From Betaproteobacteria bacterium (GTDB lineage Bacteria; Pseudomonadota; Gammaproteobacteria; Burkholderiales; SG8-39): DNA of 64,000 bases. Below, one piece after another: positions 1-64,000 of this stretch. The position numbers and the translations under genes were made by a program. The stretch covers positions 2,467-66,466 of the forward strand of contig JBQTJF010000082.1 of the NCBI GenBank assembly GCA_052387375.1, read 5' to 3'. The stretch's first letter is position 1. Each line of letters begins with the position of its first letter. The notes under the pieces are model-generated. The model ran no database searches. It had not been told where the DNA came from and saw nothing but the letters and a program-made list of their open reading frames with translations.

Positions 1-1
1 C

Positions 2-127
2 GGTACCTTGGCCGGCGTGGAGATGGGCCTGGCGCTCGCCGGCGTGCCGGTGAAGAAGGAGGGCGTGCAGGCGGCGCTCGCCTATCTCGCGGAGTGCAGA
101 GCGAAGCCCGCGCGCGCCGCCGCTTGA
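2..127 (+). CDS. C-terminal fragment of an unidentified protein (5' end outside the window)
   Basis: Frame open from the window edge to TGA at 125-127 (...[37 protein letters not shown]). Third-position GC is high. No family recognised. Confidence 0.3.
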
Positions 128-153
128 ACGTCGCCTGCTAGACTGGCCGCCCC

Positions 154-1143
154 ATGGCGACGCTTCTCGAAGTCCGCGATCTCCACACCAGCTTCCAGAC
201 CAGCGCCGGCGTAGTGCGCGCCGTCGACGGCGTCTCCTGGGACATTCAGGAAGGCGAGACGGTGGCGCTGGTCGGCGAGTCCGGGTGCGGCAAGTCGGTC
301 TCGGCCCTGAGCGTGATGCGCCTGGTGGCCGAGCCCGCGGGGCGCATCGAGTCGGGCGAGATCCTCTACAAGGAGCGGGACCTCCTCAAGCTCTCCGAGG
401 AGGAGATGCGCGGCGTGCGCGGCCGCGAGATCGGCATGATCTTCCAGGAGCCGATGACCTCGCTCAATCCGGTGCTTTCCATCGGCCGCCAGCTCACCGA
501 GGGTCTCGAGATCCACATGAAGATGGCGCCGCGCGAGGCGCAGGCGCGCGCGGTGGAGCTGCTCGGCATGGTGGGTATCCCCGATCCGGCGCGGCGGCTC
601 GCCCAGTACCCGCATCACTTCAGCGGCGGCATGCGCCAGCGCATGATGATCGCCATGGCGCTCGCCTGCAATCCGTCGCTCATCCTCGCCGACGAGCCGA
701 CCACCGCGCTCGACGTGACGATCCAGGCGCAGATCCTGGAGCTGATGAAGGACCTCGCGCAGCGCCTGGGCGTGGCGATGCTGATCATCACCCACAACCT
801 CGGCGTGGTGGCGCGCTATGCCGACCGGGTGAACGTCATGTACGCCGGGCGCATCATCGAGCAGGCGAGCGCAGCCGAGCTGTACGCCAACCCCCGCCAC
901 CCCTACACGCTCGGCCTGCTGCGCTCGGTGCCGCGCCTCGACGAGCCGCGCCGCGCGCGCCTGGCGCCGATCGAGGGACAGCCGCCGGACCTGACGCGCC
1001 TGCCGCGCGGCTGCGCCTTCTCGCCGCGCTGCGCCTTCCGCGTCGAGCGCTGCACCGAGGCGCCGCCGCTGCACGCGCTCGACGCCGGGCACCGCTCGGC
1101 GTGCTGGGAATGCGAGCGCCTGATGAAGGAGGCCGCGGCGTGA
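154..1143 (+). CDS. Peptide ABC transporter ATP-binding protein (DppD/OppD-like)
   Basis: 329 aa. Walker [12 protein letters not shown] signature FSGGMRQR, Walker [14 protein letters not shown]-terminal oligopeptide-type extension with CAFSPRC motif. Confidence 0.92.
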
Positions 1144-2114
1144 GCGAGGTGCTGCTCGAGGTCCGCAACCTCGTCAAGCACTTCGAGGTCGGCGCAGGCT
1201 TTCTCGGCCGCTCGCACGGCACGGTGCGCGCCATCGACGGCATCAGCTTCACCCTGCGCCGCGGCGAGACGCTCGGCCTGGTCGGCGAATCCGGATGCGG
1301 CAAGACCACCACCGGGCGCTGCATCCTGCAGCTCGAGCGGCCGACGAGCGGCCAGATCATCTTCGAAGGCGCCGACCTCGCCAAGCATTCGGAGCAGCAG
1401 CTGCGCGTGCTGCGGCGGCATATGCAGGTCATTTTCCAGGACCCTTATTCGTCGCTCAATCCGCGCATGACCATCGGCCAGATGCTCGCCGAGCCGCTCA
1501 AGGTGCATGGCATTGTCAGGGAAAAGCGCGCGCGCACCGAGCGCGTGCGCGAGCTGCTCGCGCAGGTCGGCCTGCTGCCGCAGCATGCCGAGCGCTATCC
1601 GCACCAGCTCTCCGGCGGCCAGCGCCAGCGCGTCGGCATCGCGCGCGCGCTGGCGATGGAGCCCTCGCTCATCATCTGCGACGAGCCGGTGTCGGCGCTC
1701 GACGTGTCGATCCAGGCGCAGATCATCAATCTCCTGGAGGAGCTGCAGAGCCGGCTCGGCCTCACTTACCTCTTCATCGCCCACGACCTCTCGGTGGTGC
1801 GCCATATCTCCGACCGCGTCGTGGTCATGTACCTCGGCAGGATCGCCGAGGTGGCCGACCGCCAGGCGCTGTACGAGGCGCCGGTCCATCCCTATACCCG
1901 GGCGCTGCTGTCCGCGGTGCCGATCCCCGACCCGAAGCTCGAGTCCCGCCGCGAGCGCACCGTGCTGCGCGGGGAAGTGCCCAGCCCCCTCACACCGCCA
2001 GGGGGGTGCGTGTTCCACCCGCGCTGCCCGATCGCCGAGGCGCGCTGCAGTGCGGAAATCCCGGCGCTGCGCGAAATCCGGCCCGGGCACTGGGGAGCGT
2101 GTCATCTCGCTTGA
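1140..2114 (+). CDS. Peptide ABC transporter ATP-binding protein (DppF/OppF-like)
   Basis: GTG start at 1140 overlaps the upstream stop (GTGA). [15 protein letters not shown]..., Walker [10 protein letters not shown], signature LSGGQRQR, Walker [12 protein letters not shown]. The long N-terminal extension of track ORF 285..2114 was discarded. Confidence 0.92.
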
Positions 2115-2139
2115 CAGGTCATAGTTCACGCCCTTAACT
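2111..2139 (+). promoter_or_regulatory. Candidate sigma-70 promoter for the binding-protein/permease genes
   Basis: TTGACA (2111-2116), 17-nt spacer, TTAACT (2134-2139), lying in the 89-nt gap before the SBP gene. The -10 element is weak. Confidence 0.25.
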
Positions 2140-2203
2140 AGCGGGCAAATCGAAGGGCCTCCCATGCCGGGGCCTCACCACAACTTTCAGGAGGAGGTGC
2201 GAC

Positions 2204-3793
2204 ATGAAATTGCTCGCGCGCGTTTTCGCGCTCGCGGTGGCCGCGGTGCTTGCCCTGCCCGGCCTTGTCCAGGCGCAAAAGAACGGCGGGGAGCTGGTGT
2301 TCCCAGTGCCCTCCGAGCCGCCCTCGTATGACGGACACCGGGAGGAAACCTTCGGTCTCATCCACCCATTCGCGCCGTTCTACAACACGCTGCTGCGCGT
2401 CGATCCGAACGACAAGGGCGGCACCAAGCCCTACCCGTCGATCGCGGAAAGCTGGGCCGCATCGCAGGACGGCAAGACCTACACCTTCAAGCTGCGCCAG
2501 GGCGTGAAGTTCCACGACGGCTCGGACCTGACGTCGCGGGACGTGAAGGCCTCCTACGACAAGATCATCTTCCCGCCGCCGGGCGTCGGCTCGACACGCA
2601 AAGGCCAGTACGCGGTGGTGGAGAAGATCGAGGCGCCCAACGCCACGACCGTGGTGTTCCGCCTGAAGCAGCCCTCGGGCTCGTTCATCGCTTCGCTGCT
2701 CTCGCCGTACAACTTCATCTACAAGGCGGACATCCTCGCCAAGGATCCGCACTGGTACGAGAAGAACATCATGGGTAGCGGCCCGTTCACCTTCGTCGAG
2801 CACGTCAAGGGCTCGCACGTGGTGGGCAAGAAGAATCCCAGCTACTGGGACAAGGGCAAGCCCTATCTCGACGGCTTCCGCGCCATCTTCATGAGTTCGT
2901 CGTCCGCCCAGGTGGCTGCCGTGCGCGGCGAGCGGGCGCACATCCAGTTCCGCGGCTTCACGCCGAAGGACCGCGACACGCTCAAGGAAGCGCTCGGCGA
3001 CAAGATCACGGTGCAGGAGTCAGCGTGGGATTGCATCCTGCTGGCCGCCATCAACCACGAGAAGAAACCCTTCGACGACAAGCGGGTGCGCCGCGCGCTG
3101 ACGCTCGCGCTCGACCGGCATACCGGCTCGAAGGCGCTGTCGCAGATCGCCATCGTGAAGGAAGTGGCCGGCGTGCAGGTGCCCGGCACGCCCTTCGCCA
3201 CGCCGCCGGAAGAGCTGAACAAGCTCGCCGGCTACTGGACCGATGCCGCGAAGTCGCGCGCGGAGGCAAAGAAGCTGCTCAGGGATGCTGGCGTGCCCGA
3301 CGGCTTCTCGTTCACGTTCAAGAACCGCGGCATCCCGATGCCCTACGAGCCGCTCGCCGTGTGGATGATCGACCAGTGGCGCCAGGTCGGCCTCAACGTC
3401 AAGCAGGAGGTGATCGAGGGCGCGGCCTACTTCGGCGTCATCCGCAAGGGCGACTACGAGGTGGCGATGGATTTCCAGTGCGGCTACATCGTCGAGCCGG
3501 ACCTCGACATGTACAAGTTCCTGTCGAGCGACCGCAGCCCGGCGAACTACGGGCGCTACAAGGACCCGGTGCTCGACGCGCTCTACGACCAGCAGAGCCG
3601 CGAGACCAACGTCGAGAAGCGCAAGCAGCTCGTACGCCAGTTCGAGAAGCGGCTGCTCGACGAGGAAGCGCACTACCTCATGACCCTGCAGTGGAACCGC
3701 ATCGTTCCGCACTCCTCCAAAGTGAAGGGCTGGACGATCACGCCGAGCCACTACCTCAACAACACGCTCGACACGGTCTGGCTCGACCAGTGA
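2204..3793 (+). CDS. ABC transporter substrate-binding protein, family 5 (DppA/OppA-like)
   Basis: 529 aa. Signal peptide MKLLARVFALAVAAVLALPGLVQA. Strong SD (AGGAGGAGG) upstream. Family-5 SBP-like sequence, located between peptide ATPases and permeases. Confidence 0.9.
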   Translation: MKLLARVFALAVAAVLALPGLVQAQKNGGELVFPVPSEPPSYDGHREETFGLIHPFAPFYNTLLRVDPNDKGGTKPYPSIAESWAASQDGKTYTFKLRQGVKFHDGSDLTSRDVKASYDKIIFPPPGVGSTRKGQYAVVEKIEAPNATTVVFRLKQPSGSFIASLLSPYNFIYKADILAKDPHWYEKNIMGSGPFTFVEHVKGSHVVGKKNPSYWDKGKPYLDGFRAIFMSSSSAQVAAVRGERAHIQFRGFTPKDRDTLKEALGDKITVQESAWDCILLAAINHEKKPFDDKRVRRALTLALDRHTGSKALSQIAIVKEVAGVQVPGTPFATPPEELNKLAGYWTDAAKSRAEAKKLLRDAGVPDGFSFTFKNRGIPMPYEPLAVWMIDQWRQVGLNVKQEVIEGAAYFGVIRKGDYEVAMDFQCGYIVEPDLDMYKFLSSDRSPANYGRYKDPVLDALYDQQSRETNVEKRKQLVRQFEKRLLDEEAHYLMTLQWNRIVPHSSKVKGWTITPSHYLNNTLDTVWLDQ

Positions 3794-3848
3794 GCGGGCG
3801 CCTCACCGCCGGCGGTGCGCGCTTGCGCGCCGCCGGCGCTGCTGCGTA

Positions 3849-4805
3849 ATGGGCTTCTACATCCTGAAGCGGCTGCTCGCCATGATCCCGACGCTGTTCG
3901 GGGTCGCGGTGCTGATCTTCATCCTGCTGCGCGTCGTCCCAGGCGATGTCGTCGAAGCCCGCTTCCTGACCCAGGGCAGCCAGTTCCAGTCGCAGGATCT
4001 GATGGACCTCGAGCGCAAGAAGCTCGGCCTCGACCAGCCGCTGTGGAAGCAGTTCACCACCTGGATGGGCGGGCTCGCGCGGCTGGATTTCGGCCTTTCG
4101 ATGTGGACGGGCGCGCCGATCACCGAGGAGATCAAGCTGCGTTTCGCGCTGTCCCTGCAGCTCGCCATCATGGCGAGCACCATCGCTACCCTGCTCGCCA
4201 TCCCGCTGGGCATCCTGGCCGCCATCAAGCAGGATACGTGGGTGGACTACGCGGTGCGCGTGTTCTCGATCGCCGGGCTCGCCATGCCCTCGTTCTGGCT
4301 CGGCATCCTGATGATTCTGACCATGCTGATCGTCTTCAAGTGGCTGCCGCCGATGGTGTTCACGCCGCTGTGGGTCAATCCCTGGGAGAACCTTGCGCAG
4401 CTCATCTGGCCCGCGCTCGCGGTGGGGTACCGCTATTCCGCGGTGGGCACGCGCATGATGCGCTCGGCGATGCTCGAGGTACTGCGCGAGGACTATATCC
4501 GCACCGCGCGCGCCAAGGGGCTGTGGCTGAAGCTGATCCTCTCGCGCCATGCGCTGAAGAACGCGATCCTGCCGGTGCTCACGATCATCAGCCTCGAGTT
4601 CGCGTTTCTGCTCGGGGGGCTGGTGGTGACCGAGCAGGTCTTCAACCTGAACGGCCTGGGAATGCTGTTCGTCGAGAGCATCGCCCGGCGCGACTACACG
4701 CTCATCCAGGCGCTCGTCATGCTCGTGGCCACGACCTTCCTGTTCGTCAACTTCCTGGTCGACATCGCCTACGCCTGGCTCGACCCGCGCATCCGGTATC
4801 GCTAG
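3849..4805 (+). CDS. ABC transporter permease (DppB/OppB-like)
   Basis: 318 aa, multi-TM. Typical start MGFYILKRLLAMIPTLFGV and the EAA-loop region of BPD permeases. Confidence 0.9.
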   Translation: MGFYILKRLLAMIPTLFGVAVLIFILLRVVPGDVVEARFLTQGSQFQSQDLMDLERKKLGLDQPLWKQFTTWMGGLARLDFGLSMWTGAPITEEIKLRFALSLQLAIMASTIATLLAIPLGILAAIKQDTWVDYAVRVFSIAGLAMPSFWLGILMILTMLIVFKWLPPMVFTPLWVNPWENLAQLIWPALAVGYRYSAVGTRMMRSAMLEVLREDYIRTARAKGLWLKLILSRHALKNAILPVLTIISLEFAFLLGGLVVTEQVFNLNGLGMLFVESIARRDYTLIQALVMLVATTFLFVNFLVDIAYAWLDPRIRYR

Positions 4806-4807
4806 CC

Positions 4808-5707
4808 ATGGCCGTCACGCCGCGCACCGTAGAGGAACTGACCCGAGCCGAGAGGCCGCGCTCGCGCTGGATCGGCGTGGTGCTGCATTTCGTCCGCCGT
4901 CGGCCGCTCGGCGCCGTTGGCGGCTTGATCATCGTGGTGATGGCGGTGGTGGCGGCGACGGCGGGGCTGATTGCGCCCTACGATCCGCTCGCGACCGACT
5001 ATGCGGCGATGCTGGCGGCGCCCGACGCCGGCCACTGGCTCGGCACCGATGCCTACGGCCGTGATGTGCTCTCGCGCATCATCTACGGTTCGCGCACCGC
5101 GCTGATGGTCGGCCTGGGGGCATCGGCCATTGGCGCCACGCTAGGCGCGGTGATCGGCGTCGCGAGCGCCTACTTCGGCGGCCGGGTGGACCTGGTCGTG
5201 CAGCGCGTCATGGATGTGTTCTTCGCTTTTCCCGTGATCATCCTTGCGCTCGCGGTCGTCGCGATCCTTGGCACCGGGCTCGGCAACGTGATCCTCGCCA
5301 TCGCCACGCCGATGGTGCCGCGCTGCGCGCGCGTGGTGCGCTCGAGCGCGCTCTCGGTGCGGGAGATGCCGTATGTCGACGCCGCCCGCGCCGCCGGTTT
5401 CGGGCACCGACGCATCATCCTGCGCCACATGCTGCCGAACGTGATGGCGCCGCTGCTCATCATGGCGACGGCGTTCCTCGGCGAGGCAATTCTGCTCGAG
5501 GCCTCGCTGTCGTTCCTCGGCCTGGGCGTGCAGGAGCCGATCGCCGCCTGGGGCCTGATGCTGCGCGGCGCGGCAGTGGAATTCGCGGAGACCGCGCCGT
5601 GGATGGCGATCTTCCCCGGGCTCGCCATCAGCCTCGGCGTATTCGGCTTCAACCTGTTCGGCGACTCGCTGCGCGACGCGCTCGATCCGCGCCTGCGCAC
5701 TCAGTAA
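4808..5707 (+). CDS. ABC transporter permease (DppC/OppC-like)
   Basis: ATG at 4808, 3 nt after the upstream stop. 299 aa, multi-TM. N-terminal DppC-type region (...APYDPLATDYAAML..GHWLGTDAYGRDVLSRIIYGSR). Confidence 0.9.
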   Translation: MAVTPRTVEELTRAERPRSRWIGVVLHFVRRRPLGAVGGLIIVVMAVVAATAGLIAPYDPLATDYAAMLAAPDAGHWLGTDAYGRDVLSRIIYGSRTALMVGLGASAIGATLGAVIGVASAYFGGRVDLVVQRVMDVFFAFPVIILALAVVAILGTGLGNVILAIATPMVPRCARVVRSSALSVREMPYVDAARAAGFGHRRIILRHMLPNVMAPLLIMATAFLGEAILLEASLSFLGLGVQEPIAAWGLMLRGAAVEFAETAPWMAIFPGLAISLGVFGFNLFGDSLRDALDPRLRTQ

Positions 5708-5711
5708 GTCT

Positions 5712-6935
5712 TCAGATCGCCCCGGCGGCGCGCAGCCTGCCGATCTCTTGGTCGTCGCAGCCGAGCAGGCCGCGCAGCACCTCTTCGGTGTGCTCCCCGA
5801 GCAGCGGCGGTGGGGTGCCGTGCTCGACCGGCGTGGCGGAGAAGCGCATCGGGCTTCGCACCAGCGCGACCTTGCCGCCCGCCGGGTGCGGCAGCTCGAA
5901 GCGCAGGCCGCGCGCGATCGCCTGCGGCTCGCGGAATACCTCCTCGAGCGTATTGATCGGCCCGTTAGGCACGCCGGCCGCCTCGAGCGCCTCGACCCAT
6001 TGCCGCGTCGTGCGCCGCTCGATGAGCGGGCCGATGATCGCGTCCAGCGCGGATCGGTTCTCGACGCGCCCGGCGTTGGCCGCGAAGCGTGGGTCCTTGG
6101 CCAGCTCGGGGCAGTGCGCGACCTCGCAGAACTTGCCGAACAGGTTGTCGTTGCCGCAGGCAATGATCACGGCGCCGTCGGCCGTGCGGTAGGCGCCGTA
6201 GGGCACGATGTTCGGATGCGCGTTGCCCAGCCGCCGCGGCGAGACGCCGGTGGCGAGGTAGTTGGCCGCCTGGTTGGCGAGCACCGCGACCTGGGTGTCG
6301 AAAAGCGCCAGGTCGAGGTGTTGACCCTTCCCGGTTTGCGCGCGGTGCACGAGCGCGGCGCACACCGCGACCGTCGCGTACATGCCGGTCATGATGTCGG
6401 CGATCGGCATGCCCGCCTTCTGCGGCCCGCCGCCCGGAAGATCGTCGCGCTCCCCCGTGATGCTCATCATGCCGGCCATGCCCTGGATCATGAAGTCGTA
6501 GCCCGGCCGGTCGCGGTACGGGCCGCTGTGGCCGAAGCCGGTCACGGAGCAGTACACCAGACCGGGGTTGCGCTCGGCGAGCGGCGCATAGCCGAGGCCG
6601 TAGCGCTCCAGGTCGCCGAACTTGTAGTTCTCCAGCAGCACGTCGCTCTTCGCGGCGAGCTCGCGCACGATGCGCTGTCCCTCGGGCTTGGCCAGGTTGA
6701 CCGTGACCGATTTCTTGCCGCGGTTGGCACAGGCGAAGTACGCCGATTCGCGCGTCTCCTTGCCGCTCGCGTCCCTGAGCCACGGCGGCCCGAAGGCGCG
6801 CGAATCGTCGCCGCTGCCCGGCCGCTCGACCTTGATCACCTCGGCGCCGAGGTCGGCCAGGTTCTGCCCGGTCCACGGCGCCGCAAGGACGCGCGACAGG
6901 TCAAGCACGCGAATGCCGGCGAGGGGGCCGCTCAT
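5712..6935 (-). CDS. Family III CoA-transferase (CaiB/BaiF family)
   Basis: 407 aa. N-terminus GIRVLDLSRVLAAPWTGQNLADLGAEVIKVERP is typical of the family. Start overlaps the upstream gene stop by 4 nt. Confidence 0.88.
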   Translation of the reverse strand: MSGPLAGIRVLDLSRVLAAPWTGQNLADLGAEVIKVERPGSGDDSRAFGPPWLRDASGKETRESAYFACANRGKKSVTVNLAKPEGQRIVRELAAKSDVLLENYKFGDLERYGLGYAPLAERNPGLVYCSVTGFGHSGPYRDRPGYDFMIQGMAGMMSITGERDDLPGGGPQKAGMPIADIMTGMYATVAVCAALVHRAQTGKGQHLDLALFDTQVAVLANQAANYLATGVSPRRLGNAHPNIVPYGAYRTADGAVIIACGNDNLFGKFCEVAHCPELAKDPRFAANAGRVENRSALDAIIGPLIERRTTRQWVEALEAAGVPNGPINTLEEVFREPQAIARGLRFELPHPAGGKVALVRSPMRFSATPVEHGTPPPLLGEHTEEVLRGLLGCDDQEIGRLRAAGAI

Positions 6936-7705
6936 CGCAGCAGATGATAGACCAGCTCGGCGAAGCCGCCGCCCGCCTCGGCTTGCGTGACGAACTTCGG
7001 CGCCGCGGCAAGTCGCCCGGCGAAACGCCGCACGTTGGCGACGCCGACCGAGTTCTCGAAGAAGGCGAACATCGGCGCGTCGTTCGGCGAGTCGCCGACG
7101 AAAACGACGCGGCGGTTCGCCGCGTCGAGCTCAAGGCCGAAGCGCTCCGCGAACAGCTGGCGCGTCATGGCGAGCTTGTCGTAGTCGCCGAACCAGCCGT
7201 TCACGTGGATCGAGCTGATGCGCGCCGTGAGCCCTGCTTCGCGCATCATCCCGGCGATGCGCTCCGCGGCCTCGAGCGGCAGCGCGGACACGTCCTCGCA
7301 GTAATCGATGGCGAGGTCGGTCTCGCGGTAAGGCTGGTCGGAGGCGATGGCGCATCCGGGCACCGCGGCGAGGATCGCCGCGGCGATGGCGTCCAGGCGC
7401 GAGCGCTTCGCCGCGCGCGCAGCGGCGTCCTCCCGGAAGCGCTTCTCCAGCCTGCCATCGGCGAAGGCGAAATAGAAAGCGCCGTTTTCGCCCACCACCG
7501 CGTCGACAGGCCACATGCGCGCAATGTGATCGCACCAGCCCCCCGGCCGGCCCGTGACGGCGACCACGCGTTTGCCGGCGCGCTTGAGCCGCTCCAGGGC
7601 GCCATAGGCGCCGGCGGTCAGCTTGCCGCCGGTGGTCAGCGTGTCGTCGAGGTCGAAAAGCAGCGCGCCGACTTCGCGGGCGTCGAGCTCGGCGAGCGGC
7701 CTCAT
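6932..7705 (-). CDS. HAD-superfamily hydrolase (subfamily IIB-like phosphatase)
   Basis: Chosen start ATG at 7703-7705 overlaps the glpD stop (ATGA). Motif I FDLDDTLT, motif IV GDSPNDAPMF. The upstream extension in the track ORF lies inside glpD. Confidence 0.75.
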   Translation of the reverse strand: MRPLAELDAREVGALLFDLDDTLTTGGKLTAGAYGALERLKRAGKRVVAVTGRPGGWCDHIARMWPVDAVVGENGAFYFAFADGRLEKRFREDAAARAAKRSRLDAIAAAILAAVPGCAIASDQPYRETDLAIDYCEDVSALPLEAAERIAGMMREAGLTARISSIHVNGWFGDYDKLAMTRQLFAERFGLELDAANRRVVFVGDSPNDAPMFAFFENSVGVANVRRFAGRLAAAPKFVTQAEAGGGFAELVYHLLR

Positions 7706-9159
7706 CTGCCCATCACCTGCACCACGCGCTCGCGCTCGGCGGCGCTCATGTGCAGGCCGCACTTGGTCCGGCGCCATAGGACGTCCTCGGCGCTGCGCGC
7801 CCATTCACGCTCGCGGAAGTAGCGCAGTTCACGCTCGGTGAGGCCGGCGCCGTAGTGCTCTCCCAGCTTGCCGTCGCCGACCACATCGCCGGCGAGCGCG
7901 CCATGGCGGCGGAAGATGCCGCGCAGCCAGGCGCGCGGCAGGTCGCGATGGCGCTCGAAGAAGGCGGCCTGCGCGCTCGTACGGCTCGGGAAAGCGCTGC
8001 CGGCGAGCGGCGCGCCGGCGGTCCATGCGGCCTTCATGCCCCCGAAGTACGGCGCCAGCTTCTCGAGCGCCTGCTCGGCGAGGCGCCGGTAGGTGGTGAT
8101 CTTGCCGCCGAACACCGACAGCACTGGCGCGGCGCCTTTCTCGTCGTCGAGGCGCAGCGTGTAGTCCCGCGTGACCGCCGACGGATCCGCCGACCCGTCG
8201 TCGTAGAGCGGCCGCACGCCGGCGTAGCGCCAGAGCACTTCCTGCGCGGTCACGCGGCGGGCGAGATAGCGGCTCGCTGCCCGGCACAGGTAGTCCACCT
8301 CCGCTTCGCTCGCCCGGGCGTCGACATGATCCACCTCGAGGGCGACGTCGGTGGTGCCGACGAGCGTAAAGCGCTCCTCGTAGGGGATCATGAAAACGAC
8401 GCGCCGGTCGTCGTTCTGCAGGATGAAGGCGTGCTCGCCCTCGTAGAGCCGCGGCACGACGATGTGGCTGCCGCGCACCAGGCGCACGGCATCGGCGCTC
8501 GGCTGGCCGAGGCGCTCGTTCAGCACCTGCTTTACCCAAGGGCCGGCGGCGTTGACAAGGGCGCGCGCACGCAGCTCCTCCCCCGAGGAAAGGCGTACGC
8601 GCCAGCTGCCCTGATCGCGCCGGGCCTGCGTGCATTCGGTGCCGACCAGCACGCGCGCGCCGCGGGCGGCGGCGTCAACGGCGTTGGCAATGACGAGCCG
8701 CGCGTCGTCGACGCGGCAGTCGGAGTAGGCAAAGCCGTGCTTGAGCGACGGCGCCAGTCCCGACGCGTACGGCGGCGCGTCGAGCCGCACGGCGCGCGAC
8801 CCGGGGAGGAGCGAGCGGCGCGCCAGGTGGTCGTAGAGGAAGAGGCCGGCACGGATCACCCAGCGCGGCCGCAGCTCGGGCACGTGCGGCATGACGAAGG
8901 TGAGCGGCCAGGCCAGGTGCCCGGCTACGCGCAGCAGGATCTCGCGCTCGGCGAGCGCCTCGGCCACCAGCCGGAATTCGTAGAGCTCCAGGTAGCGCAG
9001 GCCGCCGTGGATCAGCTTGGAGGACGCCGACGAGGTCGCGCCGGCGAGGTCGGCGCGCTCGACCAGAACGACCGACAGGCCGCGGCCGGCGGCGTCGCGC
9101 GCGATGCCGGCGCCGTTCACGCCGCCGCCGATGACGAGCAGGTCGCAGCTCACTTCCAT
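7702..9159 (-). CDS. glpD: FAD-dependent glycerol-3-phosphate dehydrogenase (GlpD-like)
   Basis: 485 aa. N-terminal dinucleotide fold DLLVIGGGVNGAGIARDAAGRG followed by SSASSKLIHGGLRYLE, typical of GlpD. Confidence 0.87.
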   Translation of the reverse strand: MEVSCDLLVIGGGVNGAGIARDAAGRGLSVVLVERADLAGATSSASSKLIHGGLRYLELYEFRLVAEALAEREILLRVAGHLAWPLTFVMPHVPELRPRWVIRAGLFLYDHLARRSLLPGSRAVRLDAPPYASGLAPSLKHGFAYSDCRVDDARLVIANAVDAAARGARVLVGTECTQARRDQGSWRVRLSSGEELRARALVNAAGPWVKQVLNERLGQPSADAVRLVRGSHIVVPRLYEGEHAFILQNDDRRVVFMIPYEERFTLVGTTDVALEVDHVDARASEAEVDYLCRAASRYLARRVTAQEVLWRYAGVRPLYDDGSADPSAVTRDYTLRLDDEKGAAPVLSVFGGKITTYRRLAEQALEKLAPYFGGMKAAWTAGAPLAGSAFPSRTSAQAAFFERHRDLPRAWLRGIFRRHGALAGDVVGDGKLGEHYGAGLTERELRYFREREWARSAEDVLWRRTKCGLHMSAAERERVVQVMGR

Positions 9160-10667
9160 GCCAGGGGCAGGCGCGCCGTGACGGCGACGCCGTCGCCCGT
9201 GGCGAGGTTCGCCGCCTCGATACCGCCGCCGTGGAACTCGGCGATGAGCCGCGCCACGTACAGGCCGAGGCCGAGGTGCGGCGCGCCGGCGTCGCGGCCC
9301 TCGCGCACCGATACCATGGACTCGAACAGCTGCTTGCGCATCTCGGCGGGTAGCAGCGGGCCGCGATTCGCCACGGCGAGCATGGCGCTGCCGCCCGCTT
9401 CCTCCAGCGTCACGCGGATCGGCGCGTCGCCGCGCGAGAAGTCGGCGGCGTTCTCGACCAGCTTGTCGAGGAGCTGCGCGGCGAGGTCGGGCGAGCCCTC
9501 GACCTCCATGCGCCGCGCCGGCAGCTCGAGCGCGAAGGCGGCCCGCGGGTAGGCGCTGCGGTAGCCCTCGACGCAGCCGCCGACCACGTCGCGCAGGTCG
9601 TAGCGGCTGCGCTCGACGCTCGAGAGGCTTTGCTCGAGCCGCGAGGCCTCGGTCATCCGCTCGAGGATGCGGTTGAGGCGGGCCAGCCCTTCCTCGGCGC
9701 GCTCGATGTAGCGGCGGGCGCCTTCGCCGCCGGAGGCGAGCTTCAGGTTCTCGAGCGAGGAGCGCACGACGGCCATGGGCGTGCGCAGCTCGTGCGAAAG
9801 CCGCCCCGCCATGCTCTCGAGGTAGGCGTGGTGCTGCGCCAGGCGCTCCAGCACCGCCGAGAAGCCGCGCGAGAGGTCGCCGATCTCGTCGGCGGCGCCC
9901 GAGCCCGCCGCGAGGCGTGTAATGCGGCCGCGCGCGTCGATCGCCGAGTCGGCCTCGTCGCGCAGCCGCCGGATGCGCAGCGACAGGCGCGTGGCGAAGC
10001 CGATGAGCAGGGCCGCGGCGCCGGCGAACGCCGCCAGCGTCAGCAGCAGGAGCCGCTCCATCGCCTCGCTTTTCATGGACACGATCGGGTTGGTCGTCTC
10101 CTCGGCCACCACCGCGCCGACCACTTCATCTCCGCTCCAGATCGGATGCGCCGCCGACATCACCACCGCGCGAGCGTCGAGCGTACGGCGCGTGCGCGTG
10201 GCCGGCGTGCCCTGCAAGGCCGCGGCGATGTCGCGGCTCGTGCCGAGGAGATTCTCGGGCTGCGCCTCGGCGAAGTCCTCCGTCGGGCGCTCGACCAGCC
10301 AGCCCACCGGCAGATGCCACCAGCGCCCCGCCGCGGCCGGCGCGGGCCGCTGCAGCTCCCCGGCGAGCGCCACGACCTGGTTGCCGCGGCTTACTACCCA
10401 GATGCGCGCTGAGGCGCGCTGCACGCCGAGAAGAATCGCCGCCACTTCGTCCTCGCGCGATGCCGCCGAAAGCAGCTGCGGCCGCTCGTGCAGCGCCGTC
10501 GCGACCGCGCGCGCCGTGGCGAGCAGGGTCTCCTCCTGGCCCTCCAGGAGGAAGCGCTCGACTTCGTTGACGTAGAGCATGCCCACCCAGGGCAGCGCCA
10601 GCACGACGAGCGTCAGGAGCGCGAGCTTCAGACGCAGGCCGAAACGCAGGCGCCTCAGGGCTTCCAC
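9150..10667 (-). CDS. Sensor histidine kinase (two TM segments, periplasmic domain, HAMP, HisKA, HATPase)
   Basis: GTG at 10665-10667 overlaps the response-regulator stop by 13 nt. H-box SHELRTPMAVV. ATPase G-boxes (GLGLYVARLIAEFHGG). The 3' end overlaps the glpD start by 10 nt. Confidence 0.85.
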   Translation of the reverse strand: MEALRRLRFGLRLKLALLTLVVLALPWVGMLYVNEVERFLLEGQEETLLATARAVATALHERPQLLSAASREDEVAAILLGVQRASARIWVVSRGNQVVALAGELQRPAPAAAGRWWHLPVGWLVERPTEDFAEAQPENLLGTSRDIAAALQGTPATRTRRTLDARAVVMSAAHPIWSGDEVVGAVVAEETTNPIVSMKSEAMERLLLLTLAAFAGAAALLIGFATRLSLRIRRLRDEADSAIDARGRITRLAAGSGAADEIGDLSRGFSAVLERLAQHHAYLESMAGRLSHELRTPMAVVRSSLENLKLASGGEGARRYIERAEEGLARLNRILERMTEASRLEQSLSSVERSRYDLRDVVGGCVEGYRSAYPRAAFALELPARRMEVEGSPDLAAQLLDKLVENAADFSRGDAPIRVTLEEAGGSAMLAVANRGPLLPAEMRKQLFESMVSVREGRDAGAPHLGLGLYVARLIAEFHGGGIEAANLATGDGVAVTARLPLAWK

Positions 10668-11344
10668 CGATAGCCGATGCCGTACACCGTGTCGATCGCC
10701 TCGAAGCGCGGATCGACGGCGAGGAACTTGCGGCGCATCCGCTTCACGTGCGAGGTGATGGTGCCGTCGTCGACCACCAGCTGTGCCTCGCGCATGAGCT
10801 GCTCGCGGCTCTTCACGTGCCCGGGGTGCTTGGCGAGCGCGTGCACCATCCAGAATTCGGTCAGCGTGAGCGGCATCGCCTCGCCGCGCCAGCGCACGCT
10901 GAAGCGTTTGACGTCCAGCTCGAGCGCGCCGCGCTCCAGGCGCTCCTCCACCGCCTGCGGTTCGCTGGCAAGCTCGGCGCGGCGGAACAGCGCCGCGATG
11001 CGCGCCAGGAGGTGCGGCAGGCTCACGTCCTTGGTCAGGTAGTCGTCGGCACCCAAACGCAGGCCGGCGACGACGTCGAAGTCGCTGTCGCGCGCGGTGA
11101 GAAAGATGATCGGCAGCGCGGCCGACAGGGCGCGCAGGTCGCGGCACAGGGCGAAGCCGCCGTCGACGTCGGCCCCCAGGCCGATGTCGATCAGCGCGAG
11201 GTCCGGCAGGCGCGTGCGCAGCGCGCCGAGCGCCTCGGCGCGGCCGGCATACGCCGCCACCTCGAAGCCGTGCTTGCGCAGCGCCTCGGCGTAGTTGGCG
11301 CGGATGGCCGGGTCGTCTTCGACGATGGCGATGCGGCGGGACAT
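10655..11344 (-). CDS. OmpR/PhoB-family response regulator
   Basis: 229 aa. Receiver domain (IAIVEDDP..., DLALIDIGL) plus a winged-helix C-terminus (...TVYGIGYRW). Confidence 0.9.
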   Translation of the reverse strand: MSRRIAIVEDDPAIRANYAEALRKHGFEVAAYAGRAEALGALRTRLPDLALIDIGLGADVDGGFALCRDLRALSAALPIIFLTARDSDFDVVAGLRLGADDYLTKDVSLPHLLARIAALFRRAELASEPQAVEERLERGALELDVKRFSVRWRGEAMPLTLTEFWMVHALAKHPGHVKSREQLMREAQLVVDDGTITSHVKRMRRKFLAVDPRFEAIDTVYGIGYRWKP

Positions 11345-11493
11345 CGCGGCCGACTATAGCCGAAGGCGGCGCGCGGCGGCGCCGCCGTCAGCACTTTGCC
11401 AGAATTGGTCGCCGGCGCGCCTCCTCCATGCCGCGCTCACGCCGCCGCACAGGCATTCAATGCGGCTTCAACTTGATCGAAGGGAGGCTTGGA

Positions 11494-11685
11494 ATGGGCG
11501 AAATGATCCGCTTTGTCGCGCTAGCCGCAGCGCTCGGCTTGGCGGCGGGAATGCTGCTCGGCGGGGTGGCGCTGCTTCTCGCCGCGCCCGCGCATGCGCA
11601 GGCGCCTGCGGCGCGGCCGGCGCTCGAGCTGCAATGCGTGCCGCTGCCCCGCGCGCCTTCGCCGCCGGCGAGGCTGGAGGTATGA
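11494..11685 (+). CDS. Hypothetical small protein (63 aa): long hydrophobic N-terminus or signal peptide, Pro-rich tail
   Basis: SD GGGAGG lies 6 nt before the ATG. MGEMIRFVALAAALGLAAGMLLGGVALLLAAPAHA then QAPAARPALELQCVPLPRAPSPPARLEV. High GC3 in this frame. The stop overlaps the next start (ATGA). No homologue recognised. Confidence 0.35.
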   Translation: MGEMIRFVALAAALGLAAGMLLGGVALLLAAPAHAQAPAARPALELQCVPLPRAPSPPARLEV

Positions 11686-11852
11686 AGCCGGCGCGCGACG
11701 AGGCGGTCGGGGTGGAATGCGCCTGGACGCCGAGCGCCGCGCCGCCGCCGCCCGGCCGAGCCTGGGTTGCGGTCACCGTGTTGCTGCTCGCGCTGGGCGC
11801 CTGGCAGCTCCTCGGGCGCTGGGCCTACGTGCTGCTCGCCTTCTTGAGCTGA
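11682..11852 (+). CDS. Hypothetical small membrane protein (56 aa)
   Basis: ATG overlaps the preceding stop. GAGG lies 8 nt upstream. Pro-rich N-terminus, then a C-terminal hydrophobic segment AWVAVTVLLLALGAWQLLGRWAYVLLAFLS. By hand count almost all codons end in G/C. Confidence 0.35.
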   Translation: MKPARDEAVGVECAWTPSAAPPPPGRAWVAVTVLLLALGAWQLLGRWAYVLLAFLS

Positions 11853-12007
11853 TCGAGCTTCAGCACCCGGACCTGGATCTCGGCGCCGTCCTTGGCCTGC
11901 GCACGGACCCGCGCATGCTGGTTGCGGCGCACCCGCTCGAAGGTCCTGCGCACGTCGGTGTCGAAGCTCGGCCGGTAGCGGAACTCGGAATCGAGGATGT
12001 GTTTCAT
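11825..12007 (-). CDS. Small conserved hypothetical protein (60 aa)
   Basis: SD AGGAG lies 5 nt upstream of the ATG. MKHILDSEFRYRPSFDTDVRRTFERV... resembles a small protein I recall from betaproteobacterial genomes. Function unknown. Confidence 0.5.
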   Translation of the reverse strand: MKHILDSEFRYRPSFDTDVRRTFERVRRNQHARVRAQAKDGAEIQVRVLKLDQLKKASST

Positions 12008-12114
12008 CGGATCTCCTACGCTGGCGACCCGATTGTTTCAGGGGCCACCCGCAGGCGCTTGCGGCGGCATTTAGTCTCGGCGGACTATCCGCGTCGCTGC
12101 GCCACGACAGGCCC

Positions 12115-12536
12115 CTACTTCTTGCGCAGCTTGCGGATGGCGGCGAGCTGCGCCGCCATCATGGCGAACTCCGCCTGCAGCGTGGCGATCTCCTGCTTGT
12201 CCTGCGCCTTGGCCATCGCCTCCTCGGCCCGGCGCAGCGCCTCGCTCGCCTTTGCCTCGTCCAGGTCGGCGCCGCGGATGGCGGTGTCGGCGAGCACGGT
12301 GATGACCCGCGGCTGCACCTCGAGGATGCCGCCGGCGACGAAGATGAGCTGCTCGTCGCCGCCGCCGGCCGGCACGATGCGCACCGCGCCGGGCTTGATG
12401 CGCGTGATGAGGGGCGTATGGCGGGGGTAGATGCCGAGCTCGCCCGCTTCGCCCGGCAGCACGACGAACTCGGCCTCGCCCGAGAAGATGGACTCCTCGG
12501 CGCTCACCACGTCGACATGGATGGTCGCGGCGGCCA

Positions 12537-12537
<1 letters not shown>
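12115..12537 (-). CDS. atpC: F0F1 ATP synthase subunit epsilon
   Basis: 140 aa, [43 protein letters not shown].... The ATG overlaps the atpD stop (ATGA). The track ORF 12115..14580 is an out-of-context fusion. Confidence 0.93.
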
Positions 12538-13979
<1,442 letters not shown>

Positions 13980-14843
13980 CTATACGGCAGCCGCGCCGCC
14001 GACGATTTCCGAGAGTTCCTTGGTGATGCCTGCCTGGCGATTCTTGTTGTACACGAGCGTCAGCTCGTCGATCAGGGTCGCGGCGTTGTCCGACGCCGCC
14101 TTCATGGCGACCATGCGCGCCGACTGCTCGGAGGCCATGTTCTCCGAGACCGCCTGGAAGATGAGCGCCTCGATGTAGCGCGTCATCACCTGGTCGAGAA
14201 CGGCGCGCGCCTCGGGCTCGTAGATGTAGTCCCAGACCGTCTCGGGCGTGCCGAGGCGCTCGCCGGAGAGCGGCAGGAGTTGCTCCACCACCGGCTCCTG
14301 CTTCATGGTGTTGATGAAACGCGTATAGGCGAGCAGCAACCGGTCGAAGCGGTCGCTGGTGTAGCCGTCGAGCATCACCTTGACGGCGCCGATCAGCTTG
14401 TCCATCTGCGGCCGGTCGCCGAGCTGGATCACCTGCGAGACGATCTTCGCCCCCAGGCGCTGCATGAAGGCGAGGCCCTTGTTGCCGATGGCGCAGACCT
14501 CGACCTCCTCGCCCTGGCCCTGCCATTCCTTGTACTGCGCGAGCACCAGGCGCAGCAGGTTGGTGTTGAGCGCGCCGCACAGCCCCTTGTCGGTGGTGAT
14601 GACGATGATGCCGACGCGCTGCACCGACTCGCGGTCGACCAGGAAGGGATGCCGGTACTCCGGATTGGCATGCGAGATGTGCGCCGCGACGTTGCGGATC
14701 TTCTCGCCGTAAGGGCGCGCGTGGCGCATGCGCTCCTGCGCCTTGCGCATCTTCGAGGCGGCCACCATCTCCATCGCCTTGGTGATCTTGCGCGTGTTCT
14801 GCACGCTCCGGATCTTCATCCGGATTTCCTTGGTGCCCGGCAT
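13980..14843 (-). CDS. atpG: F0F1 ATP synthase subunit gamma
   Basis: 287 aa. [36 protein letters not shown]... is a canonical gamma N-terminus. Confidence 0.96.
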
Positions 14844-16390
14844 CAGTAGCTACCGTTCCTCTTCCAGTCCTTGATCGCCTCGTGCAGCGCCTTCTCGTCC
14901 TCGGCCGCGAGGTCCTTCTTCTCCTCCATGCGGCCGACGAGGCTCGCGTACTTGCCCTTGACGTAGTCGCGCATCGAGCGCTCGGCGGCGAGCGCCTTCT
15001 TCACGTCGACGTTGTCGAAGTAGCCGTTGTTCACCGCGAACAGCGTCAGCGCCATCTCCCACACCTGCAGCGGCTGGTACTGCGGCTGCTTCATCAGCTC
15101 GGTCACCATGCGCCCGCGCTCGAGCTGCTTGCGCGTCGCTTCGTCGAGGTCGCTCGCGAACTGCGCGAAGGCGGCGAGCTCGCGGTACTGGGCGAGCGCC
15201 AGGCGCACGCCGCCGCCGGTGTCGCGCCGCTTCATGATCTTGGTCTGCGCGGCGCCGCCCACCCGCGACACGGAGATGCCGGCGTTGATGGCCGGACGGA
15301 TGCCCGCGTTGAACAGGTCCGTTTCCAGAAATATCTGCCCATCGGTGATCGAGATGACGTTGGTCGGCACGAACGCCGTCACGTCGCCCGCCTGCGTCTC
15401 GATCACCGGCAGCGCGGTGAGCGAGCCGGTCTTGCCCTTGACCGCGCCCTTGGTGAACTTCTCGACGAACTCCGGATTGACGCGCGCGGCGCGCTCGAGC
15501 AGCCGCGAGTGCAGGTAGAAGACGTCGCCGGGATAGGCTTCGCGTCCCGGCGGCCGGCGCAGCAGCAGCGATACCTGCCGGTAGGCCCACGCCTGCTTGG
15601 TCAGGTCGTCGTAGACGATCAGCGCGTCCTGCCCGCGGTCGCGGAAGTACTCGCCCATGGTGCAGCCCGAATACGGGGCGATGTACTGCATCGCCGCCGA
15701 CTCGGAGGCCGAGGCGGCCACGACGATGGTATAGGCCATGGCGCCGTGCTCCTCGAGCTTGCGCACGACGTTGGCGATGGTCGAGGCCTTCTGCCCGATC
15801 GCCACGTAAACGCAGAAGAGGTCCTTGCCCTTCTGATTGATGATGGTGTCGACCGCGACCGCGGTCTTGCCGGTCTGCCGGTCGCCGATGATGAGCTCGC
15901 GCTGCCCGCGGCCGATCGGCACCATCGAGTCGATCGCCTTCAGGCCGGTCTGCACCGGCTGCGAGACCGACTGGCGCGCGATCACGCCGGGTGCCACCTT
16001 CTCGATGACGTCCGTGAGCTTGGCGCTGATGGGCCCCCGGCCGTCGATCGGCTGGCCGAGCGAGTTGACCACGCGCCCCAGCAGCTCGGGGCCGATCGGC
16101 ACCGAGAGGATCTTGCCGGTGGTCTTGACCGTGTCGCCCTCGCTGATGTGCGTGTACTCGCCGAGAATTACCGCGCCCACCGAGTCGCGCTCGAGGTTGA
16201 GCGCCAGGCCGAAGGTGTTCTTCGGAAACTCGAGCATCTCGCCCTGCATTACGTCGGAAAGGCCGTGGATGCGGCAGATGCCGTCGGTCACCGAGACCAC
16301 CGTGCCCTGCGTGCGCATCTGCGCCCCGGCGTCGAGGTTCTGGATGCGGCTCTTGATGAGTTCCGAGATTTCGGACGGATTCAGTTGCAT
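14843..16390 (-). CDS. atpA: F0F1 ATP synthase subunit alpha
   Basis: 515 aa. Walker A GDRQTGKT, typical alpha sequence throughout. Confidence 0.98.
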
Positions 16391-16399
16391 GGATGCTCC

Positions 16400-16936
16400 T
16401 TAAGCTTTCAGTGCCGTCTCCAGCGCCGCAAGCAGCGCGCGCGCCGAGCCGTCGATGACCTTGTCGCCGAGGACCAGCTTGACGCCGCCGATGAGGTCCT
16501 TGTCGAGCCGCACGCGCGCCCGCACTTTGCGTCCGGTCTTCTTCTCCAGGCGCTGCACCAGCTCGGCGACCTGCGCGTCGGTGAGCTCGAACGCGGTGTG
16601 CATCTCGGCTTCGACCACGCCCTCGCGCTCGTTCTTCAGGGCCTCGAAGTGGACGCGGATCTCCGGCAGCAGCTCGAGGCGGCCGTTCTGCGCCAGCACG
16701 CGCAGCAGGTTCTCCGCCTCTGCCGACAACCGGCCGGCAAGGATGGCGATGAACACGCCGGCGGCTTTCGCGTCGCTCAGGTGCGGATCGCTCACCGCGG
16801 CGCGTACGCGCGCGTCGCCGGCGACCAGCGCCAGCGCGGCGAGCATCTCGGACCACTTGGCGAGGGTGCCCGAGGCGTCGGCGAGCTTGAACGCCGCTTC
16901 GGCGTAGGGGCGCGCTACGGTAGTCGGCTCTGCCAT
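16400..16936 (-). CDS. atpH: F0F1 ATP synthase subunit delta
   Basis: 178 aa. OSCP/delta-like N-terminus (TVARPYAEAAFKLA). Position between atpF and atpA. Confidence 0.92.
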   Translation of the reverse strand: MAEPTTVARPYAEAAFKLADASGTLAKWSEMLAALALVAGDARVRAAVSDPHLSDAKAAGVFIAILAGRLSAEAENLLRVLAQNGRLELLPEIRVHFEALKNEREGVVEAEMHTAFELTDAQVAELVQRLEKKTGRKVRARVRLDKDLIGGVKLVLGDKVIDGSARALLAALETALKA

Positions 16937-17406
16937 TAGAACTGGCGCTTGATCGACTCGAGGAGATCGGCGTGCGCCCTGGCGTCGACCTCACGGCGCA
17001 GGATGCGCTCGGCGCCTGCCACCGCGAGCGAGGCAACGTGGTCGCGCAGCTGCTCGCGCGCGCGCGTCACCTCCTGCTCGATCTCGGCCTTGGCTGCCGC
17101 TTTCTCGCGGTTGCCTTCCTCCTTCGCCGCGCTGCGCGCCTCGTCGATGAGCTGCGCCGCGCGCTTCTCGGCCTGCGCCAGGATCTCGGCGGCGCGGCTG
17201 CGCGCCTGGGCGAGGGCCTCGTCGGCCTGCCGGGTCGAGACCTCGAGCGAGCGGCGGCCCTGCTCCGCGGCGGCCAGACCGTCGGCGATGGTCTTCTGCC
17301 GCGCCTCGATCGCGCGCAGCATGTACGGCCAGATGAACTTCACCGTGAGGAAGATGAACACCGTGAAAGTGATCGCCTGCGCGACGAGCGTCAGGTTGAG
17401 GTTCAT
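16936..17406 (-). CDS. atpF: F0F1 ATP synthase subunit b
   Basis: Start trimmed to [29 protein letters not shown]... (156 aa): one TM segment plus a long charged helix. Confidence 0.92.
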
Positions 17407-17428
17407 ACCGGGTCCTCCCGGGCGCCGC

Positions 17429-18555
<1,127 letters not shown>

Positions 18556-18572
<17 letters not shown>

Positions 18573-18963
18573 AAAACGCCATTGAAAAAATCAGCATCGT
18601 CACGATGAACGCGCCGAGAAAGGCGACCGTCACCGCCTCTCCGTAGTTCGTCAGCACGAGCCACAGCAGGACGAGCGCCAGGCCGATCTTGACCGCCTCG
18701 GCCCGCAACGCGCCAACCAGGACCCCCCCTGCAGACCGCGCCTTGCCCAGCGATGCCACCAGCGCGGACAGCGCGCCGGCGACGATGCTCACCGCTCCGC
18801 CCGCCGCGGCGGATAGCGCGCCGTGGACGTCCGCGAGCAACGCCCCGAGGGCCGCCATCGCCGCGGTGGCGCCCACCTGCCACAGCAGAACCTTGCGTAC
18901 CGGCCTGCTGAATCGCATCGCACCCGGCAAAGCCGGCGAAGTATAGCGCAACTGCTCCTTCAT
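18556..18963 (-). CDS. atpI: ATP synthase protein I (AtpI-like small membrane protein)
   Basis: Hydrophobic 135-aa ORF directly upstream of atpB. The start at 18963 overlaps the parB stop (ATGA). An alternative start lies at 18915. Confidence 0.65.
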
Positions 18964-19796
18964 TTGAGCTTCTTCAGCAGCTGTTCGAGATGCTCGAGCC
19001 CCGAGTAATGCAGCACCAGCTTGCCGTTACCTTTGCGTCCCGGACGGATCTCCACCGTCGTGCCGAGCCGCTCCGCGACCTCCTCCTCGAGGCGGGCGAG
19101 ATCACGGTCGGCCTTGCGCCGCCGCCGCGGCGCCGGCCCGCGCAGGATCGTCTGCACCATCGCTTCCGTCTCGCGCACCGACAGGCCGCGCGCGGCGATG
19201 CGGTTTCCCGCCTCGATCTGCCGCGCCGGATCGAGCGCGAGCAGCGCGCGCGCGTGCCCCATCTCCAGCGCGCCTTCCATCACCATCTCCTGCACCGGCT
19301 TGGCGAGCTTGAGCAGACGCAGGAGGTTCGTGGTCGCGCTGCGCGAGCGCCCCACGGCGTCGGCTGCCTGCTCGTGGGTCATGCGGAACTCGGCAATCAG
19401 GCGCTCCAGGCCCGCCGCCTCTTCCATGGGGTTGAGGTTCTCGCGCTGGATGTTCTCGATCAGCGACATGGCGAGCGCAGCCTCGTCCGGCACCTCCCGC
19501 ACCAGGGCCGGCACTTCCTCCAGTCCGGCCATCTGCGCGGCGCGCCAGCGGCGCTCGCCGGCGATCAGCTCGTAGCGATCGCGGTCCACCGGTCGCACCA
19601 GCAGCGGCTGCATCAGCCCCTGCGCCCGGATCGAGGCAGCCAGCTCGGCGAGCGCCTGCTGGTCCATCTTCGTGCGCGGCTGGTAGCGCCCGGGGCGGAT
19701 GCGCGCGACCGGCAACGTCAGCAGCGCTTCGCGCGGCGCCGTCTCGTCGGCGCCGAGCAGCGCATCGAGCCCGCGGCCGAGGCCTTTGGGCTTCAT
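18960..19796 (-). CDS. parB: Chromosome partitioning protein ParB
   Basis: 278 aa. GLGRGLDALL N-terminus, ParB box LIENIQRENLNP, HTH region. Confidence 0.95.
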   Translation of the reverse strand: MKPKGLGRGLDALLGADETAPREALLTLPVARIRPGRYQPRTKMDQQALAELAASIRAQGLMQPLLVRPVDRDRYELIAGERRWRAAQMAGLEEVPALVREVPDEAALAMSLIENIQRENLNPMEEAAGLERLIAEFRMTHEQAADAVGRSRSATTNLLRLLKLAKPVQEMVMEGALEMGHARALLALDPARQIEAGNRIAARGLSVRETEAMVQTILRGPAPRRRRKADRDLARLEEEVAERLGTTVEIRPGRKGNGKLVLHYSGLEHLEQLLKKLK

Positions 19797-20563
19797 GCGG
19801 GCTGCGCCTGCGCAAGAATTTCGTCGGCCAGCGCGAGGTACGCCTGGGCGCCCTTCGACGCCGTGTCCCAGCGCACCGCCGGCACGCCGTAGCTCGGCGC
19901 CTCTGCCAGCCGCACGTTCCTCGGCACCAGCGTGCGATACACCTTGTCGCCGAAATGCGCCTCGAGCTGCTGCGAAACCTGCTGCGACAGCGTATTGCGC
20001 GGGTCGTACATCGTGCGCAGCAGCCCCGCGATGTCGAGCTCGGGATTGAGGTTAGCGCGCACGCGCTTGATGGTGCCGACCAGGTCGGACAGTCCCTCGA
20101 GCGCGTAGTACTCGCACTGCATGGGAATCAGCACGCGCTGCGCCGCGACCAGCGCGTTGACCGTGAGCCGGCTGAGCGACGGCGGGCAGTCGATGAGGAT
20201 GAAATCGTACTCGTCCAGGACGCGCCCCAGCGCGGCCTTCAGCCGCGTCTCGCGACCGGGCAGATCGACCAGCTCGACTTCCGCCCCGGCCAGCTCGCGG
20301 TTGGCGGGCACGAGGTCGTAGCCGCCTTGCTCCGCGCGCGTGCGGATCGTCGCCATCTCGCCCAGCCCGAGCAGCACGTGGTAGACAGTGCGCGCCGCAT
20401 TGCGCTTGTCCACGCCGCTTCCCATAGTGGCGTTACCCTGCGGGTCGAGGTCCACCAGAAGAACGCGCCGGCCGGCGCCGGCAAGCGCCGCGGCGAGGTT
20501 GACGCTGGTCGTGGTCTTGCCAACGCCGCCCTTCTGATTCACCACCGCGATGACGCGCGTCAC
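19793..20563 (-). CDS. parA: Chromosome partitioning ATPase ParA (Soj)
   Basis: 256 aa. Deviant Walker A NQKGGVGKTTT. Confidence 0.95.
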   Translation of the reverse strand: MTRVIAVVNQKGGVGKTTTSVNLAAALAGAGRRVLLVDLDPQGNATMGSGVDKRNAARTVYHVLLGLGEMATIRTRAEQGGYDLVPANRELAGAEVELVDLPGRETRLKAALGRVLDEYDFILIDCPPSLSRLTVNALVAAQRVLIPMQCEYYALEGLSDLVGTIKRVRANLNPELDIAGLLRTMYDPRNTLSQQVSQQLEAHFGDKVYRTLVPRNVRLAEAPSYGVPAVRWDTASKGAQAYLALADEILAQAQPA

Positions 20564-21201
20564 GGACAGTGCGCCAGGCGGCAGAGGACGAGATGACGCT
20601 CGGCGTCAAGCAGAGGCACCGACAGGCGGATGGGCTCGCATTCGCATCCTCGCGGCAGGCGCGCCATCTCGGAGCGCGGATCGCGGCCTTTCATCGCCGC
20701 GAGAACGCCGTGCGGCGCGACAAGATGCCGGCACGCAGCGATGAATTGCGCCAGCCCGGCGAACGCCCGCGAGACCACCACCGCGAAGCGCGCCGCCGGA
20801 CGCCACTGCTCGACGCGCGCCTGCTCCAGCGCGACGTTGCGCAGGCCAAGCTCTATGGTCGCCTGGCGAAGGAAGGCGATCTTCTTCGCGCTCGACTCGA
20901 CCAGCGTCACCCGCCACGCGGGGCGCGCGAGCGCGAGCGGAATGCCGGGCAAGCCAGGACCGGAGCCCGCATCGGCTAGCGCGGGGTCTGCCTCGGGCAT
21001 CGGCAGATGCGGCAGGATCGCAAGCGAGTCGAGCAGATGATGGCTGACCATTTCCGACTGCGTGCGGATCGCAGTGAGGTTGTAGGTGCGGTTCCATTTT
21101 GCAAGCAGCGCGACGTACTGAAGCAGCTGCTGGCGCGCCGCCCGCGGCAGCGGCAGCGGCAACTCGCTCAGCCCGCGCTCGAGCGCGGCTTGCGGCGTCA
21201 T
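20560..21201 (-). CDS. rsmG: 16S rRNA m7G527 methyltransferase RsmG (GidB)
   Basis: 213 aa. SAM-binding [12 protein letters not shown]. Position between mnmG and parA. Confidence 0.93.
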
Positions 21202-23033
21202 GCCGTCTTTTGCCGCCGCGGAACGCCCCGCTTCAGATGCACCAGCAGCAGCGAGATCGCCGCGGGCGTGACCCCCGACAGCCGCGCCGCCTGTCCGATG
21301 CTCTCGGGCCGGTGCCGCGCGAGCTTCTGCTGTACTTCGACCGAGAGCCCGCGGACCTGCGCGTAGTCGATGTCCGGCGGTAGGCGAAGGTCTTCGAGCT
21401 CGCGCCGTTGCTCGACCTCCCTGCGTTGGCGCTCCACGTAGCCCTCGTACTTGATCGTGGTCTCCACCTGGCGGGCAATCGCGGGATCGAGTTCTCGGGG
21501 AACTGGGAGGCTCTCGTAAGTGACATCAGGACGGCGCAGTAGCTCAGCCAGAGAATGCCTTTGCTGAAAGGCAGCGCTCACATACGTTGATCTCAGGCGC
21601 TCGGTTTCCCGCTCGATCGCCTCCCGCTTGCGGCTGAATGCTTCCCAGCGCACATCGTTCACCAGGCCGAGCTTGCGTCCGGTCTCCGTTAGCCGCAGAT
21701 CGGCGTTGTCCTCGCGCAGCATGAGGCGGTACTCCGCGCGGCTGGTGAACATGCGGTACGGCTCGGTGACGCCGCGCGTCACGAGATCGTCGACCATTAC
21801 GCCGAGATAAGCTTGCGCGCGGCCTGGAGACCAGGCATCGAGCTCCTTGGCGCGGAGCGCAGCATTGACGCCTGCCAGCAAGCCTTGAGCGGCCGCTTCC
21901 TCATAGCCGGTCGTGCCGTTGATCTGGCCGGCGAAGAAAAGTCCCCGGATGGTCTTGGTCTCCAGCGACGACCACAGGTTGCGCGGGTCGAAGTAGTCGT
22001 ACTCGATGGCATAGCCGGGACGGACGATTTGGGCCCGCTCCAGGCCGCGAATGGAATGCACGAGCTCGAGCTGCGCGTCGAAGGGCAGACTGGTGGAGAT
22101 GCCGTTGGGATAGATCTCATTGCTCGAAAGCCCCTCGGGTTCGAGGAAGATCTGGTGGCTCGTCTTTCCCTTGTAGCGGTGCACCTTGTCCTCGATCGAA
22201 GGGCAGTACCGCGGCCCGATGCCCTCGATCACGCCGGTAAAGAGCGGCGAGCGGTCCAGCGCGCCCCGGATGATTTCATGCGTGCGCGGATTGGTATGCG
22301 TGATCCAGCACGGCAGCTGGCGCGGGTGCAACTCTCGGCGGCCCAGGAAAGAGAACACGGGTTCGGGTTGATTGCCGGGCTGCTCCTCCATGACCGAGAA
22401 GTCGATGGTGCGCGCGTCCAACCGGGGCGGCGTACCGGTTTTCAGCCGGCCGGCAGGTAGCCGCATTTCCCGTAGGCGCGCGGCGAGCGTGACGGCGGCC
22501 GGATCTCCGGCCCGGCCCGCCTGATGCCGCTCCAGCCCCACATGGATCAAGCCGGCGAGGAAGGTGCCGGCGGTGAGGATCACTGCGCGAGCGCGGAAAC
22601 GCACCCCGAGTTGCGTGACAACACCTACTGCCCGATCACCCTCGACGAGGATATCGTCGACAGGCTGCTGGAACAGCGCCAAGCCAGGCTGATTCTCGAG
22701 GCGGCGGCGGATCGCGAGGCGATAGAGGCCTCGGTCCGCTTGCGCTCGCGTGGCACGCACCGCCGGACCCTTAGACGAGTTCAGCGTCCGGAATTGGATG
22801 CCGGCCTCGTCGGTGGCAATGGCCATTGCGCCCCCGAGAGCGTCGATCTCCTTTACGAGATGACCCTTGCCGATCCCGCCGATGGACGGGTTGCAGGACA
22901 TCTGGCCGAGCGTGTCGATGCTGTGCGTCAGAAGCAGCGTGCGGCAGCCCATGCGGGCGGCGGCAAGGGCCGCTTCCGTGCCGGCGTGACCTCCACCGAT
23001 CACCAGCACATCGAATTCAACGGGGAACTGCAT
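21198..23033 (-). CDS. mnmG: tRNA uridine 5-carboxymethylaminomethyl modification enzyme MnmG (GidA)
   Basis: 611 aa. [26 protein letters not shown] fold, with conserved GidA sequence along the full length. Confidence 0.97.
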
Positions 23034-23058
23034 CCGAGGTGGCGAATTTTACGCGAGC

Positions 23059-23122
23059 GTTCCACGTGAAACTAGGCGACGTGCCGTTGTTCCACGTGGA
23101 ACTCCCCTGCTGCATTGCAGCA
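23059..23122. promoter_or_regulatory. Three palindromic elements in the mnmG / MFS divergent intergenic region
   Basis: GTTCCACGTGAAAC (23059-23072) and the perfect palindrome GTTCCACGTGGAAC (23089-23102) start 30 bp apart. A further perfect palindrome TGCTGCA-T-TGCAGCA lies at 23108-23122. All read directly from the sequence. Confidence 0.4.
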
Positions 23123-23130
23123 AAAGCCCC

Positions 23131-24360
23131 GTGCGAGAATCCGCGGCTCTCGTTGCGCCTTCCATCGTGATTTCCCTCGCCCGCTATGCAGCGGTGCTGC
23201 AGGCGCGGGAGACCAGGCTGACGTTCGCGTTCTCCGTCCTTGGTCGCCTGCCGATCGGCATCACCGGCCTCGCGATCCTCCTTCTCGTGCAGAGCCGTAC
23301 CGGATCCTTCGCCCAGGGCGGGTCGACGACCGCCGGTTACGTGGTGGGGCTGGCCTGCCTCGCGCCTGCGCTTGGACGGTGGATCGACCGCCGCGGACCA
23401 CGGCACGTGCTCATGGCTTGCGGCCTGCTCTTCCCGGGAGCGCTCGTCGCACTCGTCGCCGCCGTCTCCAGCGGCGCCCCCGGGACAGTGACGCTATTGC
23501 TCGCCGCCGCGGCCGGGGCAAGCTTTCCTCCCATCACGGTCTGCATGCGGACGTACTTCCGCCAGCGCCTCGCCGATGATGCGCTCCTGGCCGCAGCCTA
23601 CTCGCTGGAGTCGGTCCTCATCGAATTGATCTTCATCGTCGGTCCGATGCTGGTGGCCGGTTTTGTCGCATTCGCCTCGCCCGCCGCCGCAGTATGGTTC
23701 GCCGCTTCCTGCGGCGGGGTAGGTGCGCTGCTTTTCGCCCGCTCGCCGGCGCTGCGGGCGTGGCGCATCGGGCCGGCGCGGGACGCCAGCCTGCTCGGAC
23801 CGCTTGCGAATCGCCGCTTCGTTGCCTTGATCGCGGTGGTGCTCTGCTATTCGGCGGCCTTCGGGCTCGTAGAGATCGGCATCGCGGCATACGCCATCGA
23901 GGCGGGCGACGCGGCGCTGGCCGGCGTGCTGCTCGGGCTGATGAGCGCGGGCAGCGCACTGGGAGGGCTTGCGTACGGCAGTCGCAGCTGGCACACGCCA
24001 CTGGCGCGGCAGTTCGCCCTGACGCTCGCCATCATGGGCGGCGGGCTTGCCTTGCTGGCGCTGCCTTGGGGACCGTGGCCGTTCTCTTTCCTCTGTGCCG
24101 CGGCGGGGGTCATCATGGCGCCGGCGCTCATCATTCAGTCCATCCTCGTCACCAAGACGGCACGCGCCGAGCACTCGACCGAGGCCTTCACCTGGTCGAC
24201 GAGCGCGCTCCTCGGGGGCGTCGGCATCGGCCTGGCCGCCGGCGGCGGTTTGCTTGAGGTCTGGCCGGCCGCCGGCGCGCTCGCATGCGCCGGCGCGGCG
24301 GCGTTCATTGCGGCGCTTGCGGCGCGCGTGACACTCGCCGCCAGCGCGGGAGCCCCCTAG
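23131..24360 (+). CDS. MFS transporter
   Basis: 409 aa, about 12 hydrophobic segments, GTG start. Substrate unknown and the start is uncertain. Confidence 0.8.
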   Translation: MRESAALVAPSIVISLARYAAVLQARETRLTFAFSVLGRLPIGITGLAILLLVQSRTGSFAQGGSTTAGYVVGLACLAPALGRWIDRRGPRHVLMACGLLFPGALVALVAAVSSGAPGTVTLLLAAAAGASFPPITVCMRTYFRQRLADDALLAAAYSLESVLIELIFIVGPMLVAGFVAFASPAAAVWFAASCGGVGALLFARSPALRAWRIGPARDASLLGPLANRRFVALIAVVLCYSAAFGLVEIGIAAYAIEAGDAALAGVLLGLMSAGSALGGLAYGSRSWHTPLARQFALTLAIMGGGLALLALPWGPWPFSFLCAAAGVIMAPALIIQSILVTKTARAEHSTEAFTWSTSALLGGVGIGLAAGGGLLEVWPAAGALACAGAAAFIAALAARVTLAASAGAP

Positions 24361-26202
<1,842 letters not shown>

Positions 26203-26209
26203 TCTCTGA

Positions 26210-26246
26210 CTCCAGAAAGGCAAACGGCCCAGCGGGGACCGGGCCG
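26210..26246 (-). terminator. GC-rich hairpin plus U-rich tail between mnmE and pckG
   Basis: RNA reads CGGCCC-(10 nt loop)-GGGCCG followed by UUUGCCUUUCU. It ends just before the pckG SD. It could terminate the mnmE operon or act as a pckG leader element. Confidence 0.35.
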
Positions 26247-26370
26247 CTCTGACAGCAGCGAAGATGTCGACGAGGATTCTAGCATCGCCACCCGCAGGGG
26301 CTTTCGCGAGGAACCGTCGGCGCGGAGCAAAGTTCCGTAGTTACAACGGCTTATGCGGCGCGAAATCAGC

Positions 26371-27690
26371 TCACTTGCCGATGCAGAAGCGGGCGAAGAT
26401 TTCGCCGAGCAGGTCGTCGGCGCCGAACTCGCCGGTGATGCTGCCGAGCGCCGTCTGGGCAAGCCGCAACTCCTCAGCGAAAAGCTCCCACTGCTTTTGG
26501 CCGCCGGCGGCCTCAAGGTGGAAACGCGCCCGCTGCAGCGCGCGCAGATGGCGCTCGCGCGCGAGGAAAACCGACTCGCCGGTCGACGACCATCCGGCGG
26601 CTTCGAGGATCGCCGCGCGCAAGCGGTCTAGCCCAGTCCCGGTCTTAGCCGACACGGCGACGCTTCCCGGCGGCGCGACGAAGCCGGGCACCAAGTCCGC
26701 TTTGTTGTAAACGACGATCCGTGCGGCGCTGGGCGGCAGGTGCGCGACGGCGGGCTCGGCGCCGCCGGCTTCGGCCACGGCGAGCACGAGGTCGGCTCGC
26801 TCGAGCTCCTGCCGTGTCCGCTCGATGCCGAGCTTTTCCAGCTCGTCGCCGGCAGCGCGCATTCCAGCGGTGTCGACCAGCACGACCGGCACGCCGTCGA
26901 GCTGAATCGGCTCGCGCAGGCTGTCGCGTGTGGTCCCCGCGAACGGGGTGACGATCGCCCGGTCCTCGCCGGCCAGGCGGTTCAGGAGGCTCGACTTGCC
27001 CACGTTCGGCGCCCCGGCGAGTACGGCATGAATGCCCGTGCGCAACAGGCTCCCCTGGCGGCTCTTGGCGATGACCGAGTCGAGCGCCGCGCGTACCGCC
27101 GTGAGGCGCGCCCCAGCTTCGTCGCGATGCATGCCGTCGATCTCTTCCTCGGGAAAATCGAGCATCGCCTCCGTCAAGGCGCGCAGCTCGATCAACCCGC
27201 TGACGAGCGCGCCGATCGCCGTCGAGAACTCTCCGATGAGGGAGCGCAGCGCCGACCTCGCCGCCTCGCGGCTGGCGGCATCGATGAGGTCGGCGACCGC
27301 TTCCGCCTGCGCGAGATCGAGCTTGCCCTCGAGGAATGCGCGCCGGGTGAACTCGCCGGGCTCGGCGAGCCGCGCGCCAGCGTCCAAGCAGGCGCGCAGC
27401 AGCTCCTGCATCACCACCGGACCGCCGTGTCCCTGCAGCTCGAGCACCGGCTCGCCCGTGTACGATCCCGGCGCGGGATAGTAGACGGCGATGCCGTGAT
27501 CGATGCGCTCGCCGCGCGCGTCCCGGAACGCCGCCAGGCTGGCATGGCGTGGCGCCGGCAGCCGGCCGAGTACCGCCTGCGCGATGCGCGGGACCTCCGC
27601 CCCGGAGATGCGCACCACGCCGATGCCCCCTTTCCCCGGAGCAGTAGCGACGGCGGCGATCGTGTCCCGCGCTGCGTCAGCGCTTGGCAT
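26371..27690 (-). CDS. mnmE: tRNA modification GTPase MnmE (TrmE)
   Basis: 439 aa. G1 GAPNVGKSSLLN, G3 DTAG, C-terminal FCIGK. Confidence 0.95.
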   Translation of the reverse strand: MPSADAARDTIAAVATAPGKGGIGVVRISGAEVPRIAQAVLGRLPAPRHASLAAFRDARGERIDHGIAVYYPAPGSYTGEPVLELQGHGGPVVMQELLRACLDAGARLAEPGEFTRRAFLEGKLDLAQAEAVADLIDAASREAARSALRSLIGEFSTAIGALVSGLIELRALTEAMLDFPEEEIDGMHRDEAGARLTAVRAALDSVIAKSRQGSLLRTGIHAVLAGAPNVGKSSLLNRLAGEDRAIVTPFAGTTRDSLREPIQLDGVPVVLVDTAGMRAAGDELEKLGIERTRQELERADLVLAVAEAGGAEPAVAHLPPSAARIVVYNKADLVPGFVAPPGSVAVSAKTGTGLDRLRAAILEAAGWSSTGESVFLARERHLRALQRARFHLEAAGGQKQWELFAEELRLAQTALGSITGEFGADDLLGEIFARFCIGK

Positions 27691-29314
27691 GGGCAGGCTT
27701 GTCGCGCTGGAACATGCGCTGGATCTGCCACTGCTGGAGGATCGAGAGGACGTTGTTGACCAGCCAGTACAGCACCAGGCCGGCCGGAAAGAAGAAGAAG
27801 AAGACGCTGAACACGTAAGGCATGAACTTCATGACCTTCGCTTGCACCGGGTCCGGCGGCACCGGGTTCATGCGCGTTTGCAGCACCATCGTCGCGGTCA
27901 TCAGGATGGGCAGGACGTAGTACGGGTCGAGCGCCGAGAGATCGGTGATCCAGAGCACGAACGGCGCGTGGCGGAGCTCGATCGCCGCCAGCAGCACCCA
28001 ATACAGGGCGATGAACACCGGGATCTGCACGAGGATCGGGAAGCAGCCGCCCAGCGGATTGATTTTCTCGGTCCGGTACAGCTCCATCATCGCCTGGTTC
28101 ATCTTCTGGCGGTCGTGGCCGTACATCTCCCGTATCTTGGTGAGCCTTGGCGTGATCAGCTTCATCTTCGCCATCGACTTGTAGCTCGCCGCGGAAAGGG
28201 GAAAGAAGACCAGCTTGATCAGTACCGTGAGCAGGATGATCGCCACGCCCCAGTTGCCGCTCAGGGCATGGAACTTCTGCAGCAGCCAGAACAGCGGCCA
28301 GGCGATGATGGCGAGGAATCCGTAGTCGACCACCAGGTCGAGGCCCGGTGCGGCCGCCTCCAGGCGGTTCTGCTCCTGCGGACCGGCATAGAGCGGCGCG
28401 CTGAGTCGCGCACTGCTCCCGGATGGCACCGTAGCTGGAACGAGCACGCGCCCGGCGTAGGTCCCGTCCTGGCGCCGCTCGACGACGTAGTCGCGCTTCA
28501 CACCTCGCGCGGGTAGCCACGCCGAGACGAAATAATGCTGAACGAACGCGAGCCAGCCGTCCTCGGCTTGCGCCTCGGTCGATGCCTTGTCCAGATCCGA
28601 CGGATGCAGCTTCTCGAACTTGCGCGCCTCGCTGAACAGCGCGAAGCCGGTGAAGCTCTGGGCGCCGAACTGCTGCGCCAGCGTGTCGGCGTCCGCGTCG
28701 GGCTTGCCGTCGTGCGTCAGCTGGAAATAGCCGTAGGTCGCGACCGGAACCGGCGACGGGTTGCGCAGCTCCAGCGCCACGTCGATGACGTAGCTGTTGC
28801 GCTTGAAGGTATAAATCTTCGACACTTCGAGGCCGTCACGCCCCTGCGCCGAGAGGCGCAGCTCGACCGCCTCCATGCCAGGCTCGAGCGTGCGCTGGCC
28901 CGGCTGCACCCGCCAGGGCGTGCGATGGTTGGGGCCTGCATCTCCCGTAATTCCGCTTTGCGCCACATACCGGTGCTCGGGACCGAGCAGGACGAAGTTC
29001 TTGGTGCGATCGCGCGAATCCTTGTGCCGGACCAGTTCGACCTTGCGCAGCGTGCCGCCCAGGCTATCGACCTCGGCGGTGATGAGGTCGGTGCTGATGC
29101 GCACGACGTCGCCCTGTGCTTGGGCGTCCGCGCCGGGCGAAGCGACCGGGGGCGCGGCGGGGGCGGCCGGCTTGGCGGGTGCCGGTACGCCTTCCTGAGC
29201 GCGCGGCGCCGGCGGCGGCTTTGGCCGGCTCTCGCGCTCCCACGCCTCCCACAGCATGAGGAGCGAGAAACTGAAGATGAAGAGCAGGATGAGCCGCTGC
29301 GTATCCATGTTCAT
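27677..29314 (-). CDS. yidC: Membrane protein insertase YidC
   Basis: Start [25 protein letters not shown] (ATG 29312-29314 overlaps the yidD stop). An alternative ATG lies at 29308. Conserved C-terminal 60-kDa insertase domain. Confidence 0.95.
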
Positions 29315-29523
29315 GGAACCGGGTCGAAGCCGCCCGGATGCCAGGGTCCGCATCGGCACACGCGCCGCGCGGCCAGCAGCGTGCCGCGCCAGGCGCCGTG
29401 GCGCGCCAGCGCCTGCTCGGCGTATTCCGAGCAGCTCGGGTGGAATCGGCACGAGGGCGCTATCAGTGGGCTGACGCCCCAGCGATAGGCGCGCACGACG
29501 AGGCGCAGCGCGGCAGACATCAT
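29311..29523 (-). CDS. yidD: Membrane protein insertion efficiency factor YidD
   Basis: 70 aa. ...[31 protein letters not shown].... The ATG overlaps the rnpA stop (ATGA). Confidence 0.9.
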
Positions 29524-29843
29524 GCCGCGAGGCTGGCAAAGAGGGCGCGCAGGCGGCGGATCATCTGCCCCGAAGGCTCCGCGCGGTAGGGCGGTCGCAC
29601 CAGCACGTCGATCGGGCCGAGCCGCTCCTGCTCCAGGCGGAACGCTTCGCGGATGCATCGCTTGATGCGGTTGCGCTCCGTGGCGGCGGTGGCATGCTTT
29701 CTTGACACGAGTATTCCAAGACGGGGACCGCCCGTTTCGCGCCGCGCTAGATAGAAGGTGTAGCCGGCGGAGCTGCGTCGCGCGCCTTCTTGCAGCAGGC
29801 TTTCGAATTGCGCGCTTCGCCTCAGTCGGCGCCCGGCGCCCAG
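29520..29843 (-). CDS. rnpA: Ribonuclease P protein component RnpA (start codon uncertain, probably non-canonical)
   Basis: The frame upstream of the 62-aa track ORF encodes the conserved RnpA N-terminus (...[47 protein letters not shown]...). No in-frame ATG/GTG/TTG exists upstream. CTG at 29841-29843 is the best candidate. Confidence 0.82.
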
Positions 29844-29866
29844 TCCGAAGCGCTTGTCGGCCGCGG

Positions 29867-30001
29867 CTACAACCCTAGGCGGCGGCGTCCACGCGAGCGG
29901 CGGTTACGCAACACCGCGCGACCGCCACGCGTGCGACTGCGCACCAGGAAACCGTGGCGCCGCGCGCGCCGAGTCTTGGACGGTTGGTAAGTCCGCTTCA
30001 T
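29867..30001 (-). CDS. rpmH: 50S ribosomal protein L34
   Basis: Hand translation gives [44 protein letters not shown] (44 aa), below the track length cutoff. Canonical position upstream of rnpA and divergent from dnaA. Confidence 0.95.
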
Positions 30002-30088
30002 GGCCGGTCCGAAAAAGGGCGGTATTAGAGCGCGCGCGTCAACGCGTTGTCAAATAGTCTGGCGAGCGTCAACGCCGTGCTTCGCGCC

Positions 30089-30119
30089 TGTGGATAACCC
30101 GCATCGAAGAAGGTAAAAT
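30089..30119 (+). promoter_or_regulatory. Consensus DnaA box overlapping a candidate dnaA promoter
   Basis: TGTGGATAA at 30089-30097 (perfect complement of TTATCCACA). -35-like TGGATA (30091-30096), 17-nt spacer, -10 TAAAAT (30114-30119). The ATG is at 30146. Confidence 0.5.
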
Positions 30120-30145
30120 TCTTGCTCGTCTAGGCCAACGACAAG

Positions 30146-31477
30146 ATGCAAAACCTCTGGGACGCCTGCCTGCGTCGACTCGAGCAGGAGCTGCCCGCGC
30201 AACAGTTCAACACTTGGATCCGCCCGCTCGCAGCCGAGACGGGCGCGACCACCGACACGCTGGTCCTCGCTGCGCCGAACCGTTTCGTCCTGGAGCTGGT
30301 GCGCGAGCGCTTTGCGACGCGCATCGAGCGGCTCGCGACCGAAGCCTGCGGTCGCGAACTGGGCCTGCGGCTCGTGCTCGCGCGCGGCACCGAGGCCGCC
30401 GGCCGGCCCGCCGCCGCAGCACAGCGCCCGTCCAATGACTCCCCGACGATGCTCGAACGGGCGCGCCTCAATCGCGGCTTCTCGTTCGACAGCTTCGTCA
30501 CCGGCAAGGCGAACCAGCTGGCCCGCGCCGCGGCGCTGCAGGTGGCGGAGAACCCGGGCATCTCCTACAACCCGCTGTTCGTCTATGGCGGCGTCGGTCT
30601 GGGCAAGACGCATCTCGTGCAGGCCATCGGCAATCAGGTCGCCGACCAGCGTCCGCAGGCGCGCATCCGTTACATTCACGCAGAGCAGTACGTCACCGAC
30701 GTGGTGCGCGCCTACCAGCAGAAGTCGTTCGACGAGTTCAAGCGCTATTACCACTCCCTCGACCTCCTGCTCATCGACGATATCCAGTTCTTCTCCAACA
30801 AAGGCCGCACGCAGGAGGAGTTCTTCTACGCCTTCAATGCCTTGGTGGAGGCGCACAAGCAGATCGTCATCACCTGCGACACCTATCCGAAGGAGATCGC
30901 CGGCATGGAGGAGCGGCTGATCTCTCGCTTTGGCTGGGGGCTCACGGTCGCGATCGAGCCGCCGGAGCTCGAGATGCGCGTCGCCATCGTGCTGAAGAAG
31001 GCCGAGGCAGAGGCCGTAGCGCTGTCGGAGGAGATCGCCTTCTTCGTCGCCAAGCACATCCGCTCCAACGTCCGCGAGCTCGAAGGCGCCCTGAAGAAAG
31101 TGCTCGCCTTCGCCCGGTTCACCGGCCGCGAGCTGTCGCTCGATCTGGCAAAGGAAGCGCTGCGCGACATTCTCAATCTCAACAGCAGGCAAGTAAGCGT
31201 CGAGGGCATCCAGAAAACCGTCGCGGAGTACTTCAAGATCAAGGTTTCCGACATGCACTCGAAGAAGCGCAGCCGCAACCTTGCGCGCCCCCGGCAGGTG
31301 GCGATGGCACTTGCCAAGGACCTCACGCAAATGAGCCTTCCGGAGATCGGCGAAGCTTTCGGCAACCGCGACCACACCACCGTTCTTCATGCTTGTCGCA
31401 CCATTGCGAGCCTGCGCAAGCACGACAGTGCCCTGAACCGTGACTACCTCGTGCTGGAGCAGGTGCTGAAGGGATGA
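30146..31477 (+). CDS. dnaA: Chromosomal replication initiator protein DnaA
   Basis: 443 aa. Walker [11 protein letters not shown], DnaA signature region, C-terminal DNA-binding domain (...[12 protein letters not shown]...). Confidence 0.98.
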
Positions 31478-31513
31478 GCGGGTGAAGAAGCTGTGCGCCG
31501 CGGAGGAGCAAGC

Positions 31514-31522
31514 TGTGGATAA
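31514..31522 (+). promoter_or_regulatory. DnaA box (perfect, TGTGGATAA)
   Basis: Exact 9-mer read in the dnaA-dnaN intergenic region. Confidence 0.6.
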
Positions 31523-31549
31523 GGCGCGCGCTGCTGCCGCGCGGCGTAA

Positions 31550-31558
31550 CTATCCACA
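31550..31558 (+). promoter_or_regulatory. DnaA box (8/9, CTATCCACA)
   Basis: One mismatch to TTATCCACA. Opposite orientation to the box at 31514. Weaker 6-7/9 matches lie at 31571-31579 and 31635-31643. Confidence 0.5.
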
Positions 31559-31654
31559 TCCTCGCACATATGCCCCACAGGTTTCCCCGGGCTTCGCGCG
31601 CCGACAAGCCGCGGGCGGGAAAGCTCTTTCCGACTTATCCCGTGTTTGCGCCGG

Positions 31655-31691
31655 CCTTATTAGCTACTACTAAGTACTAAGGTAAATAACA
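31655..31691. other. AT-rich element with tandem TACTAAG repeat (candidate DNA-unwinding element / oriC component)
   Basis: ccttattagctactactaagtactaaggtaaataaca is about 30% GC by hand count, in a very GC-rich context. TACTAAG occurs at 31668-31674 and 31675-31681. Confidence 0.4.
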
Positions 31692-37672
<5,981 letters not shown>

Positions 37673-37783
37673 GCGGCGCGAAAGGCCGCCGATGATAAGT
37701 GCAACCGCGAGCGCGTTCAACCTGCGCGGCACGGTTGGCGCGCCGATGACCTCTGCCTCGCGCGCGTGCGCGCGCGAGGCCCG

Positions 37784-38242
37784 CTAGTTGGGCAAGCGGG
37801 CCTGGGTCGCGGCGAAGAGGTCCTCGGCGAGCAGCCGGCTGGTCGGCGTTTGCTGATTCCAGAGCACCATCAGCACGATCAGCTTCAGCTGCTCGAGCGT
37901 TAACGTCTGGCCGGATGCGGCAAGCGAGCGCTCGAGCACGAGCTCGCGCGTGTGCGGCGTCAGGATTCCGGAATGCTCCAGCGTGAGGAGGAATCCCCGG
38001 CACTCGACGTCGAGTTTGGCCAGTTCCCGCGGCGCGAAGGCACGAAAGCTCGAACGCGCGTCCGGCAGCGCCTCGGCCGCGGCGACCGGCGAGCGCAGCA
38101 CGCCGGCCAGCCAGTGCAGCGCTTCGCTGATGTCCGAGTCCTCGAACCCGGCCGCCGAGAGCCTCTTCGCGACCCGTTCACGATCGAACGCCAGCTCGGC
38201 CTGCTGGCAGTTCTCGAACAGGAATACGAGGATGTCGTACAT
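37784..38242 (-). CDS. smg: Smg protein (DUF494)
   Basis: 152 aa, MYDILVFLFENCQQAE.... Conserved position downstream of dprA. Confidence 0.88.
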   Translation of the reverse strand: MYDILVFLFENCQQAELAFDRERVAKRLSAAGFEDSDISEALHWLAGVLRSPVAAAEALPDARSSFRAFAPRELAKLDVECRGFLLTLEHSGILTPHTRELVLERSLAASGQTLTLEQLKLIVLMVLWNQQTPTSRLLAEDLFAATQARLPN

Positions 38243-38284
38243 AAGGCCCTCCCTTTCTCTATAACGCCGCGGTCGGCATTGGGT

Positions 38285-39391
38285 TTACCCGGGCTTTCTC
38301 TTCTCGAGGCGCTGATACAACCCGCCGGGCAGCACGGTCACCCGGCCCTCGAGCTCGAGCCGCAGGAGCTCCGAGGTGACCTGCTCGGCCGACATGCCTG
38401 CGCGAGCGCAAAGGGAATCGACGTCCACCGGGTCGTGGCCCATGTGCGCAAGCAGGCCGGCCGCTGCGGCCGCGGCGGCGGGTGCCTCGCCTTCTGTCGT
38501 GGAGGCATAGCCGCTAGCACGGAAGCCCGACAGTTCGGTGAGTACGTCCTCGGCGGACTCGACGAGCTTTGCCCCGGACTTGATCAGGGCATGGCAGCCC
38601 TTGGAGAGCGGCGAGTGGATGGAGCCAGGCAGCGCGAACACGTCCCGACCCTGATCGGCGGCGGCTCGCGCGGTGATGAGGGAGCCGGAAGCAAGCGCCG
38701 CTTCGATGACCAGGCAGCCCTGCGCAAGGCCGCTGATGAGGCGATTGCGGCGCGGAAAATTCACTGCCACAGGACCACTGCCGAGCGGAAATTCGGACAG
38801 CAACAGGCCGCGCGTGGCGATACGCTCGGCAAGCTCGAGGTTGCGCTTAGGGTAGCGAACGTCAATCCCGGTGCCGAGCACGGCGATGGTCGAGCCGGCG
38901 CCCTCGAGTCCGCCGCGGTGGGCCGCCGCGTCGATGCCCACCGCAAGCCCCGAGACGATGCTCAGGCCGGCATCGCTGAGGGCCTTGGCGAAGCTGAGGG
39001 CATTTGCCTCGCCCTGCGCCGTCGCATTGCGGCTACCAACGATGGCGAGGCAGCTGCGCTGCAAGAGCTCGGTCCGGCCCTGCGCGTAGAGCAGCGAAGG
39101 CGGATCGACGATTTCCAGCAGCGCGCGCGGGTACAGCTCGTCGGCGAGCGTGATGATGAAATGCCCGGGTTCGGCCGCCCATCGCATTGCCCGCGCGACC
39201 TCGGCTTGAACCGCTTCCGAATGCAGCGCGGCGAGCGTCGCTGGCGGCGCGAACGCGGCGAGTTCCTGGCTCCTGGCGAGCACGGACTGCGGCAGCCCGA
39301 ACTGCCGTAAGAGCTTGCGGATGACTGAAGCGCCGAGCCCCGGGGTGAGAGTGAGCTGCAACCAGCTCGCCAGCCCCGGATCGGGCGTCAT
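38285..39391 (-). CDS. dprA: DNA processing protein DprA (Smf)
   Basis: 368 aa. Rossmann-like core (IVGSRNATAQG..., IVSGLAVGIDAAAHRG, VIEAALASGSLITAR). C-terminal winged-helix domain. Confidence 0.92.
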   Translation of the reverse strand: MTPDPGLASWLQLTLTPGLGASVIRKLLRQFGLPQSVLARSQELAAFAPPATLAALHSEAVQAEVARAMRWAAEPGHFIITLADELYPRALLEIVDPPSLLYAQGRTELLQRSCLAIVGSRNATAQGEANALSFAKALSDAGLSIVSGLAVGIDAAAHRGGLEGAGSTIAVLGTGIDVRYPKRNLELAERIATRGLLLSEFPLGSGPVAVNFPRRNRLISGLAQGCLVIEAALASGSLITARAAADQGRDVFALPGSIHSPLSKGCHALIKSGAKLVESAEDVLTELSGFRASGYASTTEGEAPAAAAAAAGLLAHMGHDPVDVDSLCARAGMSAEQVTSELLRLELEGRVTVLPGGLYQRLEKRKPG

Positions 39392-39433
39392 GCCGGCGGC
39401 GAGCTGCGGGGAAGCGAAACCCGCGTGTTGAAG

Positions 39434-40528
39434 TTAGGGCGTCTGTACCACATCCAGAGGGCTGACAGGCCTCGTGACGTGCATGACCAGCGCGTAGGAT
39501 ACCCGGTCGAAGACGCGAAATACAAACGCGAGTCCGGCGCGTTCGTCGGGCAGCCTGATTAGCGCATCCGGCGCGTTCGCTGGCTTGCTCACGTCGCGCA
39601 CCGTTCCGCCGAGATTGTAGAGCGCGAGCACATGGCCCACTTCGATCTTGTCGACGCGGCCGCGATTGATGCTGATGATCGCCTGCGGGCCCGCCTCGCC
39701 GACTCTGCCCGGACTGCCATAGATCGAGATGACGCGCCCGCGGATCTGCGAGTCGGGCGCGTGCGGTGCGTACGTGATCGGCTGCGGCTTGCCTGCAGCG
39801 ACGAGCTTGTCGCCTGCCCCGACTTCTTGGACGGCGCTCGTCAATACGACGGTCGCCGGATCCCCCGGACGCGTCAGCTGCGCCGTACCGAGATAGATCG
39901 CCTCATAAGCGAGCGTCTGATTCGTGTCCGGGTCGACGAGCGGACCTCCCTGGCGATACACGTACCAGCTTTCCTCGGTGGAGGCACCGATGCCGCGAAC
40001 ATACGCCGAGTTTCCGGAGGCGAGAATGACACGGTCCGCCTGCGTCGCGATGATGGTGGGCGCCTTGTCGAGCCCGCCGGGCTCGATGACGAGCGGCCGG
40101 GTGAGGAAGGGCTCGATGAGTGCCGGCGGAATGCTCGGAATCTCCTGCTTGGCCAGCGACTCCATGCGGATGCGCGGGCCGAGTTTGACCGCTCCCGGCG
40201 CAGGAGCGGCGGTGGTGGGCGGAACCGCTTCGGTGCCGCCGATCGACAGGGTGCCGCGGGCGCGGTCGAGGACGATGACGTAGCCGGGGTAAATCAGGTG
40301 CGGGTTGCGGATTTGCTCGCGGTTGAGGCCCCAGAGTTCGGGCCAGCGCCACGGAGAATCGGTATAGCGCTGCGAGATTCCCCACAGCGTGTCCCCCGGT
40401 ACCACGACATAGCGGTCCGGCGCGTCGGGTTTCAGCGTCAGGGGCGCCGTCGGGGCCTGCCCGTGAACCGCCCCAGCCAGGAGGAAGAAAACGAGCAGTG
40501 TGATAGACTTAGAGAGTTGCTGGACCAT
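39434..40528 (-). CDS. LysM domain-containing periplasmic protein (TsaP-like)
   Basis: Start trimmed to MVQQLSKSITLLVFFLLAGAVHG (signal peptide). LysM motif YVVVPGDTLWGISQRY. The dprA / def neighbourhood matches the known position of LysM/TsaP-type genes. Confidence 0.75.
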   Translation of the reverse strand: MVQQLSKSITLLVFFLLAGAVHGQAPTAPLTLKPDAPDRYVVVPGDTLWGISQRYTDSPWRWPELWGLNREQIRNPHLIYPGYVIVLDRARGTLSIGGTEAVPPTTAAPAPGAVKLGPRIRMESLAKQEIPSIPPALIEPFLTRPLVIEPGGLDKAPTIIATQADRVILASGNSAYVRGIGASTEESWYVYRQGGPLVDPDTNQTLAYEAIYLGTAQLTRPGDPATVVLTSAVQEVGAGDKLVAAGKPQPITYAPHAPDSQIRGRVISIYGSPGRVGEAGPQAIISINRGRVDKIEVGHVLALYNLGGTVRDVSKPANAPDALIRLPDERAGLAFVFRVFDRVSYALVMHVTRPVSPLDVVQTP

Positions 40529-40672
40529 GGTGACCCCGTCCCTTTCGCGGCTTCCTGGACCGGCTGGATTTTCGATTTGTCTACCCCAATGTAGCACAAA
40601 GGCTTGAGAGCTTACACGCCGCCTGAGATTCTCCACATAATCTATTCAATTCGCAAGTAAATCTGGTCCAAG

Positions 40673-41176
40673 ATGGCGCTTCTTAATGTCCTTCGATACC
40701 CTGATGCGCGGCTCCACAAAGTCGCCGCGCCGGTCACCGTCTTCGACGATGGCCTGAGAAAACTGGTGTCCGATATGGCGGAAACCGTGTATGCCGCCCC
40801 CGGGATCGGGCTTGCCGCGACGCAGGTCGATGTCCACAAGCAGCTGATCGTCGTCGATGTGTCGGAGCGCCGGGATTCGCTGGTGGTGCTGGTCAACCCG
40901 GAGATCGTCGAGGCGGTTGGCGAGTCGGATATCGAGGAGGGATGCCTCTCTGTGCCCGGCATCTACGAGCTCGTGCCGCGCGCCGAACGCGTCAAGGTGC
41001 GTGCCTACGATCAGAACGGCAAAGCGTTTACGCTCGAGGCGCAAGGCCTGCTCGCGGTCTGCATCCAGCACGAGATGGATCACCTGCGGGGCAAAGTGTT
41101 CGTCGAGTACCTTTCGCAGCTTAAGCAGCAGCGCGTTCGCGCCAAGCTGGCGAAGCAGCTGCGCAAGTCGGCCTGA
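40673..41176 (+). CDS. def: Peptide deformylase
   Basis: 167 aa. Motifs [24 protein letters not shown]. Confidence 0.96.
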
Positions 41177-41189
41177 CCGGCCCTTCTAC

Positions 41190-42110
41190 CTGCGACTCGT
41201 TTTTGCCGGCACGCCGCGATTCGCCGAGCGAGCCCTGGCACGCCTCCTCGACGCCGGCCACGAGGTGGCGCTGGTTCTCGCCCAACCCGAGCGCGCGGCA
41301 GGCCGAGGATTGCGGCCCACCCCGGGAGCGGTAGCACGACTCGCAAGGGCCCGGGGGCTGACGCTATTTCAGCCTGAGACGCTGAAGTCCGCCGAAGCGG
41401 TGGCACGGCTACGAGCCGCGCGACCGGACGCCATGGTGGTTGCCGCATACGGCCTCATCCTGCCGCCAGCCGTGCTCGCCCTCCCGCCTCGCGGCGCCAT
41501 CAATATCCACGCCTCTCTGCTGCCGCGCTGGCGGGGCGCAGCGCCGATTCAGCGCGCATTGCTGGCGGGCGACCGCGAAACGGGCGTATCGATCATGCAG
41601 ATGGACGCCGGCCTCGACACGGGACCGGTACTGGCACGGCGCTCGATCGGCATCGCAGCCGACGACGATTCGGGCAGCCTGCACGACAAGCTCGCCGATC
41701 TGGGCGCAGAAGAAATCGTCGCCGTGCTTGCCAGGCTCGAGCGCGGCGAAGCCGCGCCTGTCCCGCAAGGCGAAGAGGGCGCGACCTACGCCCCGAAGAT
41801 CGACAAGCAGGAGACCTGGCTCGATTGGCACCGTCCGGCGGTCGAGCTCGAGCGGGCCGTCCGGGCCTTCAAGCCCTCGCCGGGGGCGGCGACCCGGCTC
41901 GCCGGCCAACCGCTGAAGGTATGGCGGGCGCGCGTCGCGGCCGCGAGCGGCGCGCCCGGTACCTTGCTCGACCCCGGACCGCCGCTGCTGATTGCCTGCG
42001 GCGAAGGCGCATTGGCGGTCGAGGAGGTGCAGCGTTCCGGCGGCCGGCGCATGCCCGCGGCGCAGTTCCTGCGCGGACATCGCTTGGAGCCGGGCATGCG
42101 CCTCGAATGA
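41190..42110 (+). CDS. fmt: Methionyl-tRNA formyltransferase (apparent CTG start)
   Basis: The conserved N-terminus begins (L/M)RLVFAGTPRFAERAL. The only start-like codon in frame is CTG at 41190-41192, 14 nt after the def stop. Formyltransferase motif NIHASLLPRWRGAAPIQ. Confidence 0.88.
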   Translation: MRLVFAGTPRFAERALARLLDAGHEVALVLAQPERAAGRGLRPTPGAVARLARARGLTLFQPETLKSAEAVARLRAARPDAMVVAAYGLILPPAVLALPPRGAINIHASLLPRWRGAAPIQRALLAGDRETGVSIMQMDAGLDTGPVLARRSIGIAADDDSGSLHDKLADLGAEEIVAVLARLERGEAAPVPQGEEGATYAPKIDKQETWLDWHRPAVELERAVRAFKPSPGAATRLAGQPLKVWRARVAAASGAPGTLLDPGPPLLIACGEGALAVEEVQRSGGRRMPAAQFLRGHRLEPGMRLE

Positions 42111-43372
42111 CGGAATCTTCGCCGCTCGCGCATGGACTGCGCGACGCGGCGCGCGCGGTCGCTCAGGTTTCCTCCGGCAAAAGCTTGGCCCAGGAGCTGG
42201 AGCGATCCGCTTCGGCGCCGCGTGCCATGCTCATCGACCTGACGCATGGCACGTTGCGTCGCTATGGCCGCGTGCAAGCGATCGTACGGGAGCTCTCGCA
42301 GCGTGGCCGACCGGACCTCCTCGTCGAAGCCCTGCTTTGGTGCTCGCTGTATGCACTGGGGTCCGGTCGCTATGCCGAATATACAGTGGTCGATCAGGCG
42401 GTGCGCGCCTGCGGGCTGCTCGAGTCCTGGCCGGCGAAGGCGTACGTGAATGCGCTGCTGCGCGCCTTCCTGCGGCAGCGCAAGTCCCTCGAGGCGCGCA
42501 TTCGCGCTGACGCCGAGGCGCGGTACCAGCATCCGCGCTGGTGGATCGAGGTGCTGCGCCGCGAGCAGCCTGCGCGCTGGGAAGCGGTCCTGCAGGCGGG
42601 CAATTCGCACCCGCCGATGTGCCTGCGGGTCAACCGGCGCCGCGCCGACGCGGCGGAGTACCAGGCGCGCCTCGGGGCGGCCGGTATCGTCTCCCGCCGA
42701 ATCGCGGATCAGGCGCTGCTGCTGGCGCGGCCCATGCCGGTGGATCGGCTGCCGGGCTTCGCCGACGGGCAAGTCTCCGTGCAGGACGCGGGCGCGCAGC
42801 GCGCGGCGTCCTGCCTGGATCTCGAGTCAGGCCAGCGCGTGCTCGACGCATGCGCCGCGCCCGGCGGCAAGTCCGGTCACATTCTCGAGAGCGTCGATGT
42901 GTCGCTGACCGCCCTGGAGGCCGACGCGCAGCGCTGCGAGCGCTTGACGCGCAACCTCGCTCGCCTCGGCCTGCGCGCCGATGTGCGCAATGCCGACTGC
43001 ACACGCCTCGACGACTGGTGGGACGGCGTACCCTTCGATCGCATTCTTGCCGACGTGCCGTGCAGCGCATCCGGCGTCGCGCGGCGCCATCCGGATCTGA
43101 AATGGCTGCGGCGCGCCGCCGACCTGCCGGCGTTCGCGGCGCGGCAGTCGGACATCCTGGCGGCGCTTTGGCGCACGCTCGGCCCGGGTGGTAAATTGCT
43201 GTATGTCACCTGCTCGGTGTTCGCGCAGGAGAACGACGCGGTGATCGACGTCTTTGCGCGGCAGGCGCCTGGCGCCCGGCGCATCGCGCTCGCGGACGGC
43301 GCGCCGGCGCAATGGCTGCCCGACGCCGAGCACGACGGCTTCTATTTCGCCTTGCTGCAGAAGCAAGGCTGA
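42107..43372 (+). CDS. rsmB: 16S rRNA m5C967 methyltransferase RsmB (Sun)
   Basis: The ATG overlaps the fmt stop (ATGA). 421 aa. NusB-like N-domain, SAM-MTase motifs DACAAPGGKS and PCSASGV. Confidence 0.9.
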   Translation: MTESSPLAHGLRDAARAVAQVSSGKSLAQELERSASAPRAMLIDLTHGTLRRYGRVQAIVRELSQRGRPDLLVEALLWCSLYALGSGRYAEYTVVDQAVRACGLLESWPAKAYVNALLRAFLRQRKSLEARIRADAEARYQHPRWWIEVLRREQPARWEAVLQAGNSHPPMCLRVNRRRADAAEYQARLGAAGIVSRRIADQALLLARPMPVDRLPGFADGQVSVQDAGAQRAASCLDLESGQRVLDACAAPGGKSGHILESVDVSLTALEADAQRCERLTRNLARLGLRADVRNADCTRLDDWWDGVPFDRILADVPCSASGVARRHPDLKWLRRAADLPAFAARQSDILAALWRTLGPGGKLLYVTCSVFAQENDAVIDVFARQAPGARRIALADGAPAQWLPDAEHDGFYFALLQKQG

Positions 43373-43382
43373 TCGCTGTGCG

Positions 43383-43979
43383 ATGCGACGCATCGCTCTA
43401 GCCGTCGCATACCTTGCGCTCGCCGCGCTCGCCGGTCCGGCGCGCGCCGACGAAATCGAGGTGCGCGACCTGGCGTTGCGCGCGGCCGAAAACGGCATGC
43501 TCCTCGACGCCGATTTCGCGTTCCAGCTCAGCCCGCGCCTTGCCGATATGCTGTCGAACGGCGTGCCGTTGCACTTCAACGTCGACTTCCAGCTGACGCG
43601 ACGGCGTTGGTACTGGTTCGACGAGAACACCGCATTCCGTCGCCTGCAGCTCGGCCTGTCCTATCATTTACTGACGCGGCAATACCGGCTTTCGACTGGG
43701 CCGCAGCAGCAGGCGTTCGCTACGCTCGAGGAGGCGCTCCAGGCACTGATGCACGTGCGCAACTGGCTCGTCATCGACCGCACGGTCAGCTTCGCCGACG
43801 CCGACTACCAAGCGGCGGTGCGCATGCGCTTGGATGCGGCGCTGCTGCCCAAGCCGTTCCAGCTGAGCGCGCTGACCAGCCCCGATTTGCAGCTCGAGTC
43901 GGATTGGAAGCGCTTCACGCTGCGCTCCCCGCGGCACCTTCCCGCCCCGGTGGAGACGCGCGCGCAGGAGACGCGGTGA
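43383..43979 (+). CDS. DUF4390 domain-containing protein (signal peptide)
   Basis: MRRIALAVAYLALAALAGPARA signal. Sequence and position (between rsmB and an NtrY-like kinase) match the DUF4390 family as I recall it. Confidence 0.7.
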   Translation: MRRIALAVAYLALAALAGPARADEIEVRDLALRAAENGMLLDADFAFQLSPRLADMLSNGVPLHFNVDFQLTRRRWYWFDENTAFRRLQLGLSYHLLTRQYRLSTGPQQQAFATLEEALQALMHVRNWLVIDRTVSFADADYQAAVRMRLDAALLPKPFQLSALTSPDLQLESDWKRFTLRSPRHLPAPVETRAQETR

Positions 43980-46045
43980 AGCTGCTTCTTATCGTCGGCG
44001 GCGCGGTTGCGGCGGTGGGCCTGTTCCTGCTTGCCACCGCGAGCGGCGACACCTCGCTCTTCGCGCGGCACTACCCAGTGATCCTCCTCCTCAATGCCGC
44101 GCTCGCCGCGCTGCTCGCGGGTCTCGTCGCGTTCCAGCTCCTCGCCATGGCGCGGCGTTATCGCGCCCGCGTGTTCGGCACGCGCCTTACCGTGCGCCTG
44201 CTGGTCCGCTTTGCCGCGCTCGCCGTCCTGCCTGGCCTGATCGTCTATGCCGTTTCGGTGCAGTTCCTCACCCGCTCCATCGAGTCGTGGTTCGACGTGA
44301 AGGTCGACGCCGCGCTGGAGGGCGGCATCAACCTCGCGCAGCAGGCGATCGACCAGATGAGCCTCGAGCTGCAGGTCAAGGCGCGCGCTATGGCGCTCGA
44401 GCTCGCCGACCGGCCCGAGGCGAAGATTCCCGCGCAACTCGAGCGCCTACGCGCCCAGGCAGGCGTGCAAGAGGCGGTGCTGGTCACGGCCGGCGCGCGG
44501 CTGCTGGCAAGCGCTAGCGAGGACGTGACGAAGCTGGTCCCGCAGCTTCCCGACATCCAGAGCCTACGGCAGGCGCGTGTCAACCGCAGCTTTACCGCGC
44601 TCGACGCGCCCGCTGGGCGGCCGCTGGCACTGCGCGCGGTAGTCCCCGTGGACGTGACGCGGCTGCCGGACGAGGCACGCTTCCTGCAGCTGCGCGCCGC
44701 GGTGCCGTCAAGCTTCGCGCGCAGCGCGGAGGCGGTGGAGGCTGCCTATCGCGACTACCGCGAGTTGGCCATTTCGCGCCAGGGCTTGCAGCGCATCTAC
44801 GTCGTGACCCTCACTTTCGCATTGCTGATGGCGTTGTTCGTCGCCATCGCCGTGGCGGTTACGCAGTCCAGCCTCTTGGCGGAGCCGCTCGCCGCGCTCG
44901 CGCAGGCTATGCAGGCGGTCGCGCGCGGCGATTTCAGCCGCCGCGCTGCGGTGACGAGCCGCGACGAGCTCGGCGTGCTCAGCGAATCCTTCAACTCGAT
45001 GACGCGCCAGCTCGACGAGGCGCGGCGCGTGGTCGAGGCCAACCGCGTCGACCTCGAGGGCGCGAAGGCGCGGCTGGAGAACATCCTCGCCCACCTTTCC
45101 GCCGGCGTGCTGGTGTTCGACCACGAGCTGCGCCTTGCCATCTCCAACAACGGGGCGGCGGCGATCCTGGGCGCGGAGCTGGCGACGTTCGCCGAGCGCA
45201 TGCGCGGCCATTTTGTCGAGCAAGCCGGCAAGGATTGGCAGCTCGACCTGCAGCTTGGCGCGAAGACGCTGCACGCGCGCGGCGCCAGCCTGCCGCGCGC
45301 CACGGGCGGCGGCCATGTCGTCGTGTTCGACGACATCACGCCGCTCATTCAGGCGCAGCGCGCCACCGCCTGGGCGGAAGTGGCGCGGCGCCTGGCACAC
45401 GAGATCAAGAACCCGCTCACGCCGATCCAGCTTTCCGCGGAACGCCTGGAGATGAAGCTGGCCGAGCGGCTCTCGCGCCAGGACGCCGAGAGCCTGCGGC
45501 GCGCGACGCAGACCATCGTCAGCCAGGTCGCGGCCCTCAAGGCGATGGTCGACGATTTCGGCGACTACGCGCGCCTGCCGGCCCCGGCGCCCGGCCGGCT
45601 CGACCTGAACGCCCTGGTAAGCGAGGTCCTCGCCCTCTACGAGGGCTCCGGCGTGCCGGTCGCCAAGCGCCTTGCGCCCGGGCTGCCGCCGGTGTGGGCC
45701 GACGGGGCGCAGATCCGCCAGGTGATCCACAACCTCGTGCAGAACGCCCAGGACGCGCTGGAGAACGCCCGCGACGGCGTCGCCAGCCCGTCGATCGAAG
45801 TGCGCACGGAGCTCGACGGCGACGGCGTGCGTCTCGCCGTGTCGGACAATGGCGGCGGTTTTCCCGAGGAGCTGATGGCCCGCATCTTCGAGCCTTACGT
45901 CACCACCAAGCCGCGCGGCACCGGCCTCGGGCTCGCGATCGTCAAGAAGATCATCGACGAGCACCACGGCAGCGTCGCCATCGAGAACCGCCCGCGCCGA
46001 GGCGCGTCCGTGAGCGTGCTGCTGCCGCTCGCGGAGGCGGCGTAG
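43976..46045 (+). CDS. NtrY-like sensor histidine kinase (multi-TM, HAMP, PAS, HisKA, HATPase)
   Basis: The GTG overlaps the upstream stop (GTGA). 689 aa. H-box AHEIKNPLTPI, N/G boxes (HNLVQNAQDA, GTGLGLAIVKKIIDEH). Confidence 0.88.
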   Translation: MKLLLIVGGAVAAVGLFLLATASGDTSLFARHYPVILLLNAALAALLAGLVAFQLLAMARRYRARVFGTRLTVRLLVRFAALAVLPGLIVYAVSVQFLTRSIESWFDVKVDAALEGGINLAQQAIDQMSLELQVKARAMALELADRPEAKIPAQLERLRAQAGVQEAVLVTAGARLLASASEDVTKLVPQLPDIQSLRQARVNRSFTALDAPAGRPLALRAVVPVDVTRLPDEARFLQLRAAVPSSFARSAEAVEAAYRDYRELAISRQGLQRIYVVTLTFALLMALFVAIAVAVTQSSLLAEPLAALAQAMQAVARGDFSRRAAVTSRDELGVLSESFNSMTRQLDEARRVVEANRVDLEGAKARLENILAHLSAGVLVFDHELRLAISNNGAAAILGAELATFAERMRGHFVEQAGKDWQLDLQLGAKTLHARGASLPRATGGGHVVVFDDITPLIQAQRATAWAEVARRLAHEIKNPLTPIQLSAERLEMKLAERLSRQDAESLRRATQTIVSQVAALKAMVDDFGDYARLPAPAPGRLDLNALVSEVLALYEGSGVPVAKRLAPGLPPVWADGAQIRQVIHNLVQNAQDALENARDGVASPSIEVRTELDGDGVRLAVSDNGGGFPEELMARIFEPYVTTKPRGTGLGLAIVKKIIDEHHGSVAIENRPRRGASVSVLLPLAEAA

Positions 46046-46048
46046 CGC

Positions 46049-47293
46049 ATGGCGCAGATCCTGGTCGTCGACGACGAGATCGGCATCCGCGAGCTCCTTT
46101 CCGAGATCCTCGCCGACGAGGGCCATCAGGTGCTGCTCGCGGAAAGCGCGGGGGAGGCGCGCCGCATGCGCGAGCGCGGCCGCCCCGATCTGGTGCTGCT
46201 CGACATCTGGATGCCGGACACCGACGGCATCACGCTGCTCAAGGAATGGGCCGTCAGCGGCCAGCTCACCATGCCCGTCGTGATGATGTCGGGGCACGCG
46301 ACGATCGAGACCGCCGTCGAGGCGACACGCATCGGCGCGCTCGACTTCCTGGAGAAACCGGTGGCGCTGCAGCGTCTCCTCGCGACGGTCAAGCGCGCGC
46401 TGCGCAGCCCCGAAGCGGCCGCCGCGCCGCAGCTCTCCCTCGCGGCGCTGGGCCGCTCCGCGGCGCTTGCCGAAGCCAAGAAGCGGCTGGCGCAGCTCGC
46501 CCAGTCTTCCTCGCCGCTCATGCTGCGCGGCGAACGCGGCATGCGGCCCGAGCTGTTCGCACGCCTGCTCGCGGCGCCGGCGGCGCCGTTCCTCTCGGGC
46601 GCGGAGCTGCTCGCCGAGCCGCCCTCCGAGTTGCTCGGCAAGGCCGGCGGCGGCGTCCTTTTCCTGCCCGACCTGACGCGGCTCGGGCGCGGCGAGCAGC
46701 GCAATCTCGAATTCCTCCTTGCACGCGCGGAGAAGCACAAGATGCGGCTGGTGTGCTTCTCGCCTGCCGATCCGCGCAGCCTGGCCGAGAAGCACGACTT
46801 CGATGTCGAGCTCGCGGCGCGGCTCGCCGAGCTGACCTTCCGCGTTCCCGCGCTGCGCGAGTTTGCCGAGGACATTCCCGATCTCGCGCAGCTGATGCTG
46901 GCGCAGCTGGTCGAGGCGCGCGCCTGCCCGCCGCGGCGCATGGCGATCGCGGCGCTGAACGCGCTTCGCCACCATGCGTGGCCCGGTAATCTCGCCGAAC
47001 TCGAGGGCGTGGTGAAGGACCTGGCCTTCACCACCCTCGAGGACGAGATCCAGCTCGAGGACGTCGAGCGGGTGATGGCCGCGCGCGGCGGACCGGGGGC
47101 GCTGCCCGAGGTGGCGTTCGACCGGCCCTACCGGGAGGCGCGGGAGGCCTTCGAGCGCGTTTACTTCGAGCACCTGCTCGCGCGCGAGCACGGCAGCATG
47201 TCGCGGGTCGCCGAGCGCTCCGGACTCGAGCGCACGCACCTCTACCGCAAGCTCAAGGCGCTCGGCCTGCCGGTGGGCAGGCGCGAAGAATGA
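46049..47293 (+). CDS. NtrX-like response regulator: receiver, degenerate sigma-54-interaction (AAA+) domain, Fis-type HTH
   Basis: Receiver ILVVDDE...[14 protein letters not shown]. The central domain has GERGMRPE where Walker A is expected, LFLPDL in place of the Walker B DE, and no GAFTGA. C-terminal [27 protein letters not shown]. Confidence 0.87.
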
Positions 47294-48663
47294 AGATCGT
47301 CATCCTGGGCGCGGGCCAGGTCGGCAGGTCGGTTGCCGAGAGCCTGGTGTCGGAGCAGAACGACCTCACCGTCGTGGACATCGACGCGAAGCGCCTGCGC
47401 GCGCTCCAGGACCGGCTCGACCTGCGCACCGTCACCGGCAGCGGCGCGCATCCTTCGGTGCTCGTGGAGGCGGGCATCGACGACGCCGACCTGCTGATCG
47501 CCGTCACGCAGTCCGACGAGACCAACCTGGTCGCCTGCCGGCTGGCGGCCCGCATGTTCAATGTGCCGCGCCGCATCGCGCGCATCCGCGCTACCGATTA
47601 CCTGGCGAACGAGAAGGTGCTTGGTGAAGACGGCTTCGACGTCGACCTGTCCATCTGTCCCGAGCAGATCCTCACCGACTTCCTCGTCAAGCTGGTCGAG
47701 TTCCCCGAAGCGCTGCAGGTGCTCGATTTCGCCGGCGGCAAGGTGAGCCTGGTGGCGGTGCGCGCCTTCCGGGGCGGGCCGCTCGTCGGCCGCCAGCTGA
47801 AGGACCTGCGCGCGCAGAACCCCGCCCTCGACGCGCGCATCGTCGCGATTTTCCGCGGCGACCGCTCGATCGTCCCGGAAGGCGAGACGGTGATCGAGGC
47901 GGGCGACGAAGTGTTCTGCCTCGCCGCCAGCGGCAACATACGGGAAGCGATGCGCGAGTTGCGCCGCATGGACCGGCCGGTGCGCCGCGTCATGATCGCC
48001 GGGGGCGGCAACATCGGCATGCGCCTCGCGCGCGCGCTCGAGCAGGATTACTCGGTACGCGTGATCGAGCACAACGCGCGCCGCTGCGAGATCCTCGCCG
48101 CCCGCCTCGGCAAGGCGCTGGTCCTGACCGGCGACACCACGGACGAGGAGCTGCTCGAGGAAGAGGGCATCACCGAGATGGATCTTTTCGTCGCCGTCAC
48201 CAACGACGACGAGAACAACATCATGAGCTCGCTGCTCGCCAAGCGCATGGGCGCGCGGCGGGTCGTGGCGCTGATCAACCGCCGCTCCTACGTCGACCTG
48301 CTGCAGGCCGGCGAGGTCGACATCGCCATCTCGCCGGCGCAGGCGACCATCGGCACCCTGCTCGCCCACGTGCGCCGCGGCGACGTCGTCGCGGTGCACA
48401 GCCTGCGCCGCGGCGCCGCCGAGGCGCTCGAGGCGGTCGCCCACGGCGACCGCGAGTCCTCGCGCATCGCCGAGCGCCGCGTCGAGGAGATCGACCTGCC
48501 GGCCGGCACGGCAATCGGCGCGGTGGTGCGCGGCAAGGAAGTGCTCATGGCCCATCACGACACGCTGATCCGCGCCGGCGACCACGTCATCGTCTTCGTC
48601 ATGGAGAAGAAAAACCTGCCGCGCGTGGAGAAGCTGTTCCAGGTGAGCGCCGGCTTCCTGTGA
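47290..48663 (+). CDS. trkA: Trk system potassium uptake protein TrkA
   Basis: 457 aa. Two RCK/NAD-binding repeats ([12 protein letters not shown]... and [10 protein letters not shown]...). The start overlaps the upstream stop (ATGA). Confidence 0.95.
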
Positions 48664-48679
48664 GCGGTTCGCGCCGTCG

Positions 48680-50137
48680 ATGAGGCGCTTGCCGGTCGTG
48701 CTCAACCTGGTCAGCGTGGTGACGATGATCTTTGCCGTCACCATGCTGCTGCCGCTCGGCGTCTCGCTCGCGTTGCGCGACCGCGGCGAACTCGCCCACG
48801 CCGAGGCGATCTTCTTCACCCTGCTCTCGGGCGCGTTGGTGTGGATGCTGACGCGCCGCGCGCCGCGCGATCTGCATACGCGCGACGGCTTCCTCTTCGT
48901 GACGCTGGTGTGGACCGTGCTGCCCGCCTTCGCCACCCTGCCCCTGCTCATCTACCTGCCGGGGCTGTCGTTCACGGACGCCTATTTCGAAGCCATGTCG
49001 GGCCTCACGGCGACGGGCGCCACGGTGCTCTCCGGCCTCGACGCCCTGCCCCCCTCGCTCAATTTGTGGCGCACGCAGCTGCAGTGGCTAGGCGGCATGG
49101 GCGTGATTGTGCTCGCCGTCGCCGTGCTGCCGCTGCTCGGCGTGGGCGGGCGACAGGTGCTGAAGGCCGAGACGCCGGGGCCGATGAAGGAGAAGCAGCT
49201 GACGCCGCGCATCGCCCAGACGGCCAAGGGGCTGTGGTACGTCTATGCCCTGCTCACGGCGCTCTGCGCGGGCGGCTATGCCTGGGCCGGCATGGACGGG
49301 GTGGACGCCCTGACACACGCCTTCTCCACCGTCAGCCTGGGCGGCTACTCGAGCCACGACGCCAGCTTCGCCCATTTCAACTCGCCGGCCGTCGAGCTGG
49401 TGGCGATCGTCTTCATGCTCGCTGCCGGGATCAACTTCGGCACGCATTTTCTCGCCGTGCGCGGCGCCAGCTTGCGCCCCTACGCCGCCGACCCGGAAAT
49501 GCGCGCCTTCCTCGGCGCGGTGTGCGCCGGCGTGCTGCTCGTGGCGGCCTATCTGGTCCTGCGCGGCGTGTATGCTGAGCTGCCGACGGCGCTGCGCTAC
49601 GCGGCGTTCAACGTCGTCTCGGTGGCGACGACCACCGGCTACTCGACCGCCGACTACGCGGCATGGCCCACCTTCGCCGCGCTGCTGATGCTGCTGCTTT
49701 GCACGTTCTGCACCTGCTCGCTTTCCGCCGGCGGCGGCATGAAGATGATGCGCGCGCTGCTCATGTTCCAGCAGGCGTTCCGCGAGCTCGCGCGCATGGT
49801 GCACCCGCGCGCCCTGATGCCGGTGAAGCTGGGCGGCCAGGTAGTCGACGGCCAGATCATTCTCGCGGTGCTCGCCTACATGCTGGTGTACGGGGCGACG
49901 ATGACGGCGATCACCATGCTGCTGACGGCCACCGGGCTCGATTTCATGACGGCGTTCTCCGCCAGCACTGCGACGGTCAACAACCTCGGCCCGGGCTTGG
50001 CCAACGTCGGGCCTGCCACCACCTACGCCGGCTTCAACGATTTTCAGACCTGGATCTGCACCGCGGCGATGCTGCTCGGCAGGCTCGAGCTGATCACGGT
50101 GTTCGTGCTCTTCACCCCGGCGTTCTGGCGAAAATGA
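48680..50137 (+). CDS. trkH: Trk system potassium uptake protein TrkH
   Basis: 485 aa polytopic membrane protein. TrkH/KtrB-type repeats (MSGLTATGAT, SLGGYS, TTTGYS, VNNLGPG). Confidence 0.93.
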   Translation: MRRLPVVLNLVSVVTMIFAVTMLLPLGVSLALRDRGELAHAEAIFFTLLSGALVWMLTRRAPRDLHTRDGFLFVTLVWTVLPAFATLPLLIYLPGLSFTDAYFEAMSGLTATGATVLSGLDALPPSLNLWRTQLQWLGGMGVIVLAVAVLPLLGVGGRQVLKAETPGPMKEKQLTPRIAQTAKGLWYVYALLTALCAGGYAWAGMDGVDALTHAFSTVSLGGYSSHDASFAHFNSPAVELVAIVFMLAAGINFGTHFLAVRGASLRPYAADPEMRAFLGAVCAGVLLVAAYLVLRGVYAELPTALRYAAFNVVSVATTTGYSTADYAAWPTFAALLMLLLCTFCTCSLSAGGGMKMMRALLMFQQAFRELARMVHPRALMPVKLGGQVVDGQIILAVLAYMLVYGATMTAITMLLTATGLDFMTAFSASTATVNNLGPGLANVGPATTYAGFNDFQTWICTAAMLLGRLELITVFVLFTPAFWRK

Positions 50138-50176
50138 CCGCCGCCACGAGCGTCGCGCCAGTGGCGAGCAGCGACC

Positions 50177-50278
50177 TCAGGAGCGCTTGCCGGCTTTCTT
50201 GACGCGCTGCGGCCGCTTCTTGCCGTAGCTGCCGCGGTAGATTTTGCCGCGGCGGGTGCGCTTGTCGCCTTTGCCCAT
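50177..50278 (-). CDS. 30S ribosomal protein bTHX
   Basis: Hand-trimmed 33-aa ORF MGKGDKRTRRGKIYRGSYGKKRPQRVKKAGKRS* matches the THX pattern (MGKGD.RT.RGK...G.YGK.RP) as I recall it. Confidence 0.72.
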   Translation of the reverse strand: MGKGDKRTRRGKIYRGSYGKKRPQRVKKAGKRS

Positions 50279-50286
50279 GCTGCCGA

Positions 50287-54009
<3,723 letters not shown>

Positions 54010-54013
54010 CGCT

Positions 54014-54056
54014 TCCAGAAACGAAAAGGCCCGTTCAGCTTGCGCAGAAACGGGCC
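54014..54056 (-). terminator. Intrinsic-terminator-like hairpin in the metH 5' leader
   Basis: RNA reads GGCCCGUU-(13 nt loop)-AACGGGCC followed by UUUUCGUUUCU, ending about 15 nt before the metH ATG. Confidence 0.5.
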
Positions 54057-54106
54057 TCGGCGACGCGTCTCTTTAGCGGCATTTTTCAAGCGCCCGCAAG
54101 CTGAAC
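54033..54106 (-). promoter_or_regulatory. Candidate antiterminator: perfect 12-nt inverted repeat competing with the metH leader terminator
   Basis: GUUCAGCUUGCG (from 54106-54095) is complementary to CGCAAGCUGAAC (from 54044-54033). The latter covers the terminator loop and the first 3 nt of its 3' stem arm. Confidence 0.45.
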
Positions 54107-54203
54107 ATCAAATCGGCGCCGACGCGCGGGGCGTCCGGTGCGGCAGTGGGAGTCTGCCCACAGCGCCTCTGGCTGTCAATCGCGCTGCCTATAATCCCGG
54201 CGG

Positions 54204-54638
54204 ATGAGCGAATTCCGTTCCATCGTCGCCGTTTTCCCGTGCCAGGTGCACTGGGGAGACTGCGATCCCGCCGGAATCATCTTCTACCCGACCTACTTCC
54301 GCTGGATGGACGCGGCGAGCTGGGCGTTTCTCGAGGCGGTCGGCTACGGCGCGAAGCGCATGCGCGCCGAGCACCGGGCCATGCCGCTCGTCTCGGCGGA
54401 GTGCCGTTTCCTCGCCCCGGCATCGCAGGGCGACCGCTGCGAGGTGAGGTCGCGCATGGCGCGCTTCGGCGGCAAGTCCTTCGTCGTCGCGCACGAGATC
54501 GTGCGCACCAACGACGGCGCCTCGCTCGCCGCAGGCAGCGAGGCCCGCGTCTGGGGGCGATTCGTCGAAGGGCCGGGCTCGCCCCTCAAGGGCGAGACCA
54601 TCCCCGAGTCGCTCAAGGCGCTGTTTCGCGGCGTCTAG
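54204..54638 (+). CDS. Acyl-CoA thioesterase, 4HBT/YbgC-like hotdog fold
   Basis: 144 aa. Sequence VHWGDCDPAGIIFYPTYFRWMD is typical of the 4HBT thioesterase family. Confidence 0.83.
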   Translation: MSEFRSIVAVFPCQVHWGDCDPAGIIFYPTYFRWMDAASWAFLEAVGYGAKRMRAEHRAMPLVSAECRFLAPASQGDRCEVRSRMARFGGKSFVVAHEIVRTNDGASLAAGSEARVWGRFVEGPGSPLKGETIPESLKALFRGV

Positions 54639-54647
54639 CGCCAGGCG

Positions 54648-55289
54648 CTACGCCGCGTCGGGCTGCTTCGCGGGCTGCGCGCGGTCGAAGGCTTCGAGCT
54701 TCATGCACTCGCCGAACACGCGCATGATTGTCGGGAAGCGCGTGTCGTCGAACTCGTAGCGCCGCGCGTTGAAGACTTGCGGCACGAGGCAGCAGTCGGC
54801 CATGGTCGGCGAGTCGCCGTGGCAGAACCTGCCGGAGCCGCTCGCGCCGGCGAGCGCCGCCTCGAGCCTCGCGAGACCCTCGGCGATCCAGTGCCGGTAC
54901 CACGCGCCCACCTGATCCTCATCCTGGCCCAGCTGCTTGCGCAGGTGCTGCAGCGTGCGCAGGTTGTTGAGCGGATGGATCTCGCAGGCGACGAGCTGCG
55001 CCAGCGATCGCACCCTCGCCCTCGAGAGCGCGTCCTTGGGAAGGAGCGGCGGTTGCGGGTGCGTCTCGTCGAGGTACTCGATGATGGCCATGGACTGCGC
55101 CAGGCGGCGGCCGTCGTCGAGCTCCAGCGTCGGCACCAGCGCCTGCGGGTTTACCGCGCCGTACGCCGGCTCGCGATGCTCGCCTTTCGCCAGGTGGACG
55201 AAGCGCGGCTCGTACGCCAGGCCCTTCAGGTTCAGCGCGATGCGCACACGAAAGGCGGCGGAGCTGCGAAAGTAGGTGTACAGCCTCAC
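54648..55289 (-). CDS. maiA: Maleylacetoacetate/maleylpyruvate isomerase (zeta-class GST)
   Basis: GTG at 55287-55289 overlaps the upstream stop (GTGA). 213 aa. N-terminus (V/M)RLYTYFRSSAAFRVRIALNLKG with the zeta-class SSxxxRVRIAL motif. Confidence 0.85.
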   Translation of the reverse strand: MRLYTYFRSSAAFRVRIALNLKGLAYEPRFVHLAKGEHREPAYGAVNPQALVPTLELDDGRRLAQSMAIIEYLDETHPQPPLLPKDALSRARVRSLAQLVACEIHPLNNLRTLQHLRKQLGQDEDQVGAWYRHWIAEGLARLEAALAGASGSGRFCHGDSPTMADCCLVPQVFNARRYEFDDTRFPTIMRVFGECMKLEAFDRAQPAKQPDAA

Positions 55290-55978
55290 AGCGCGGCGAG
55301 GATTCTTACCTTGAGCTCGCCCACCTTGTCGATGCCGGCGAGCAGCTCGTCGCCCGGCTTCACCGGTCCGACGCCCGCAGGCGTCCCGGAGTAGATGAGA
55401 TCGCCCGGCTCGAGCGTGTAGTACTCGGACAGATAGGCGATCTGCTCCGGCACCGACCAGATCATGTCGCCGAGGTCGGCGCGCTGCCGCTCCTTGCCGT
55501 TGACCGTGAGCCAGATCGCGCCCTTCGACGGGTGGCCGATCCTCGCCGCGGGCGCGAGCGCGCCGCACGGTGCCGACTCGTCGAAGTCCTTGCCGAAGTC
55601 CCACGGACGGCCGTGGTCCTTGCCCCACTGCTGCAGATCGCGCCGCGTCATGTCGAAGCCCACGGCGTAGCCGAAGACGTGGTCGTTCGCGCGCTTGGCA
55701 TCGATGCGCCGGCCGCCTTTGGCGATGGCGACGACGAGCTCGGTTTCGTAGTGATAGTTGGAGCTCTTCGGCGGGTAGTGCACGTTGCCGCCGCCCGGCA
55801 CCAGCGCGCCGGCGCCCTTGATGAAGAAAAACGGCTGCTCGCGGCCGTCGCCGCCCATCTCCTTCTGATGCTCGGCGTAATTGCGCCCGACGCAGAAGAT
55901 GCGCCGCACCGGGAACGCGTCGGCGCTGCCCGCCACGGGTAGCGCCGGAGGGGTCCACAGGGGAATCGCGTAGGCCAT
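55286..55978 (-). CDS. Fumarylacetoacetate hydrolase family protein (fumarylpyruvate hydrolase-like, about 230 aa class)
   Basis: Start trimmed to MAYAIPLW.... FAH-family motifs (VGRNYAEH, YETELVVAI, DMTRRDLQ, LIYSGTPAGVGPV). Confidence 0.85.
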   Translation of the reverse strand: MAYAIPLWTPPALPVAGSADAFPVRRIFCVGRNYAEHQKEMGGDGREQPFFFIKGAGALVPGGGNVHYPPKSSNYHYETELVVAIAKGGRRIDAKRANDHVFGYAVGFDMTRRDLQQWGKDHGRPWDFGKDFDESAPCGALAPAARIGHPSKGAIWLTVNGKERQRADLGDMIWSVPEQIAYLSEYYTLEPGDLIYSGTPAGVGPVKPGDELLAGIDKVGELKVRILAAL

Positions 55979-56004
55979 GCCAGATCCTCGGATAACCCGG
56001 GATT

Positions 56005-57534
56005 CTATGCCTTGCCGGCGAGCTCGCGCTCCAGCAGCTCGCGCAGCTTGTAGCGCTGCACCTTGCCGGTCGCGGTGCGAGGCAGCTCGGCGATCGCGCG
56101 CACCCACTTCGGGCGCTTGTAGCGCGGCAGCGCGCGCTCGCAGGCGGCCGCGGCCGCGCGCACCGCCTCGGCCTCGTCGCCGCGCGCGGCGACGAACAGC
56201 GCCAGGCGCTCCAGGCCGTCCTCGTCCACGACTGGTACGCACGCCACTTCGGCGACCGCCGGATCGAGCGCCGCCGCCTCCTCGAGCTCGCCGGGCTGCA
56301 CCCACTGGCCGGCGACCTTGACCAGCTCGTCGGAGCGTCCCTGGTGGACGAGGTACCCGGCGGCGTCGCGCACGAAGAGATCGCGGCTGCAGAACCAGCC
56401 GTCGCGGAACTGCGCCCGCGTCTGCTCCGGCAGATTGGCGTAGCCGCCGGCTTGCGCCGGATGGCGCACCCACAGGACTCCCGGCTGGCCGGGCTGCGGC
56501 TCGCGCTCGTGCGCGTCGCGCAGCCGGATCTCCACGCCCGCGAGCGGCAGGCCGGTGCGCACGCCGTCGGAGCTCCGCGGCGGCGTGACGATGCAGGCGC
56601 AGAAAGTCTCGGACATGCCGTAGAGGTTGAGCAGCTCGCCGCCTGCCGCCGCGCGCCACTGCTCGACGAGCTTCACCGAGAGCCGCTCGCCGGCGGCGAC
56701 GCAGCGGCGCACGGCGCCGAAGGCCGCCAGGCGCGCACGCGGTTCGGCGAGCAGCCGCCGGTAGACGGTCGGCACGCTGAACACAGCCGCCGGGCGGTGG
56801 CGCTCGACCAGCTCGACGACCGCGGCGGTGTCGGGCGAGTCGGGGCAGAGAATGGAAGTGAGGCCCTTCGCGAGCGGCGCGAGCAGCGCGTGCTCCATGC
56901 CATAGGCGAAGAACAGGCGCGAGGTGGCGAGCACCGTCTCGCCCGCTTGGAGGCCGAAAGCGTCGAATGCCTTGCCGAGATGCAGGAACACCTTATGCTC
57001 GTGGACGATGCCCTTCGGGCGGCCGGTCGTACCCGAGGAGTACAGCCCGAACGCCGGATCGTCGGGGCCGGCAACGCAGGGCGCGGCCTCGGCCGCCGCC
57101 TCCAGCCACGCGCGCCAGGCGGCCCCGGGGGGCGCCGCGTCGCCGGCGACGGCGACCCGCTTCTGCGCCGCGAGTTCCGCAGTGAGGTCCGGGCGTGCGC
57201 TCGCGAAGTGCTCCTCGACGAGCACCAGCTTCGCCTGGCTGTCGGCGAGGATGTGGCCGTAGTCGGCCTCCGGGAGCCTGCCGTTGAGCGCGATCGCCAC
57301 CGCCCCGACGTGCACAGCGCCCAGCCAGGCGGCGGCAGCCTCGGGGGTGTCGCGCATGAGCAGCAGCACGCGGTCCCGCGGCACTATGCCGTGCGCGAGA
57401 TAGGCGCCGGCCGAGCGCCTGACGCGCGCGGCGAGGGCGGCGGCGCTGACGCGCTCGTCGGCGTAGACGAGCGCTGTGCGCTCGGCGCGCCGTGCGAGCA
57501 CTGCCGCGCCGAGCAGGAGCTCCGCGCCGTTCAT
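56005..57534 (-). CDS. AMP-dependent acyl-CoA ligase (benzoate/aryl-CoA ligase-like)
   Basis: 509 aa. AMP-binding motif YSSGTTGRPKGIVH. C-terminal ...LPRTATGKVQRYKLR. Confidence 0.85.
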   Translation of the reverse strand: MNGAELLLGAAVLARRAERTALVYADERVSAAALAARVRRSAGAYLAHGIVPRDRVLLLMRDTPEAAAAWLGAVHVGAVAIALNGRLPEADYGHILADSQAKLVLVEEHFASARPDLTAELAAQKRVAVAGDAAPPGAAWRAWLEAAAEAAPCVAGPDDPAFGLYSSGTTGRPKGIVHEHKVFLHLGKAFDAFGLQAGETVLATSRLFFAYGMEHALLAPLAKGLTSILCPDSPDTAAVVELVERHRPAAVFSVPTVYRRLLAEPRARLAAFGAVRRCVAAGERLSVKLVEQWRAAAGGELLNLYGMSETFCACIVTPPRSSDGVRTGLPLAGVEIRLRDAHEREPQPGQPGVLWVRHPAQAGGYANLPEQTRAQFRDGWFCSRDLFVRDAAGYLVHQGRSDELVKVAGQWVQPGELEEAAALDPAVAEVACVPVVDEDGLERLALFVAARGDEAEAVRAAAAACERALPRYKRPKWVRAIAELPRTATGKVQRYKLRELLERELAGKA

Positions 57535-57553
57535 GCGCTACGATGGTAACCGA

Positions 57554-57572
57554 TTGTTTGGAGGCCAAACAA
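57554..57572. promoter_or_regulatory. Perfect 8-bp inverted repeat (candidate MarR operator) in the 39-bp ligase/marR divergent gap
   Basis: TTGTTTGG-AGG-CCAAACAA is read directly from the sequence. The central GGAGG doubles as the marR SD, and the repeat ends 1 nt before the marR ATG. Confidence 0.45.
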
Positions 57573-57573
57573 A

Positions 57574-58017
57574 ATGGCGCGCGGCCGCGTAGCGCTCAAG
57601 GCGCCGCTGCGGCCGGGCATCCTGCCCGGCCTGCTCGGCTACCGGCTGCGCCTGGCGCAGCAGGCGGTGTTCCGCGACTTCGCGGCGAGCGTGCCCGACG
57701 TGTCGCCGGGGCGGGTCGGCGTGCTCGTCCTCATCGAGGCGAACCCCGGCGTCACCCAGGGCCGCCTCGCGCGCGCCGTGTCGCTCGAGCGCTCGACCAT
57801 GGTGGGCGTGATCGACGCGCTCGAGTCGCGCGGGCTGGTGGAGCGGCGCCGCGGCGACGATCGGCGCACCAACGGCGTCTGGCTGACCCGCGCCGGGCGC
57901 GCGCTGCTCGGGCGTCTTAAGCGGCGCATCGGAGTGCACGAGCGGCGCATCGCCGCGCGCCTCACCGCGGCCGAGCGCCGGGCGTTGCTCGAGCTCCTGG
58001 AGAAGCTGTCGGCGTAA
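57574..58017 (+). CDS. MarR-family transcriptional regulator
   Basis: 147 aa. Winged-HTH pattern (...QGRLARAVSLERSTMVGVIDALESRGLVERRRGDDRRTNGVWLT...). Confidence 0.88.
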   Translation: MARGRVALKAPLRPGILPGLLGYRLRLAQQAVFRDFAASVPDVSPGRVGVLVLIEANPGVTQGRLARAVSLERSTMVGVIDALESRGLVERRRGDDRRTNGVWLTRAGRALLGRLKRRIGVHERRIAARLTAAERRALLELLEKLSA

Positions 58018-58043
58018 AAAAAGGGCGCCGAAGCGCCCTTCTT
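58016..58043. terminator. Bidirectional rho-independent terminator between marR and amtB (convergent)
   Basis: AAAAAAA-GGGCGC-CGAA-GCGCCC-TTCTT. On the minus strand the stem is followed by a run of seven U, which makes it stronger for the amtB operon. Confidence 0.65.
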
Positions 58044-58061
58044 AACCCTGGGTGATGCGCG

Positions 58062-59516
58062 TCAGATGCGGTAGGCCGCCTCGCCGTGTGCGGTGGTATC
58101 GAGACCCTCGCGCTCGTCTTCCTCGCTAACGCGCAGGCCGATGGTCAGGTCGACCAGCTTGTAGGCGATGAATGCCACCACGCCGGACCAGACGATGGTC
58201 GTCGCCACCGCGGTCGCCTGCGTGAGGAGCTGGCCCCAGATCGAGTAATCCTCCGAGACTTTGTTGGCTACGTAGTCGTAGATACCCGAGCCGCCGAGCG
58301 CCGGCGCAGCGAAGACACCGGTGAGCAGCGCACCGAGGATGCCGCATACGCCGTGCACGCCGAACACGTCGAGCGAGTCGTCGGCCCCGAGAAGGCGCTT
58401 TAGACCGCTCACGCCCCAGAAGCCGCCGATTCCGGCGATGAAGCCGATGACCAGCGCGCCGACCAGGCCGACGAAGCCGCACGCCGGCGTGATGGCGACT
58501 AGCCCGGCCACCGCGCCCGAAGCCGCGCCAAGCGCGGAAGCCTTGCCCCGTGTCAGTGACTCGACCAGCAGCCATGCGAGCACCGCAGCCGCGGTAGCGA
58601 CGATGGTGTTCAGGAACGCGATCGTCGCCGTGCCCGTCGCCTCCAGGTTGGAGCCGGCGTTGAAGCCGAACCAGCCTACCCAGAGCAGGCACGCGCCGAT
58701 CATCGTCAGCGGCAGGTTGTGCGGCTGCATGGATTCCTTGCCATAGCCGATGCGCTTGCCGACCAGATACGCGCCGACCAGGCCGGCGACGCCGGCGTTG
58801 ATATGCACCACCGTGCCGCCGGCGAAATCGAGCGCGCCCTTGCCCCACAACCAGCCTGCGGCGTTGGTAACCGCTTCGAGGCTCTTCGCGTCAGTGATGG
58901 CGTCGGGGCCGTCCCAGTACCACACCATGTGCGCGATCGGCGCGTACGCGAACGTGAACCAGAGCACGGCAAACACCAAAGCCGCGGAGAACTTGATGCG
59001 CTCGGCGAACGAGCCGACGACCAGGCCGCAGGTGATGGCGGCGAAGGTGAGCTGGAAGGCGACGAAGGCCAACTCGGGGATCGCCACCCCCTTCGAGAAC
59101 GTCGCCCCCAGCGAGTCGCCGGTGACGCCGGAGAGGAAGAGCTTGGAGAATCCCCCGTAGAAGGCGCCGCCTCCGGTGAAGGTGATCGAGTAGCCGTAGA
59201 TCACCCAGACCACCGCGATCAGGCAGAAGGTGACGAAGACCTGCATGAGCACCGAGAGCGTGTTCTTGGTGCGCACCATGCCGCCGTAGAAGAGCGCGAG
59301 GCCCGGGATCGTCATGAGGATGACCAGGCTCGTCGCCACCATCATCCAGGTGGTATCGCCCTTGTCGACCTTGGGCTTCGCCGGCTCCGCGGCGGCGGCC
59401 TTGACCGCCTCGGCGGCGGGCTTGTCCGGCGTCGCGGCCGGCTTGTCCTGCGCCAGCGCTGCGCCCGCGAAGGCGAGCGAGCCGAGCAGGGCGAGCAGTG
59501 CAATCAGTTTCTTCAT
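58062..59516 (-). CDS. amtB: Ammonium transporter AmtB
   Basis: Start trimmed to MKKLIALLALLGSLAFAGAALA (signal peptide). 484 aa. Conserved Amt motifs (DFAGGTVVHINAG, GVHGVCGILGAL). Confidence 0.95.
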   Translation of the reverse strand: MKKLIALLALLGSLAFAGAALAQDKPAATPDKPAAEAVKAAAAEPAKPKVDKGDTTWMMVATSLVILMTIPGLALFYGGMVRTKNTLSVLMQVFVTFCLIAVVWVIYGYSITFTGGGAFYGGFSKLFLSGVTGDSLGATFSKGVAIPELAFVAFQLTFAAITCGLVVGSFAERIKFSAALVFAVLWFTFAYAPIAHMVWYWDGPDAITDAKSLEAVTNAAGWLWGKGALDFAGGTVVHINAGVAGLVGAYLVGKRIGYGKESMQPHNLPLTMIGACLLWVGWFGFNAGSNLEATGTATIAFLNTIVATAAAVLAWLLVESLTRGKASALGAASGAVAGLVAITPACGFVGLVGALVIGFIAGIGGFWGVSGLKRLLGADDSLDVFGVHGVCGILGALLTGVFAAPALGGSGIYDYVANKVSEDYSIWGQLLTQATAVATTIVWSGVVAFIAYKLVDLTIGLRVSEEDEREGLDTTAHGEAAYRI

Positions 59517-59526
59517 CGCATTCTCC

Positions 59527-60619
<1,093 letters not shown>

Positions 60620-60663
60620 GAAATCTCCCTTGGGGTTGGTGGATGGATAGCAGCCCGACCAAT

Positions 60664-60679
60664 AGCACCTCCTGTGCCA
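60664..60679 (-). promoter_or_regulatory. Sigma-54 (-24/-12) promoter for porin-glnK-amtB
   Basis: The minus strand reads TGGCAC-AGGAG-GTGCT, against the consensus TGGCAC-N5-TTGCW. GG and GC are correctly spaced. It lies about 45 nt upstream of the porin ATG. Confidence 0.6.
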
Positions 60680-60760
60680 GGACAAAAAGCATTTCAACTC
60701 AAGTACATATCAACGCACCTGGTTGCCTGTGCACGGCAACGGGGCGAGGAAGATGACGGC

Positions 60761-60779
60761 GCGCACCGATTTAGTGCGC
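60761..60779. promoter_or_regulatory. NtrC-type upstream activator site candidate
   Basis: GCGCAC-CGATTTA-GTGCGC is a perfect 6-bp inverted repeat. Its core cGCACC-N5-aGTGCg resembles TGCACC-N5-GGTGCA. It lies about 90 bp upstream of the sigma-54 promoter. A looser GCACC...GTGCAC element is at 60715-60734. Confidence 0.4.
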
Positions 60780-60801
60780 GCGCTTGGTATAGCCTTGACC
60801 G

Positions 60802-61053
60802 ATGACCGACAGGCGATTGCTCGATGAGCTCGGCGCGCGCATCGACGAAGCCTTCCGCAGCTCGCCGGCGGCGGACGTGGAGAAGAACCTGAGAGCGCTG
60901 CTGCTCGCCTGGTTCGACCGCCTCGACCTGGTGGTGCGGGAGGACTTCGAGGTGCAGAGAAAGCTTCTCGAGCGCGCGCAGGCGAAGCTCGCGGAGCTCG
61001 AGTCGCGTATCGCCGAGATCGAATCGCGCCACAAAACCAAGCCGCCCGCGTAA
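60802..61053 (+). CDS. ubiK: UbiK/YqiC-family accessory factor (coiled-coil)
   Basis: 83 aa. Pattern ...LDLVVREDFEVQRKLLERAQAKLAELESRIAELE typical of UbiK/BMFP proteins. Confidence 0.72.
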   Translation: MTDRRLLDELGARIDEAFRSSPAADVEKNLRALLLAWFDRLDLVVREDFEVQRKLLERAQAKLAELESRIAEIESRHKTKPPA

Positions 61054-61055
61054 AC

Positions 61056-61080
61056 CGCGCCGGCCGCCCGGCGTTTCTTC
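61056..61080 (+). terminator. Rho-independent terminator candidate after ubiK
   Basis: CGCCGG-CCGC-CCGGCG followed by TTTCTTC, immediately after the ubiK stop. Confidence 0.45.
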
Positions 61081-61095
61081 AGCAGGGGGTCAAGC

Positions 61096-62595
61096 ATGAC
61101 GGTCGCAACGGTTGCGAGCCGCGCGCTCGCGGGCATCGACGCGCCCGAAGTCACCGTCGAGGTGCACCTCGGGCCGGGGCTGCCGGCGTTCCACATCGTC
61201 GGCCTTCCCGACGCCGAGGTGCGCGAAGCGCGCGATCGCGTGCGCGCGGCCCTCAATCACGCGCGCTTCGAGTTTCCGGCGCGCCGCATCACCGTCAATC
61301 TCGCGCCGGCCGAGCTGCCCAAGGACTCCAGCCGCTTCGACCTGCCGATCGCGCTCGGCATCCTTGCCGCGAGCGGGCAGCTGTCGACCGAGTCGCTCGG
61401 CGGCCAGGAGTTCGCCGGCGAGCTGTCGCTGACCGGCGAGCTGCGCGCGGTGCGCGGCGCGCTCGCCATGGCGCTCTCGGCGCGCGGCGCCGGACGGGCG
61501 TTCATCCTCCCAGCGGGAAACGCGCCGCAGGCGGCGCTCGCCGAAGGCGCGCGCATCCTGCCGGCAAGGACGCTCCTCGAGGTCGTGGCGCACCTCGCCG
61601 GCGACGCCCGGCTCGCCGAGTACCCCGGCGGGGCGGCGGCGGCGCAGCCCGCGTATCCGGACTTCAGCGACGTGCGCGGCCAGCAGCAGGCGAAGCGCGC
61701 CCTTGAAGTCGCCGCCGCCGGCGCGCATAGCGTGCTAATGCTCGGGCCGCCGGGAACCGGGAAGTCTATGCTCGCTTCGCGCTTCCCCGGCATCCTGCCG
61801 GCGCTCGCGGAGTCCGAGGCGCTCGAAGTCGCGGCCATCCATTCGGTCTCGACCAGCGGCTTCGACGCGTTACGCTGGGGCGAGCGGCCCTTCCGCGCGC
61901 CGCACCACAGCGCCTCGGGCGCGGCGCTCGTAGGCGGCGGCAATCTGCCGCGCCCGGGCGAGATCTCGCTCGCCCACCACGGCGTGCTGTTTCTCGATGA
62001 GCTGCCCGAGTTCGACCGCGACGTGCTGGAGGCGCTGCGCGAACCCCTCGAGTCGGGCCGCGTCTCGATCGCGCGCGCGGCGCGCCACGCGCAGTTCCCG
62101 GCGCGCTTCCAGCTGGTCGCGGCCATGAACCCCTGTCCCTGCGGGCACTGCGGCGACCGCAGCGGGCGCTGCCGCTGCACGCCCGAGCGCATTGCCCGCT
62201 ATCGCGGCCGCATCTCCGGGCCGCTTGCCGACCGCATCGACATCAAGCTCGAAGTCCCGGCGCCGCGCGAGGCGGAGCTCGTCGGCGCGCCGGCCGGCGA
62301 AGCGTCGAGCGCCATCAAGGCGAGGGTGGAGAAGGCGAGGCGCGCACAGCTCGAGCGCCAGGGGCATGCGAACGCCCTTCTCGAGCCCGGCGCGATCGAC
62401 CGCCATTGCGGCACCGACCGCGAGGGCGACCGGCTGCTGCGCCACGCGCTCGCGCGGCTGCTTCTTTCGGCGCGCGCCTACCACCGAGTGCTGCGCGTCG
62501 CACGCACCATCGCCGACCTCGCTGGGACCGCGACCATCGCCGCCGAGCACATCGCCGAGGCCATCCAGTACCGCCGCCTGGACGCGAGCTTCTGA
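61096..62595 (+). CDS. comM: YifB/ComM family Mg-chelatase-like AAA+ ATPase
   Basis: 499 aa. N-terminal Lon-protease-like domain, Walker A GPPGTGKSM, Walker B LFLDELPEF, Cys cluster CPCGHCGDRSGRCRC. Confidence 0.92.
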   Translation: MTVATVASRALAGIDAPEVTVEVHLGPGLPAFHIVGLPDAEVREARDRVRAALNHARFEFPARRITVNLAPAELPKDSSRFDLPIALGILAASGQLSTESLGGQEFAGELSLTGELRAVRGALAMALSARGAGRAFILPAGNAPQAALAEGARILPARTLLEVVAHLAGDARLAEYPGGAAAAQPAYPDFSDVRGQQQAKRALEVAAAGAHSVLMLGPPGTGKSMLASRFPGILPALAESEALEVAAIHSVSTSGFDALRWGERPFRAPHHSASGAALVGGGNLPRPGEISLAHHGVLFLDELPEFDRDVLEALREPLESGRVSIARAARHAQFPARFQLVAAMNPCPCGHCGDRSGRCRCTPERIARYRGRISGPLADRIDIKLEVPAPREAELVGAPAGEASSAIKARVEKARRAQLERQGHANALLEPGAIDRHCGTDREGDRLLRHALARLLLSARAYHRVLRVARTIADLAGTATIAAEHIAEAIQYRRLDASF

Positions 62596-62613
62596 AGCTA
62601 TAGTTGGCCGTCA

Positions 62614-63423
62614 ATGGCCACGTATGCGATCGGCGACGTCCAGGGCTGCTTCGACGAGCTGCAGCGCCTGCTGGGTGAAGTGCGATTCGGAAAGCAGGAT
62701 CACCTATGGTTCGTCGGCGACCTGGTCAACCGCGGCCCGAAGTCGCTCGAGGTGCTGCGCTTCGTACGCGAGCTCGACGCCCGCGCCGTTACCGTGCTCG
62801 GCAACCACGACCTGCACCTCGTCACCCAGTTCGAGGGCTTCGAGCGGCCGCGCAAGGACGACACGTTCCAGGACGTGCTGGCCGCGGCCGATGCGCGCGA
62901 GCTGGTGGGCTGGCTGCGCCGGCGGCCGATGATGCACGCTGCGGACGGTTACGCCATGGTGCATGCCGGCCTGCTGCCGCAATGGGGCATCGCCGAAGCG
63001 CTCGAGCTGGGGCGGGAAGTGGAGCGCGCGCTGGCGGCTCCCGACTACCGCGACTTCCTCGCCAACATGTACGGCAGCACGCCCGACGAATGGAGCGAGC
63101 GGCTCACGGGCTGGGACCGGCTGCGCGTCATCGTCAACGCCATGACGCGCCTGCGCTTCTGCACGGCGGATGGACGCATGGATTTCCGGGCGAAGGGCAA
63201 GCGGCCGCCGGCCGGCTACTCGGCCTGGTTCGACTTCAGGAACGACGCGCAAGCGATTGTTTGCGGCCACTGGTCGGCGCTCGGTCTCAAGCTGAGCGAG
63301 AAGCTGGTGGCGCTCGACAGCGGCTGCGTGTGGGGCGAGAAGCTTAGCGCGCTGCGGCTCGAGGACCGCGCGCTCTTTCAAGTACCATGCGCCGGCTACC
63401 AGGCGCCGGGAGGCGAGGCATGA
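62614..63423 (+). CDS. apaH: Bis(5'-nucleosyl)-tetraphosphatase, symmetrical (ApaH)
   Basis: 269 aa. MATYAIGDVQGCFDELQRLL, GDLVNRGP, GNHD metallophosphatase motifs. Confidence 0.93.
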   Translation: MATYAIGDVQGCFDELQRLLGEVRFGKQDHLWFVGDLVNRGPKSLEVLRFVRELDARAVTVLGNHDLHLVTQFEGFERPRKDDTFQDVLAAADARELVGWLRRRPMMHAADGYAMVHAGLLPQWGIAEALELGREVERALAAPDYRDFLANMYGSTPDEWSERLTGWDRLRVIVNAMTRLRFCTADGRMDFRAKGKRPPAGYSAWFDFRNDAQAIVCGHWSALGLKLSEKLVALDSGCVWGEKLSALRLEDRALFQVPCAGYQAPGGEA

Positions 63424-63830
63424 GCGATTGCGTGTTCTGCAGGATCGTGGCGAAGCAGATTCCGGCCACCGTGGTCGACGAGGACGAGCACACGCTCGCC
63501 TTCATGGACATCGGGCAGGTCAACCCGGGGCACGTCCTGGTGGCGCTGAAGGCGCATGCCGAGAACCTGTATGCCCTCGAGGAGGCGCAGGCGGCGGCGG
63601 TGTTCCGCGCCGCGGCGCGCGTCGCGCGCGCCATCCGCGCCGCGTTCCAGCCGCAGGGCCTCTCGGTCTACCAGGCGAACGGCAAGCCGGCCGGGCAGAC
63701 GGTCCTGCATTTCCACATTCACCTCGTGCCGCGGCACGAGGGCGACGGCATGAGCCTCGCCTGGCCGGTGAAGAACCCGCCGCGCGAGAAGCTCGAGGAC
63801 CACGCGGCGAAGATCCGCGCCAGGCTCTAG
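63420..63830 (+). CDS. HIT-family (histidine triad) protein
   Basis: The ATG overlaps the apaH stop (ATGA). MSDCVFCRIV..., histidine triad HFHIHLVPR. Confidence 0.88.
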   Translation: MSDCVFCRIVAKQIPATVVDEDEHTLAFMDIGQVNPGHVLVALKAHAENLYALEEAQAAAVFRAAARVARAIRAAFQPQGLSVYQANGKPAGQTVLHFHIHLVPRHEGDGMSLAWPVKNPPREKLEDHAAKIRARL

Positions 63831-64000
63831 TTCGGCGTGACGCGGGTGATGCCGCCCGAGGTGACCAGGCGCACGCGCTGCCCCGGCGTGAAGGCGATGT
63901 CGGCCTCCTGCACGATGGCGCGCAGCTCGCCGCTCTCCAGGCGCACGGTGATCTCCAGGCCGTCCTTCTCGGTCATGCGATTCTCGATGGTGTTGCCGGC
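63827..64000 (-). CDS. C-terminal fragment of a probable SlyB-like outer-membrane lipoprotein (start outside the window)
   Basis: Hand translation of the minus strand gives ...NRMTEKDGLEITVRLESGELRAIVQEADIAFTPGQRVRLVTSGGITRVTPN*. This resembles the C-terminal domain of glycine-zipper/SlyB-type lipoproteins. The stop overlaps the HIT stop. Confidence 0.4.
   Translation of the reverse strand, partial: AGNTIENRMTEKDGLEITVRLESGELRAIVQEADIAFTPGQRVRLVTSGGITRVTPN

Follow-up and report, generated by a model that had tools for sequence, protein, structure and literature searches.

SAM-II, also named SAM_alpha (RF00521), is the metA motif of Corbino et al. 2005, and its crystal structure is available (2QWY). 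It occurs upstream of methionine genes, mainly in alpha-proteobacteria and with a few representatives among other proteobacteria, including Bordetella bronchiseptica, and many copies are accompanied by terminators (PMC1273637). Barrick and Breaker (2007) described terminators with SAM-II in alpha- and beta-proteobacteria, the mechanism of which was not experimentally established (PMC2258182). In the crystal structure, U10-U12 of L1 lie in the major groove of P2b, U20 pairs with A46 and U21 with A45, and U21 and G22 enclose the stacked adenine of SAM, which the unpaired U44 reads (PMC3303485).

Leyn et al. 2014 found SAM_alpha in Rhizobiales and Rhodobacterales only and described a “novel metXZ element” in beta-proteobacteria, located upstream of metXW or metZ, in an alignment (their Fig. 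S2) that includes BB4554 of B. bronchiseptica (PMC4239095). Their survey places metH of Comamonadaceae under an SAH riboswitch and does not list metH as a target of SAM_alpha or of the metXZ element (PMC4239095). Upstream of metZ/metX, Khoo et al. 2012 identified Bp2_Cand287, for which they proposed action in cis (PMC3521395).

The window, that is the whole 64-kb stretch of DNA that was analysed, carries a metH ORF of 1240 aa in which Pfam finds each of the five MetH domains (E 1e-120 to 5e-21). A divergent 4HBT thioesterase gene (Pfam) lies at 54204-54638, and the spacer between the two genes measures 194 nt (54010-54203), in agreement with the roughly 190 nt given in a preliminary description of this DNA. 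That description had proposed a riboswitch leader with mutually exclusive terminator and antiterminator helices, which is borne out by a match to RF00521, by folding and by conservation. It had also leaned towards SAH while assigning no class, and here it was mistaken, as SAM-II is found above gathering score and SAH is absent at E ≤ 10. The features of the locus are collected in Table 1.

Table 1 Features of the metH gene and its leader, in the order in which they are read on the minus strand, with the gene itself first
Feature	Position	Strand	Basis or remark
metH, cobalamin-dependent methionine synthase, predicted regulated gene	50287-54009	-	five MetH Pfam domains
TTGACA, -35-like, putative metH promoter	54174-54179	-	read from sequence, conserved in relatives
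CAGACT, -10-like	54151-54156	-	17 nt after TTGACA; CAGACT/CAGAAT in relatives
5' hairpin GACGC-N5-GCGUC	54121-54135	-	abuts P1; lineage-specific insertion
SAM-II P1 5' strand GGCGCC	54115-54120	-	Rfam alignment, compensatory changes
L1 GAUUUGAU	54107-54114	-	GAUUUG = 54114-54109
P2 5' strand GUUCAGCUUGCG, also antiterminator 5' strand	54095-54106	-	12-mer of the preliminary description
SAM-II P1 3' strand GGCGCU	54089-54094	-	Rfam alignment, covariation
L3 linker UGAAAAAUGCC	54078-54088	-	Rfam alignment; A-rich, conserved in relatives
P2 3' strand GC-U-AAAG + AGAC	54067-54077	-	GCUAAAG invariant
Terminator 5' arm GGCCCGUU	54049-54056	-	
Terminator loop, 13 nt	54036-54048	-	
Antiterminator 3' strand CGCAAGCUGAAC	54033-54044	-	
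Terminator 3' arm AACGGGCC	54028-54035	-	8-bp stem
U-tract UUUUCGUUUCU	54017-54027	-	read from sequence

Only one Rfam family reaches its gathering score in the 64-kb window, SAM-II (RF00521) at 54129-54052 (-). The match covers model positions 1-79 of 79 and scores 39.0 bits against a gathering score of 36 (E 2.9e-5 for the whole window), only 3 bits over the cut-off, and orthologous leaders score 37-46 bits. No match at gathering score was seen in the window for cobalamin (RF00174) or SAM-I (RF00162), nor for the SAH riboswitch (RF01057) in the window or in 80 metH loci, among which there was no cobalamin riboswitch either. Within 53900-54300 the families SAH, cobalamin, SAM-I, SAM-V and SAM/SAH gave no Rfam match at E ≤ 10 and were rejected as the class of the leader; this permissive scan added merely three sub-threshold “sRNA” families. 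The covariance-model comparison with SAH, cobalamin and the SAM classes that had been suggested beforehand thus returned only SAM-II RF00521 at gathering score. The metH leader is likely a SAM-II (SAM_alpha, RF00521) riboswitch of a beta-proteobacterial subtype, working as a transcriptional OFF switch.

The aptamer bases were mapped after the crystal structure (PMC3303485). The UUU of L1 at 54112-54110 (-) is the counterpart of the triplex-forming U10-U12, and in the P2 5' strand, laid out as GUUCAGCUU|GCG, bases U54099, U54098 and G54097 are the counterparts of the SAM-contacting U20, U21 and G22. The tail GC-U-AAAG (54077-54071) provides C43, U44 (U54075) and A45/A46 (A54074/A54073). The 12-mer had been regarded as a separate element of the expression platform, and it is instead the P2 5' strand of the aptamer, ligand-contact bases included. 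All of the SAM-contact bases (U10-12, U20, U21, G22, U44, A45 and A46) are present and invariant in 12 diverse copies, an invariance of the ligand-binding core that represents conservation and not proof of pairing. Two alignments were used, A1 of 17 leaders and A2 of beta-type plus canonical copies. Across A2 the four P2b pairs, U44 and the U-run of L1 are invariant; AUUU of L1 is likewise invariant in A2, with the flanking G in at least 90%, and in A1 the whole GAUUUG is invariant.

Pairing in the aptamer is supported by P1, the six base pairs of which form in 97-100% of cells. Two of its pairs are compensatory between beta-type and canonical copies (C-G/U-A and C-G/G-C), and the closing pair varies between C-G, G-U, U-A and U-G. 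When P1 and P2b are counted together, 98.3% of cells pair, a value reached in 0/500 shuffles. The candidate P2a consists of GUUC (54106-54103) with GA(G)AC (54071-54067), for which AGAC of the P2 3' strand provides the partner bases, and amounts to 3-4 bp with a bulge. By duplex energy, cognate loop/tail pairs from 26 diverse sequences did no better than non-cognate ones (p 0.65-0.94), the helix being too short and the tails too GC-rich. P2a is clearly visible in canonical copies such as L041.

Loci of relatives were fetched with the first 300 residues of MetH, a selection that is blind to the RNA. The nearest relatives are uncultured Burkholderiales MAGs with 73-88% identity over these residues. 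Among the 20 closest loci, 10 have an RF00521 hit at the equivalent site ahead of metH, as do one Rhodocyclales, one Nitrosomonas and three Gemmatimonadales loci. With a motif scan for the core, the aptamer core and terminator were seen ahead of metH in 16/19 closest Burkholderiales relatives; the aptamer is lost in L007, L013 and L016, of which L007 keeps the terminator alone. In A1, P1 and the terminator taken together are paired in 96.6% of cells, with four pairs changed on both sides (0/500 column shuffles).

Upstream of the aptamer, TTGACA, a spacing of about 17 nt and CAGACT or CAGAAT are kept in the leaders of relatives, and from TTGACA-N17-CAGACT transcription of metH probably starts near 54144. 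The candidate -35 box had already been pointed out in the preliminary description; the box is real, and its coordinates were one base off (54179-54174). The idea that this promoter would leave the loosely SAH-like segment AGAGGCGCUG outside the transcript agrees with our data, since the segment (54170-54161) is the spacer between -35 and -10 and is not conserved in relatives. A simple promoter and terminator scan listed neither the metH promoter nor the metH terminator, the former because its -10 box matches only 3/6 consensus positions and the latter because the 13-nt loop exceeds the loop limit of the scan, whose thresholds make it uninformative for both.

The hairpin GACGC-N5-GCGUC is present in the window and in L001 and L005 only, and in the other relatives P1 directly follows the promoter. 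Due to this inserted hairpin, P1 of the window begins about 24 nt past the predicted start, as opposed to a few nt in most relatives. The palindrome GACGCGUC at 54069-54062 (-) is present in the window and not conserved in relatives. Both of these GC-rich structures had been noted before and their sequences do exist, yet the hairpin is lineage-specific and the palindrome not conserved, and they were rejected as functional parts.

Ahead of the start codon, the terminator hairpin ends 18 nt upstream of the ATG at 54009 and the U-tract 7 nt upstream, so that a hairpin with a U-tract is present as first described and the distance of about 15 nt given for it is not exact. Seven U are found among the 11 nt directly after the hairpin. 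A U-run follows the hairpin in 20/20 leaders, and its stem pairs in 95.5% of cells, three base pairs having changed on both sides. With a GC-rich hairpin, a U-run and a covarying stem, this is an intrinsic (Rho-independent) terminator by its features, termination itself being predicted.

As the preliminary description had noticed, the 12-mer GUUCAGCUUGCG is perfectly complementary over 12 bp to CGCAAGCUGAAC, 50 nt downstream, which comprises the 3' part of the terminator loop (CGCAAGCUG, 54044-54036 on the minus strand) and the first 3 nt of the terminator 3' arm. This is the longest perfect helix in the metH spacer, and a helix of at least 12 bp arose in just 3/2000 dinucleotide-preserving shuffles (a chance of about 0.0015, or 0.15%). 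Folding energies are -21.0 kcal/mol for the terminator hairpin, -19.5 kcal/mol for the 12-bp helix and -9.9 kcal/mol for P1.

A 9-bp core of the antiterminator, GUUCAGCUU/AAGCUGAAC, pairs in 15-17 of the 17 leaders, compared with at most 44% when the partner is slid. It shows two compensatory changes from U-A to C-G, one wobble and three single mismatches, one each in L005, L014 and L019, whereas the outer 3 bp of the 12-mer (GCG/CGC) pair in just 6-12 of 17 relatives. Covariation of the antiterminator in these 17 close leaders was not significant (36/500 shuffles), because the aptamer strand is invariant. The suggested search for covariation in orthologous metH leaders therefore gave a divided answer, as the terminator covaries and the antiterminator is conserved with no significant covariation. 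Across the 17 leaders the loop keeps its AAGCUGA(A/G)C segment almost unchanged, while its 5' half differs in both sequence and length. This conservation of the loop is a better argument than covariation for a role of the antiterminator in pairing.

Without ligand, the minimum free energy (MFE) structure of the window leader is the antiterminator, including the 12-bp helix, and it is the MFE structure of growing transcripts from the predicted start once their 3' end has reached 54036, through the U-tract. In this fold the P1 5' strand pairs with GGGCC of the terminator 3' arm and lengthens the 12-bp helix, and nested within it the AGAGACG of the P2 3' strand (54072-54066) pairs with CGUUUCU of the terminator 5' arm (54052-54046). 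Both arms of the terminator are occupied because these two helices form together. When the P2 strands were blocked as a mimic of the ligand-bound state, P1 and the terminator formed in 20/20 leaders. The folding of the minus-strand leader that had been recommended at the outset thus gave the antiterminator as the MFE of the window and the terminator once P2 was blocked. At equilibrium the MFE structure retains the terminator in 8/17 relatives, and the metH switch is therefore probably kinetic. The whole 201-nt leader is not unusually stable (folding z = -0.8), which is uninformative.

A switch of the following kind may be envisaged. At high SAM, the ligand would sit in the triplex of P2b and L1, where the unpaired U54075 would read its adenine, and P1 and P2 would be locked; the hairpin 54056-54028 and its U-tract would then form, transcription would terminate 7-18 nt before the metH start codon, and metH would be switched off. 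At low SAM, the P2 5' strand would remain a free hairpin loop to which CGCAAGCUGAAC, once transcribed, could pair over 12 bp. The P1 5' strand and GGGCC would extend this helix and AGAGACG would take CGUUUCU, so that both terminator arms would be taken and RNA polymerase would read into metH. The regulatory logic at metH is most likely SAM-dependent repression through SAM-stabilised termination and not SAH-dependent activation.

For beta-type SAM-II in general, we tentatively propose, with somewhat less than even confidence, that the ligand-contact strand CAGCUUGCG (U20/U21/G22) is itself the antiterminator strand and invades the terminator at its loop and 3' arm, and that the P2 3' strand occupies the 5' arm; this amounts to a four-strand exchange between pseudoknot and terminator. 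If true, this would define a transcriptional expression platform of SAM-II for the first time. The names SAM-II, Bp2_287/RF02424 and metXZ element would then stand for one RNA, and the regulon would grow to include metH, metK and sulfur-assimilation genes of Burkholderiales as well as metH of Gemmatimonadales.

A single scan of metagenomes for a pattern limited to the P1/L1/P2b core returned 120 loci. As calling of the first ORF is noisy in high-GC DNA, gene clusters were used only if confirmed by tblastn or Pfam. Downstream of the core were a MetX-like hydrolase (33 loci), a Cys/Met PLP enzyme of the MetZ/MetY kind (24 loci), MetH or a MetH-like Hcy methyltransferase (5 loci), an NMT1-type binding protein (5 loci), MetA (3 loci), a sulfate-type binding protein (2 loci), MetK (1 locus) and sulfite reductase (1 locus); by these counts, metH is a minority target of beta-type SAM-II. 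For 107 distinct beta-type leaders, which precede various genes, the loop plus P2b strand was compared with the next 100 nt, where its longest perfect complement averaged 5.77, against 4.88 and 5.12 in two controls (Wilcoxon p 5e-5 and 0.004); a complement of at least 8 nt occurred in 17/107 leaders, the two controls giving 0 and 6. The sequence (CGC)AAGCUG lies in the loop or the 3' arm of the terminator in about a quarter of beta-type leaders, and in 26 metagenomic leaders covariation of the loop extension with the following terminator bases was marginal (p ~0.05). The design in which loop and 12-mer form the antiterminator is thus recurrent and not universal.

These leaders also bear on whether the leader is a SAM-II riboswitch with a more conventional antiterminator, in which the tail AGAGACG pairs with the 5' arm CGUUUCU and the 12-mer is secondary or a by-product, or in which control is exerted via Rho or translation. 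The tail/5'-arm helix is indeed part of the MFE structure, AAGCU is found in the terminator region of just about a quarter of beta-type leaders, and the Rhodocyclales-type leaders L024, L031 and L076 lack AAGCUGAAC and have a tail GCGAGCG that is complementary to a 5' arm CGUUCGC. However, the window forms both helices at once, one nested in the other, the near-invariant AAGCUGA(A/G)C beside a variable adjacent loop in 17 leaders is hard to explain without pairing, and the excess of complementarity is statistically supported in the 107 leaders. We consider such an arrangement unlikely.

The loss of the aptamer in three relatives, with L007 left with a terminator only, and the unremarkable overall folding energy of the leader could suggest a constitutive attenuator or a decaying remnant in which the complementarity of the 12-mer has no regulatory role. 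This is highly improbable, as aptamer core, terminator and complementarity are all retained in 16/19 relatives in which the N-terminal 300 residues of MetH are 73-88% identical to those of the window, and a helix of such length is expected by chance in about 0.15% of shuffles.

It is scarcely credible that the leader senses another ligand of the methionine cycle, be it SAH or, in a beta-type variant of changed specificity, some other compound. The thought is prompted by the SAH riboswitches upstream of metH in Comamonadaceae (PMC4239095), by beta-type scores near the RF00521 threshold and by the P2a duplexes, for which p was 0.65-0.94. Yet RF01057 and the other SAM/SAH classes are without a match at E ≤ 10, none of 80 metH loci has an SAH riboswitch, and AGAGGCGCUG is inside a promoter spacer that is not conserved. 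The bases with which SAM-II contacts SAM are all invariant, and a terminator in the bound state suits end-product repression and not activation by SAH. A literature search found no experimental ligand-binding test of a beta-type aptamer.

A trans-acting sRNA gene on the plus strand, as modelled by RF02424 (Bp2_287), matches 54024-54136 (+) with E 2.2e-5 in a local scan and has a Burkholderia homologue whose expression was seen by RT-PCR (PMC3521395), but we reject it on score and strand features, since the match has 31.4 bits against a gathering score of 70, the hairpin on the plus strand has an A-run before it and no U-run after it, the minus strand is the one that suits the conserved promoter, the U-tract and the SAM-II model, and a cis-acting element upstream of metZ/metX was what Khoo et al. 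themselves suggested (PMC3521395).

With SAM-II as the class of the leader, metH in an uncultured soil and groundwater clade of Burkholderiales would be under feedback by SAM through SAM-II, where an SAH riboswitch or MetR is reported for other beta-proteobacteria. The locus also offers a concrete pairing scheme for a SAM-II aptamer that would drive a terminator. For curation, it is of relevance that beta-type SAM-II lies at the edge of the RF00521 threshold, that it was re-described as the metXZ element, and that a second Rfam entry is an sRNA family matching the opposite strand. Below the RF00521 gathering score are 6/16 beta-type copies in the metH clade and 14/20 in the metagenome sample; that only 6/20 of the metagenomic cores reach this score explains the repeated “discoveries” of the beta-type RNA. 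The understanding of riboswitches is unchanged by this, and the use lies in annotation and in the design of experiments.

Compared with SAM-II as described, the metH leader has in common a match to the full-length model, a P1 hairpin, a U-rich L1, and in P2b a UU|G opposite C-U-AA with the unpaired U that reads the SAM adenine. Like many alpha- and beta-proteobacterial representatives, it also leads into a methionine-pathway gene and carries an intrinsic terminator downstream of the aptamer. It differs in its beta-type P1, GCGCC/GGCGC in place of the canonical GUGGC/GCCAC, in a longer P1 loop, and in a short and irregular P2a without covariation support; P2a covaries strongly in alpha-proteobacterial SAM-II, whereas in the window it amounts to merely the 3-4 bp with a bulge given above. 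Its gene is absent from the proteobacterial SAM_alpha regulon of metY, metA, metX, metC, hom and metW (PMC4239095), and where the structurally studied metX SAM-II acts on translation via the Shine-Dalgarno sequence, the metH leader is predicted to use a terminator. The SAH riboswitch (RF01057; ahcY, metF and metH of beta- and gamma-proteobacteria) is similarly a leader RNA of methionine-cycle genes, but it matches the metH leader neither in sequence nor in structure, its fold is different and its logic is opposite, as SAH turns expression on.

The likeness to the metXZ element is close. In a comparison with Fig. S2 of Leyn et al. (PMC4239095) that leaves out some Bordetella rows, whose text seems to be merged with that of other rows, the same six blocks GCGCC, GAUUUG, GCUUGCG, GGCGC, AAAU.. 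and GCUAAAG are found, together with a proposed pseudoknot and a terminator with a U-tract. Leyn et al. speculatively assigned blocks 3 and 4 to an antiterminator (PMC4239095), and the element of Nmul_A1905 shares the terminator segment AAGCUGAAC with the metH leader. The metXZ element precedes metXW or metZ, whereas the leader studied here precedes metH and is recognised by RF00521. Once reverse-complemented, the consensus of Bp2_Cand287_SIPHT (RF02424) shows GCGUCGAUUUGAU-UUCAGCUUGCG-GACGC as well as GCUAA with a terminator behind it and is therefore a beta-type SAM-II leader, although the RF02424 model matches the strand opposite to the metH riboswitch. One and the same beta-type RNA has thus appeared in print on three occasions, under the names SAM-II, Bp2_Cand287 (RF02424) and “metXZ element”. 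Set beside these systems, the metH leader belongs to a known kind of regulator whose occurrence ahead of this gene is little documented, and what is added here is modest: an unusual target gene, an explicit strand-exchange model of the expression platform, and an insight for curation.

The leader of metH, which carries a beta-type SAM-II riboswitch and a terminator, was compared with those of related metH loci, and its promoter has outlasted the aptamer in some of them. In the region ~150 nt 5' of metH (about 1350-1500 of each locus), the close relatives L007, L013 and L016 have lost the aptamer and kept the promoter. In L007 the terminator, with AAGCUGAAC, persists alongside a short aptamer remnant, both aptamer and terminator are gone from L013 and L016, and the upstream region of L016 holds three GATTGACAC boxes in tandem. 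The inverted repeat flanking the metH -10 box is retained in most relatives, these three riboswitch-less loci included, and is missing from L010 and L019 in the same comparison. It could be an operator, adding a second layer of control by a protein, or mere promoter context.

The divergent 4HBT thioesterase gene has a perfect TATAAT box, which reads GATTATAAG/GATTATAGG on the metH strand and is kept in relatives, as is the short box-to-ATG distance (about 6-11 nt). No Shine-Dalgarno sequence was found between box and ATG (54190-54206, forward strand), and the thioesterase mRNA is probably leaderless.

Coordinates of features in the window and in related metH loci
Feature	Locus	Position	Strand	Remark
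Perfect TATAAT	window	54190-54195	+	8 nt upstream of thioesterase ATG (54204)
Inverted repeat GTGGG-CAGACT-CCCAC	window	54146-54161	-	flanks metH -10 box
Additional hairpin in L3	L017	1379-1410		metH leader
Additional hairpin in L3	L018	1358-1404		metH leader
Canonical-type SAM-II	L051	1327-1399		
Canonical-type SAM-II	L057	1331-1404		
Canonical-type SAM-II	L068	1327-1401		
Canonical-type SAM-II	L041	420-493		

Canonical-type SAM-II copies (RF00521 matches, 43-52 bits) lie immediately 5' of metH in Gemmatimonadales MAGs (L051, L057 and L068, with L041 as a further locus), and in sequence they nearly match the Nitrosomonas copy in L049. These findings put the pairing of SAM-II with metH into a phylum beyond Proteobacteria and Bacteroidetes and point to possible horizontal transfer.

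In four metagenome loci (L125, L129, L172 and L181), the beta-type SAM-II core also stands 5' of genes for the SAM synthetase MetK, for a hemoprotein of sulfite reductase and for periplasmic binding proteins of the NMT1 and sulfate types; the beta-type regulon therefore extends to SAM synthesis and sulfur assimilation.

Scores of beta-type SAM-II straddle the RF00521 threshold: of the 16 copies from the metH clade 10 pass it, as do 6 of the 20 from metagenomes. The leader also matches RF02424 (Rfam "Burkholderia sRNA Bp2_Cand287_SIPHT") at 54024-54136 on the forward strand, opposite the riboswitch, with 31 bits against a gathering score of 70. The consensus of RF02424 is the beta-type SAM-II aptamer plus terminator in reverse complement, so this family appears to duplicate the SAM-II leaders of metZ/metX on the wrong strand.

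The hairpins inserted in L017 and L018 separate the P1 3' strand from the AAAC/AAAU...GCUAAAG segment, and an insert of like kind occurs in the metX leaders of Burkholderia and Ralstonia (alignment of Leyn et al. 2014, PMC4239095); judged from these sequences, L3 evidently tolerates large insertions. The "novel metXZ RNA element" of beta-proteobacteria described in that study (Fig. S2) has the same conserved blocks as the SAM-II aptamer at 54122-54062.
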